Source: Macrostomum hystrix
Lineage: Eukaryota; Animalia; Platyhelminthes
Length of the DNA stretch: 64,000 bases
Reading direction: 5' to 3'
NCBI GenBank assembly: GCA_950097015.1
Contig: CATNEN010000038.1
Coordinates: 11,718,001-11,782,000, forward strand
Positions within the stretch are counted from its first letter, which is position 1. Each line of letters starts with the position of its first letter. The translations under genes were made by a program, and so were the position numbers. This document shows, one piece after another, positions 1 through 64,000 of the stretch. A model generated the notes under the pieces. It saw only the letters and a program-made list of their open reading frames with translations. It did no database searches and was not told the DNA's origin.

Positions 1-1050
1 CAGGTGTGGAATCCCCTTCTCACAGTCTGTCAGGTGTGGAATTCCCTTCTCACAGTCTGTCAGGTGTGGAATTCCCTTCTCACAGTCTGTCAGGTGTGGA
101 ATTCCCTTCTCACAGTCTGTCAGGTGTGGAATTCCCTTCTCACAGTCTGTCAGGTGTGGAATTCCTTTCTTACAGTCTGTCAGGTGTGGAATTCCCTTCT
201 CACAGTCTGTCAGGTGTGGAATTCCCTTCTCACAGTCTGTCAGGTGCCGAATCCCCTTCCCACAGTCTGTCAGGTGTGGAATCCCCTTCTCACAGTCTGT
301 CAGGTGTGGAATTCCCTTCTCACAGTCTGTCAGGTGTGGAATTCCCTTCTCACAGTCTGTCAGGTGTGGAATTCCTTTCTCACAGTCTATCAGGTGTGGA
401 ATTCCCTTCTCACAGTCTGTCAGGTGTGGAATTCCCTTCTCACAGTCTGTCAGGTGTGGAATTCCCTTCTCACAGTCTGTCAGGTGTGGAATTCCCTTCT
501 CACAGTCTGTCAGGTGTGGAATTCCCTTCTCACAGTCTGTCAGGTGTGGAATTCCCTTCTCACAGTCTGTCAGGTGTGGAATTCCTTTCTTACAGTCTGT
601 CAGGTGTGGAATTCCCTTCTCACAGTCTGTCAGGTGTGGAATTCCCTTCTCACAGTCTGTCAGGTGTGGAATTCCCTTCTCACAGTCTGTCAGGTGTGGA
701 ATCCCCTTCTCACAGTCTGTCAGGTGTGGAATTCCCTTCTCACAGTCTGTCAGGTGTGGAATTCCCTTCTCACAGTCTGTCAGGTGTGGAATTCCTTTCT
801 CACAGTCTATCAGGTGTGGAATTCCCTTCTCACAGTCTGTCAGGTGTGGAATTCCCTTCTCACAGTCTGTCAGGTGTGGAATTCCCTTCTCACAGTCTGT
901 CAGGTGTGGAATTCCCTTCTCACAGTCTGTCAGGTGTGGAATTCCCTTCTCACTGTCTGTCAGGTGTGGAATTCCCTTCTCACAGTCTGTCAGGTGTGGA
1001 ATTCCCTTCCCATAGTCTGTCAGTTGCTGAATCTCTTTCCTACGGTCTTA
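1..1050. repeat. 30-bp minisatellite (CAGGTGTGGAATTCCCTTCTCACAGTCTGT)n, runs off the window start
   Basis: About 35 near-identical units. Variant units recur 420 bp apart (e.g. 281/701, 388/808). The ORFs at 4..1089 and 6..1055 are repeat translations. Confidence 0.97.
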
Positions 1051-2749
1051 TATAGGTTTGGCTTGGGCCTAAGATGTGTAGACAATTAAAAAAATTTAAA
1101 ATTTTCAAACCATAAGTTTTTTAATAATAACTTTCTGAATATCTATGAGAAATAGAAGTTAATAATTATATACTTAGAGGTTAAGACTCTTCTGTCTATT
1201 AAAATGTAAAAGAAAATTGTTTACAACTTTATGGCTATAATTTGTTTTTTATCTTGGCTTGGCCCTACTAAAATAATAGCAAACTGATTGCTCAAGTTAA
1301 TGAAGCCATTCACACAAAAACAATAATAGCTAGTTCAATCCATATAATTCACTCAAACAAACTTAAATCTAGAGTTCAGGGTCAGAAAATATAGCTAAGC
1401 TCTTTAGTGAATATAGCTAGCTACATGAATATGAGATGAAAAGCTGTCAATGTTTAGAAAATAATTCAAAAAATGCTATAAATTCTAAATTGGTCTGTTG
1501 TCAATTTATAGTTTACAAAAGAAAACACAAGCATTCATCCTTAGTTTGCTCAATAAAACAATCAGCATCAAAGCTACTAGCTAAAATTCCTTAAACACAA
1601 CACAATATCAGTTTTATTATAATTTTACTCAGTATGGATTTATATCAGTTCATGATAGTCGCTTAATTAACCAATGTATAAAACAATATTATATAGTATA
1701 CTTTAACAGCGGATCGGATGCAACAAGATGTAGCTCTAGTTTAGCTTTAAGTTAACATAGTTTATTTTGATTGTCGAACTCGTAGTGCATATGGGCATTA
1801 GGCCAGTTAGAAATAAGAAAAATGTACGCTACATATATGCATTCTATACAACCACCATAAAAAAGGAACTAGGGGGCCTATCCAATGACGTCGTTCCTTG
1901 TTATTATATCATGAATAACTAACTACTAACTAGCTCAGAATTATTATTCTACTTTTAGCCTGCTTTTAAATTGCCTAATATTGTTTGTGATATAAGACTT
2001 TACATACGCTATGGGCACAAACGATACTAAAAAAAGTGAATTCTAAAGGCCTTTATATTGAAACAAGCACTATTTTTAGCAGTTTGCATCCTTGCACAAA
2101 TACTTTATCTACTCAAGTTAATTTATTGTTTGTTAAAATACGCGACAGGCATATTTTAAACAAGGACCCCAAAAAGAACAATGAAGAGCAACGTGAGCCT
2201 TGAGTGGTCCTTGATTTTAATACATTTTAACTTTTTATTATTCTCCTTTTTCTATTTTTTACTTATCACTTAACTTTTTTTTTCTTTTTTACTAACTCTT
2301 ACTAACTGACTAACTTTTACTAACTTAATAACAAACATTTTTTATTTTTTTACTTAGAAAATATTGCGAGTGTATGATTCTATTTTTTTGCCCGGCAATT
2401 TCCGATTTCCCTACGTTTTCAGTGCATTCATATGAGAAAGTGCAAGCAAATGAACAATGTAGTGTAACTACACACTACCACAATAGTACGTTAAACTAGA
2501 CCTAGTGGTCCTTGTCGCAAAGGCACATGTGTGCAGTAAAACAAAATTACCACTGACACATAAGCAATAATTCACTATTTCATAAACGATTTATCATTCT
2601 GTTTCTTGATTTATCATTAAAAATGATAATAAGCCTGGTGTAAAACGTTATTTGTCAACTCCTGCAAATAAATGTAATTTTGATCGATTTAGGTTACTTC
2701 AGAAAATTGCTTTATATAAAATTAGTTTTTCGTCCATTGTACTCGTAGT

Positions 2750-3025
2750 CCTCTCAGCCGTGGTTCGAGTCTCATGCTTGCTCTAATTGGGTGACTCGAC
2801 TTTTGTGGAGTCGAGTGACAGGGGGACCCGACTAAGGTGCCTAGTCTCGTGAAAAGGCACGTGGCTCAAATATTGCGCAAGTGCAGTGGCAACACAACTG
2901 AGACCAGAACACATGTAAATTGAAATTGCATATACTTTTATTGAATTGCCTAGCCTGCGGCACTCCTTAGCTCTTCCGCGTCCTTGTTGGGCGCATTATG
3001 CGATAATGCGCATTAATTAATTATA
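2750..3025 (+). mobile_element. Probable SINE relic (B-box, internal hairpins, 3' stem-loop and AT tail)
   Basis: GGTTCGAGTC B-box near 2762; hairpin ACTCGACT/AGTCGAGT; 3' hairpin GCGCATTAT-GCG-ATAATGCGC followed by ATTAATTAATTAT. Only one copy in the window. Confidence 0.45.
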
Positions 3026-3455
3026 ATTCGATTTCATCCAAAGAAGTATCGGGACGTGAACGATTTGTTTTAAACTGATACCAACCCTGTTCGTTCGCTC
3101 GCACATCTATATTATAAAAGCTACTTACGGTACAAGCATGAAAGAAAACCATTAATATGCTTTATTTAACATAAAAAATTATGATGCTATAAAAGCCTAT
3201 AAACTATAAAAAACTTTCCTTGCCATATAAAAAACTACGCAATCTAATGGCTTACTGCACATAGAATAATGTTCTACAGTTGTACCATATCGCGGTTCAG
3301 TGGTGCAGAAAGCGTTATGCATAAATGCATAGGCCAAATAAAAATCATAGTATGCAACTGCCTGCTAAATGTATAACATAAGTATAAGCTTACAGCGCAC
3401 GTAAGCGAAAAAATCATGTGTGCACTGGACTCTGTCTTTTAAAAAGCGTTCAGAT

Positions 3456-4820
3456 TTACTGATCCAAGTCCTTTTCAATCTCCTCAATTTCTTCTTCCTC
3501 ACCTTCGACGGTGTCCACGCCGACCTCTTCATAGTCCTTCTGCATGGCGCCGAGGACCTCGCGGGCCTCAGCGAACTCGCCCTCCTCCATGCCCTCGCCC
3601 ACATACCAGTGCACAAATGCGCGCTTCGAATAGAGCAGGTCGAACTTGTACGCCAAGCGGTCCCAGGCCTCCGCAATGGCCGTAGTGTTGCTGAGCATGC
3701 ACACAGCGCGCGGAACTTTAGCCAGGTCGCCACCTGGCACTGTCGTGGGCGGCTGGTAGTTAATACCCACCTTGAAACCGGTGGGGCACCAGTCGACAAA
3801 CTGAATCTCCCGCTTGGTCTTTATCTTCCGAATTGATTCGTTTATATCCTTAGAGGAGACGTCTCCGCGGTAGAGCAGGCAGCAGGCCATGTACTTGCCG
3901 TGCCGCGGGTCGCACTTTACCATCTGGTTGGAGGTTTCGAAGCACGCGTTGGTTATGTCGTTTACTTTTAACTGTTCGTGATTGGCCTTCTCCGTGGAGA
4001 TTATGGGCGCGTAAGTTGCTAGGGGGAAATGAATTTTTGGGTAGGGCACTAAATTCGTCTGGAACTCGGTGATGTCAACGTTGAGAGAACCTTCAAAGCG
4101 AAGCGACACGGTGATGGATGAGACAATCTGGGCGATGATTCGGTTCAGGTTGGTGTAGGCCGGCCTATCAACGTCCAAGCTGCGCCGACAGACGTCGTAG
4201 ATGGCCTCGTTGTCGACCATGAAGGTACAGTCAGAGTGTCGCATGGTGCCGTTAGTGCAGAGGATAGCGTTGAATGGCTCCACAATGGCAGTTGATACCT
4301 GGGGCGCTGGGTAGATTGCAAACTGAAGCTTGGCTCTCTTGCCGTACTCGGTGGCAAGCTTATCCATGAGTAAGGTGGTGAAACCAGCTCCCGTGCCACC
4401 GCCAAAGGAGTGGAACACAAGAAAGCCCTGCAGGCCGCTGCAGTTCTCGGTTAGACGATGAAGAACCTCCCGGACTTTGCCTATGAGCTCCTTGCCGATG
4501 GTGTAATGACCCCTAGCGTAGTTGTTTGCGGCGTCCTCATTGCCAGTGATGAGCTGCTCCGGGTGAAACAGCTGCCTGTACGTGCCAGTGCGCACCTCGT
4601 CGATTACAGTTGGTTCAAGGTCTACTATTAACGTTCTCGGAACGTAGCGACCTGAGGGAGTTTCAGAGAAGAATGCACTTGAAGAATCGTCGCATTTTTC
4701 TTGACCGGAACTCATCAAACCATCGGCCTGAATACCGTGCTCCAGGCAGTACAGCTCCCAGCAGGCGTTGCCTATCTGGACGCCCGCCTGGCCAACGTGG
4801 ATGGAGATGCACTCGCGCAT
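3456..4820 (-). CDS. TUBA: Alpha-tubulin, divergent intronless isotype (454 aa)
   Basis: MREC N-terminus, [17 protein letters not shown](A)[36 protein letters not shown], acidic tail. Minus-strand AATAAA near 3161. Confidence 0.97.
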
Positions 4821-5240
4821 ATTTGTGCGTACGTCGGTTGGTTTGATTGAGATCCAATCGAACAGATGGCAGTGATTAGGTAAAAATGAGAGTGACTTGC
4901 TTATCTCTCTTTGCGTCTTGGCCCATGAGCTAGGCTTGACTGGGGTCAGTCTATGGCCTTGCTTGCCTGGCCTGAAAGTCCAGTGACTTTATCTCGCTGT
5001 CTATGGACGAAGGTCCGCATATTTACCCACATTTATTACCCACACATGCCTAAATCTCACTTATAATAAACGTTGTAAGTGGAGCCATTGAAGCCGCCAT
5101 TAGAAATAGATGAAGCTGTTTTTACATGTACATGTGTTTTTGGCAGTTGACAGATCGGTCTGAAGACAGACAACTTCACCTAGTTGAAGTTGGAGCTGGA
5201 CAACCACTTATTTTAGAATCACATCCAGCACGACTCAATG

Positions 5241-5560
5241 TCAGCACGAAACACATGCCAGTTGGGACTCCTTCTTTGAGTATCTTATGTACCGCTGAGT
5301 TGACACAACCGAGCGATGTCCCGTCACATGCCCGATGTCCTCCAGCGAAAAGCCGTCGTTGTGCAGCTCCATCATGACCGTTGCTCTGATGCAATGAGGT
5401 GCATACCTTCTGGACCTTTGTTCCCAGTGTATTGTGTCCAACGCGCTGCCTGGCAAAATACCACGAGTCTGCGTTAGGCTCAGCCCTCGGCCGAATAACT
5501 CGATGCTGTCCACGACACCTTCTCGGTTCTTCGCATTCGCGATCCTTTCCATGTAGTCCT
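5241..5560 (-). pseudogene. Tyrosine recombinase C-terminal fragment, Crypton/DUF3504-like
   Basis: One frame gives SWY..QRVGHNTLG. A shifted frame gives YAPHCIRAT...GHVTGHRSVVSTQRY, i.e. the HxxR, GH and catalytic Y motifs of tyrosine recombinases. Frameshifted and truncated. Confidence 0.75.
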
Positions 5561-6417
5561 TGAAGCATGACTCTCGCCCAAGTGCAGTTATGACCTCTTC
5601 GAATGACTCATCCGTTAGGCGTCGTTATGAGTCATCATATTGAAATAGAATCATATATAATGTGCCTCAAACGTTACAATGGGCCTCAAATTGCAGCGTA
5701 CAGCAATCAGATTTCCTATAATTTCATCCTTCGTCAGACCAACAATGTTTCCTTAGTAACAATGTAAATTGCAATTTTTTGTCTCTAGCTGGGGCTACAA
5801 TTGTAGAAGCACTGAAAAAGGCCTCTTAAACGCTTTAAAAAAAGATTATGTATGTCGACTTGACAAAACTCCCAGACATCAAACACAAATGCTGAAGTAC
5901 ACTGATGAAGTGAAAAAAAGAAGAAAAGTGTCATTTTAATAAAATCAAAGAACAGCTTTGTGTCTGGCAATTTTTTTCGTAAGCGTTAGAATATTATTTC
6001 GTTTGCAAAACTCTCTCCAGATTCATCTATTGTTGAATGTGTCAGTCAAACAAAATCTAATCATAAATAGGTTTATATTCACACGCCACACTGAAGACAC
6101 TGGTTTGTTGAGTTTATTTTTATCGTTTTTCTCTTGGATTCTGTATTATTTATTTTCCAGTTTATCGCGTCATAAACATAGTAGTATATAGGCATATCTC
6201 GAACCAGCTATCCATGTATTTTTATCCCCAGTTGCTCTCTTATCTGTAAAGGATCATGAATGATGCATAGGCCAGAATAGGATTCGGCAACATTTTAGCA
6301 GCGCTTAAAACAATTCCTCTGTCAATATTTTCATGCGAATGTTTGGCAAAGTCTAAGACGCGTTAACCAGTTACCGGGTTCCAAAAGATTAATAGGAGTA
6401 TAATCTAGCTGTTCTGA

Positions 6418-7400
6418 TCACCTCTCAGTCTCACCTTCTAATCTAATGTCTCACCCCTCAGTCTCACCCCTCAGTCTCACCCTTTAGTCTCACCTTCTAA
6501 TCTAATGTCTCACCCCTCAGTCTCACCCTCTATTCTAGTGTCTCACCCCTCAGTCTCACCCCTCAGTCTCACCTTCTAATCTAATGTCTCACCCATCAGT
6601 CTCACCCCTCAGTCTCACCTTCTAATCTAATGTCTCACCCATCAGTCTCACCCCTCAGTCTCACCTTCTAATCTAATGTCTCACCCATCAGTCTCACCCC
6701 TCAGTCTCACCTTCTAATCTATTGTCTCACCCCTCAGTCTCACCCTCTATTCTAGTGTCTCACCCCTCAGTCTCACCCCTCAGTCTCACCCTTTAGTCTC
6801 ACCTTCTAATCTAATGTCTCACCCCTCAGTCTCACCCTCTATTCTAGTGTCTCACCCCTCAGTCTCACCCCTCAGTCTCACCTTCTAATCTAATGTCTCA
6901 CCCATCAGTCTCACCCCTCAGTCTCACCTTCTAATCTAATGTCTCACCGCTCAGTCTCACCCTCTATTCTAGTGTCTCACCCCTCAGTCTCACCCCTCAG
7001 TCTCACCCCTCAGTCTCACCCCTCAGTCTCACCTTCTAATCTAATGTCTCACCCCTCAGTCTCACCCCTCAGTCTCACCCCTCAGTCCCACCTTCTAATC
7101 TAATGTCTCAACCCTCAGTCTCACCCCTCAGTCTCACCTTCTAATCTAATGTCTCACCCCTCAGTCTCACCCCTCAGTCTCACCTTCTAATCTAATGTCT
7201 CACCCCTCAGTCTCACCTTCTAATCTAATGTCTCACCCCTCAGTCTCACCCCTCAGTCTCACCTTCTAATCTAATGTCTCACCCCTCAGTCTCACCTTCT
7301 AATCTAATGTCTCACCCCTCAGTCTCACCTTCTAATCTAATGTCTCACCCCTCAGTCTCACCGCTTCTCATACAGTGTCTCACCCCTCAGTCTCACCCTT
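6418..7400. repeat. Compound minisatellite (GTCTCACCCCTCA / GTCTCACCTTCTAATCTAAT)
   Basis: Tandem mixture of 13-bp and about 20-bp units sharing GTCTCACC. Confidence 0.95.
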
Positions 7401-7900
7401 GCCCTGCATTGAATAGTTTATTACGATTTAACAATCCCAGAAGTGAAATATGCAGAGAGGGGTCAAATAAACAGCAATTATTTCATGCCAATGGCCGTAG
7501 CGAGCGAGTGCACACTTCTCTCGCTTTGCAAAACTATTAAAATAGGATGAAAATATTTAATTTATAAAAAAAAACAGAATGTAGAATATACATTTTTAAT
7601 TTTGACCAATACTCGAGAAATGTGAAGTGGCCGATTTTTAATAAGGCTGGCAATAGCTTGGTAGTTTTCAAAGTACACAAACTGTTGCCCCTGCTGAATG
7701 AGTAAAACGGAGTAAATGAAATTAAGCTAGCCTTGGATTGGTCCGGCCCGCCCTGACTGCTCACGAACAGAATAAGCATATTAAACCAACGCTAGGAATG
7801 CGGAGTTTTGTGAAGCCATGAAATTTTAGAGCAGTAGATTAACTTCTCAACCGAAAGCTGGTCGTAGCGAGAGTGGTTGACAAAGAAATAATAATAAACA

Positions 7901-8536
7901 ATGGCTAGTTATGAATGCAGCAGTCTGGCAATCATCATTCTGATCATATGCGCGTCTCTGGTGAGTAAATAGTCAGCTAAGGAATCACACTCCCTCCACT
8001 CCACTCACTCCACTTGATTTGCACAGCTGCACATAACCTTGTCAAGTTAAACCAATTTCACCATTAGGATTTTTTTATCCGAGTTCGAGTCATGCAATGA
8101 CATTTTTAATTTCCGTGACATGCAATATCTACAATAGAATACCTAACGAATGTGACAGACCACCTGCAGAACTCGAAGATCAAATCACATGCAGACAGAC
8201 AGGCAGACAGACAGGCAGACAGACAGGCAGACAGACAGACAGACAGACAGGCAGACAGACAGGCAGACAGACAGGCAGACAGACAGGCAGACAGACAGGC
8301 AGACAGACAGGCAGACAGACAGGCAGACAGACAGGCAGACAGACAGACAGACAGACAGGCAGACAGACAGGCAGACAGACAGGCAGACAGACAGGCAGAC
8401 AGACAGGCAGACAGACAGGCAGACAGACAGGCAGACAGACAGGCAGACAGACAGGCAGATAGACAGGCAGACAGACAGGCAGACAGACAGGCAGACAGAC
8501 AGGCAGACAGACAGGCAGACAGGCAGGCAGGCAGAC

Positions 8537-8628
<92 letters not shown>

Positions 8629-8659
8629 AGGCAGGCAGGCATGCAGGCAGGCAGGACGG

Positions 8660-8723
<64 letters not shown>

Positions 8724-10909
8724 CAAACATCGTTAATCCATCCAATGATCCGGATAATCATTTCCCAGAGGACCAGCATGTTTAAGATAGTTCCCAGGTA
8801 AATAATAGATCAAACATTAACAATTTTAAAGCTTATCTTCTGAGAGAAAAATTAAATGAAAGGCCTGAAACGGAATAAGTAACGAATGAGAAAAACGTTT
8901 TCTTGAATAGAAACGGGACCAGATTACAGAAGCCAACATACTGCTGATGTTGCCTGTTTGATGATGACGTAATAGGCGGAATTGTCAGCCAAAATCGTTG
9001 ACCAATTATTGATGCAATCTTGTCAATCTTAGCCATTCTTTGGCACATTCTTAGAACCCGATTTGTCTCCATGCAGGGGTCCTCAGCTTACCTGTTTGTA
9101 CCCCCGTTATCATTGCGAGAGTGTCTGCGAGCTGATTGAGCTAATTTGTCCAATCTTGCTACTCACAAAATCTACTCGCGTACTTTTCGTTTTTTTCCTT
9201 TGAAAGGAACTTTTCTTACTCCTCCTCGTAGTTTCATTTCAATTAATCGATCAACTACACCATTCATCTACGAGTACTAATTAGTTGCACGCTATTTAGT
9301 TGTGATGTTTGTCGCGTAATGCATGAAGACGGCTATCAACAGCCATCGATAGCGGGGTCCCAGGGGTGTGTAATGCGGGCTGAACGAAGGCACCACTAAT
9401 TAGGTCCTGAAGCAACAGTCAGAAGAGAACGCTGTGTTCTTGTACAGCGGTAGAGCGTTAATTCGCTATCAATGCTGCACAGGTGGGATCACACACAGAT
9501 TTTGCCTTAATTAATGTCAGCGGGAAGGATTTTGGCTTTTCACATCCAAAACTGATATTTTTTGTCACTTCCGATTACATTCAGCTGACAGGAACTCGGA
9601 CGCTGAACTACACCGAAACGGATCCAACATCAAAGCTAGAGCAGCAACTTCGCAGTCGAGAACGCAGCTGTCAATCTAGTCTGGTCCCGGGTCGCCTCTC
9701 CGACATGACCGCCGATGTCAAAGTTTGCAGCGGTCAGTTTGACGGTTTTCTGTGCTGGCCGTCGGCTGCCATTGGGTCGAAAATTTCCCTGCCTTGTCCA
9801 GCCGACGTCTTTGCCATCAACGCGTCAGCAAATAGGCTGGCAACTCGCCGATGTCTGGCTGGCGGTCGATGGCAGCTCAACATCAGACGGACGGACTTTC
9901 ATCCGCTGACAGACTACTCAGAGTGCCTGATGGTTGGCGGGGCCAAGTCTGCTATTCGCCTGTACAATCTGGTAAGGCCTAATTGACTATAGGCTACTAC
10001 GGTGAGGCTCGGGTGAGTGGCAGACCGATTGAAAGCGTTCGCCTCTCTCACCAAGGTCCCTGAGCTCGATACCGCGGCGAGGCCACATTCATTTGGGGCG
10101 CAGCCGCGGAGAGAAGGCTCCAGAGGGCCAACCTCCAAGGCACAGTGAGAGTGCACACTGCCGGACGATGAGAAAGTCAGGTCAGTTGTACACACCTGAG
10201 TGAGAGTGTGCTCAGGAGTCAGCGAAATGGGCAGAATTGCCTCCTCGCTGGCCAATGTGTCACCAAACGATGTGCCATGCCCGTACCCAGTAGTATCGTA
10301 TGAAGACATTGATTTCACGTTTTTTTCACATTCCAAAGACGCAGATGTTCTTTATAAAAAATCCATCGTTTTTCGAAGACACAAAAGGAATGACACAAGC
10401 TGCACAGCTGCAGCCATTGCTCAAGAAACACTAGTAGTGGCTCTTGAGCATGTCCCGACTAAACAGGATATCTATTATAATTTCTAAATTCGCCTATTTT
10501 CTTACTCAATGCTCAGATGCAGCTGACTAAGGTGAGCAACCGGACTCAGCAGATGAGGCTCAGAGTTGAGCGAATCGTCTGCCTCGGTTCCAGGCAAGCT
10601 GGAAATCCATCCTCGAGTGCTCGGGTCCCCACTTGCGGCTCCGTGTTTGACGGCGTCCTCTGCTGGCCGCCACAGCCCGCCGGTACGCTGGGCCGTCAGC
10701 CCTGCCCGGACTACCTCAACGAGGTTCAGCGAGACGGCTTCGCCAGCCGGCTGTGCCAGGACAATGGCACCTGGCAGCTGGGCGGATGGACCAACTTCAC
10801 CGACTGCCTGCCAGCTGAACTGGCCGCTGCGGCCGCTGCCACCGGCACCATTGCTGATGGCTCCGAGGCGCTGGCTGCAGCCAAAGTAAGCCGTCCTGCC
10901 TGCCTGCCG

Positions 10910-10940
<31 letters not shown>

Positions 10941-10941
10941 G

Positions 10942-11028
<87 letters not shown>

Positions 11029-14000
11029 TACCTGCTTTTCTGTCTGCCTGCCACATTGTTTATCTGTCTGCCTGTCTGTCTGTCTGCCGGCTCGCCTGTC
11101 TGCCTGCTTGCCTGTCTGGCTGCCTGTACCGATTCACCGATGTTTAAGCCTGCTTGTAGTACTCGTTTAAAAACTAATTCCGGCCTAATTACAGATGCAC
11201 CTGGCAATAATGAGCAAAATCGGTCTGGTTGGTCACAGCTTGTCTCTGGCTACGCTACTAATTGCTATAGTCATTTTAGCCAGTTTCAGGTAAATATCAA
11301 GCAAAAATTTGCACACTACTACAAGTAATACACATCAGCAAATAAAACTAGTTTTCAACATTCAGACGCCTGCACTGCCGACGAAATTGCATTCACATCA
11401 ATCTGTACACAGCATTCGGTTTGAGAGCAATCAGTCATTTCGTTAATCGCGCTTTGCCGTCCAACAATGCGGTATGTTTCAAACACTAAAATATTGATTT
11501 CTACCATAGACTTTGATCGGCGTCTAGAAATTCATCCATTTTCGCGGACTCCATTTACTCGTAGTATTTTGATGGCTCTTTAACTAAAAAATCGCCTTAG
11601 TCTATGGTATAAACCATCCAAATTTGATGAGCAGAAATAGCTAATAGTCTATGGTAAAGCCTTGATGTCTATGTTTGAGGTCTTGGTTCTCACCAAAAAC
11701 GTATGTGAGAATAACATAAAATCTAATAATAATACTATAAATATTTGTTTTCAACCTCAGACTCTGATGTGCCGTCTGAACCAATCGCTGATGACTTTCA
11801 CCGTAATTGGCAGCTTCACGTGGGTGTTCGTGGAGGCGCTACACCTGTACATGCTAATATTTGTCAACGCAATGAGCGAAGAGAGGCTTTCAACCGCGGC
11901 CTACATTGGGATCGGCTGGGGTTGGTGCCGAAAACTGCTCTCAATTTTGATCAAAAAGTATTTTACTATGTAAAATGTCACAGTCAAACCTAACTCGAAT
12001 ATTTTACTAGGCCTAACCTGCACAGTTACTGCGGCCTGGGTTCTTCTGCGTCTTCTGCTTGACAACAGAAACTGCTGGCGAGAGTACCGACCGCTTGGGC
12101 CTGACATCTGGTTATTGAACGTTTATCTGGCGCTCCTAGTGGTGGTGAGAAATTGGACGCTCTGCGTTTGAGAATCTGGAGACAGGGGGTGAGAGACATG
12201 GATGAGAGACAGGGGGTGAGAGACAGGGGGTGAGAGACATGGATGAGAGACAGGGGGTGAGAGACATGGATGAGAGACAGGGGGTGAGAGACAGGGGGTG
12301 AGAGACAGGGGTGAGGAAGGGGCGAGTGGGTCAGCGGCTAACGTCGCTGCCTCGCACTCCAAAGGACGCTAGTTCGATTCACCCTTCAAGTCACGATTAA
12401 TTTCGGGACTTGTTGGGGGGGGAATGGACAGTAGCGACCGGCGGAGGTGCACCATATTTCGTGCAATCAAAGCTTGAAATAATAGCTTCGCTCCTACCTT
12501 CTGTGTGCCTGTTCTGCGTTGTACGAGCGTATGAGTTTGTGCGTTGGCGCTGGTGCGTTAGACCTTGCGGGGGGTGGCTGGAGGGCGGATGTACACCGCC
12601 GCGCGCTCTCTGGAATTCCGTCAGCGCGATTGGATAAGTGTACACTCATCACCCGGCCCCCCCTGAGGACTGATTTCTTATCAGCCTTCCGCCCCGGCTT
12701 GGTCTGCTCTGTGCGTGTGGGGCGGGGGTGGGGGACATTGCTGCCTATTCTGGGTGCCTCCTGCCCTCCCCGGCTGGTCTGTGCTGCTGTATGTGGTGCC
12801 TGCTCAGGGGAGGCGGCGCGATGGGCGCTAAAGCGCCTAGTTCGCCGGTCTGGGGGCGTGCCGCTCCGTCGCTTGTGCGACAAGTGCCCCGGGCCCCCCT
12901 GCAGATAGATAGATAGACAGGGGTGAGAGACAGGGGTGGGAGACAGGGGTGAGAGACAGGGGTGAGAGACAGGGGTGGGAGACGGGGGGTGAGAGAGAGG
13001 GGTGAGAGACAGGGGTGAGAGACGGGGGGTGAGAGACAGGGGTGAGAGACGGGGGGTGAGAGACAGGGGTGGGAGACGGGGGGTGAGAGACAGGGGGTGA
13101 GAGACATGGATGAGAGACAGGGGTGAGAGACAGGGCGTGAGAGTCGAGGTGGCTGTGCTGGACACATCGAACAGCCAGATGACCTTCATGCCTCTTTCAA
13201 GCTGAACGCGGTTCTATTCGCCAAGATAGTTCGCGAACTGTTCATCAAACTGAAGCGCCAGTCGGCCAGTGACGTCTCCACAATGCAGCCTTATGTGTGA
13301 GTACACAACTTACAGTAACAAACGCTGGAAAATAATTAATCTAAAGATGCTGTGTTGTTCATTTTAGGAAGCTGTGGAAGTCCACCTGCCTTCTAATCTT
13401 AGTGTTTGGAATCTATTACATCATCTTCCTGCCCGTTGCCATGGTGCCCAAGGATCGACTGGGCGAGACGCTGGACATTGTGCACTTGTATTATGAGCAT
13501 TTCTTCAATTCATTTCAGGTTAGCAAATGGGCCTATGACAATTAGCTGGTGTGTTTGCTTAACTCTGTTGGCAGTCGAACATCTTCGGGATATTCAGTGA
13601 TTATTGTCGGAGACCCTGGTGAAAGGGACAACAAACATGGCTCTGTATAAACCTCATTGGCAAATCCATAAAAAATTTACTTTTATCAATCCAAAACAGT
13701 CATCAATGACAGCCGACACGATTACATTATGAAATTTTGTGAGCAGAAAAATTATGCCTATATTTGAGATTCCTGCCACCAGACGGTCCATCAAGAATCG
13801 TTGAATATCTCGTTGTTGTCCTTTGAGTCCTTTGGTAACTGACTATGTACCGCGAGACACGAACGCGTTTTCCCTTCAGGGCTTCTTCGCCGCCCTGCTA
13901 TTCTGCTTCGTCAATTCGGACGTGCGTCACGAGCTGCACCGGCAGGCGAGGAAGCTGCAGCTGGCAGCCTGGCTCGCCCCGGGCAACAGCCGGCGACGGG

Positions 14001-14209
14001 TGGCAACAAAGAGCCGAGCAAACAGCCGCAACAATGGCAGCCACGGAAACGATAACAGCGGCGGCAGTCAGAGTGCACTTCGGGCTGACTGGTCGCAGGT
14101 GCGAGTAGCGCGCCGTCGAGGTCAAGAGGAGCGTCGGCAGGGCCAGCCGTTGTCAAGGACGCGTTGCGCCAGCGATGGAATAGAGACTCAGGAGGTTTGT
14201 AGAGTCTGA
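7901..14209 (+). CDS. Class B1 (secretin-family) GPCR, PTH-receptor-like, with two tandem hormone-binding domains (about 628 aa, 10 exons)
   Basis: GT-AG, frame-consistent exons: 7901-7960 (signal peptide MASYECSSLAIIILIICASL), 9585-9971 (ECD1), 10517-10885 (ECD2), 11195-11289 (TM1 GHSLSL..FR), 11366-11471 (RLHCRRNCIHINL), 11761-11920 (WVFVEALHL..IGWG), 12011-12144, 13202-13296, 13368-13518 (KSTCLLILVFGIYY..FFNSFQ), 13880-14209 (GFFAALLFCFVNSDV). Confidence 0.9.
8191..8724. repeat. (GACA)/(GGCA) compound microsatellite in GPCR intron 1
   Basis: Seen directly; source of the RQTD/LSVC ORFs. Confidence 0.97.
10010..10290 (+). mobile_element. tRNA-derived SINE family A copy (between the two ECD exons)
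   Basis: A-box-like TGGCAGACCG and B-box-like GCTCGATACC. Body GGGGCGCAGCCGCGGAGAGAAGGCT...GGCAGAATTGCC is shared with copies at 40394, 43300(-) and 51367. Confidence 0.85.
10890..11125. repeat. (TGCC)/(TGTC) microsatellite in GPCR intron 3
   Basis: Seen directly; reverse complement of the 8191-8724 array. Confidence 0.95.
12178..13142. repeat. GAGAGACAGGGG(G)T minisatellite in GPCR intron 7, split by an insertion
   Basis: Array blocks at 12178-12315 and 12915-13142. Confidence 0.9.
12318..12916 (+). mobile_element. GC-rich SINE-like insertion with tRNA-like head and (AGAT)n tail
   Basis: Head GGGCGAGTGGGTCAGCGGCTAACG...GTTCGATTC; 3' hairpin GTCGC-TTGT-GCGAC; tail AGATAGATAGATAG. Single copy in the window. 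Confidence 0.55.
13570..13815 (+). repeat. Dispersed repeat of about 250 bp, copy 1 (GPCR last intron)
   Basis: Reverse-complement similarity to 15583-15855, e.g. TTTTGTGAGCAGAAAAATTATGCCTATATT, GACCCTGGTGA, AGAATCGTTGAATATCTCG. Confidence 0.8.
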
Positions 14210-14329
14210 AGCTAGCTACATGCACAGTGTGGCATCTAAACAGAAGAGTCCTTTTTGAAAATAACTAAATAGTCGAGTTGAGAATGAAGTCCAGTTTATG
14301 AATTTACTAAACTTATACACTCTCAGTTA

Positions 14330-14400
14330 TGGGGCAGAGCGGTTTACGCGTTCGCCTATCGCGCCAAGGTCCCTAAGTTCGATTCTGCGAAGAGGCCAAA
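14330..14400 (+). mobile_element. SINE family A, head-only fragment
   Basis: GGCAGAGCGGTTTACGCGTTCGCCTATCGCGCCAAGGTCCCTAAGTTCGATTC matches the family A heads. Confidence 0.7.
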
Positions 14401-15582
14401 CTTCGATTTGGGTATTAGAAGCTTTGTCAAACAGTTTGACGAAAATCCCATAAACCGGCAAGGAACAGCATCCGAGTAGGGGCCTAAGCCATAGACACAG
14501 AATATCTAATATCCAGATTGGGGCCGCCAAGCATTCCAAGCTAGTTTTACCATAGACAATGGCTAGGCCCAATAATACACGGATTAGATAGGCAACTGGC
14601 CGGGCAAAGCCATAGATCGTTTATTCCCGATGCGATCTATATGGGCTAAGCTGGGGATTAAACTTGGGTATGTGTGGCGCCATCAAAATAGGGATAAAAA
14701 CGTGGCCCTATTTATATGGAATAACAAGTGATATTCTATTTCTAAGACTAGAGCATAAAAATTGCAGATCTTCGAGTGTGTACCACTGCAGCGCATCACA
14801 TCAGCGGGGCTCAATGGTCTCCGGGAGTCGGAGCAAAGTCCGGACAGACAAGCGTGACCGCGGCCTCGACGAGGTTGACTTCCGCGACAAAACGCGTCAA
14901 CAGTGCGCTTCGGTTTACACTGAACAATTCCATCCCAATATGCTTCGTCTATTCGTATATCGACGTCAGATGCATCCTGTCTTAAAATTTTTTCCACGAG
15001 ATAATCTCGTAAAGGACAATCAATTGAATAAGTTCGCTCGTTAATAAGACATAAAAACTGACGCATGACGTCGCAGTCGTTAAAATCTATTTGTTAAAAA
15101 CAAGAATTTATATGGTTCCAATAATAATATTAATGAATCGTTGCGTTTTTCAAGTCTTCTGATAGCATATGAGTGAAACAATTGATGTTGTAAAAGAGAT
15201 GACTATAATTCAGTGTGGGAGGCATCACCAGCAGCTATTACATTAGTAATGGGCTTGACAGCGTTGCCATTTATGACAGGCAGCATCAGTTCTACAATCA
15301 ATTATTCTACCTGTACACTAGACTGAACTGCGAGACCCACTGAAATACTAAAAAATTCTCATTCTTCTCATCCAATCCTCCCGCACCGTCGCAAATCAAA
15401 CGAAGCAATTAAAAGCATATAAGCATAACAGTAGTGAGACCACGGGAGGTTATTTCAAATACCAAGTATTTCTTTTTTTCTCCCAAAATGTTCAACGAAT
15501 CGCGGTGAAAATTACAAACCCGGGCTAAAATATTTCGCTTTGTCCGATGAAACAACTTCCAGAATCACAAAACATCGATATC

Positions 15583-15855
15583 GTCGAGATATTCAACGAT
15601 TCTCAACGGCGTATCTGGTGACAAAACCACTAATATAGGCATAATTTTTTTCTGCTCACAAAACTTCACTATATGACCATGTCGGCTACTATTTTTTACT
15701 ATTTTGGATTGATTTCGTGCTAATTTGTTAAGTTGTTTTTATTATTTTTGAACCAATTATGGATTCGCTAAAGAGGCTTATACAGAACATTGTTAGTTGC
15801 CCTCGTCACCAGGGTCTTCGGCAAGAACCACTGAAAATCTCGACGATGCTGACTC
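15583..15855 (-). repeat. Dispersed repeat of about 250 bp, copy 2 (inverted)
   Basis: AATATAGGCATAATTTTTTTCTGCTCACAAAA and TCACCAGGGTC are the reverse complement of 13570-13815. Confidence 0.8.
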
Positions 15856-16493
15856 GGACGTCGTTGAAAGTTAGTTCATAATTAAGGGCGGAACATTTTG
15901 ATCCATATGATGTACTTTTACGAAAGTCGGTCATTCGATTTGGTAGCTATCGTGAAGTGTAGGCAGTGGGTATTTCAAATATTTCAAATTGCAAATCGAA
16001 TGTGCACATTGATCGTCAGATTAAAAAGCTGGACTGTTTTAATACAAGGTGCACGCAAATTATCTGCGACGAGATGAGTGCCAACCCCAAAGGCTGCGGG
16101 GAGGCTGTTGCCAAAGGATGCCAGTTACCCCTGCCAAAATTATTACAATTATTAATTAGCCCAGGCATCTTGGCAAGTACTTTAAGAAGACCCTATGGAG
16201 AAGTTCCAGCCGCAGTTATAGCGCTTTAGTCCACATCGAATTTGTCTCCTTCATGCAGCAAAATAAATTCCCTGAAACTCCGACTCAAGCCTGAGATTGA
16301 GCTCAAGGCAGGTGAGAAATGAGGATTAAATTAGGAGCGTAGAAGATGGCCAAACCAAATCAATACATGTGCAGTAGGATACTACATGTGAGCTCCTGAC
16401 TCCTCATTGGCCATTGTTTTGAGGCGCTCAGCTCAGTTATGCTTGAGATTTTGAGAATGCTTTTTTATAAAGCCGGGAATAGTTTAGGGAAGA

Positions 16494-17246
16494 ATGAAAA
16501 GCAAAATAATGAGAGCCGCCGTGTCCACACTGGCCCTGATGGCCACAGTTGCTTCTGCAGCAGCGAGCAGTTTCTCAGAGGTGATCAGCTCATTGTGCAT
16601 CGCCAGCGACTTCACCGAGACGCACCAGGAGGCTCAGAGCCAGAGGCACTGCGCTCAGCTGTGCGACGAGCGAGACCGCTGCCAAGCGTTCAGCGTGTCG
16701 GACGGCCCGTGTCGGCTGTTCGTGTTCGACCGGTGCAGCAAGTACGTTAGAGCCTCGTGCAGCTGCAGCCGCAAAGGCTCCGTATTTGTTAAGAGGCAGC
16801 CGGGACTACCCGAGGGTGCACTATGCCCCGATGGATTCGGAGACAGCTTCTGTGGCATCAGATACAAGCTGCTCGCCGGCCTCCCCAACTGGTACTCTGG
16901 CAAGACAGCGATCGAATCGTTGCCCGGCTTGGTCATCATGGCCGACGTGACGGACATGACCGAAATGGTGCACCTCAGGAACCTGACACTGAAGTACAGC
17001 TGGTCCGATGTCATGCTGGGCGGTCGCCAACTGGCAGGCAGCGCTGAGCCGGCCGGGGGTTGGTTCTGGTCTGCCTGCAACATCTCACTCACTGCCAACC
17101 TGTGGAGTTCAGGCGAGCCGTCGAACTCGGACGGCGGCGAAAACATTCTGGCTCTGAAGCTTACTCTGAGTCGGCTCAACGACGCTGGGGAAAATTTTAA
17201 TAGCTATACTGGGGCTCTCGCAGAGTGCGTCTCACCGTTTGACTAG
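16494..17246 (+). CDS. Secreted PAN/Apple + C-type lectin-like protein (250 aa, single exon)
   Basis: Signal peptide; CAQLC...CQAF...CRLF PAN pattern; MLGG...WFWS...WSSGEPSN...LND...AEC CTLD pattern; TATAAA about 25 bp upstream of the ATG. Confidence 0.85.
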   Translation: MKSKIMRAAVSTLALMATVASAAASSFSEVISSLCIASDFTETHQEAQSQRHCAQLCDERDRCQAFSVSDGPCRLFVFDRCSKYVRASCSCSRKGSVFVKRQPGLPEGALCPDGFGDSFCGIRYKLLAGLPNWYSGKTAIESLPGLVIMADVTDMTEMVHLRNLTLKYSWSDVMLGGRQLAGSAEPAGGWFWSACNISLTANLWSSGEPSNSDGGENILALKLTLSRLNDAGENFNSYTGALAECVSPFD

Positions 17247-18801
17247 GTGATTATACATTATATTATAATTACAGGAGGGCTGCGGGCAATGGCAAATCAT
17301 TGCCATTGCCATCATCATTCCGAGGCTGAGTTGCTTTGACTGTCCCGAGAGCTAATTTAAGCAAGTTTTTGCTTTGCCAAGCAGTGTGTATGTGCAGTTG
17401 TGTGTTACTATGTCCCGTCTTTACCATTTTTTATCATGTAATAAAAATAGCTTTACTCCTGAACTTGCACTGCTCGTTACTCAGAGTAAAAATACTAAAG
17501 TTTTTCAAAAAAAATTCTGGCACTTTTTGTTTCCGAAAACAAATAGCTGACTTGTTGTTTCCTGAAAACTTTTTAAATCCGAAAAATCCTAATTCTAAAA
17601 TAAATATCTTGAGTTGATTATCTTGACTAAGAACAGGAAGTAGAAATAAAAATGTCACATTGTTTTTTTATTTGCCTTTTGCTCAGAGGGAAAAATTTAT
17701 TCAACCAGCTGACGGATACTAAATGCTTCTGTAAACGTTAAAGAAAACACCTTAGTGTTTCCGGACGGTAATTGTTCTTCTAGTCACTAATACCAATTCA
17801 AAAATTGTTTTTACTCGTATTAGCGTATCAAATAAAAATATAACTTATTTTATTAAGTTACTACATATTATGAACTTTAAATATTATATTATTGCTGAAT
17901 TTTTGTGAGCTACGTGAAGTACATTACCAGCAAGTGCTATTGAATATGAATAAAGGTTTAATATAAACAAAATGACATTCTAGTCACATGTACAAGTATA
18001 TGTTGCGCTGCTAAATGTCAGTAAAGTTGTATCGAACCATGGACCTCCGATAACTGTATCCGATATCTGGCCAAAACCCTGGTTCTCATTTGACAATTGT
18101 TTAAAAAGGGTTGCTGATGCGGGCTTGATTTTCTAGCTGGAAATTCAATAAATGTTTATCCATTGTTTGACACCAAGCTTGTTGGAAACGCTTAATCCAT
18201 TCGCACTCTATATGAAATATTCCCCTTATTTTTGGACAGCCTCGTACTTCCAATATTAACTCAGACTGCTATTTATCCGTTTGTCCTTTTACCAGCTCAA
18301 GATACGAGTGCAATGATAAACCAACCAGTTGAATCTGATCTTGACAACTGGAATTAAAACGACCTAAACTTGTCGGATTTCGAATAGGAAGAACGCATTT
18401 TATGGCAACCTCGTTTTGAAATTTGATTTTTTGTGCCTTTATTTTTAGCGGTTGGCAACTATTTCGAACTCATGCAAGCTCATGATCGAAATATGAAATA
18501 GAAGACGCAATTTTAAGAATATTTCACTCTTATTAGAAAGTTTAACATTGTGACTAGAGACAAAAACATGTGGAGGCGACGACTCAAGAAGAGATTTGAG
18601 CACAACTGTTCGGACCAACAGGAAATTGCGTTCTCAAATATTTGAAGTACAGCTCTAGAGAAGCAAATTTTTAGCAGGTGCAGGAAGTGGACTCCCAAAG
18701 GCTAGGGTGGGTCTGATTCTTATAAATGTCAACTAATGCAGCGAAAAGACAGCCAGTTGAATTAGACCTTCAAAATATTTGCAGAATTGAATCAAGAAGA
18801 C

Positions 18802-19752
18802 ATGCTGCAGCATCACAAACTGCTGCCCTGTCTGTCAGCACTGCTGCTTCTAGCTGTAGCTGTGAAACAGACAGACGCACAAATTGACGTCCGCACCTGC
18901 ATCGCCAGCGCGACCTGCGACGATTGCATGACTTGCTTGCGTGCCTTCACCCTAGAGCGCTTGACAATCTTCTGCGAACAGGTGCCATCCAGTTTAAGTT
19001 GCACCAGTGAAAGTGGCAGGGCGTCCTATCGGGAAGCACTCGAGAACAACATCAAGCCATTATGCTTTGCAAAGGGCTCCTGCGGTGGAGAAATAACTAC
19101 AACTACCGAGGCCGCAACGACGACGACAACTACCGAGGCCCCGACGACTACTACAACCGAGGCCCCGACGACTACTACAACCGAGGCCCCGACGACGACG
19201 ACTACTACAACCGAGGCCCCGACGACGACGACTACTACAACCGAGGCCCCGACGACCACCGAGGCCCCAACTACAACAACAACCACTGAGGCCCCGACAA
19301 CTACGAAGGCAACCACGACCACTGACGCTCCAGAAACGACAACAACGAGAAAACCTCAAACCACAACAAAGAGGCCGCCAACAACCACAACAAAGAGGCC
19401 GCCAACAACCACAACAAAGAGGCCACCAACGTCTACAACAAAAAAACCGGAACCGCCGAAATGTGACTGGTATTGTCCACATGGTCGACGCGGCCGAAAC
19501 TGCAGACGCCGACGACGCCGCTGTCGGCGCCGACATCAGCTGCCAAAGCCGCAGGTTAAGCCGCCGAATGAATTTATTCAGCAGCTGCTTAACAAGCTAG
19601 CCGAATGGTTGCAACAGCGTAACCTGAGCCTGGACGACCTGCGTCTGATTCTCGAATTAGACAACAGCGGCAACATTGACGACGATGGATACTTTGAGGA
19701 CGACCAAGAATTAGACATCAACGCTGGCAACGGCCGGGGATGGCCGAAGTGA
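18802..19752 (+). CDS. Secreted mucin-like protein: 8-Cys N-domain, Thr-rich stalk, Arg/Cys patch, acidic C-terminus
   Basis: First ATG at 18802 followed by a signal peptide (LSALLLLAVAV..TDA); TTTEAP and TTTKRPP repeats; TATAAAT at 18721; AATAAA near 19900. Confidence 0.85.
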   Translation: MLQHHKLLPCLSALLLLAVAVKQTDAQIDVRTCIASATCDDCMTCLRAFTLERLTIFCEQVPSSLSCTSESGRASYREALENNIKPLCFAKGSCGGEITTTTEAATTTTTTEAPTTTTTEAPTTTTTEAPTTTTTTTEAPTTTTTTTEAPTTTEAPTTTTTTEAPTTTKATTTTDAPETTTTRKPQTTTKRPPTTTTKRPPTTTTKRPPTSTTKKPEPPKCDWYCPHGRRGRNCRRRRRRCRRRHQLPKPQVKPPNEFIQQLLNKLAEWLQQRNLSLDDLRLILELDNSGNIDDDGYFEDDQELDINAGNGRGWPK

Positions 19753-20413
19753 ACAATTGTACTGATATTTGGACGACGGTTCTTGCTTTAGAAAAAAAGG
19801 CTTCCCCAGTCTTCTCGATGCCAGTTTCTTTGGTGGCTGCTCTATTTTCACAATATCTAAATTACCGGAATGTGTAAAACCTTGATTTGACGAAATCCAA
19901 ATAAACAATTATATAAGGCAGAGATTTTTTGGCTGGGTCTTTTTTAAGTCATTTAAACTCGAAGCAATAATTTAATTTAACGATCTGAGACACGGTTAGT
20001 AAATGTCTACTTACTAGAACACGAAAATGCTGAACTTTTATATTTTCGTAGCAAAAACAGAACAGCGCAAGCTGAAATGTAGAATGTAGCCTTGAGTGTG
20101 GAAACTGAGTAGACAACTCCCAGCCAAACAACCACTTTCTGGACCAGTATGTACTCGTATTTAGCTGAAACTTCTGTTTCTGCCAGTTTTAGCTACGGAG
20201 CTGCGTTCAAATCTAAACTCGAAAAGTATTGATGTAACTTCTTGGCCCTTAAAAATGTGTGGTTTATTCAACAGGTGTCGCTACAAACAAATTAAATTTC
20301 TTGAAAAGCATCACAACTTTTAGAGTTTAGGTTTTAACAAAAATCAAATTTTGGCGGGGAGTTGTCTCCACGGATGCAATTTTTAGAGTTCAATGATTAT
20401 CACTGCACAACAG

Positions 20414-21699
20414 TCAAGCATTGTCAAGCCCAGAATTCGTCAGGCCCAGCTCTTGACGGACCTCGGCCCGCAGCTGCTCGTAAAGTTGACGACGTTCCGG
20501 ACTGTCGGCTGCCTCCTCCAGCTCGAGCTGACGCTCGATTTGTTTGCGCTTGAACACCTGGTCTGCGCGTGGCGTTGCGATAGGAGGTTAATGCGATAGT
20601 TTCAAGGGCTCGGTGTTTCAGATGTACAGTTGTAAAATCTAAAATCTTCTAAAGAATATACTTTAATGATCGAGGCAATACAAAAAGAGTGTCCAAAGCA
20701 ATATTTTTTTCTGTAAAAATAGCGTCGAACTCACGACGTACGAGTACTAGCCAGGGGTTCGATTCCTCACTCCTTCACTAGTGCAAAATCTAGAACAATA
20801 TGTGTCCTTTAGCAAGATACTTAATCCTTAACTGCTTCAGCTCACCCAGCTGTAAAATGGGAACCACCATCAGCTGGGGTAGAAACTTAAGTGGGTGTGG
20901 CAGCTTCCCCAGTCCATGGACTGAACAGCCCTTGGAAGCGGAGCGCAGTATTGGTTTTCAACTTCAATTTCGTGCGCGAGACCGGCCTGCCCAAGTTAGA
21001 GTAAATCCTTGCCTTTGATCTTCGCCGACGCCGCCACCGAGTCCGCCGCAATGCAATTATAATACTTCTGTGGAGTGTCAAGAGATTTATGGCCCTGTGA
21101 ATTTATGACCCTATAGCACAGAATCATAATAAAAAGTCTGCTAATTGGATAGCGCCGACACTTTCACATCCAGCCGCTCTTGAAGCTCCAATCTTATTGG
21201 AGTGACAATACGAGCTCTTTTTGTTGTTTGTCTCCCACTTGGTGTGTTGCCTGAGACGTCAAAAATATATATTGAAAGTACAGGCTCATCATGGCCTATA
21301 TTAATTTAATAGAAGTTAAATTTAGTGGAATTGATTTACTCTAACTTAGGCAGGCCGGTCTCGCGGACGAAATTTAAGTTACTTAGTTTGAAATAGAAGT
21401 TGAAAACCAATAACACTAGTTGTCAAATGGTAAATAACTTGGCTTAGTGTTATTTCTATCTACCTAATATTTCAGTCTTTCAATTTAATCTCTAAAAAAA
21501 GACAAGTCAAGACTAGTAACTAACAAAAGGTGATGTTTCGCGGACTCCACGAGTTCATAAAAAACTCTAGTCCCGCGCCAAATGCGAAGCCGCTAAGCAC
21601 AGCCGATGTCAGCTGCCACCGTAGCATCAGCCGAACTGCCGACGTAGCCAGCAGCCGCTGGGACACGGATGTGAATAGGCCCGACCAACGACGGGGCAT
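20414..21699 (-). CDS. SMIM4: SMIM4/UQCC5-like small mitochondrial membrane protein (107 aa, 2 exons)
   Basis: Exons 21699-21525 and 20562-20414 join to FAFGAGLEFFM...ITFYQVFKRKQIER, which matches the SMIM4 pattern F..G...E..M....TFY.V..RK..ER as I recall it. The spliced product is not in the ORF track. Confidence 0.75.
20750..20945 (+). mobile_element. CORE-SINE (family B) copy in the SMIM4 intron
   Basis: B-box GGTTCGATTCC; TGTGTCCTTTAGCAAGATACTTAA...CCCAGCTGTAAAATGGG resembles the MIR/CORE domain; CAGTCCATGGACTGAACAGCC is shared with 62505-62748. Confidence 0.75.
20946..21418. mobile_element. MITE-like element with about 60-bp terminal inverted repeats
   Basis: TATTGGTTTTCAACTTC..CGCGAGACCGGCCTGCC.AAGTTAGAGTAAATC at the left end is inverted at the right end. 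No TSD identified. Confidence 0.7.
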
Positions 21700-21841
21700 T
21701 GCGGCCAACACGATGCAGGATTACCTGCAGTAGGCGGGTATTTACTAATTGCTTCTTAAATAGGATTAACTTTAACTGATTTATCAAAATAGAGTGAAGG
21801 TAGGCTTCTGATTAACAAAACCTGCACTTAGAATACCTGTA

Positions 21842-22272
21842 TCTACAGAATCTATGATACCTGTCAGCTACAGCATCTATGATACCTGTCAGCTACAGCA
21901 TCTATGATACCTGTCAGCTACAGCATCTATGATACCTGTCAGCTACAGCATCTATGATACCTGTCAGCTACAGCATCTATGATACCTGTCAGCTACAGCA
22001 TCTATGATACCTGTCAGCTACAGAATCTATGATACCTGTCAGCTACAGCATCTATGATACCTGTCAGCTACAGCATCTATGATACCTGTCAGCTACAGCA
22101 TCTATGATACCTGTCAGCTACAGCATCTATGATACCTGTCAGCTACAGCATCTATGATACCTGTCAGCTACAGAATCTATGATACCTGTCAGCTAAAAAT
22201 ATAGTAAAACTGTCAGCTACAGTATTTAGCATTGATACCTGTAAGCTACAGCAATTAGAATACCTGTAAGCT
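21842..22272. repeat. 25-bp minisatellite (ATCTATGATACCTGTCAGCTACAGC)n
   Basis: About 14 clean units plus degenerate ends. Confidence 0.95.
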
Positions 22273-23039
22273 ACTAGAAAACTGATTCAAATTAACAAAG
22301 TAAAAAACTAACAAAATGTAAAATTTCAGTCAATATTTCACACTAAATTGCTGGTAGCAAACGAAAGAGCATTCAGAAATGTGATGCAAATTGTTCAGAA
22401 AATCTGGAGCTCATAAATGAATATATTTTACTCATAAATTTTTGTTAACAAACATCTGCAAATAAAAATAGTTAAAGGGTAAGGCTCTAATCAACTAATT
22501 GAAGTTTTTTGCTTACAGCTAAAGTGCATCCTAGAAAAACACCGATTTGCGAAACAAAGATAATAATATAATTAAAATTATCTTAATATTGCACAACATA
22601 TAATGCACCATTGTTAAGGAGCTGAAGAAAATATGGATTATGGTTGATAAAGAAACATATTAAAGCATTTAAACCATTGTTCTACATTCTACACTAAAAC
22701 GCAGTAGAAACTCTTCAAGAGTTAAAGGTCAGAGGCTAAATTATATTTTAAAGAAAAAAATAATTTTCAATTAGATTCGCACTTCAAGTGCCAGGCGCAA
22801 GATAAAAAACTAACAATTATACACTGTGTGTTAGCAAAAATAACACATGCCAAAAGTTTTAATGAAAAAATGTTGCGTAATAAAATAATTTGCCTACCAA
22901 GAATGAAGATTTCTAAGCGGGTTACGGGACCCATTGCAATAGTTTTTATTTAGGCCATCTGATTCTTAAGTATTGGGAAAAGTAAGTTTATGTATTAATC
23001 AAAGGTGAGTTGAAGGGATTATAAAATATTATTTTTCAG

Positions 23040-23548
23040 TAGGCTGTGGCCACTTGGGCAGCATTTGCCGACAGCAGAATCGGCCTAGGTATATATTATC
23101 TAGGGGGGTTGGCTTTGCTAGTCCTACATACAAAAATACAAGACAAGTAGGATAATGTGTTGGCCAATTGGGGGTTAGAAAATAATTTTTTCTGCGGGCT
23201 GTGGCCACTGGGGGAATAATTTGCTCATCATCAAGGGAGGGGGTTAGCTTTGCTAGTCCTACATACTAAATTACAAGACAAGTAGGATAATGTGTTAGGC
23301 AATTGGGGGTTAGGAACTTTTTTTTCTGCGGGCTGTGGCCACTGGGGGAATCATTTGCTCATCATAAAGGGAGGGGGTTCGCTTTGCTAGTCCTACATAC
23401 TAAATTACAAGACAAGTAGGATAATGTGTTAGGCAATTGGGGGTTAGGAACTTTTTTTCTGCGGGCTGTGGCCACTGGGGGAATCATTTGCTCATCATCA
23501 AGGGAGGGGGTTCGCTTTGCTAGTAGTCCACATACTAAAATACAATAC
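23040..23548. repeat. Tandem repeat of about 133 bp, 3-4 copies
   Basis: GCTGTGGCCACT recurs at 23043, 23198, 23332 and 23465. Confidence 0.9.
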
Positions 23549-24299
23549 AACAATTGAAAAGGTTCTGCCAGCAACTAAATAATAAACTACAACTGGGCTT
23601 ATTAAGCAATATAGTTGGGAACATGTCACCGTAATAAAAACGGGGTGGCGCAAAAATAACTAAGGCATAAATACTATAATACTTACAATCACTTTAAGCT
23701 CTTCGCGACAATGCTTTTACGCTAATAAAAAATAATCTAATTTTTATGAACAAAGATCAATGAATTAAACTAGCATATTGACCAGCCTAGCTATCTTAAA
23801 TAATAAATTAAGCTAGAGAAAAAAGTAAAAAATAATAGTCAGATTACGATTCAACTAATTGAAACACGGCAATTATTTTGCTCTCGAAGTAACGAATCAT
23901 AAGCAGAAAATAATTCGAAATAAAAATGCCCCCGTCTGGTGATGCAAAAGTCGGGCCAAAGGCGCTTTTAATTAGGTTATTTGTGAAAAAATTCTGAGTT
24001 ATAAACAAGTTTAAATTGTTAAAACGAACTGGCATGAAAACTAAAATTATACCGCATTTAAAAATTTACAATAATATAGTTGTTACAGCGCCTCAAGAAA
24101 TTATTGAGATTATATTGAAAATTAAAATAGGTATTAATATAACAGCGGAACCGTCTGCATCATGAGTGCATATTTTTTAACAGAAAGCTTTCTCAGACTA
24201 TAACAAATAATCTATAATCACAACTATCAGAAACAAGTAATTTCTTTTCAAAGCGATAGAAAGCAACCAAAAATAAAGGTTTCTTGTAGGAAGGCAACG

Positions 24300-24356
24300 C
24301 TGGTGGAGTCGGGAAGCGAACCCCCGACCTTCAAGTCGTGAGTCCGACGCTCTAAC
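24300..24356 (-). mobile_element. SINE family B tRNA-like head fragment
   Basis: CGAACCCCCGACCTTCAAGTC is shared with the copies near 26230 and 62695. Confidence 0.7.
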
Positions 24357-24815
24357 GAAAATTATTTCATTTTGTCTTAGCATATTTTGGCATGTGATAA
24401 TAACCCCCGAAAAGTTTTATCGAATTCCTATCAATGGAAAGAAACTCCCCAAAAAGGAATCTTTGAGAATTTAGTCTTTCAACCGATGCCATTAATCCCT
24501 GATAAGATACTTAACAATTAGGGATTTCAATTGCCGTTTTAAGAATTTCCGCACAATAAGGAATATTAAAAAATTTAGGATTTTATTGATCACACAATGT
24601 GTGATAAGAATCACACAATGATATCTTAGAACTTGGGATTTATGACATTAAACGGGGATCTTTTGAAGTATTTGCTTTTAAACGCAGATACAATGGGATA
24701 AAAAATCCTACACAACCATCGAATTCAAAACAGAAGGGATAAAATTAAACCATGACTTTGGTCTTTGATAACACCCCTAAGACTAAAGCATATTATTCAC
24801 CAAGCGTTTAGCCCC

Positions 24816-26074
24816 TCAGAACCAGGACTCGATGCTGACTGGCCAGCCGTTGCAGTCAAGCTCCAGCAGGTAGGGGTGGCAATTTTCGAAGCGCACATTC
24901 CGTCCGATGGTTTGCAAGATAAAAGTGCAAAACACGCCGCCGTGTCCGACCCAAAGTACGCGCCGGCCGGCGACAACCTGCGGCGCTATCCGGCTAGAGA
25001 AATATGAGCTCACCCGGTCGAAGGCGTCCATGCAGGACTCTGCTTCAGGCAGCAGCTCCGACGGCACCCCGGCGTACTTGGCCTCGTGGCCCGGCCAGCG
25101 GGGATCGCTGCGCAGAAGCGGCGGAGGCCGAGTGCTCGGGCTGGGCAGCAAGCCGCGCTGCTGGGTGCAGCCCATCAGGCTGCCGTACATCTGCTCGTTC
25201 AGCTGCCAGGAGGTCTCAATCGGGCAAGTCGAATCCTTTTAGAATGAGGTTTAATAAATTGTTCTGATTTTTTTTACTTTAGATTTCCTCACAAAAAGGT
25301 TTTCTAAAACTTCGGATTCCCACAAAAAGGCTTCCGAATCATTCCGATTCCGGAAACAATGGGATTTCCCATAATTTTTGGAGTTCCGCAAGAATGAGAT
25401 TTACCAGAGTTTTGGATTCCCGCAAGAGTGGGAATGTCCCAGATAAATGAACTCCCACAAAAGGTATTCCTCAGAATAAGGATTTCTAATCAAAGAAGAA
25501 TCCCCAGAGTTAGTATTTCCTCACAAAAAAGGATTCTCCAGACAAATAGATTTCCACACAAAAGGGATTCCCTAGACAATTGGATTTCCCCAAAAGGGAT
25601 TACCAAGAATTAATATTGCCAACTGACCCCGTTGACGACGTGGCCGCAGATGATACGGCAGGTTTTCAGCGCCCTTTGCAACACGCTGCAGAAGGCAATA
25701 TCCGGTGACCAATTGCGCTCGGCCAGTTGCTTAGCAACCGATCTAGCTTGAGCCTCGCCAATGCTAGTCAGGTCCGCGTCCTGCCAGCCGCTCAGTTCTC
25801 GGATGGCGTTGGCGTTCGACTGGCCGTGCCTTATCATCAGCAGCTGACCGGTTGCCATGGTAACTGGCGGTGCCGGTTGGCATAGCAACCTGGGCGAGTC
25901 AGACTGGGGGCTCAGGTGCTGCCTAGCAATGTTGGACGTGGCGGTGTTTGACATTGGCGAGTTGTCCTTAAGCTTCTCTGAGTTGTCTTTTCCAGTCTCG
26001 GTGCTAATATTGTTGTTGCTGCTGCTGCTGCTGCTGCGATTGCACTTTTTCAAATGCATATCGCTGGCTGCCAT
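24816..26074 (-). CDS. Histidine phosphatase / cofactor-dependent phosphoglycerate mutase-like protein (288 aa, 2 exons)
   Basis: Exons 26074-25628 and 25235-24816 (phase 0). Motifs RHGQS..N...SGW.D..L...G..QA, SVLQRA.KT, WQLNEQMYG.L.G, ES..D...RV, VGHG. Confidence 0.88.
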
Positions 26075-26164
26075 TTGGCGAGTTCCTCAAGTTTGACGGC
26101 CGCTGCAACGGTCAGGGGAGAGGCTTTGGTAATAATTTTAATACATAGTTTACATTTTAATTTA

Positions 26165-26290
26165 CAGCACAGCACAGCCGCAGCTATTGCGCGGCGCATC
26201 TAAAGGCTGCGTTCAGTACTGGAGTCGGGAATCGAACCCCCGACCTTCAAGTCTTGAGTCAGACGCTCAAACCACAAGGCTACAACCTCT
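26165..26290 (-). mobile_element. SINE family B, internally deleted copy
   Basis: Head and tail (CAGCACAGCCGCAGCTAT..GCGCGGCG) match 62505-62748. Confidence 0.75.
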
Positions 26291-26671
26291 TGAGTTACTA
26301 TATAATTAGCTAATAAATGAGGGGCAAGGAGATTCGCTGGTCTACGTATACTACAATATACACAGAATAATGCCCCTCAGAAAAAAGCAATATAAGACAA
26401 TGCAATGAAGCTAGCATTCAGTCTATAAAATATCAAGAGGAACAACAAGCGCAGGCTTTTTTAGTTTTATTTTATTCAATGACACAATAATAATTTGAAC
26501 TATAATTGGCATGAAAAGTTAATTAATTACAATAGCTACATATCGAACCTCATGAGAGCAAATACAATTATAAAACTCGATAATTCAGTCGAGACGCAAA
26601 TTCCGTAAAACAGTTTTATCCGTGCTGGAAACCCTACTTAAAGTAGTATAAGTGTCAAATGATTGTACCAA

Positions 26672-27244
26672 TCATCGATTCTCCACAAAGCCAATAGTGG
26701 CGCTAAGCTTTCTAATGGCGTCATATGTGTCAACAAGCGGAGCCACCTCGGCAGCGGCGGCGGCTGCGGCTACTGATTCAGCTGCGGGCGCTAGGAAGTT
26801 TGCATCGTCGGGACACGGTCGCCAGTCGGTGAGGGCTTCGCCAGTTAAAGAGGCCGGCTTGTAGCCAAGCTCGGCAGCTAGCCGGGTCCGGCTGATGCAG
26901 GAATAGGCGGAGGCCAGGGCAGCTGATCGAGTCCGCCTGGTGACAGTCACCAGCCTGGCCAGTAGGTCGGCCAAGTCCGGCGGCAGCGAGCCAGTAGTGT
27001 CTGCAGCGGCCGCGTAGAAACCGGCATAATCTCTGGCGCAGAGGGCGGCGCCGCATCGCCAGATGGCGCCAAGCTGAGCGCCGCCTGTGCGCTTCGGGGA
27101 CAACCGGCGCCAAAGTAGGCGGGCATTGTTCAGATCGCCAGCTAGCAGATAGAGCAGGAGTAGGCGAGAACCAGCCAGCAATTCTAGCGGCGGGCTGGCC
27201 AGCTCCAGCGACTCAAGGCTGGCGATTTCTGCGGCGATGTCGGC
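26672..27244 (-). CDS. COPS8: COP9 signalosome subunit 8 (main coding exon; start codon unresolved)
   Basis: LYLLAGDLNNARLLWRR, LGAIW.CG, RDYAGFY, AYSCI and C-terminal GFVEN match CSN8. Acceptor TTCCAG|GCC at 27244, phase 0. Confidence 0.88.
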   Translation of the reverse strand, partial: ADIAAEIASLESLELASPPLELLAGSRLLLLYLLAGDLNNARLLWRRLSPKRTGGAQLGAIWRCGAALCARDYAGFYAAAADTTGSLPPDLADLLARLVTVTRRTRSAALASAYSCISRTRLAAELGYKPASLTGEALTDWRPCPDDANFLAPAAESVAAAAAAAEVAPLVDTYDAIRKLSATIGFVENR

Positions 27245-27399
27245 CTGGAAGCGGCGTTTAAAACAAATCTTTCTGATATTTCTGATAAAGCCGGACATAT
27301 TTATAATAATATCAGACAAGCGGATTGTAAATCGATATTTAGAGGATTGCTTTTTTAAATGCACTTAATTAAACGTTTTCAATACATTTTACTTAAGCA

Positions 27400-27715
27400 A
27401 TCTAAGAAGATTGTAAATCCCCCCGTAGGAAGATTGTAAATCCCCCAGTAGGAAGATTGTAAATCCCCCAGTAGGAAGATTGTAAATCCCCAGTGGGAAG
27501 ATTGCAAATCACCCAGTAAGAAGATTGTCAATCCCCCAGTAGGAAGATTGTAAATCCCCAGTAGGAAGATTGGAAATCCCCAGTAGGAAGATTGTAAATC
27601 CCCAGTAGGAAGATTGGAAATCCCCAGTAGGAAGATTGTAAATCCCCAGTAGGAAGATTGTAAATCCCCCAGTAGGAAGATTGTAAATCCCCAGTAGGAA
27701 GATTGTAAAGTCCCA
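27400..27715. repeat. 22/23-bp minisatellite (CCCCAGTAGGAAGATTGTAAAT)n
   Basis: About 14 units; degenerate GATTGTAAATC motifs continue to about 27960. Confidence 0.93.
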
Positions 27716-28547
27716 TTAAAAGGCTTGTAAATCTTAAGCAAGAGGATCGTATATGCAAATTAAAAGAATTGCAAATCCAAATTGTGAAGATTGAAATCCC
27801 TAATAAAAATTTTGCAAATAAGAGGATTGTAAATTCAAAATTAAATTATTGTAAATCCACTTTGAGGATTATAAATAGCTATTAAAAAGACTTAAAATCC
27901 CAATCAAAAATACATTCTAAAATCGAACAAGTGGATTGTAAATCGATATTTAGAGGATTGCTTATTATAGTTAAATGTTTTTAAGCACTTTTATTAAAAG
28001 CAATGCCCAGTATATTTCATAGTTTACATAAAAACGTTTTAAATGAAACAGTTAATTAACTTAATTTGTACTTTTATACATAGAAACGGGTAGGCAAAAC
28101 AATGCGAATAAAGCAATACTGTAGCGGTAGTATCGGGTGCACAAGCAGGAATTCATGCAAAAAAGCAAAAGCATCACAAGCTTAAGTAAAAAACTAAGAA
28201 AAAAAATTAAAAGAAAATATGAATTTTTAAATCATTCCAATAATATGGAAAACTCACGATTGAAAATATTAACTCATGCCACATGAAAAGCAGTAAAAAC
28301 ATAAAATAACACGCAAATAAAACTACTTCTCCTGAATAAGAAATACAGAAAAATATGAGAATTTTCATAGCATAAATGTGACATGGTACACACGTCTTGT
28401 CTACAATTTCTAAACCTTTTTTTAGCAGCGCTCAAGGTTGAAAACTCAAACTTTGCTGTTGGCATGAAGAATTAAACAAGACTCCCAGAGTTTTTCAACG
28501 GTCAAGAATGGATTTTCAATAGAATTATTGAAGCATTAGAATGTGAA

Positions 28548-29533
28548 CTACTGGCACACAATGTCCAGTCCGACACCGAAGGTCGAGCGCACGATCTCGC
28601 GTCGAATGCTAATCAGGCGGTTCAATAGGCGGCTTGGCAAAGTTGACGTTGATCTAGATGGACGAGTTCGCCACATATTGCTGTGTAGAAGCAAGCGATT
28701 CTTCAATACCGGCTTCGTCTGCTGCTGCTGCTGCTGAAGCTGGAGTTCTTCAACACTGCGTCGAAGCTCTTCACTATCGTCTAGGAGGCGACGAGCTTCA
28801 ATAATGAAGCCGCGACTATGGCGACCGAACCTTTCGGCGGATTCCAGCGTGCGCTGGGCCGCATTTAGCCTGTCGCTTAGGGACCGCATTCTGGTCCAAG
28901 ACTCACTGCTAGATGATAAAGTTTTGGATCGATCGGAAAGCAGGAGCATCGGACTGGCTGTACGCCAGCTTCTCCAACTATTGTTACTATGCGACTTTGG
29001 CAGCCAACGCCGATGCGTCAGCCAACGAGGACTGCAAGGAAGCGACCAGCACTGAGACCTGGCGTCATCAGCACTGCCAATAAGCGGCCTCTCTAACACG
29101 TGGCGCAATTTCCTAACCAACCAGTTTGGCAAGGGCAGCGTTTTGGGAATGGTAGCCCAGCTGCGATTACTGCTCGGCAAGAGACCACTGGGCTCTTCGT
29201 CATCCTCATGGTCAATGCGGCTAGACGCAGACAGTGGATGATGACAATCTTCGTCATTATCTAGGCGCAGGCTGGGGACAAAGTCCGGTCTCTGCGGCGC
29301 GGATTGAAACTGAGTGGACGGTGCCGCTAAACGAATGGCTTCGTCAATATCAGTCTCCTGCGGCTGTTCTAAAGTAGCAATTTTTTCAAAGTCGACCTTC
29401 TCAGACTCGCTAGTCGCATCCAACGTCTCTGACTCCATTTTATGTTCAATTACAATATCTGGCTTCGCCAGTGCTGCAGGAGAGACAGGGCGCCCACCGC
29501 ACTCTAAGCTGATGCAGAGACGCAGCGAGTTCA
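28548..29533 (-). CDS. Uncharacterised protein, large exon (disordered acidic N-part, C-terminal coiled-coil/polyQ)
   Basis: 328-codon non-repetitive, GC-rich ORF inside AT-rich flanks. A possible phase-1 first exon lies at 30130-30076. No family recognised. Confidence 0.6.
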
Positions 29534-32132
29534 CTTATATATAGGCAGAGAAAAGCAAAACTTCTCTGCCACAGCAGCTCACAGCCAACGGACATTTTAA
29601 TGCATATTTGTTAAAGTTTTACTATGCACACTGCTCTAGTAGGCGTGGCTATTCGGCTCTCATTTAGTTAAGTTAAACTTCTCATTCGGAAACAAAAAAT
29701 GAGATAAAAAGAAAAGGAAATGAGAATAAGAGAGACAGAGAGAGAAGATACTGAAAGCATTCTGCTAGATTCGTGCATAGTTTGCAGAAGTTTTCAGTTC
29801 GGGCTAATCAAGCACAATAGCAAGATTGCTGTTTTTTTAAATAGTGGATACTAAAAGAGATGGAAGAGAGTAGATTATGAAGCGGCACACGACACGATGC
29901 GCAGTTTTGGATTCAATTTTTCTTCTATTCAACCACTTGCGTGCGACCCGTGGATAGGAGGGTTCCCGAAGCCTGATGTGTGACCCAGTTGAAACAATGG
30001 CGACACTAAAACCCAAAATATGAAAGAACACAATTCAGCATTTTGAAAATACTCTGAATCTAGGCATCAACTCACGCTCGTGATGGTCTCTTAAGGTTCT
30101 GTAGCACTGAGCATTCGCTTCTGTAATCATGTGACCAGATTGCTTTAATTTGTGCCCGTATACAGCCCGGGCAAGCTGCTTGAGATATCAACAGAAGACA
30201 GCTTACTAAAGCAGACAGAAAACTCGCTGCTTCGAACACTCCTAATTTAATTAATTCTGTGGCAACAAAAAGCGAGGCAATAATTATTATTTAATAGCAT
30301 CTCTAATTTACTGGGACAGTTTATTAACGAATTTGTAATCCACAATGTGTGCTATGACTAAATGTGGCTGTCGACTAGCAAATCATTATGAGAAACAGAT
30401 GCCAAACTGCAACTGGTTAGAAACGAAACTTGCTCTTGGTTCCCACGGACTAACACAGATTTATTTTTCTGTGTTTTCTGTGTTTAAAGCCACGGGTCGA
30501 GACTTTGGACTGGAAAATGGAAATCGAAAGTCGAGACGGTGCATTTATATTGGCTATGAGAGATTCAACTAGCACAAGAGCAGCATCATAATCCACTTGA
30601 AAATGACAGATCTTGGATAGGCACTAACCAACTTAAAAGTGCGATGCACTAAAATGCTTGTTTCCCCAAATTTCTCTCCCTCTCCTCACAATCACAACTC
30701 CACCATTCTCTGCAATCTTAACCTCCACAAACTCATATTTGAGATTAGTATGTATTCGCAATAAGCCTACATATTTTGCTTTAAGACAATTTACAATAAC
30801 TAGATGATGCTTTTATAACGTCTTATATTTCCTGTCGAAAGTCACCTAGGCATCATACATAGCTTTATTACAAATTACTAAACAAGCTTACTAATAGTAG
30901 GTTATTATGACTTTGAGAGAGTTGATTTTAATTCCAATTTGCATGTTTACAATTAAATAAGCAAAAACGAAAACAATTCCAGCAACAAGCAACTAACCTA
31001 GACAAAAAATGTACAAAGAGAACAGCAAATACATGCTGTCTAATCCATTATTCTGTACTTAAACACTTTGTCACAAATGGTTAATTATTACAATATATAG
31101 CATAGTATCTAATCTTTCTGTGCACATTATTTCTGTTTTTTTAAGTAAACTGAAACAACTTTATACCTCCAAAACCGTTTTTTATATTCCCTACTATAAA
31201 TTGACACAATAAAGTAGCCAATAGAAAGTTTTTTGTAAGTGATTATAATAGCACTTTCATTTAAATAAAAACTAGAAGCAATCTTATTAAGATTTTAACT
31301 AGTTTCCCTCAGAAGTTTGCTAAGAAAAAGTTTGATTAATAAAACTTTTTTCTAGAAGGTAGGAGGCTATTCAAAGTTACAACTATGTGTGCTAGTAAAA
31401 CAATCAAAGCACTAAGTTGCTTTCTTTGACAAATTGAAGAAAGAAATAGGAACAAGAATTAGGTTAGAGTCAATAATTTTCTCAGCTCATAGAGACCAGA
31501 CAATATCAGCTGATATAATCACATACTGTTAGCCTTATTTAGAAAATTTATGTGACCTAGCACTAGCAGACTTAATCTTATTTCCCCTAATAAAATCATA
31601 TCTATGGGGGTAGGTTTCATGAAAATCATGGCATTTTCAAACAGGAAGTTTTAAATGTTCTGCTCCACAAATTATGTTTCCAAAGAAGGGCAATATTGAC
31701 TTGCTCAGCTAACAGTGACTTTTTTGAAAAATAAAAAAAACTTTTTTAAACTTTTTTCAACAAAAATTAATGGTGAGTTTGTTGACTTCGACTAGTGGGC
31801 CATGTTATTCGGGTCAAGAGCTACTGCTCTGCTCTTGACTGCTCTATGGGGCACCCAACATTGTCACTGGCGCAGACCATGTTTGCGTGCTGGCTCTGCG
31901 GCGCTCCATCTGATGCTGCCTCCCTGACTTTTGGGGCTAGCATATTTTGTTGCTGTTGTTGCTTTCTGATAGCAACCACCAAATGTAGATTTCTCAATTA
32001 ATGTTAATTAGTGAAGTTTGTCACAATAAATGTAGTAAGATCAATAATAATTCATAAATGCTATTGTTACTTTTATAATAATAAAGATAATTGACAGCAG
32101 CTCTTAGCTCTGAATTAATATTTTTAATTGAC

Positions 32133-35100
32133 CATGGGTCCATGAGACTTGCCCGCAGGCGAACTGCCTGCCGAGATTTGCCCGCCAAGATTTGCCCACC
32201 GAGATTTGCCCACTGAGATTTGCCCGCCGAGGTTTGCCCGCAGAGGTTTGCCCGCAGAGATTTGCCCACAGAGATTTGCCCGCAGAGATTTGCCCACAGA
32301 GATTTGCCCGCAGTGCATTCTGCCCGCAGGAGATTTGCCTGTCGAGATTTGCCTGTTGAGATTTGCCAGCAGAGATTTTCCTGTCAAGATTTGCCTGCAG
32401 AGATTTGCCAGCAGAGATTTTCCTGTCAAGATTTGCCCGCAGAGATTTGCCAGCAGAGATTTTCCCGCAATGCAGTTTTAATATTGCAAAAATCGACTTA
32501 TACTTATCGAAATTATTTACCTGCCAGATTTCAACCATGTGAATCTGAAACTCTTACTGCCACAAATGCATAAGATATTTTTTTGGCATTCCGCAGACAC
32601 CTCAAATTTCCTTTCTGCTAAATTACTGTAGCCTGTTCTATAATCTTTTGTAGCAGCAATTTTTTGCTGGATCCTAGTGGTAGGGATGGTAAAATCCCGG
32701 CTAGTTTCCAATCCCAGGATTGTTGGGTTTGGGATATTCCTGTCCAACTCCCATAAAATCCCCAGAATTTTCAGTCCCAGCAAATCCCGAAAAAGTGAAA
32801 TCCCGCTGAATGGTGGGCAATTTTAAGTCCTGGGATTGGAATTCCAGGTTTTTGCTCTCAAATCCTGGTCCTGGTATTGGAATCTCTAGCTGGTAGAGTG
32901 CTGTCTGTTTCAAAGTCACACGTCAGCCGCCTGGATTTTATAACCTTGATCTACTCAACCACAGAATGACAAATCCAGTAAATAAGCCATGGAGTCCTAT
33001 ATGGTGCATGTCAGGGACCCCACGACATTTTATAATCTGGCCCTTACATAGAGTATGAGTATGCAGAGCATTTTCTAGAATGAAATTTAAAGACCTGCTT
33101 ATTAACTCCTTGCTAATCCAGAAAGCAGTTTTAAACAAAGTCTGATGTGATTACTTTCTCGCTAATTCTATCCTGGACCCCTATATCTCAATTCCCAGTC
33201 TTTGATAAAATGTCCATAAAATCTGTCTGGATTTCATTCTCTCTGGGTCTGGGTCTGGGTCTCTCATTCTTTCTTCTCTTTCTGATTGCCTGCAGGCATC
33301 CCACCCCTTTAGCCTCTTTCTTGTCTTGGGTGCCCCTCATTCCTTTGAGCACGCCTCCTAACCCAACCCCTCTCTTTGCCCACCCCTCCTTTCTCTCAAC
33401 CCCCTGTTATCTCCTATAATATATAAATACACTGCCCTTCCTTACTGCTTAGTGTATTCACTAAGTTAGACTGCGACAACTCTACATATATAAAGTGAAT
33501 TTCAAGACAAAGTTAATAACAAACAAAGTTAATAACAGACCACATGGAAGCAGCTCCTCCCATCGCTATGTGCTTTAGTGCAACAATTCGTGGGAAGCGC
33601 AAAGCAGCCTGTGAAGGCTACTACTTTACACTTGAAAGAACTAGCCTGGTTGACAAAGAGGTGTCATTTTGGCAGTGTGAAGAAAGGCACTTGGGATCAT
33701 GTCCTGCTCGAATCCACATCCAGAATGGCTTTAAAGTATGACAGCTGAATGACCACAATCACAGACCTGACGGCTCTCAATTCCAAGTTTCTGAGGCTCT
33801 TCGGGAGTTTAAACCGGATGCCAGGAACACTGTGAATTCAACAGCAAATATCGTCATGGAACACACAAATGGGCTGTCTGAGTGTGCAGGCATAGCCCTT
33901 CCATCTCAAAGCGCATTAAAGCGGCAAGTTCAAGATGTTTGTCAAACACACCAAGGTCTTCCAGTACAGCCGCTCAACCAAGCCGAGCTCATTATACCTG
34001 AAGAATTTCGATTCAACAATGGAGAACTGTTTCTGCTGCATGACTCCAGACAAGACAACAGTCAAATTTTAATCTTCAGTAGCAAGGATAACATTCAGGC
34101 CCTGAAAGTGGCGATAGATATCTTCTCGGACGGCACATTTGATGCCTCGCCACCACTGTTCGCTCAACTGGTGATAGTGCATGCCGAACTTCAAGGCTTC
34201 ATAAGACCACTCATCTACGCATTGCTACCCAACAAGACTGAAGCAATGTACTGTTGATTTTACGAGGCTCTGCATCAATTGGCGCCGAATATGAGGCCAC
34301 TTCGCTAGATGTCAGATTTTGAGCGAGCTAACATGAATGCTGTTCAGCATGTCTTTGGCACCGAGTCAACAGGCTGTCTATTTCACCTCGTTCAGTGCGT
34401 GTTCAAAAGAGCAGTTGCTGAGGGATTAAAGCGTCAGATTGAAGAAGAAGATGGCGAGATGTCCATCTCGCTGCGTTGCCTTTCTGCTTTGGCCTTTGTG
34501 CCTATTAATAGTGTTCCAGCAGCATTTGATGAGTTAATAATGCTGCCTGACTTTCCTGTGGAGATGGCTTCAACAGCAGACTATTTTGAAGCCCAGTGGG
34601 TCAGCCATTGACTTACTGGTGGCGGAAGGCATCAATTTGGAATGTTTGTGAGCGAACTTTAAATGGACTTCATTGCACGAACAACTCAGTTGAAGCCTGG
34701 CATAGGAGGTTCCAGTCAATTCTGGGTTGCAGCAATCCGAATGTTTTTCGGCTCATGAAGGACCTCAAAAAGGAAGTCGAACACCAGGCACTGCTGATGC
34801 AGCAAGCCAACGATGGTGAAGCACCAAATGAGCGGAAGATATACGTGCAGAGCAATGCAATGCTTCTTTGCCTCACACAGCATTGGAATGTCAAAGGTGG
34901 CGGTCTGCCTGCTGACTTTCCTTTGCGTTCCTACCTGAGGGGCATCGCTCACCATTTGAAGAAGTGATCTGATTGACAACAGTAGCTATCCTTACACTGT
35001 TTGGTTTCATGCTGCACTACACTAAGAAGCAATATATTTAATATTCTGTGCTCTAGTTTCATTGTGGCCTATATAATAATAGTTCCCGCTTCTATGGGAT

Positions 35101-36270
35101 TCGCAAAGGCATTCACTTTGTGCACTTTAAACCCTTGTATTTAGCACTGCGGTTGCTTCTAGTTTCTGAAATTTGGTTAGGTCAGAGAAGTTCAGTTAAC
35201 CCTCAGTCTTCTGCTTACATAACAACTCACCCCTCTTTCTCCCCATTCCCTTCCTTTCCTCTCCCTCTCTTCCCCTCTCACCCCCCTCCCCTTCCAGGCA
35301 GATCGGACACAAAAGATTTAGCACTCTGGGTTCACTCTGATCTCAGAAGGCTTCAGCATTTATTACATGAGTAAGCCAACTTTTGATAAAGCATACCTGT
35401 TCATGCCATAAAAATTCAAGGACGCTTTAATTTGTGGGCAAGGTTTCCATTGTAACTGTATCACTGAATGCTTTTGTTGCCATGTACTCCTGTCTTGCGA
35501 TGCACAGTAAATGCTAACAATTGATCAATAATTTTCATTTTGTTTTCATTAGGCCTATTGCTCAATTGAAAGTTATTGTCAAGCGAATGCAAAGTGAAAA
35601 ATGCAATAGAGTACAAAGTTGTTTTAAGTAATTGAACCCAAGGACTTGATTAAAAGGGAATGAATAGGGAAGGATCAAATGGATGTGCTGGCGTGGCACA
35701 TTGGAAGATTTGCTCCTTTGGGGTGCTAAATTCTGTTAATGTGTGAGCTAAGTAACTAGTTACAGTGAAAATTGCTAATTTACCTACTGCAATTCATTTT
35801 TGCTTATATTATGTATGCATGGTGATTGTACAATCGCTGTTGAACCTGTTAATTCGCAATTAATGCCAATGATACCTACAGCCTCACTATCTTTTGACTT
35901 GCGACACTTAAATACCTTGTTCCACGTTTTGCCAAGTGAATGTACAAAAATAGCTATTGTATAGTGCGGTTCTGTCAAGGGAAAAATAAAGTCATTACCT
36001 TATTAAAATATGCGACAAGCTATATGAGCTGCTCCACCAGCAAAAAATGGCCTCTTGTGAGGCAATTTTTCTTGCGAGAAAATCTTTGTGGGCAAATCTC
36101 AATGGGAAAATCTCAACAGTAAAATCTCTGCGGGCAAATCTTGTTGGGCAAATCTCCTGCGGGCAGAATGCACTGTGGACAAATCTCAGTGGGCAAATCT
36201 TGATGGGCAAATCTCCTGCAGGCAAATCTTGGCGGGCAGTTCGCCTGCGGGCAAGTCTCCTGCTCCCATG
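32133..36270 (+). mobile_element. Mutator-like (MULE) DNA transposon, about 4.1 kb, with TIRs built from 14-bp repeats
   Basis: Left end CATGGGTCCATGAGACTTGCCCGCAGGCGAACTGCC is inverted at the right end (GGCAGTTCGCCTGCGGGCAAGTCTCCTGCTCCCATG). GAGATTTGCCCGCA arrays at 32160-32470 and 36075-36235. No clear TSD. Confidence 0.88.
33544..34967 (+). pseudogene. FLYWCH + MULE transposase pseudogene
   Basis: FWQC...CPARI...HNH (FLYWCH); SDGTF; MSDFE; GCLFH; TNNSVEAWH. Stops at about 33739, 34255 and 34306, frameshift near 34610. Confidence 0.92.
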
Positions 36271-37699
36271 CGATATAGAAGAAGCATTACAACAATAGTA
36301 TAGTATAGTTATTTAGTGTAGCCAGATGCCAGACAATTACATGCCCTGTTCAGTTCTAATTTAAAATTACAACAAATTGAAAAGAAAGCATGTTTAATTT
36401 TATGACTTGTGACTTGTTATGACTTGTATTAGGCCCCCCTATTATTTTTTTCATTTTGTCTTAACATATTTATATGTTGTTGATTAATGCAAAGCATGCC
36501 ATTGAGTATCACTTATATTTTAACATTCTAATATAAAGTCAAAAGTCCATAGCTATCATGCATCCAATTAAAACACTGTGTGAAAGGCTGCCGTGCACCC
36601 AATTAAAAAACTGCATGGACAGTTACCATGCATGCAAGCTCTTTGGTTTTTTACTTTTATCAACTAGCTAGCTAGGTCTGGTAACAGGCTCTTTAGACTA
36701 GCTAAGCTACTGACCTATATAATTAAATGCTTTCGATTAGTTTAGTTTTAGAAAAAAGAAGCAGAACTTAGGCTGGCTAGTTAGTTGAAGAGCAATGTTG
36801 AATTTATAGACACAAAAAAATTAATAGACCTAGGCTTTACAGTCGTGGTAAAATATATTGAAATGACTTTTTAAAGAGCTGAAATTAAAGTATTACAACG
36901 TACCATACCAATTAACATAGAATGGCTCACTAGGCCCCCTAACTGCACGAAATATATAATTTCTTAATCTTACAAAGCTCTCTCTTAGCCGGGAAAATTT
37001 CCAGGAAAACAGTTTATAGCTTAAAAAGTGATGCTTCTTTTCGCAAAGTTTAACAACCTTAGTAAATCTGTAGTTCAGCTAAATTTTTATTTAAGAAGAA
37101 TCATAAAAATCATAAACATTTTATTATTTTATGTTGTTTTACTATAACAAGTTTCGTTTTTAGATTTCTCCATTACATAAGTATTAGTTAAATTTTGAGG
37201 CAGTCTGTCTTGCTGGTAATGCATAGTTAGTTAAATTAAAACTCTGAAAGTTAATTACGCAAGAGCTCTACATGCGTTCGAAGTACTGCAGTACGGCTGC
37301 CTTCTCTAAGTTTAATGTTGATAAGAATTACCACGTTATAGCAACTACATTTAGAAGTGCAGTTTACGTGCACGAAAAAATGAAAAGGATTGAAAGGTAG
37401 GCGAGAGGATCCTTCTCAGTCCCGCTGCAGGTGCTGCGAAATCCGCGGATAATCTTGAATTTCGGCCACAAGCAGAAAAATTGCTAAGTAAGATTTCCAT
37501 AGAATAGAAAAATGTTTTGAAGCCAGCTAGCTAGCTATAATAGCCTCGAGTCTAAAGCTCTGATTAAAAAAAATATCAAAAACTAGTAAGAATAATCTAC
37601 TAGCACTCACAAGGGGAATAAAAAAACAGACTGTTTACGTTTTAAACGTGTAAAGTAGATTAGGATTCATCGACAGGCTTAGATGGAATCCATTTTAAT

Positions 37700-38425
37700 C
37701 TAGGTGAAATCCATGTGAATACAGGTGAAATCCATGTGATTACAGGTGGAATCCATGTGAATACAGGTGGAATCCATGTGAAAACAGGTGGAATCCATGT
37801 GAATACAGGTGGAATCCATGTGAATACAGGTGGAATCCATGTGAATACAGGTGGAATCCATGTGAAAACAGGTGGAATCCATGTGAATACAGGTGGAATC
37901 CATGTGAATACAGGTGGAATCCATGTGAATACAGGTGGAATCCATGTGAATACAGGTGGAATCCATGTGAATACAGGTGGAATCCATGTGAATACAGGTG
38001 GAATCCATGTGAATACAGGTGGAATCCATGTGAATACAGGTGGAATCCATGTGAATACAGATGGAATCCATGTGAATACAGGTGGAATCCATGTGAATAC
38101 AGGTGGAATCCATGTGAATACAGGTGGAATCCATGTGAATACAGGTGGAATCCATGTTAATACAGGTGGAATCCATATGAATAAAGATGGAATCCATGTA
38201 AATCTATGTGGAATCCATGTGAATCTATTTGGAATCCATGTGAATCCAGGTGGAATCCATGCGAGTCTGAGTGGAATCCATGCGAGTCTGAGTGGAATCC
38301 ATGCGAGTCTGAGTGGAATCCATGCGAGTCTGAGTGGAATCCATGCGAGTCTGAGTGGAATCCATGCGAGTCTGAGTGGAATCCATGCCAGTCTGAGTGG
38401 TATCCATGTGACTCTATGTGGAATC
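37700..38425. repeat. 21-bp minisatellite (TACAGGTGGAATCCATGTGAA)n grading into a GAGTCTGAGTGGAATCCATGC variant
   Basis: Seen directly; two sub-arrays. Confidence 0.96.
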
Positions 38426-38508
38426 TAGCTGAACTTAGCGTTATAATTAGAAACATAGCTTAATTGGGGCCTTTTCTAGCTGTCCGTGAGAGTCAAATGG
38501 GAGACAAG

Positions 38509-41500
38509 TCAAGTTGTATTTTTACACTCCAGCGGTTGCTGGGACAAAAACATATCCAAGCCGCAGCGATAGAAGTGCTGACAGTGCAGTCTGTAGTATG
38601 TTTCTAGGCTGGCGAATCGCAGGCGGCCCAGCCTCTGGTCTGGCAGATCTGGCGGGCTGGAGCAGCACACCAGTCGCATGGTTGGAACGCTGGCAATCTT
38701 TTCTAGAACGTCCAGCGATAGTCCAGACGGGCAGGCGATGCAGGTGAGCCGTGTGGCCGACTGAAACAGAAGCCGTATGATTCGATCAATGACCAGCTTG
38801 CCAATAAAAACGCTGTCCTGTCCGCTCATCCAGCTGAGATTCAATAACCGAAGCTCCGGTAGATGCTGGATAAGGTCGAGCAGTGCCAAATCTATGGCAT
38901 CGTTTGACACGCCTTGCCTGCGTAGGTTAGCTAACAGATTAATGCCAGGCAAGGCTAACGTCTCCAGCCTTGGAAACTGGTTTTTGATACGACCTAGACT
39001 CAATACGGTCAGCCTGGGACAGTTAACAAGCTCGAGGCAGCGTAGACCGCTAGCTGAACTTAACTGGGCTAGCAGCCACTGCGTCACCGAAACGGCATAG
39101 TAGATTGACAGCCGTCGGAGCTGGGTTAGACGCACCGGCGGCTGCTCCGGCAAATTTAAAACGACTGGAAGATGACAGCTGACGAGGGTTATCTGCGGGA
39201 TCAGAGGACTCGTGCACTCGGTTTTAGAAGCATGAGAAGTTTGAGCTGGCAATAAAGAAGGAATGTTTGATGAAGGTTCTAGAGAAAGAATGTTTGACGC
39301 AGGTTGTAGAGAAAGAATGTTTGACGCAGGTTCTAGAGAAAGAATGTTTGACGCAGGTTGTAGAGAAAGAATGTTTGACGCAGGTTCTAGAGAAAGAATG
39401 TTTGACGCAGGTTGTAGAGAAAGAATGTTTGACGCAGGTTCTAGAGAAAGAATGTTTGACGCAGGTTCTAGAGAAAGAATGTTTGACGCAGGTTCTAGAG
39501 AAAGAATGTTTGACGCAGGTTCTAGAGAAAGAATGTTTGACGCAGGTTCTAGAGAAGGAATGTTTGATGCAGGTTCTAGAGAAAGAATGTTTGACGCAGG
39601 TTCTAGAGAAAGAATGTTTGACGCAGGTTCTAGAGAAAGAATGTTTGACGCAGGTTCTAGAGAAAGAATGTTTGACGCAGGTTCTAGAGAAGGAATGTTT
39701 GATGCAGGTTCTAGAGAAGGAATGTTTGATGCAGGTTCTAGAGAAGGAATGTTTGACGCAGGTTCTAGAGAAAGAATGTTTGATGCAGGTTCTAGAGAAG
39801 GAATGTTTGATGCAGGTTCTAGAGAAGGAATGTTTGACGCAGGTTCTAGAGAAGGAATGTTTGATGCAGGTTCTAGAGAAGGAATGTTTGATGCAGGTTC
39901 TAGAGAAGGAATGTTTGACGCAGGTTCTAGAGAAAGAATGTTTGACGCAGGTTCTAGAGAAAGAATGTTTGACGCAGGTTCTAGAGAAGGAATGTTTGAC
40001 GCAGGTTCTAGAGAAAGAATGTTTGACGCAGGTTCTAGAGAAAGAATGTTTGATGCAGGTTCTAGAGAAGGAATGTTTGATGCAGGTTCTAGAGAAAGAA
40101 TGTTTGACGCAGGTTCTAGAGAACCAATCAAGCACCCTGACAACAAGCTAGCTTAATTCCAAGATTTATACCCTATTGGTCAGTTGATAGGAGTTGCAGG
40201 GATACCTCAGTGAGAGTCTCTGGTAGGCAGTGCGGAAATGAGCGAATCAGGTCGCAGTAGGCCAGGCTTAGCTCAGTCAAGTGCGGACACTCGGTTGCTA
40301 GGAGTCGCATAACGTCTGTCGTGATGGTCAGACGAAGCCGTGGAAGCCGGATTGGCTCACCAACCTCACCTGTAAAATAGATATTTTAGTAAGGGGGGTC
40401 AGTGGCAGAGCGGTTAACGCATTAGCCTCTCGCGCCAAGGTCCCTAATCTCGATTCCGTTGCGGTGCCACATTCATTTCGGGCGCAGCCGCGGAGAGAAG
40501 GCTTGGGGGCTTGTTGTGCAATTCATGCCCTTGAAAGCCAACCTCAGAGGCACAGTGAGAGTGTACAGTATTTGTGCTGTGCCTGCGTACAGTATCTGTG
40601 TGCGAGTGGGCTCAGAAGTCAGTGGAATGGGCAGAATTGCCTCCTTGCTAGCTACGGGTCTAGTGTCACCAAATGATGTGCCATTGCCCGCAGCTCTCCT
40701 GAAAATATGACAGGATATGACAGGGCAGTACAGGACAGTGAGGACAGAAGTGAGGACAGCAGACTCACCCGAGTCATAAGAGCCCAGGTGTAGAACAGTG
40801 ACGCCATATGTGAAAGTTCCCATCTTGCCGCGAATTAGCTTCTTTAACTGGCTATTATTTGAGTGACGATTCAGCATTCTCACATTGGCCCATAGTGAAT
40901 TGTCAGAGCAGAGATTGCGCCATCGCTTGCAGACACTAGGGTTTTCATGTGCTTGTGGTTAACTATTAAGTTGCTTTTTATTAAACAAAATATGTGTACA
41001 AAACTTATCAATAGAAAAGTGACAAAATTTCAGTAGAGTTACCCATAGCCAGTTTTTCGTAATCCAGAAGATACAGTTAAAACTTGAATGTTTATTACTT
41101 TTAAAGACTTCAAAATAAATGGTTCATATTGGAATTGGAACAGAAAAGTTTTTTGTTGTTTCCATAAAGCTACCACAGAAGATGTACGCTTGTAGCTTAA
41201 CTAGCTTAGCTTAACTATTCTAGCTTAGCTTAACAATTCTAGCTTAACCTGTGCTTTGAAAAGTTAGCTGAAAGCTAATAGATAAATTTGAGTTCATAAT
41301 TAACAAAAGTAAGCTACTTACAAATTTAACAAATTTAATAAAGTATTTTTTAATCTAATTGAACTATTGAACAAATTAACTGTTGCTCAGGGTGAAACAT
41401 AAACCGAAACATTTTTTTCATTTTTAGTTAATCTTCAAACTATATTTTTTAGAAAAACTCTAAATAATTATTTGTTTAACTAAAAAAATTGCAGCTTACA

Positions 41501-41828
41501 TTCTCAAAGCTTACAGTAGGTATAGGTAGTTATGGTTTTAAAAAGTATTCAAGCATAATTCATTCATAGGCCTATTCATTTAAATTAAGAATTCATATAT
41601 CATTCCTCAAATGAATATGAATGAGTTATTATTAAATTAAGAATTCAAATGAATTATGGCTACTGATTATACTTTATACCTTAGGTTGGAGGCTGGAGCT
41701 AATGGCAAATAATAGCGAAATGATTACAAAACGATGATTGTGTAACCGTACCTTGAGATTCTAGACAAATCTTCACAATCAAGATCAGTGAACACTCTAA
41801 GCAGAATTTCGTCGGGTAGCTTATTCAT
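38509..41828 (-). CDS. F-box/LRR (FBXL-type) protein (363 aa, 4 exons)
   Basis: Exons 41828-41752 (MNKLPDEILLRVFTDL), 40935-40769 (VCKRWRNLCSDNSLW), 40369-40206 (CPHLTELSLAYC), 39192-38509 (LRCLELVNCPRL, LPELRLLNLSW). All GT-AG and frame-consistent. Confidence 0.88.
39258..40122. repeat. 27-bp minisatellite (AGAATGTTTGACGCAGGTTCTAGAGAA)n in F-box gene intron 3
   Basis: About 32 units. Confidence 0.96.
40394..40710 (+). mobile_element. SINE family A copy (F-box gene intron 2)
   Basis: TGGCAGAGCGG A-box, TCTCGATTCC B-box, shared body. Confidence 0.85.
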
Positions 41829-43299
41829 ATTAGAACAAGTCACTGAAATGGATGCGCAATGTGTGCACAATGCACTGCGTCACTAGCTGGCGCTGGGAAA
41901 TTTCTGATTCAGTTAGACTCTGGAACAAAAATGTATGGACTTTGTGAATGTCCTAACAGATTTAACTATCGAAGAAAACAGATATGATGTAATTAAACCA
42001 ATAGCGAAACAATAACGAAAATAAGAGAGAGTAGACTAGACAATTATTATTATTTTACAGAAGATAAAATTAAAAAGCGACAGCGTTCATACTTCGAAGA
42101 CGCTAAAAATAGCTATACTTTCTGCAGGAAAACAATTTATTTGGTAAATTAGTTATTTCCTGGTCGTATTAATTCAACAGTAGCACATTCTTTAGCTTCT
42201 ATCAATTCCTCTATCAGGTTATAGTTGTTTTAATACGTCGCAAATTATCGCTTCTTATCGTAAACATTTTTAAAACTCGTACGGTGTTACCCACGTGTCC
42301 TGTCCACAATCACCACACAACACCTTTTATTCTATTATGATTAAATTACCACCTATTTTACCCAATTTTTCTTTGCGTGAAGTCGTGATAGCTATATCTG
42401 TGAAGTCGAAACTTTTCTGCAAATTTCTAGTCTTCACTTGTATCTAGATTTTATAGATTTTAAATTTTTTAATTTATAAAGGTTTATACTAATTTTAAAG
42501 GGGCCTATAGGTTATAAAATAAACTTAATTTGATACTATTTACTTTTTTCAGTATTGATCGAAAACGCTAATCTTTTTATACAGGAATTAGGTCGATAAA
42601 TATTTCTTTGACAGCCATGTCGTGTCTATTACAAATAATTACTGTTTACTCTCTTGTTGTTTAGCTGATACATAAATTAACTACACCAATGTGCTAGAGA
42701 ATAGAGCAGCTGGGGAGCATGCATTTCAGTAGACTTACACGTTATTTGACATCAAATAAACATAAAAATTTTGCTACAAAGTTCTGCTTATGAAAGCTAG
42801 TTTGCTAACTGTTAACTGTCTTTTTTCTATCATCTGATCATCTGATTCTGAATCATCAATTTTGTGCACAAAACAAGAAAGTTCTTTTAGAACTATACCT
42901 TTTAGAGAGTGCTCTATATGCACTAATTTATTTTTTATGCTCAATTCACATGTATTTTTTATTTCCAGCAGCTAGAACAGTATTTTACTTCTTAGAATTA
43001 ATCTCCATATTATTTTTGGCTATCACTTCTGATGCTTACTTTCAGAAAGTATAAGGGTAAATAAAAATACTAATAGAATTTCAAAGAATTATTGGATAAA
43101 AAATCGTCATCTATGAATAACCTCATAAAATTTTTAGTTTAAACTTTACATGTATATATATAATACATATGTTCTGAAAGCTCAGTCAAAGTACTCAAAG
43201 GGTGGTAAAAAGGAAGTCATTTCTTAATCAAAATTTAACTCACGTGATCTTAAAAACATGCTAGTTATTAATTTTAATATGAATGTTTTGATTACGACG

Positions 43300-43572
43300 A
43301 GGAAAATTCTGCCAATTACGCCGACTCCTGAGCACACACGCACACAGATACTGTACGCATACACACGCTTACATAGGTGTGTACATCTGCCCTTGACTTT
43401 CTCGTCGTCAGGCGTTGTACACTCTCACTGTGCCTTGGAGGCTGGCCCTCAAAGGCGAAAATTGTACGACAAGCCTCCAAGCCTTATTTGCGGCTGCGCC
43501 CTAAATAAAAGTGGCCTCACCGCGGAATCGAGTTCGCGGACCTTGGTGCTAGATGTAAACGCGTTAGACCGC
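43300..43572 (-). mobile_element. SINE family A copy
   Basis: Reverse complement of the family A body (AATTCTGCC, CTCCTGAGCACAC, CACTGTGCCTTGGAG, GCGGCTGCGCCC, CGCGGAATCGAG). Confidence 0.8.
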
Positions 43573-44900
43573 GTACAAAAATGTATTTTTTACTCGATCT
43601 ATCAGTTGGCCTAAGTACTTCATTCACCATAAGCGTCAAGCTGCCTTTCTACTTTCGTGCTGAAAATTCTGCTTTTCGTCACTGGGTGCTTGTACTTTAC
43701 GAAAGAAACGCATAGCATAGCCAACCAATGTAAATACTTTTAGATATTCCCTTTTTCTCTACGCATAACCTCTATCTCTGCCCATCATAAATGTTTATTG
43801 AAGCCGAAGCCTATTTTAAGTCGGCGAAGCTGACTGACGCAACGCAGGCAATAAAAATAATCCGGATTCCCTAGGGGTGCACGGGAAGTGCAGTTGGGGG
43901 GGAGTATTAATAAACGCGGCAAGGGAGAAAGATTTGGCGACAGTCAAATTCATCTTTCCTCAGGTTTTTTTGGGGCGGACCGAGGGGGATTTGGGACTAT
44001 TATAGGAGAGTGGGATGGAAGGAAGACATAGAATGTACTGCCGCGGGTCTAGCAGAGACAGAGCGGTAAAACGGGAGCGGGCTGGGCGGGCACCGTGCGA
44101 TTGCAGGGAGGGAGAGAAAGAGTGAAAAAATCGAAAGGCGGGATTTCGGTTTCCAACCCATTCGTTCTGCTCCCGTTGAGAGTGAGACAGGGAGAGAATT
44201 GCAGGCACAAACGAGTAGTTTATCGTTTCAACTCCTGGTCTTATTTCATTTTTTCTTGACTTTGTCCACAATAAATATATTTACATGCAGTTTATATATA
44301 GTATTTTTTCTGTCCAATGACAGAGCCCCCAAAGATTAGTATATGTTTAGAATGAAGACACAACTAAGAAATTGATTGCGCTTCCTATAGACTAAAAGTT
44401 TTTTGTGTGTCTTATATCCATGTGTCCTATGTGTATTCCATTCGATTTTAGTACGCTGGGCCGTCTGGGGAATCCTAGATAGCTATACAGCATCTCCTCT
44501 CCTCTCCTCTCTACTCTCTACCTCAGCCACCACCTCGTTTTAGTCAGTCAGGGCAAGTAATAAAAAAACTGGCTGGCTATGAGTAGGGTGAAAGGATTGG
44601 TGACCTGCGGGCTAGTGGGATAGAAAATGAACCTGTGGGGGGGATAAGGGACTGGGGATCGAGTGAGCCTGATAGCAGGTAATGACATCCCTACCTGTCT
44701 TGTCCTTTTTGCCGCTAAGGAAAGTTAATTGATGCATAAAAAGGCAATTAACCAGACTTATTCCATCGGGGATTAATTAGATACATGAAATAGTTTTATG
44801 TATTTTTGACCTCACCTTAAGCGTGTGATGACCCGTGATTAGCATATAAAATAAATTATGTATAGCCATGCTCATATGCGCCCATAACATGGGATGTATG

Positions 44901-45528
44901 CAGTGGCGCAACCAGGGGGGGGCGGGGTGGCGGCCGCCCCCCCCTTCGGCCCGCGGGGGCAATGTACGCAAACGGCAAGCCAAGACGCTTCTTAATGTAT
45001 TACCTTATCTCATTCCCTGTCCCCCAAGTCCAACGTACATAGACCAAAGACCTTCATTATAATCGTGCGTGCGTTCTGATTTTTTAAACCTTTTAAATCG
45101 TCTGGGCCCTACCCTACCGGCCCTTGAAATTGGCCCAGGAATGATGGGCGAAAACCGCGAAACAGAGCGCGCTCCACGTGGCGGCCGCTCCCTTCGACCC
45201 GCGGGGCAATGTACGCAAAGGGCAATGTACCCAAAGGGCAATGTACCCAAAGGGCAAGGTACGCAAAGGGCAATGTACGCAAATGGCAATATACGCAAAT
45301 GGCAATGTACCCAAAGGGCAATGTAGGCAAAGGGCAATGTACGCAAAGGGCAATGTACCCAAAGGGCAATGTACGCAAAGGGCAATGTAGGCAAAGGGCA
45401 ATGTACGCAAAGGGCAATGTACGCAAAGGGCAATGTACGCAAAGGGCAATGTACCCAAAGGGCAATGTACGCAAAGGGCAATGTACGCAAAGACCGCCCC
45501 CTTAAGGCAAAACCTGGTTGCGCCACTG
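44901..45528. mobile_element. Non-autonomous hAT-type element (MITE), 628 bp
   Basis: 16-bp TIR CAGTGGCGCAACCAGG / CCTGGTTGCGCCACTG; perfect 8-bp TSD GATGTATG; internal 16-bp array GGGCAATGTACGCAAA at 45203-45491. Confidence 0.93.
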
Positions 45529-46369
45529 GATGTATGCCAAGAAACTTCATTAGCTCATTACAACACACTTCAAGACACTTCTATTTATAGCTTTTACACT
45601 GAAATCACAGAACTTACCAGTTAAATTCTGAGTTGTGTGCCTAAAATTTCATACTAAATACTACAGTAACGAAAAATTGTCTATCGTTTTTTAAAGTTAT
45701 ACTTACGTTACTTCAAGTACTCAAGTAATCGTTTTGGTGGCCTAATGTACACAAAAAATTCAGTCCGTCTGTATGCAGAGATTACAATTTTTCTTTATCG
45801 TGCATTTTTTCTAGTCAGTTAAGTCAGCAAAGCAAAGTTTGTGACAGGCAGAGAGAGATAGAGATCGAGAGTAAGTGGGACACGGTTCTTTATTTCAACA
45901 TTGACGTCAATGCATTGTGGCCAATATTTGTGAAACCGAAAAAGCGAAAGTATTTATTTGTCAATACAATGCGAACAACAGTCAATATTAGACAAAAGTC
46001 TTCTGATTGGATGGGGTTAAAACCATGCGCAAATGTACACATGAGTATGTAAAGTCAGCAGAGAGGGACAGAGAGAGGCAGGCACAGCGAAGCACCAAGG
46101 TGAAATCTAAAGCGCCAATCCAACACGCATGCCTTCTCCGTTCACTATATAGGCAACTATTATATCAACTACTCTAGTTACTATTGGTGCATGCTTACTA
46201 TACTCGTATTCGCTCAGTTAAGTTATGTTAAATTTGCAGCTGTCTCTGCTTCAAGAGCCTCAACTCAGATATAAAAGTCGTATTACTTGGATCTCAGTTC
46301 ATATTCGATAATTGACACCTATAGATTGACTGACAGCTGTTGAGGGTCCCACAGCTTGGCTGGCTAGCG

Positions 46370-47284
46370 ATGAAACGAAGTGGAAAATCTGATAAGGCGT
46401 CTGCCGTGTCAGCGAAGTGCAGCAAATTCTCGATTAGTGCACCTACCGACTATGACAAATCAGTGAGTTTTGTTTATTTCTACGATTTTAAATGTACAAA
46501 AATGAACGAATGCTCCCTTACCTACTGTAAGTAGCCAGCTGAGTGAAAGTATTATTTTTAGGCGCCTCATTCACTTACTGCATGGCTTGCTTTTGCTGCA
46601 TGCAGTAATTTTTTCCTCAAGTATATGAGTGAGTACATTTTTTCTACCTTACTCTCACCCTCAAAGCACACCTTTTCCCTCTCGCGCTGCTTTTTCCCCT
46701 CTAGCCTCTTGCTTCAGTAAAATCAGTACTCAGCCCTATAATATTAGCCAAATCTGCTCTCTGGCGGGTCCCATTACTCGCGAAATCTTTGCCCGCTCAG
46801 TCCTCCTTACAATCTTGCCTCTTTCGAATTTCTGTCTGGGCAGGCAATGCTAGTACTAGACTAGAAACGTTTCTAGTATTCCCTGGTCTGGGGAACACAG
46901 ATTTCTCATACTTTATATATAAAAACTACATTTCTAAATTAGAGTACTTTCGTTGGCTAGGCAAGCAATTTAGGCCAGTAAAATGGTTCACAACAAGCAC
47001 AATGTTCACCATACGATGAAGATGTCAATCTCAGCACCTGTGGTATCTGTGCTGCAACCAGATTCAGAACGTATTCCTGAGAAACTAAATATTGTGAAAT
47101 AATTGCAAACTATCTAGGTGCATAATGCATGCAACACCATGAGAGCTCAATAGCAATAAAGCACAGAGAATGTACCTCCATTGCTCTCCTTCAGCATTTA
47201 TGCAATATTTCTGACAACCTATTCTAACAAAACGTTTTTTTCTTATTTAAATATAGCTTCGCATTGGGTCTCAACCTGCACCCT
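46370..47284 (+). CDS. Putative 5' exons of a protein with a CRIB-like motif
   Basis: Exon 46370-46462 (donor GTGAGT) plus micro-exon 47257-47284 give FSISAPTDYDKSLRIG, with the spacing of the CRIB consensus ISxPxxFxHxxHVG. The rest of the gene was not found. Confidence 0.35.
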
Positions 47285-48325
47285 GTATGTGTAAAAAGCT
47301 TTCTTTAGATGCTAAAGGTGTATGTAAGGCATGAGCGAAACAACAATCTTAGAAGGAGAAACAAAAGATTTTTTTCATACGCGTTTAGCGCAAGCAACAA
47401 GCAACGGAACGCTGATATAAATATGAGTCTGTCATAGGGAGAGGCGTTGAAATTGAAAAAAAAGTATACTTTTCTGTCTGCTGGTGCGAAAGATCACGCT
47501 GAGAATTGAGGTAGGGAATGAGTAGAGAGAGAAGAGCGTCTTCATTTTCGAAAGAAGAAAATTCAGCTTACTTTCAATGGAATTAGTATTCCATCTGTCA
47601 CATCTAAAAATCTGACCGAACTCTTTAAAAATCCTTTCATTACTGGCAGCAGCAGCTTCTGTTCTAGTTTAGTCTACTGCGAATGAAGAAGGAAAGAAGG
47701 GGTGGTCGCCTGCACGCCGTCCCCTTTGACGAGCGACCCCCACTAGCCTTTAGCCGCGCGGAGGGGGTTGGCTGGCGGAGGAGAGAGTTGGCCGAGGGGG
47801 TGGCCGTCAGTCCTGGCGGAGAAGAGAGTTCGCGGAGGCGGGGTGAGAGCAGCTTGGGGTGGGGTGGGGCCACGCGGTGGAGGGAAGGCGAGTGGCGTGT
47901 GGCGCGCATGCCAATTTTGACTCGCAGCCCAGTCGGACGTCGCATATTTGAAGAAGAGCAGCAGCAAGCAGTATGCGGCACTCCTCCCTACTCTCCCTGA
48001 GCCATCTTATATTGCCCCTATCCTTCTTCTATTTATATTGTTGTTTTTCTTTCCACTTAGCCCTATTCTTTTAGGCTCTCGCGCGGTCGTCAAATTTCAT
48101 TTCATTTTCCGAGCGATGGCAGTTGCTTTTTAATTATTAATTTATAGTTCCCAATCTTTCACCACTATCCGGCTATGAGTATCATTATTGGAAGATTTCT
48201 TCAATTCGAATTTTATTTACTGTAGATCAGATCAAGATATTTTTATACTCCAAGGTAAATATTGAAAACGTAAAGAGAGGCGAAAGGAGAGACCCTCTCG
48301 GTGACGGAGAAAGAAAGCAGTTAAG

Positions 48326-48442
48326 ATGGCTGCAGCCTGTTGCGGTTTAATGCGACGTCGAAGAAACGGGAATAGCAAGTACCAGCAGCAGCAGCAGCAG
48401 CAGCAGCCATATCAACAAACTTCTGCGTCTAGCGCGGCGAAC
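48326..48442 (+). CDS. Putative first coding exon MAAACCGLMRRRR...polyQ
   Basis: ATG, 39 codons, strong donor GTAAGT. No downstream exon identified in the window. Confidence 0.4.
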
Positions 48443-48629
48443 GTAAGTCTCATGAGCTCAAACTGAGCTGCTTGATTGTAGAAAATCCCTACACCCTGTT
48501 AAAAGTGAAGCAATTCACGACAGATTCGGAAGAGTATGGGCGAAATATCTGTGACACTTTGAGGAAAGTTTCCGTTGCGAATCTGATAATTGAATATATT
48601 AGCGAGACTGAGTAGCTTGGTTTTTTCCT

Positions 48630-50040
48630 CAGGTATGTCGGTCTGTCAGTCTGTCAGGAACATGACACACTATGTCGGTCTGTTCGTAAGATTTTTCGGT
48701 TTGTTCCTGAGGTATGTCGATCTGTTAATTAGGTATGTCACTATGTTCCAGAGGTATGTCGATGTTTTTTAAGTTTTCTCGGTCTGTTCCTGAGGTATTT
48801 CGCTCAGTTCCTGAGGTATTTGAATCTGTTCCTATGGTATGACAGTCTATTCCTGAGTTTTTTCCGTCGATTCGTAAGGTATGTCGATCTGTCCCTAAGT
48901 TTTCTCGGTCTGTTCCTGAGGTATTTCGCTCAGTTCCTGAGGTATTTGAATCTGTTCCTATGGTATGACAGTCTATTCCTGAGTTTTTTCCGTCGATTCG
49001 TAAGGTATGTCGATCTGTTCCTAAGTTTTCTCGGTCTGTTCCTGAGGTATTTCGCTCAGTTCCTGAGGTATTTCAATCTGTTCCTATGGTATGACAGTCT
49101 ATTCCTGAGTTTTTTCCGTCGATTCGTAAGGTATGTCGATCTGTCCCTAAGTTTTCTCGGTCTGTTCCTGAGGTATTTCGCTCAGTTCCTGAGGTATTTC
49201 AATCTGTTCCTATGGTATGACAGTCTATTCCTGAGTTTTTTCCGTCGATTCGTAAGGTATGTCGATCTGTCCCTAAGTTTTCTCGGTCTGTTCCTGAGGT
49301 ATTTCGCTCAGTTCCTGAGGTATTTCAATCTGTTCCTATGGTATGACAGTCTATTCCTGAGTTTTTTCCGTCGATTCGTAAGGTATGTCGATCTGTTCCT
49401 AAGTTTTCTCGGTCTGTTCCTGAGGTATTTCGCTCAGTTCCTGAGGTATTTCAATCTGTTCCTATGGTATGACAGTCTATTCCTGAGTTTTTTCCGTCGA
49501 TTCGTAAGGTATGTCGATCTGTTCCTAAGTTTTGTCGGTCTGTTCCTGAGGTATTTCGATCTGTTCCTGAGGTATGCCGATCTGTTCCTAAGTTTTGTCG
49601 GTCTGTTCCTGAGGTATGCTGATCTGTTCAAAAGTTTTTTCGGTCTATTCTTGAGGTATGTCAGTCTATTCCTGAGGTATTTCGGTCTGTTCATGAGGTA
49701 TGTTGGACTGTTCGTTAGATTTGTCGGTCTGCTAGTAAGGTTTTTCGTATTGTTCCTTAGTTTTGTCGCTCGGTTTGTGAGATATTTCGATCGGTTACTG
49801 AAGTATGTCGCTCTGTTCCTGAGGTATGTCGGTCGGTTACTGAGGTGTGTCGGTTTGTTTCTGAGTTTTGTCAGTCGGTTCGTAAGCTTTGTCGGATTGT
49901 TCCTAAGTTTTGTCAGTCGGTTTGTGAGGTACGTCTGTCGGTTCCTGAGTTCGTGTCGGTTCCTGTCAGTTTGTTTCTGAGTTTTGTCGGTCGGTTTGTA
50001 AGATATATCGGTCTGTTCGTATGGTGCTTCGGTCTGTTGA
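48630..50040. repeat. 21-bp minisatellite with a 126-bp (6x21) higher-order repeat
   Basis: The 126-bp period is near-perfect over 48781-49540; flanking monomers are degenerate. Confidence 0.93.
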
Positions 50041-51366
50041 TGGTGAGTCTGCAACTACGAGCGTATAACTTGTACTTTTCCACAGGCTCTCGGGCCTATC
50101 ACAGACGTATTGTCTGCTGCTACCATACTTAGCTAACTGTTACCATTTTTCATTGATGCATCATTCATAGTGCCCAGACCACTACATCCATCCATTCAAG
50201 TAAAAGTTTCCTACCCCACTTGGCAATAGCTACGAGTATAGGTGGTGAGAGTGACTGCAGACAGGCTCTCTTGAAACGGGTTGGCAGGAACTTCATGCAG
50301 GCATATCAGAGAGATGACTTTCATCTACGAGTATGTGATAGACCTGAAATGTTCAAACCAGTTTTTTGGTTGACTTCCAACCCTCTGGATGAGAGAGAGA
50401 CGGCCTAGCTGCGGGGATTGTGCCAACTCTAGAGCATTGCCCATTGGGATCTAAGGAGGCGGAATCTAGCGAGAGAGAATGAGATGAGGAAAACGGGGAA
50501 GAGTAGACAGAGAAATATACGACTGTCTCCCTTGAGTCCGTGCTCACAGTTTGCCCTAACAGCCCCTGGCATAGTTACAAGATGAGAGAGCGGCGTGGTC
50601 TCAGTTTCATCTCGCTCCGTGCGGGTCCTTCCCAGCTGCTCGCACAGATGTGACGCAGGTCCGGCCTGTAGATACGAGTTATTTTGCTGATAAATCCCTG
50701 TGGCAAACTCCTGCCTGTCAGTTAAGTTAGTATATAGAACTCACTGACTGCTACACAGTTCTCATTTGCTGACACTGCTCAGTCAGGTCACAGATGGGAA
50801 AACACGGCTTGCTAAAGGGAGGGCAAAGCAAAGATAGAGAGAAACTATAAGAGGAGAGGCCGCAGCATTCTTTTCTTGGCTATAGGATCTAGTTTTCCCC
50901 GCCCATGCAGCCTCCCTTGTGCCTCATCCTCACCTATATACCTTGCTTAACCCGTGGAGCGACAAGAAAGGAGATCATATGGCGCCATAGCGGAAGGCTT
51001 TGAGGATAATCTGCCCCAATGCCAACTGTATAGTATGGACTAGGATTAGGGAAGAAAGATGGCTCAGGATTAGGATAGATAGGAAATGTACGAGCTGCTT
51101 CTGAGAAAGCGCGCCATTGTAACTCGTGAGGGGGGAGTTTTGCTGAAAACTTGTCAGTATGGGACATGCATGATAGAAGCGTCCTTGCGGTCATAAGAAT
51201 GCGTCGCGTAATACAGGGCATGTGTCCGGACACAGGTGGACTCGGGGGTAGGTCGGCAGGTGTATGGATAGTTTGGTCGGTAGATTTCGATTAGACAGAA
51301 AGATAAGACAGATTGATAAAAACGACACCAAAGCCAGAAAGACTATATAGATGGCTTTATAGATTA

Positions 51367-51705
51367 GGGTGGGTGGCAGAGCGGTCTAACGCGTTGACCT
51401 CTCGCACCAAGGTCCCTGAGCTCGATTCCGCGGCGAGGCCACATCAAATTGGGGCGCAGCCGCGGAGAGAAGGCTTGTGGGCTTATCGTGCAAATTTCGC
51501 CCTAAGGGCGAACCTCCAAGGCACAGTGAAAGTGTTCATTGCCTGACGATGCCTGACGTGTGTGACTGTGTACGGTATCTGCTTGCGTGTGTGCTCAGGA
51601 GTCAGCGGAATGGGCAGAATTTCCCGAACGCCGGCTGCTGGTCTCCAAATGATGTGCGATTGCCCACAGCTCTCCTGCAATTATTATTATTATTATTATT
51701 ATTTT
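51367..51705 (+). mobile_element. SINE family A, apparently full-length copy with (ATT)n tail
   Basis: GGTGGCAGAGCGGTCTAACGCG...GCTCGATTCC head, shared body, ATTATTATT tail at 51680-51703. Confidence 0.88.
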
Positions 51706-52689
51706 AGTTAGATCAAACGATAGATAGAAGCAAAGACGCAAACTAGAACTAGAATCTTTGCTTCTAGAAGCAAACAGGGTCGCAGAGCTGCTCTGACGCA
51801 AAGTTTACTAGCTGCTCAGCTTCCATCAGCCGCAGCGCGTAAAACTCAGCTCAGAAAAAGAATTCATTTTATCTCTCTCCCCTCTTTCTCTCCCGCTTCG
51901 CTTTTCTGTCTTCATCTGAAGCCGTACCAGTGCGGCTTTGTCAAAGTTACCCCATAAAGGCCTCCCATAGAGATTCCTGAAGAATATCCTTCACTACTTG
52001 GGGTGGAGGACCGGGTAGCTTAATAACGAAGTTAGCGTATATGCACCGGAGAATGCCGTATAGCCTGTGCCGCAACGCTTGCGTTGGTCTCTCTTCATTT
52101 CCTTCCATTCCCCTCCTCTCTCTCTCTCAGTCTTGAGTTCCAAAATTTTCTTGGCCCTTCCGTCCTTCACTTCTCGCTGGACTATTTCGGCTTATTTCAG
52201 AGTGCTATCTAGAGATGGCTGTTGGCCGTTGCGGCGGCAGAGATTTGCGTCGCTGACCGCTTTAGCCTCGTTTGCATCCCATTTGCGACGCCTCTCTTCC
52301 CTTATGCGCGCCTGCTTCCTTCCTTCCTTCCTTCCTTCCTTCCGCTCTGAATTCATTTTCATTTCAGCTTGAAAATCGTTCTCCCTTCCCTCATGCGGCC
52401 ATTTTTGACTCCCTGTTGAGGCATTCTCAAATGGGTTTGCTTCTAGACTTTTAATATCGGTGTGTGGATCATAGCCTTAACTCTCTCTCCCTCTACCTCC
52501 CTCTCTGTCTGTCTGTCTCTCTGTCTATCGGCCGCAGGCAATTTTTTTCTGATTTGAGCTTAATTAACTCGCTTCGCACTAACAACTCAAGCTCTCGGCT
52601 TTAGGAGTCTCAAACCTCTTTTAAGGAGGTCGTGGCTTTTGTACTCAAGGAAAGATGGAGGGAGCGAGATTAGGATGGTGAGGTTGAGA

Positions 52690-54822
52690 GGGTAAAATTG
52701 AGAGAGAGACTGAGAGAGTGAGACTGAGAGAGTGAGATTGAGAGAGTGAGATTGAAAGAGTGAGATTGAAAGAGTGAGATTGAGAGAGTGAGACTGAGAG
52801 AGTGAGATTGAGAGAGTGAGATTGAGAGAGGGAGACTGAGGGAGTGGGATTGAGAGGGAGACTGAGGGAGTGAGATTGAGAGGGAGACTGAGGGAGTGAG
52901 ATTGAGAGGGTGAGACTGAGGGAGTGAGATTGAGAGGGAGACTGAGGGAGTGAGATTGAGAGGGTGAGACTGAGGGAGTGAGATTGAGAGGGAGACTGAG
53001 GGAGTGAGATTGAGAGGGTGACTGAGGGAGTGAGATTGAGAGGGAGACTGAGGGAGTGAGATTGAGAGGGTGAGACTGAGGGAGTGAGATTGAGAGGGAG
53101 ACTGAGGGAGTGAGATTGAGAGGGTGACTGAGGGAGTGAGATTGAGAGGGTGAGACTGAGGGAGTGAGATTGAGAGGGTGAGATTGAGAGGGTGAGACTG
53201 AGGGAGTGAGACTGAGGGAGTGAGATTGAGAGGGTGAGACTGAGGGAGTGAGATTGAGAGGGTGAGACTGAGAGAGTGAGACTGAGAGAGTGAGATTGAG
53301 AGAGTGAGATTGAAAGAGTGAGATAGAGAGAGTGAGACTGAGAGAGTGAGATTGAGAGAGTGAGATTGAGAGAGGGAGACTGAGGGAGTGAGATTGAGAG
53401 GGAGACTGAGGGAGTGAGATTGAGAGGGAGACTGAGGGAGTGAGATTGAGAGGGTGAGACTGAGAGAGTGAGATTGAGAGAGGGATACTGAGGGAGTGAG
53501 ATTGAGAGGGAGACTGAGGGAGTGAGATTGAGAGGGAGACTGAGGGAGTGAGATTGAGAGGGAGACTGAGGGAGTGAGATTGAGAGGGTGAGACTGAGGG
53601 AGTGAGATTGAGAGGGAGACTGAGGGAGTGAGATTGAGAGGGTGAGACTGAGGGAGTGAGATTGAGAGGGAGACTGAGGGAGTGAGATTGAGAGGGTGAG
53701 ACTGAGAGAGTGAGATTGAGAGAGGGATACTGAGGGAGTGAGATTGAGAGGGAGACTGAGGGAGTGAGATTGAGAGGGAGACTGAGGGAGTGAGATTGAG
53801 AGGGTGAGACTGAGGGAGTGAGATTGAGAGGGAGACTGAGGGAGTGAGATTGAGAGGGTGAGACTGAGGGAGTGAGATTGAGAGGGTGAGATTGAGAGGG
53901 TGAGACTGAGTGAGTGAGACTGAGGGAGTGAGATTGAGAGGGTGAGACTGAGGGAGTGAGATTGAGAGGGTGAGACTGAGGGAGTGAGATTGAGAGGGAG
54001 ACTGAGGGAGTGAGATTGAGAGGGTGAGACTGAGAGAGTGAGATTGAGAGAGGGATACTGAGGGAGTGAGATTGAGAGGGAGACTGAGGGAGTGAGATTG
54101 AGAGAGGGATACTGAGGGAGTGAGATTGAGAGGGAGACTGAGGGAGTGAGATTGAGAGGGAGACTGAGGGAGTGAGATTGAGAGGGTGAGACTGAGGGAG
54201 TGAGATTGAGAGGGAGACTGAGGGAGTGAGATTGAGAGGGTGAGACTGAGGGAGTGAGATTGAGAGGGAGACTGAGGGAGTGAGATTGAGAGGGAGACTG
54301 AGGGAGTGAGATTGAGAGGGTGAGACTGAGGGAGTGAGATTGAGAGGGTGAGATTGAGAGGGTGAGACTGAGGGAGTGAGACTGAGGGAGTGAGATTGAG
54401 AGGGTGAGACTGAGGGAGTGAGATTGAGAGGGAGACTGAGGGAGTGAGATTGAGAGGGAGACTGAGGGAGTGAGATTGAGAGGGTGAGACTGAGAGAGTG
54501 AGATTGAGAGAGGGATACTGAGGGAGTGAGATTGAGAGGGAGACTGAGGGAGTGAGATTGAGAGGGAGACTGAGGGAGTGAGATTGAGAGGGTGAGACTG
54601 AGGGAGTGAGATTGAGAGGGAGACTGAGGGAGTGAGATTGAGAGGGTGAGACTGAGGGAGTGAGATTGAGAGGGAGACTGAGGGAGTGAGATTGAGAGGG
54701 TGAGACTGAGGGAGTGAGATTGAGAGGGTGAGACAGAGGGAGTGAGATTGAGAGGGTGAGACTGAGGGAGTGAGATTGAGAGGGTGAGACTGTGGGAGTG
54801 AGATTGAGAGGGTGAGACTGAT
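52690..54822. repeat. Purine-rich satellite (GAGACTGAGGGAGTGAGATTGAGAGG)n, about 2.1 kb
   Basis: Seen directly; source of the 721-aa ORF. Confidence 0.96.
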
Positions 54823-55369
54823 TGTGAGAAGGCACTAATAATTGTTTATTTCATTACTTACTAGCGTGTATCACATTAAATAAAATCAGAATTTTCCCAA
54901 AAATTTATTGAGCAAAAATCCGAGCCGACAGTGAATTAAGTAATTCTGTCGCGTGACTTCCATCCACTGTCGGGCCCTGCAAGAAGAGAAGCACATTTCA
55001 TTATTCAAACCGGCTCTGTTGCCATGCGGAACAGTCAAAACCAGCTCGCGCAGCATTCGTCAATCCTGAATCTCATGCTCCGCCCCGTTCGTGTCGTGTC
55101 AGGCAACCCCTCCAGGGACGCCATCATGCCGCTCTAAACACAGAAGATTTCGAGATTTTGTTTGATAACTTCCCCGCGAGAAACATCTGCTAGAGCATTG
55201 GCCACTAGATTAGTTTAAGTTGTAAGAAATGCCTTCGAGCTAAATCCTATTCGTCTGCGATAGAACTTGATGCACTTACCTTACATTTTTTATACGAGAA
55301 CTAGCACGTAATATCTACTAGCGCGCCAAATTATCCGAAAAACAACAGACGGCCGGATTTCCTGGTGGG

Positions 55370-56010
55370 TAGATGAGACAGCTGAGAGATGGGACAGGGG
55401 AGAGATGAGACAGGGGAGAGATGAGACAGGGGAGAGATGAGACGGGGGAGAGATGAGACAGTAAAGATATGAGATGGGGTAGAGATGAGACGGGGGTAGA
55501 GATGAGAAGGTGGGAGATGAGACAGGGAAGAGATGAGATGGGGGAGAGATGAGACAGGGGAGAGATGAGACAGGGGAGAGATGAGACGGGGGAGAGATGA
55601 GACAGTAAAGATATGAGATGGGGTAGAGATGAGACGGGGGTAGAGATGAGAAGGTGGGAGATGAGACAGGGAAGAGATGAGATGGGGGAGAGATGAGACA
55701 GGGGAGAGATGAGACAGGGGAGAGATGAGACGGGGGAGAGATGAGACAGTAAAGATATGAGATGGGGTAGAGATGAGACGGGGGTAGAGATGAGACGGGG
55801 GTAGAGATGAGACAGGGGAGAGATGAGACAGGGGAGAGATGAGACAGGGGAGAGATGAGACGGGGGAGAGATGAGACAGGGGAGAGATGAGACGGGGGAG
55901 AGATGAGACAGTGGAGAGATGAGACGGTGGAGAGATGAGACAGTGGAGAGAATGAGATGGGGGAGAGATGAGATGTGGTAGATTGGGACAGGGGAGAGAT
56001 GAGACAGGGT
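55370..56010. repeat. Purine-rich minisatellite (GAGATGAGACAGGGGA)n
   Basis: Units of about 16 bp with internally duplicated blocks. Confidence 0.94.
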
Positions 56011-56399
56011 AGGTCATTGAGTATCAGTTCAAATTTATCTCTCGATGTTGGTTTGTGGGCTAACACGCACTGCTATAAAGCACCAGTTTCTATAATTCAA
56101 TTATGGATTAGCAGTCCCCTTGAAATAGTCACATTGACCTTCTCCTTCATTAAAAGAAATTTAAAAGTGTCACTTTCAATTTCGCTTCCATTAAATTTAG
56201 TTCTAGTCTGTTTTTGAGCAGATGTTTAAAATGAATTCTGTATCCTCCTGCAGTTTCACAGCTTTTAAGCTTGCAAGTTGCAACTGTCCCATTAGAGCTC
56301 ATGAAAGTGGGAGCTGACATTGCAACTCCACAGCTAGCTCTACTCAGACCCCTGCCAGCATCCCACTCATACAAGAGTTCAAAATATATACGAACGTGT

Positions 56400-57300
56400 T
56401 TTCCGCGAATCACCCAGCTCTCGAACCACTGCCGGTTCTGTCAGTCGGCTCTTTACTGCGGCCTTCAGTGCTGAGGTGGCCATCTCTCAGTCGCATTGAG
56501 AAACGGAGAATAGACGGAAACGTACGGTTTGGTCTTCCCTTTGCATCGGAAGTACGTTGGTGTGGGCTCTCGCATTGTCCGCCACCATCACGAATGGTGC
56601 GTCAACAAGTACAGACACCTCCGAGCAGAATGAATGCAGTGAAGCGTTCTTCTGTGAAGCCACCAACGTGACATGCATAGTGAACTAATCCAAGCTGGGG
56701 ACTCACTGCGAGAACGACGGGGACATTGGGACCGCGCTGAACATCGGTGATTCGCACAGCACGATCGCCAGCAGCTGACCAGCCTTTAGACCGCAAAGTC
56801 CACAAGTTAAAGCCACATTCATCGACGTATATCAGATGCTCTTGAAGGTGACCCTCATTCATCATCCATTGCATGTACATCGCTCGCGCATCCTTGGTGC
56901 CTGGCGCATTCCAGCCCGCGTGCACATGCCTGACGTCCTTTAAGGTTATCAGAGTACCATCTAGCTTCTTGCTCAGGCATTGAGTAGAAACAGCGGGTGC
57001 GTCGGGAAATTCAACAGTCAGCCTCTCTCGCATTTCACTCAATGTGATGGTCGGCTTCTCAGCAACATACCGGTGAAGTGCTTGAAGCATCTGTTCACTT
57101 ACTTTCACGTGTCTAGCCCCTCCTCTTGCTCTGTATTCTGTCCGGTTTTCCTCTAGATAGCGCTTTAGGATCAAGTTTGCGGTGGTCCTTTTGATTCCGA
57201 GGTCAATGGCCAGTCTCCTCCAGTCCCGTCCAGTGTTGTAGCTGTTAACCAGGCGCTGCCTGTCTATTAAGCATATTCTTGCATAGGGCATGGTGGGCAA
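56400..57300 (-). pseudogene. Tc1/IS630-family DDE transposase pseudogene
   Basis: HTH (LAIDLGIKRTTA), PTITLSEM, IYVDECGFN, then frameshifted VADNARAH and YSPFLNATE. TIRs not identified. Confidence 0.88.
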
Positions 57301-57659
57301 GGAAAGAAAAAATAGTTGTGAACTCGCATTGCTGTCAACATATATATCTCCTTATGCCTTATGCTTCTAAAGAATAAAGTCAGTGTGCTTCAAGGCAGAT
57401 AATTAGGTTGCGACCGCTTAGAGACCTTCTAAAACTCGTCCAAGTCAACTAGAAATAAATCAATCCAGTTTGCTTAGAAAAATTTATAAGAAGTGAGATA
57501 GCAAAAATATGGAGGAAAAAGTTTTCACAAAGTCCTAATGAGCCGATTTTTTCTAATGCACTTTTTTGCTAAGCTGACTGCTTGCTTTGAAGAATTCAGA
57601 TGGATCAAATCGTGGTTTCTTTCTTATTATCCAAACCTTTTAGGAATGCCTTACTGGTT

Positions 57660-58215
57660 GTCTTATCTGACACTCCAAGGTCTTATCTGACACCCTAAAG
57701 TCTTATCTGACATTCCAAAGTCTTATCTGACATTCAAAAGTCTTGAATGACACTCCAAAGTCTTCTCTGACTCTCCAAGGTTCTATCTGACACTCCAGGG
57801 TCTTATCTGACACTCCGAGGTTCTATCTGACACTCCAAAGTGATATCTGACACTCAAAAGTGATATCTGACACTCCAAAGTGATATCTGACACTCCAAAG
57901 TCTTCTCTGACACTCCAACGTTCTATCTGACACTCCAAGGTCTTCTCTGACACTCCAAAGTGTTATCTGACACTCCAAAGTGATATCTGACACTCCAAAG
58001 TGATATCTGACACCCCAAAGTGTTATCTGACACCCCAAAGTGTTATCTGACACCCCAAAGTGTTATCTGACACTCCAAAGTGTTATCTGACACTCCAAAG
58101 TGATATCTGACACCCCAAAGTGTTATCTGACACCCCAAAGTGTTATCTGACACTCCAAAGTGATATCTGACATCCCAACGTCTTATATGACACTCCAAAG
58201 TCTTGCGTGACACCC
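57660..58215. repeat. 20-bp minisatellite (TGTTATCTGACACTCCAAAG)n
   Basis: About 27 units. Confidence 0.95.
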
Positions 58216-58726
58216 GAACTCCATTGTGTGAGGTTTCGACTTAAAATAAAATGTTGTCCCACTTCATTCGAGGATTATTGGCGACTTACTGCAACCAAAT
58301 TTGAACCCTTTTTCTGGGCTGAATCCGCTGACCCTTCCTCAAAGTCAATTTGTGCAGTCGTGAGCTGGAGTTAGGCTATTGGTCTTTTTGTAGTTGCACT
58401 GCTCACTATGGACTCAAATTGGCAACGCGTCGTTTCTTCGCCGTTCATCAATCAAGATTCGATGCCTTCGAAGCCTTTTTTATACTTCTCTCGCAGTCTA
58501 AGAAAATGAGAGTTTTGTGTCTCCTCGAAACTGAACTCACAATAAGAGGCATCCTATATATACCAACCCAAGCCATTCCCTCTATTGATCCTAAAATCGG
58601 AATAAATAATAAGGGTCGTAGAGACTTAGACTCTAATGAATTCTACAGGCCTCTATATGCAACCGCTTGTCCAAGTATTGGTTTCGATAATATTAATATT
58701 TTTTACTCAGTTTTATGCCTTTTTTG

Positions 58727-59170
58727 AGTTTGAGTTTAGTTTAAGACAGTTTGAGTTTAGTATCAGACAGTTTGAGTTTAGTATCAGACAGTTTGAGTTT
58801 ATTTTCAGACAGTTTGAGTTTAGTTTCAGACAATTTGAGTTTAGTATCAGACAGTTTGAGTTTAGTTTCAGACAGTTTGAGTTTATTTTCAGACAGTTTG
58901 AGTTTAGTTTCAGACAGTTTGAGTTTAGTTTCAGACAGTTTGAGTTTAGTATCAGACAGTTTGAGTTTAGTTTCAGACAGTTTGAGTTTAGTTTCAGACA
59001 GTTTGATTTTAGTATCAGACAGTTTGAGTTTAGTTTCAGACAGTTTGAGTTTAGTTTCAGACAGTTTGAGTTTAGTATCAGACAGTTTGAGTTTAGTATC
59101 AGACAGTTTGAGTTTAGTTTCAGACAGTTTGAGTTTAGTTTCAGACAGTTTGAGTTTAGTTTCCGACTTA
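58727..59170. repeat. 21-bp minisatellite (TCAGACAGTTTGAGTTTAGTT)n
   Basis: About 21 units. Confidence 0.95.
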
Positions 59171-59329
59171 AATTTTTACAGACAAATAGAGCCTTGCTAA
59201 CCCCTCATTGATATTCTGCAGGACTGCTTTGCCAAGCTACACACGGTGCTATCGCTGACAGAACTGCAGTCGGCTGTCACTGACATTCTTGCTGACATTC
59301 TGCCCTGTGTAAGTAATGCCGACAATGTG

Positions 59330-59630
59330 TCTTCTCTGACACTCGAGTGTATTTCCTGACATTTTCAATTTCTATACTGACACCCGAGTACATTTCCTGA
59401 CATTTTAAGTTTAATCTCTGACATCCAAGTACATTTCCTGACATTTTAAGTTTAATCTCTGACATCCAAGTACATTTCCTGACATTTTAAGTTTAATCTC
59501 TGACATCAGAGTGCATTTCCTGACATTTTCAGTTTCATATCTGACACCAGAATGCATTTCCTGACATTTTCAGTTTCATATCTGACACCAGATTGCGTTT
59601 CCTGACATTTTCAGTATTTTTTCTGACACC
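59330..59630. repeat. 42-bp repeat with two CTGACA cores per unit
   Basis: About 7 units. Confidence 0.88.
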
Positions 59631-60349
59631 CGGGTTGTATTTATTGATAATTTTCATTATTTAATAAATTGAAAGAGCAATTTAATCTAGTTGCTATCAA
59701 CTACAAACACGAGATACATCAGCAACAGTTCGGTTGTCTAAATCAGACAATAAAGACCGCATGCTGAATATGGACTCCAATGTGGAGAATTTGCAATTCG
59801 ACCTGCAGAACAGTGTAGCAAGTCTATCTCGCGCTGAAAGACATAAATCACTAACAGGCAGCGAATGCAGTGCATGGTGACAGATTTTGAAATCGTGTCA
59901 CGACCAGAACCAAACAGGATTTATTATTCCTCAGCAAAGTTGAGCACCATTTTTTGTCTAGCTGGCTGCATGGCACAATTTTTTTGTCCCGGATTCGTGC
60001 TTAATCTTGGATAATTTCTGGACCTCTAATCCTTGGATTGAGAATACCATTCTTTCTAAAAAAACTAGAATTCGCTTTTTTAAATCGACCGTCCGTTTTT
60101 TCCCTTTTGTTCTATATTATACTCAAACATCCCCTGATTCACATATATTCGCTGATAAATTAACAAAAATATGCAGACATCATTTTTCGTCTTTAATGTC
60201 GAAAATTCCCTTCCCATTTGTTTGACCAATGCAGACATTTGATCGAATGCTTTAAAAACATTTGGATCTCAGTTTAGTTAAGAGTAGGCCGTTTGGCACA
60301 CGGTTCTTGGCACTTTAGACAATATATTTATCGAATATTTATGATATTT

Positions 60350-62055
60350 ATCTGGTCATAGATTCTACATTTCTTCAATCTGCTCATAGATTCTAGATTT
60401 CCTAAATCTGCTCATAGATTCTAGATTTCTTCAATCTGGTCATAGATTCTAGCTTTATTTAATCTAGTCATTGATCAATGATCGTAGCTTTCTTTAATCT
60501 GGTCATAGATTCTAGCTTTCTTTAATCTGGTCATAGATTCTAGCTTTCTTTAATCTGGTCATAGATTCTAGCTGTCTTTAGTCAAGTCATTGATCGTAGC
60601 TTTCTTTAACCTGGTCATAGATTCTAGATGTCTTCAATCTGGTCATAGATTCTAGATTTCTTCAATCTGCTCATAGATTCTAGATTTCTTCAATCTGCTC
60701 ATAGATTCTAGATTTCTTCAATCTGGTCATAGATTCTAGATTTCTTCAATCTGGTCATAGATTCTAGCTTTCTTTAATCTGGTCATAGATTTTAGCCTTC
60801 TTTAATCTGGTCATGGATCCTAGCTTTCGTTAATCTGGTCATAGATTCTAGCTTTAATTAATCTGGTCATAGATTCTAGCTGTCTTTAGTCAAGTCATTG
60901 ATCGTAGCTTTCTTTAATCTGGTCATAGATTCTAGCTTTCTTTAATCTAGTCATTGATCATTGACCGTAGCTTTCTTTAATCTGGTAATAGATTCTAGCT
61001 TTCTTTAATCTGGTCATAGATTCTAGCTTTCTTTAATCTGGTCATAGATTTTAGCCTTCTTTAATCTGGTCATGGATCCTAGCTTTCGTTAATCTGGTCA
61101 TAGATTCTAGCTTTACTTAATCTGGTCATAGATTCTAGCTTTCTTTAATCTGGTCATAGATTCTAGCTTTCTTTAATCTGGTCATAGATTTTAGCCTTCT
61201 TTAATCTGGTCATGGATCCTAGCTTTCATTAATCTGGTCATAGATTCTAGCTTTAATTAATCTGGTCATAGATTCTAGCTTTTTTTAGTCAAGTCATTGA
61301 TCGTAGCTTTCTTTAATCTGGTCATAGATTCTAGCTTTCTTTAATCTGGTCATAGATTCTAGCTTTCTTTAATCTAGTCATTAATCGTAGCTTTCTTTAA
61401 TCTGGTCATAGATTCTAGCTGTCTTTAGTCAAGTCATTGATCGTAGCTTTCTTTAATCTGGTCATAGATTCTAGCTTTCTTTAATCTAGTCATTAATCGT
61501 AGCTTTCTTTAATCTGGTCATAGATTCTAGATGTCTTCAATCTGGTCATAGATTCTAGATTTCTTCAATCTGGTCATAGATTCTAGATTTCTTCAATCTG
61601 CTCATAGATTCTAGATTTCTTCAATCTGGTCATAGATTCTAGCTTTCTTTAATCTAGTCATAGATTCTAGCTTTCTTTAATCTAGTCATTAATCGTAGCT
61701 TTCTTTAATCTGGTCATAGATTCTAGCTGTCTTTAGTCAAGTCATTGATCGTAGCTTTCTTTAATCTGGTCATAGATTCTAGATTTCTTCTATCTGCTCA
61801 TAGATTCTAGCTTTCTTAAATCTGGTCATAGATTCTAGCTTTCTTTAATCTGGTCATAGATTCTAGCTTTCGTTAATCTGGTCATAGATTCTAGCTTTAA
61901 TTAATCTGGTCATAGATTCTAGCTTTAGTTCTAGCTTAATCTTTAGTCAAGTCATTGATCATAGCTTTCTTAAATCTGGTCATAGATTCTAGCTTTCTTT
62001 AATCTGGTCATAGATTTTAGCCTTCTTTAATCTGGTCATGGATCCTAGCTTTCTT
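60350..62055. repeat. 28-bp minisatellite (AATCTGGTCATAGATTCTAGCTTTCTTT)n
   Basis: About 60 units with recurring variants. Confidence 0.96.
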
Positions 62056-62504
62056 ATCTGTAAAGTACAAACCTAAGCAAAACATACTTTCTCCACCTTT
62101 CCTTACCTTCTAACTGTCGGTTAGATTCGAGTAGTTTAAATTCTACAAACTACTTGTACATGGGAGAAATTATCATAGAGACGTAGGAAACAAGATCCAA
62201 CAGCTGACTGTGTCTTTAGTTCACCGTTAGTTATGTTCAAAATTTGCCGTATTTTTGGCATAGCAGCATAACTTGGGGTACTGGGACGAAGCATGTCATA
62301 ATGGGAGGTCGACCGCAAAATATTAAGAAAACACAGAGAGAGAGTAAGTGAGAGTGAAAAACAAGACGCAAACGAATAGGTTCTTTAAAGTACAAAGCTG
62401 CATCATCAACAGCAGGTCTAGTAGTTGCTGGGCCTATGCTTCCTAATTCACTGTTCCTTTATAGAATAATTAATGAAATACTGTAATAATTTATCAGTCC
62501 CAAT

Positions 62505-62748
62505 CAGGCCAGATTTGCAGCCGACAGCACAGCCGCAGCTATATTGCGCGGCGTATCTGAAGGCTGCGTACGGCTGTTCAGTCCATGGACTGGGGGGGAC
62601 GCCACACCCACCCTCAATTACCCCAGCTAATGCCAATGCTGTTATCCATTTAAGAGCTGGGTGAAATGAAGCAATTCCAGGTGGATTCGGGAATCGAACC
62701 CCCGACCTTCAAGTCGTGGGTCTGACGCTCCAACGACTATGGCTGCAG
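62505..62748 (-). mobile_element. CORE-related SINE family B copy
   Basis: Minus strand: tRNA-like head with GGTTCGATTCC, then TTGCTTCATTTCACCCAGCT and CAGTCCATGGACTGAACAGCC, shared with 20750-20945. Confidence 0.8.
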
Positions 62749-63242
62749 AGTATGCCCTCATTCTTTTCCTGTGCACTTTTTGTCGAACTTAAAAGTGCAA
62801 CGGACCACTAGCGCATCACCGCTGCGGGGCTGGCAGTTTTATCGGACTAAGAAATGGAATTTCCTCTACCAGTTGTTGTTACCGTTTCAGTCCAGCTCGC
62901 TTCGCAACATTCCGGAGCAGCTTTTGTTTCTGCAATTTAATTTTCAGAACATTTCTACTTTGATTTCTGCTTTCAAATGCCAGAACCGCTGAAAACAGAT
63001 CTATAGAAGCGACTGCATTTTTTGCTAGATAAAAAACTGGGTTAGATTAGAATCAGCAATTAGTGAAATTGCTTCTGGAGTCAGTCAAGCCGGGTGGGCG
63101 AATCAGAATTGAGCATTGCTCAAGGAAATGCAAAGGCCGCTCATTTTAATTTTTATCAAATCCTTGAACGATCTTTTTCGTCTTCATCTTCACAACCCGA
63201 AGTGTGTAAAAAATTAAGGCAAACAGAGAAATTCGCTTGTTA

Positions 63243-63800
63243 GTGTTAGACACAACATGGAACCGGTTGGACACATTCAAATGCTGGTTGGACACATTTT
63301 GGAACCTGTTAGACACTTTTAAATACATGTTAGACATCTTTTTGAATCCCTAGATATATTTTAGAACCTGTTAGACACAGTTTAAAATCCGTTAAGCACC
63401 GTGGAACCTGTTAGACACAATTTGGAACCTGTTAGAAGTGGTGTGGAACCTGTTAGACGTGGTGTGGAACCTGTCAGAATGGTGTGGAACCTGTTAGACG
63501 TAGTGTGGAACCTTTTAGACATGGTTTGAAACCTATTAGACACGCTTTGGAACATGTTAGACACGCTTTGGAATCGGTTAGACACGCTTTGGAACCTGTT
63601 AGACACAGTTTAGAACCCGTTAAGCACCGTGGAACCTGTTAGACACAATTTTGAACCTGTTAGACGTGGTGTGGAACCTTTTACACGTGGTGTGGAACCT
63701 GTTAGACACTGTGTGGAACCTGTTAGACACAATTTTGAACCTGTTAGACGTGGTGTGGAACCTGTTAGACACGATGTGGAACCTGTTAGACACTGTTTGA
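63243..63800. repeat. 21-bp degenerate minisatellite (GGAACCTGTTAGACGTGGTGT)n
   Basis: Seen directly. Confidence 0.92.
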
Positions 63801-64000
63801 AGCGACGCGACTCTCTCGTGTCAGATTTAGCCTTTCTGCGTGGGCGGTAAACTAGATAAAATGTGTGTACTAAATTTAAATAACTTCCTTCCAGTTACAT
63901 CAAGCGACCCGTCTCACTATTCTCAGAACAGTAGCCGTCAGAGTCTTGTTACATTATTTGCCAGCTCATTTCCCTTCTGCATCATTCCCCCTTTTTTACA

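Follow-up and report, generated by a model that had tools for sequence, protein, structure and literature searches.

In the textbook scheme of class B1 receptors, one ectodomain catches the hormone and the helix bundle reads it. A locus of the flatworm Macrostomum hystrix carries two ectodomain (ECD) exons ahead of one seven-helix (7TM) core, which raises the question of how the two are used. The window analysed here is a stretch of 64,000 nucleotides (GenBank assembly GCA_950097015.1, contig CATNEN010000038.1, positions 11,718,001 to 11,782,000, forward strand), and all coordinates refer to it. The preliminary description of the locus had left two readings standing, a receptor with both ectodomains in tandem or a splicing switch by which ligand specificity is chosen.

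Gene structure and the two ectodomains

The gene was found to be intact, with ten exons between 7901 and 14209 on the plus strand, canonical splice sites and the class B motifs, and the model of 1887 nt comprises 628 codons and a stop. The first four exons are 60, 387, 369 and 95 nt long with AG/GT boundaries, and the junctions 1/2, 2/3 and 3/4 are all in phase 0. The exons are as follows.

7901 to 7960, + strand: exon 1, ATG and a 20-residue hydrophobic segment resembling a signal peptide; GTGAGT donor, phase 0
9585 to 9971, + strand: exon 2, ECD-A, the distal HRM domain; 129 aa, six cysteines, two N-glycosylation sequons
10517 to 10885, + strand: exon 3, ECD-B, the membrane-proximal HRM domain; 123 aa, six cysteines, three N-glycosylation sequons, Ala-rich stalk
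11195 to 11289, + strand: exon 4, end of the stalk and TM1; 7tm_2 positions 5-29 (E 0.0053), class B receptors in the exon-wise blast
11366 to 11471, + strand: exon 5, ICL1/TM2; RLHC.RN.IH.NL motif
11761 to 11920, + strand: exon 6, TM3 to the start of TM4; 7tm_2 match in the search of the own genome, PDB matches to glucagon and GLP-1 receptors
12011 to 12144, + strand: exon 7, TM4, ECL2 and the start of TM5; class B receptor matches in the exon-wise blast
13202 to 13296, + strand: exon 8, TM5/ICL3; class B receptor matches in the exon-wise blast
13368 to 13518, + strand: exon 9, TM6, ECL3 and the start of TM7; PDB matches only to PTH2R and PTH1R, 68% identity to a Macrostomum lignano model (P0002, below)
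13880 to 14209, + strand: exon 10, TM7, C-terminal tail and TGA stop; FQGF..LFCF.N.(D/E)V motif

The Pfam, blast and PDB comparisons were all run per exon. All seven TM exons matched class B receptors, and the profile search of the genome placed 7tm_2 matches at 11349-11465 and 11686-11925 of the window, which holds only one 7TM core. Upstream of ECD-A, exon 1 is the sole phase-0 mini-exon running from an ATG to a GT with a hydrophobic core. No tRNA-like gene was called between 7000 and 15000.

Exons 2 and 3 are both bona fide HRM domains. The Pfam profile PF02793 matched exon 2 with an E-value of 2.2e-14 (54 bits) and exon 3 with 2e-17 (63.8 bits), against a cut-off of 26.2 bits, and each domain contains the six cysteines and the FDG.(L)CWP / PCP / R.C / G.W / C core. 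The sequence of ECD-A matched the ectodomains of GLP-2R and PTH1R in the PDB at about 1e-7, and the best PDB match of ECD-B was the PTH1R ectodomain (E 2.8e-10). The AF2 model of ECD-A reached a pLDDT of 82 and a pTM of 0.71, and its best Foldseek matches were class B1 ectodomains, namely those of GLP-1R, the glucagon receptor, PTH1R and the CGRP receptor. The six cysteines and the helix/two-hairpin fold of a class B1 ectodomain were found twice, together with a 7tm_2 core, and the two HRM domains are encoded ahead of that single core in one gene, as in multi-HRM class B1 receptors. The two domains share 34% identity over 102 residues (E 4e-11). These results are in accordance with the preliminary description, which had reported two full, clearly diverged six-cysteine ectodomains with the core motifs and phase-0 junctions and had expected two Pfam HRM matches; its exon coordinates and boundaries also hold. 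The structure prediction that it proposed gave a class B1 ectodomain fold for ECD-A, and the database comparison gave a model of M. lignano with the same tandem of ECD-A and ECD-B.

Family placement and origin of the second ectodomain

From the exon-by-exon matches and the ectodomain tree, the gene is placed in the secretin family (class B1) of GPCRs, probably on the branch resembling the PTH receptors rather than on the calcitonin, CRF, PDF or VIP branches. Both the 7TM exons and ECD-B have their nearest relatives among protostome PTHR-like receptors, and in the domain tree ECD-B groups with single-ECD PTHR-like receptors of molluscs, insects and a lamprey. In the mollusc relatives, the N-terminal-helix motif that opens the B exon follows directly after the signal peptide. 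The M. lignano model A0A1I8IK20 (unreviewed, here P0002) matched PTH1R with an E-value of 2e-35, the next family following at 5e-24, and the best 11 Foldseek matches of its structure model were all PTH1R or PTH2R. Exon 6 scores highest with the glucagon and GLP-1 receptors, unlike exon 9. The corresponding protostome group is 'Cluster B' of Cardoso et al. 2014 (PMC3961327), and Tribolium iPTHR1/2 with the ligand iPTH are known from the same branch (PMC7224569).

The profile search of the 220 Mb genome revealed only 10 HRM matches, eight of which form four pairs on a common strand, with 7tm_2 exons downstream of each pair; so few matches, so arranged, make the pairing of HRM exons more than chance. 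The four loci (the window gene and the paralogs p1, p2 and p3) have in common the layout of signal exon, ECD-A exon, ECD-B exon and 7TM core, and at all four both ectodomain exons have open frames and phase-0 boundaries. In the domain tree the A-types form one clade (99/96) and the B-types another (93/91), and a sister relation of the window's own ECD-A and ECD-B was rejected (p-AU 0.029). Since the two types fall into separate clades, the duplication predates the divergence from M. lignano as well as that of the four paralogs. The layout would have been born once, by duplication of an ectodomain exon before this radiation, and kept in all four genes.

The two domains have not evolved alike. 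Identity to M. lignano is 46% for A versus 75% for B, and the branch lengths in the tree are 3.88 versus 0.57; the ECD-A of paralog p2 has moreover lost the G.W motif. Judged by these comparisons, ECD-B is the canonical domain and ECD-A is a fast-evolving add-on. ECD-A being the fastest-evolving part of the gene would also suit a decaying duplicate exon, or an exon used outside the receptor: exons 1 and 2 read through into intron 2 reach a stop after five codons, and a short secreted ECD-A acting as a soluble hormone-binding decoy is formally possible. However, the A exon is open and keeps all six cysteines in the four paralogs and in M. lignano despite identities down to about 30%, the domain is predicted to fold confidently as a class B ectodomain, and the early stop past the donor is not kept in the paralogs. 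A division into separate genes is opposed by the single 7TM core of the window and by ECD-B itself, which lacks a signal peptide; the stretch from A to B was found free of signal-peptide exons in the window gene, p2 and p3, and ECD-B must therefore be spliced to upstream exons. Decay of the exon or a decoy product is considered highly improbable.

Joint or alternative use of the two exons

The favoured reading, to which a probability of about 65% is given, is an intact ten-exon PTHR-like gene in which the ectodomain exon was duplicated once and the main product carries both ectodomains in tandem. The order would be signal peptide, distal ECD-A, proximal ECD-B and the seven-helix core. Both exons possess strong splice sites, with pyrimidine-rich CAG acceptors and GTAAG donors. 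The intron between them measures 545 nt, so that no steric block to double inclusion is present, and because double inclusion is in frame, nonsense-mediated decay could not enforce exclusivity. The M. lignano model joins the tail of A to the head of B at the same junction, as an automatic gene prediction. Among the RefSeq isoform pairs of the arthropod double-HRM receptors examined, both domains were kept in every pair. The sequence features together suggest that the main product probably carries ECD-A and ECD-B in tandem. Of the two alternatives in the preliminary description, the structural part, two diverged phase-0 ectodomain exons before one 7TM core, stood; the tandem is preferred, and nothing was found in support of a ligand specificity chosen by splicing.

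The splicing alternative treats ECD-A and ECD-B as cassette or mutually exclusive exons, the ligand selectivity being set by whether one head, the other, both or neither is spliced onto the one 7TM core. The exons are indeed adjacent, homologous, similar in length (129 and 123 aa) and identical in phase, as in a mutually exclusive cluster. At every one of the four loci the flanking junctions are in phase 0, and any combination remains in frame. If exon 2 were spliced to exon 4, the 15 aa of A past the sixth cysteine and the first residues of exon 4 would together make a stalk of the usual length. Against this stand the strong splice sites of both exons, and no mechanism that would forbid double inclusion was found, be it a frame break with nonsense-mediated decay, too short an intron or conserved competing RNA pairings. 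Domain A is under much weaker constraint than B and degenerate in p2, and a single-head isoform is absent from the database models of the PTHR-like double-ECD receptors and of analogous families. An A domain that evolves much faster than B and has lost its G.W motif in p2 fits better with an accessory domain than with an alternative sole head. Such a switch is therefore rated as rather unlikely. A regulated choice among A+B, A only, B only and headless forms, giving cell-specific hormone specificity and conserved across the four-gene flatworm family, is more doubtful still on the sequences compared; to our knowledge, ligand selection by such splicing is not known for class B1 GPCRs.

Two complementary microsatellites of the window gene flank both ectodomain exons and could promote their joint skipping.

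8187 to 8722, no strand assigned: intron 1 microsatellite (ACAGGCAGACAG)n; its sequence complements the (CCTG)n of intron 3
10895 to 11126, no strand assigned: (CCTG)n microsatellite in intron 3, the partner of the array in intron 1

Their inverted arms (8487-8724 and 10890-11127; 238 nt, 84% complementary) form the sole long inverted repeat and bracket exons 2 and 3 together. A loop-out of both exons by these arms was considered and rejected: the arms are real, yet no inverted repeat of at least 40 nt was found in the three paralog loci, and the genome is full of similar arrays. The microsatellite pair is probably incidental to the receptor architecture.

Under the tandem reading, ECD-B would catch the peptide hormone by its C-terminal part in the manner of PTH1R, and ECD-A would serve as an accessory head, whether as an additional binding site, as an affinity trap or as a modulator within the molecule. 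Isoforms without A, B or both would be in frame because all the junctions are in phase 0, and they may occur as minor forms. The AF2 model of the M. lignano protein (pTM 0.48) showed ECD-B with confidence and the core of ECD-A with moderate confidence, with no confident arrangement of A and B, and the complex prediction of ECD-A with ECD-B scored 0.01, which speaks neither for nor against a contact. Fragment-length protein homologs were sought for ECD-B of the window gene and of paralog p1, with no match.

It counts against the tandem that homologous exons of like length, with phase 0 on both sides, are also a classical sign of alternative use.

Relation to known receptors with several ectodomains

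The comparison with vertebrate PTH1R and PTH2R gave both likeness and difference. They are the best sequence or fold matches of ECD-B, of exon 9 and of the M. lignano protein, and they too consist of a six-cysteine helix-hairpin-hairpin-helix ectodomain followed by 7tm_2; by analogy, the two-domain mode of peptide binding is presumably common to the flatworm gene. The vertebrate receptors have one ectodomain spread over several exons, whereas the flatworm gene has two, each in one exon. The protostome PTHR-like receptors, namely Tribolium iPTHR1/2 and the mollusc RefSeq models named 'secretin receptor-like / PTHR-like', differ by having a single HRM domain in all those retrieved. Among the PTHR-like relatives retrieved, only Macrostomum-type sequences have the additional distal ECD-A. 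The M. lignano model shares the tandem and its junction. However, it is the ortholog of paralog p1 and not of the window gene, with 30-45% identity in the ectodomains, and as an automatic gene model with faulty TM1 and TM4 it gives the A-B junction as predicted and not as observed. No publication on A0A1I8IK20 was found.

Database models with 2 to 4 HRM domains were found in a teleost, in several arthropods and in M. lignano. The receptor of Stegastes partitus (XP_008287491) has four tandem hormone-binding domains before one 7TM core. Unlike the flatworm gene it belongs to the calcitonin subfamily, and its four copies cluster with each other, indicating an independent, younger duplication. A fish calcitonin-type receptor with several HRM domains was reportedly described in a 2007 paper, which is cited in PMC6283891. 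The arthropod models named 'calcitonin gene-related peptide type 1 receptor-like' (Ischnura, Penaeus, Nymphon, Centruroides, Cloeon and Varroa) resemble the window gene more closely in layout, with two HRM domains, one 7tm_2 core, a divergent distal and a canonical proximal domain, but they lie on the calcitonin-like branch and are not among the best 25 matches of the window's 7TM exons. In a domain tree of 82 rows, ECD-A and the arthropod distal domains fall into one polytomy; in HMM cross-scoring the arthropod distal domains lean to the A profile, which may only mirror a shared divergence from the canonical type. The arthropod two-HRM layout is most likely of convergent origin.

The preliminary description had named earlier documentation of double-HRM receptors in this clade as a reason to give up its novelty. 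That concern holds in part: models of multi-HRM class B1 receptors are already present in the databases, and no paper describing two HRM domains in a flatworm or PTHR-like receptor was found in the open full-text literature. By its sequence, the PTHR-like flatworm version in four genes would represent a variant for which no published description was found.

The extra ectodomains seem to have arisen independently in the teleost calcitonin and the arthropod calcitonin-like receptors, which suggests a recurrent and hardly studied solution. Four PTHR-like receptors that have kept a second, fast-evolving ectodomain since before their own radiation constitute a natural experiment on the extra head, the possible roles of which include a second binding site, a built-in modulator like an accessory protein and a specificity selected by splicing. 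Transgenesis and RNAi are available in the laboratory model Macrostomum lignano, and the question is directly testable there.

Exon structure, fold and family of the receptor gene

The window gene was traced as ten exons, listed below with their Pfam HRM matches (PF02793, cut-off 26.2 bits).

Exons of the window gene
7901-7960, plus strand: exon 1, 20 residues, strongly hydrophobic in the core
9585-9971, plus strand: exon 2, distal ectodomain (ECD-A), 129 aa; HRM E 2.2e-14, 54 bits; six conserved cysteines
10517-10885, plus strand: exon 3, membrane-proximal ectodomain (ECD-B), 123 aa; HRM E 2e-17, 63.8 bits; six conserved cysteines
11195-11289, 11366-11471, 11761-11920, 12011-12144, 13202-13296, 13368-13518 and 13880-14209, plus strand: seven further exons downstream of ECD-B, with canonical splice sites and class B motifs

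All searches with this gene, the Pfam scans included, were run on the single exons, in place of a joined 628-aa protein. The ten exons sum to 1887 nt (628 codons and a stop), in accordance with the 628-aa model of the preliminary description, whose boundaries for four exons were confirmed, with AG acceptors and GT donors. It had also described two full ectodomain exons and expected two HRM matches, and these were found in exons 2 and 3, with six cysteines in each. Both exons contain the class B1 ectodomain core (D/W/P/R/G/W) and align over their full length, including the first-cysteine N-terminal helix, with 34% identity (E 4e-11). The window gene is a complete receptor gene with two foldable ectodomains, carrying N-glycosylation sequons, behind one predicted signal peptide. 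The AF2 model of ECD-A (pLDDT 82, pTM 0.71) showed a helix, two hairpins and a helix; its best Foldseek matches were the ectodomains of GLP-1R, the glucagon receptor, PTH1R and the CGRP receptor (TM-score on the target up to 0.81), and ECD-A is predicted to retain the class B ectodomain fold.

A profile built from the two ectodomain exons was searched against 1.84 billion representative proteins. The best bilaterian match was Macrostomum lignano A0A1I8IK20 (P0002, an unreviewed 583-aa database model), which tree and tblastn identified as the ortholog of p1, a paralog locus of the same genome; this match marks the genome as that of a Macrostomum-type flatworm. P0002 matched PTH1R with E 2e-35, the next family with 5e-24 and calcitonin receptors with about 1e-16, and Foldseek ranks 1-11 for its AF2 model were all PTH1R or PTH2R. 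The top match of window ECD-B was the PTH1R ectodomain (E 2.8e-10), exon 9 matched PTH2R and PTH1R only, and the best exon-wise matches among the retrieved proteins bore RefSeq names such as 'PTH/PTHrP receptor-like' and 'secretin receptor-like'. Exon 6 had its highest scores with the glucagon and GLP-1 receptors. On these matches the gene probably belongs to the protostome PTHR-like branch, whose only deorphanised members found are the Tribolium iPTH receptors (PMC7224569).

Several repeats and reading frames were observed around these exons. A (CAGG/CAGA)n array in intron 1 (8487-8724) and a (CCTG)n array in intron 3 (10890-11127), 84% complementary over 238 nt, flank both ectodomain exons. 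Paired in the pre-mRNA, they could loop out exons 2 and 3, with joint skipping or a circular RNA of 756 nt as the outcome; since the three paralog loci hold no comparable inverted repeat, the arrays are gene-specific and probably incidental. Exon 1 is preceded by a 13-nt minisatellite (GTCTCACCCCTCA)n (7000-7398), and its near reverse complement (AGACAGGGGTGAG)n forms two arrays in intron 7 (12179-12322 and 12915-13143) with about 590 nt of unique, GC-rich DNA between them; the window is filled with similar arrays at 52.6-56 kb, and satellites of this kind are very abundant in the genome in either orientation. On the minus strand, 3 kb upstream of the receptor gene, an intronless 454-aa alpha-tubulin-like ORF (3456-4820; Tubulin E 4e-57, Tubulin_C E 5e-51), divergent-looking around residues 35-60 and in its acidic tail, may be a retrogene or a specialised tubulin. 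Two further minus-strand ORFs are apparently a single-exon housekeeping-type gene (26672-27364; CSN8/PSMD8/EIF3K domain, E 7.5e-10) and probably a Tc1/mariner-type transposase remnant (56602-57300; 232 aa, weak DDE_3 endonuclease and HTH_32 matches).

A four-locus family and the age of the duplication

Searched in all six frames, the genome (220 Mb, 42 contigs) gave only ten HRM matches, eight of which form four same-strand pairs spaced 0.9 to 4.3 kb, each with 7tm_2 exons downstream. Besides the window gene, the pairs are as follows.

Paralog loci with paired HRM exons
C25:3358008/3362307: p1
C25:5040333/5042993: p2
C1:24372298/24369260, minus strand: p3

Each of these loci carries an upstream A-type and a downstream B-type ectodomain exon, all open, with every donor and acceptor at a codon boundary. 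P0002 shares the A-B tandem of these loci; the double-ectodomain layout is a conserved architecture kept in a four-gene flatworm family. The two unpaired matches are a split HRM exon of another class B receptor (L005, C3:6244088-6244171; 7tm_2 match 3 kb downstream) and a match (L004, C1:17728619-17728789) inside a 440-aa open frame that also encodes laminin-EGF-like cysteine repeats and resembles the ectodomain of an adhesion-type GPCR. The ECD-B exon opens with ATG directly after the acceptor AG in three of the four paralogs (window 10517; L002:6855, in p2; minus-strand 6421 of stretch L006); as no hydrophobic segment follows in these three, an alternative start of a secreted domain is unlikely.

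A focused maximum-likelihood tree was computed with five A-types and five B-types (four each from this genome, one each from M. lignano) plus single-ectodomain receptors. The A-types formed one clade (support 99/96) and the B-types another (93/91), and a forced sister grouping of window ECD-A and ECD-B was rejected (p-AU 0.029). The separate clades place the exon duplication, on the tree evidence, before the four paralogs and the split from M. lignano. The B clade grouped with mollusc, insect and lamprey PTHR-like receptors that have a single ectodomain, and the ECD-B exon begins with a (V/L)S-x-x-x-Q helix motif that directly follows the signal peptide in mollusc relatives; by these features ECD-B is the ancestral head. 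ECD-A evolves much faster, with branch lengths of 3.88 against 0.57 for ECD-B in the window gene and 6.63 against 1.32 in p2; identity between p1 and P0002 is 46% for ECD-A, 75% for ECD-B and 73-96% for the TM exons. Among the four distal domains, degeneration has gone furthest in p2, whose ECD-A carries a long insertion and has lost the G.W motif. In p2 intron 1 (L002:2578-4180) a long 21-nt minisatellite, one frame of which reads as a repeated seven-residue unit, continues straight into the open frame of the ECD-A exon. Both ectodomain copies are still open in every descendant sampled (four loci and M. lignano), and it is very improbable that ECD-A is a dead or separately used exon.

Use of the two ectodomains

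The preliminary description had left a choice between tandem heads and head choice by splicing. A search for short spliced fragments, with ECD-B of the window gene and of p1 as queries, found none. Homologous exons with symmetric phase 0 are exactly what alternative exons look like, and isoforms with A alone, B alone or no head would all stay in frame. Joint inclusion of ECD-A and ECD-B also keeps the frame, and the intron between them is 545 nt in the window gene and kilobases in the paralogs, so that neither steric hindrance nor nonsense-mediated decay could enforce exclusivity; use of the two as alternative heads on one seven-helix core (7TM) is considered rather unlikely. Pyrimidine-rich CAG acceptors precede exons 2 and 3 and GTAAG donors follow them, and no inverted repeat is common to the paralog loci. 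The sole signal-peptide-like phase-0 mini-exon lies upstream of ECD-A, with none between ECD-A and ECD-B in the window, p2 or p3. In the P0002 model, an automatic one with faulty TM1 and TM4, the end of ECD-A is joined to the start of ECD-B at the homologous junction. Where RefSeq isoform pairs were seen for the analogous double-HRM genes of arthropods and dipterans, both domains are present in either isoform. The relaxed constraint on ECD-A is easier to reconcile with an accessory domain than with one that alternates as the only head. This indirect evidence leans towards tandem use, and ECD-A plus ECD-B as the main product is given a probability of roughly 65%. The proposed architecture is real and conserved, with tandem use favoured; a splicing switch is less likely and found no support here.

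With tandem use, ECD-B would hold a peptide hormone by the hormone's C-terminal helix and present the hormone's N-terminus to the helix bundle, in the manner of PTH1R. ECD-A would be tethered by its own short aromatic/hydrophobic tail helix (model residues 120-127, conserved in the alignment) and the N-terminal helix of ECD-B, and may add a second binding surface or modulate access to ECD-B. Structure prediction of an ECD-A/ECD-B contact gave no answer and weighs neither way.

Multi-ectodomain receptors in other animals

Database models carry four HRMs in a teleost 'CGRP type 1 receptor' and two in a dipteran PDF receptor and in arthropod 'CGRP type 1 receptor-like' proteins (Ischnura, Penaeus, Nymphon, Centruroides, Cloeon, Varroa). 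A 2007 paper on a fish calcitonin receptor reportedly described several hormone-binding domains. The fish copies cluster together and the dipteran copies likewise, so each is an independent duplication. The arthropod receptors fall in the calcitonin-like branch, and the 25 best matches of the window 7TM exons do not include them; their distal domains may or may not share an origin with ECD-A. The preliminary description had made its reading depend on double-HRM receptors of this clade not being widely documented already; database models exist in these groups and for M. lignano, and flatworm GPCR surveys mention HRM domains as single only. A duplicated ectodomain is mentioned neither in a protostome class B1 survey (PMC3961327) nor in a termite/locust neuropeptide paper (PMC4237046). 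The multi-ectodomain class B1 layout seems to have originated independently in the PTHR-like branch, where it is fixed in a four-gene flatworm family.
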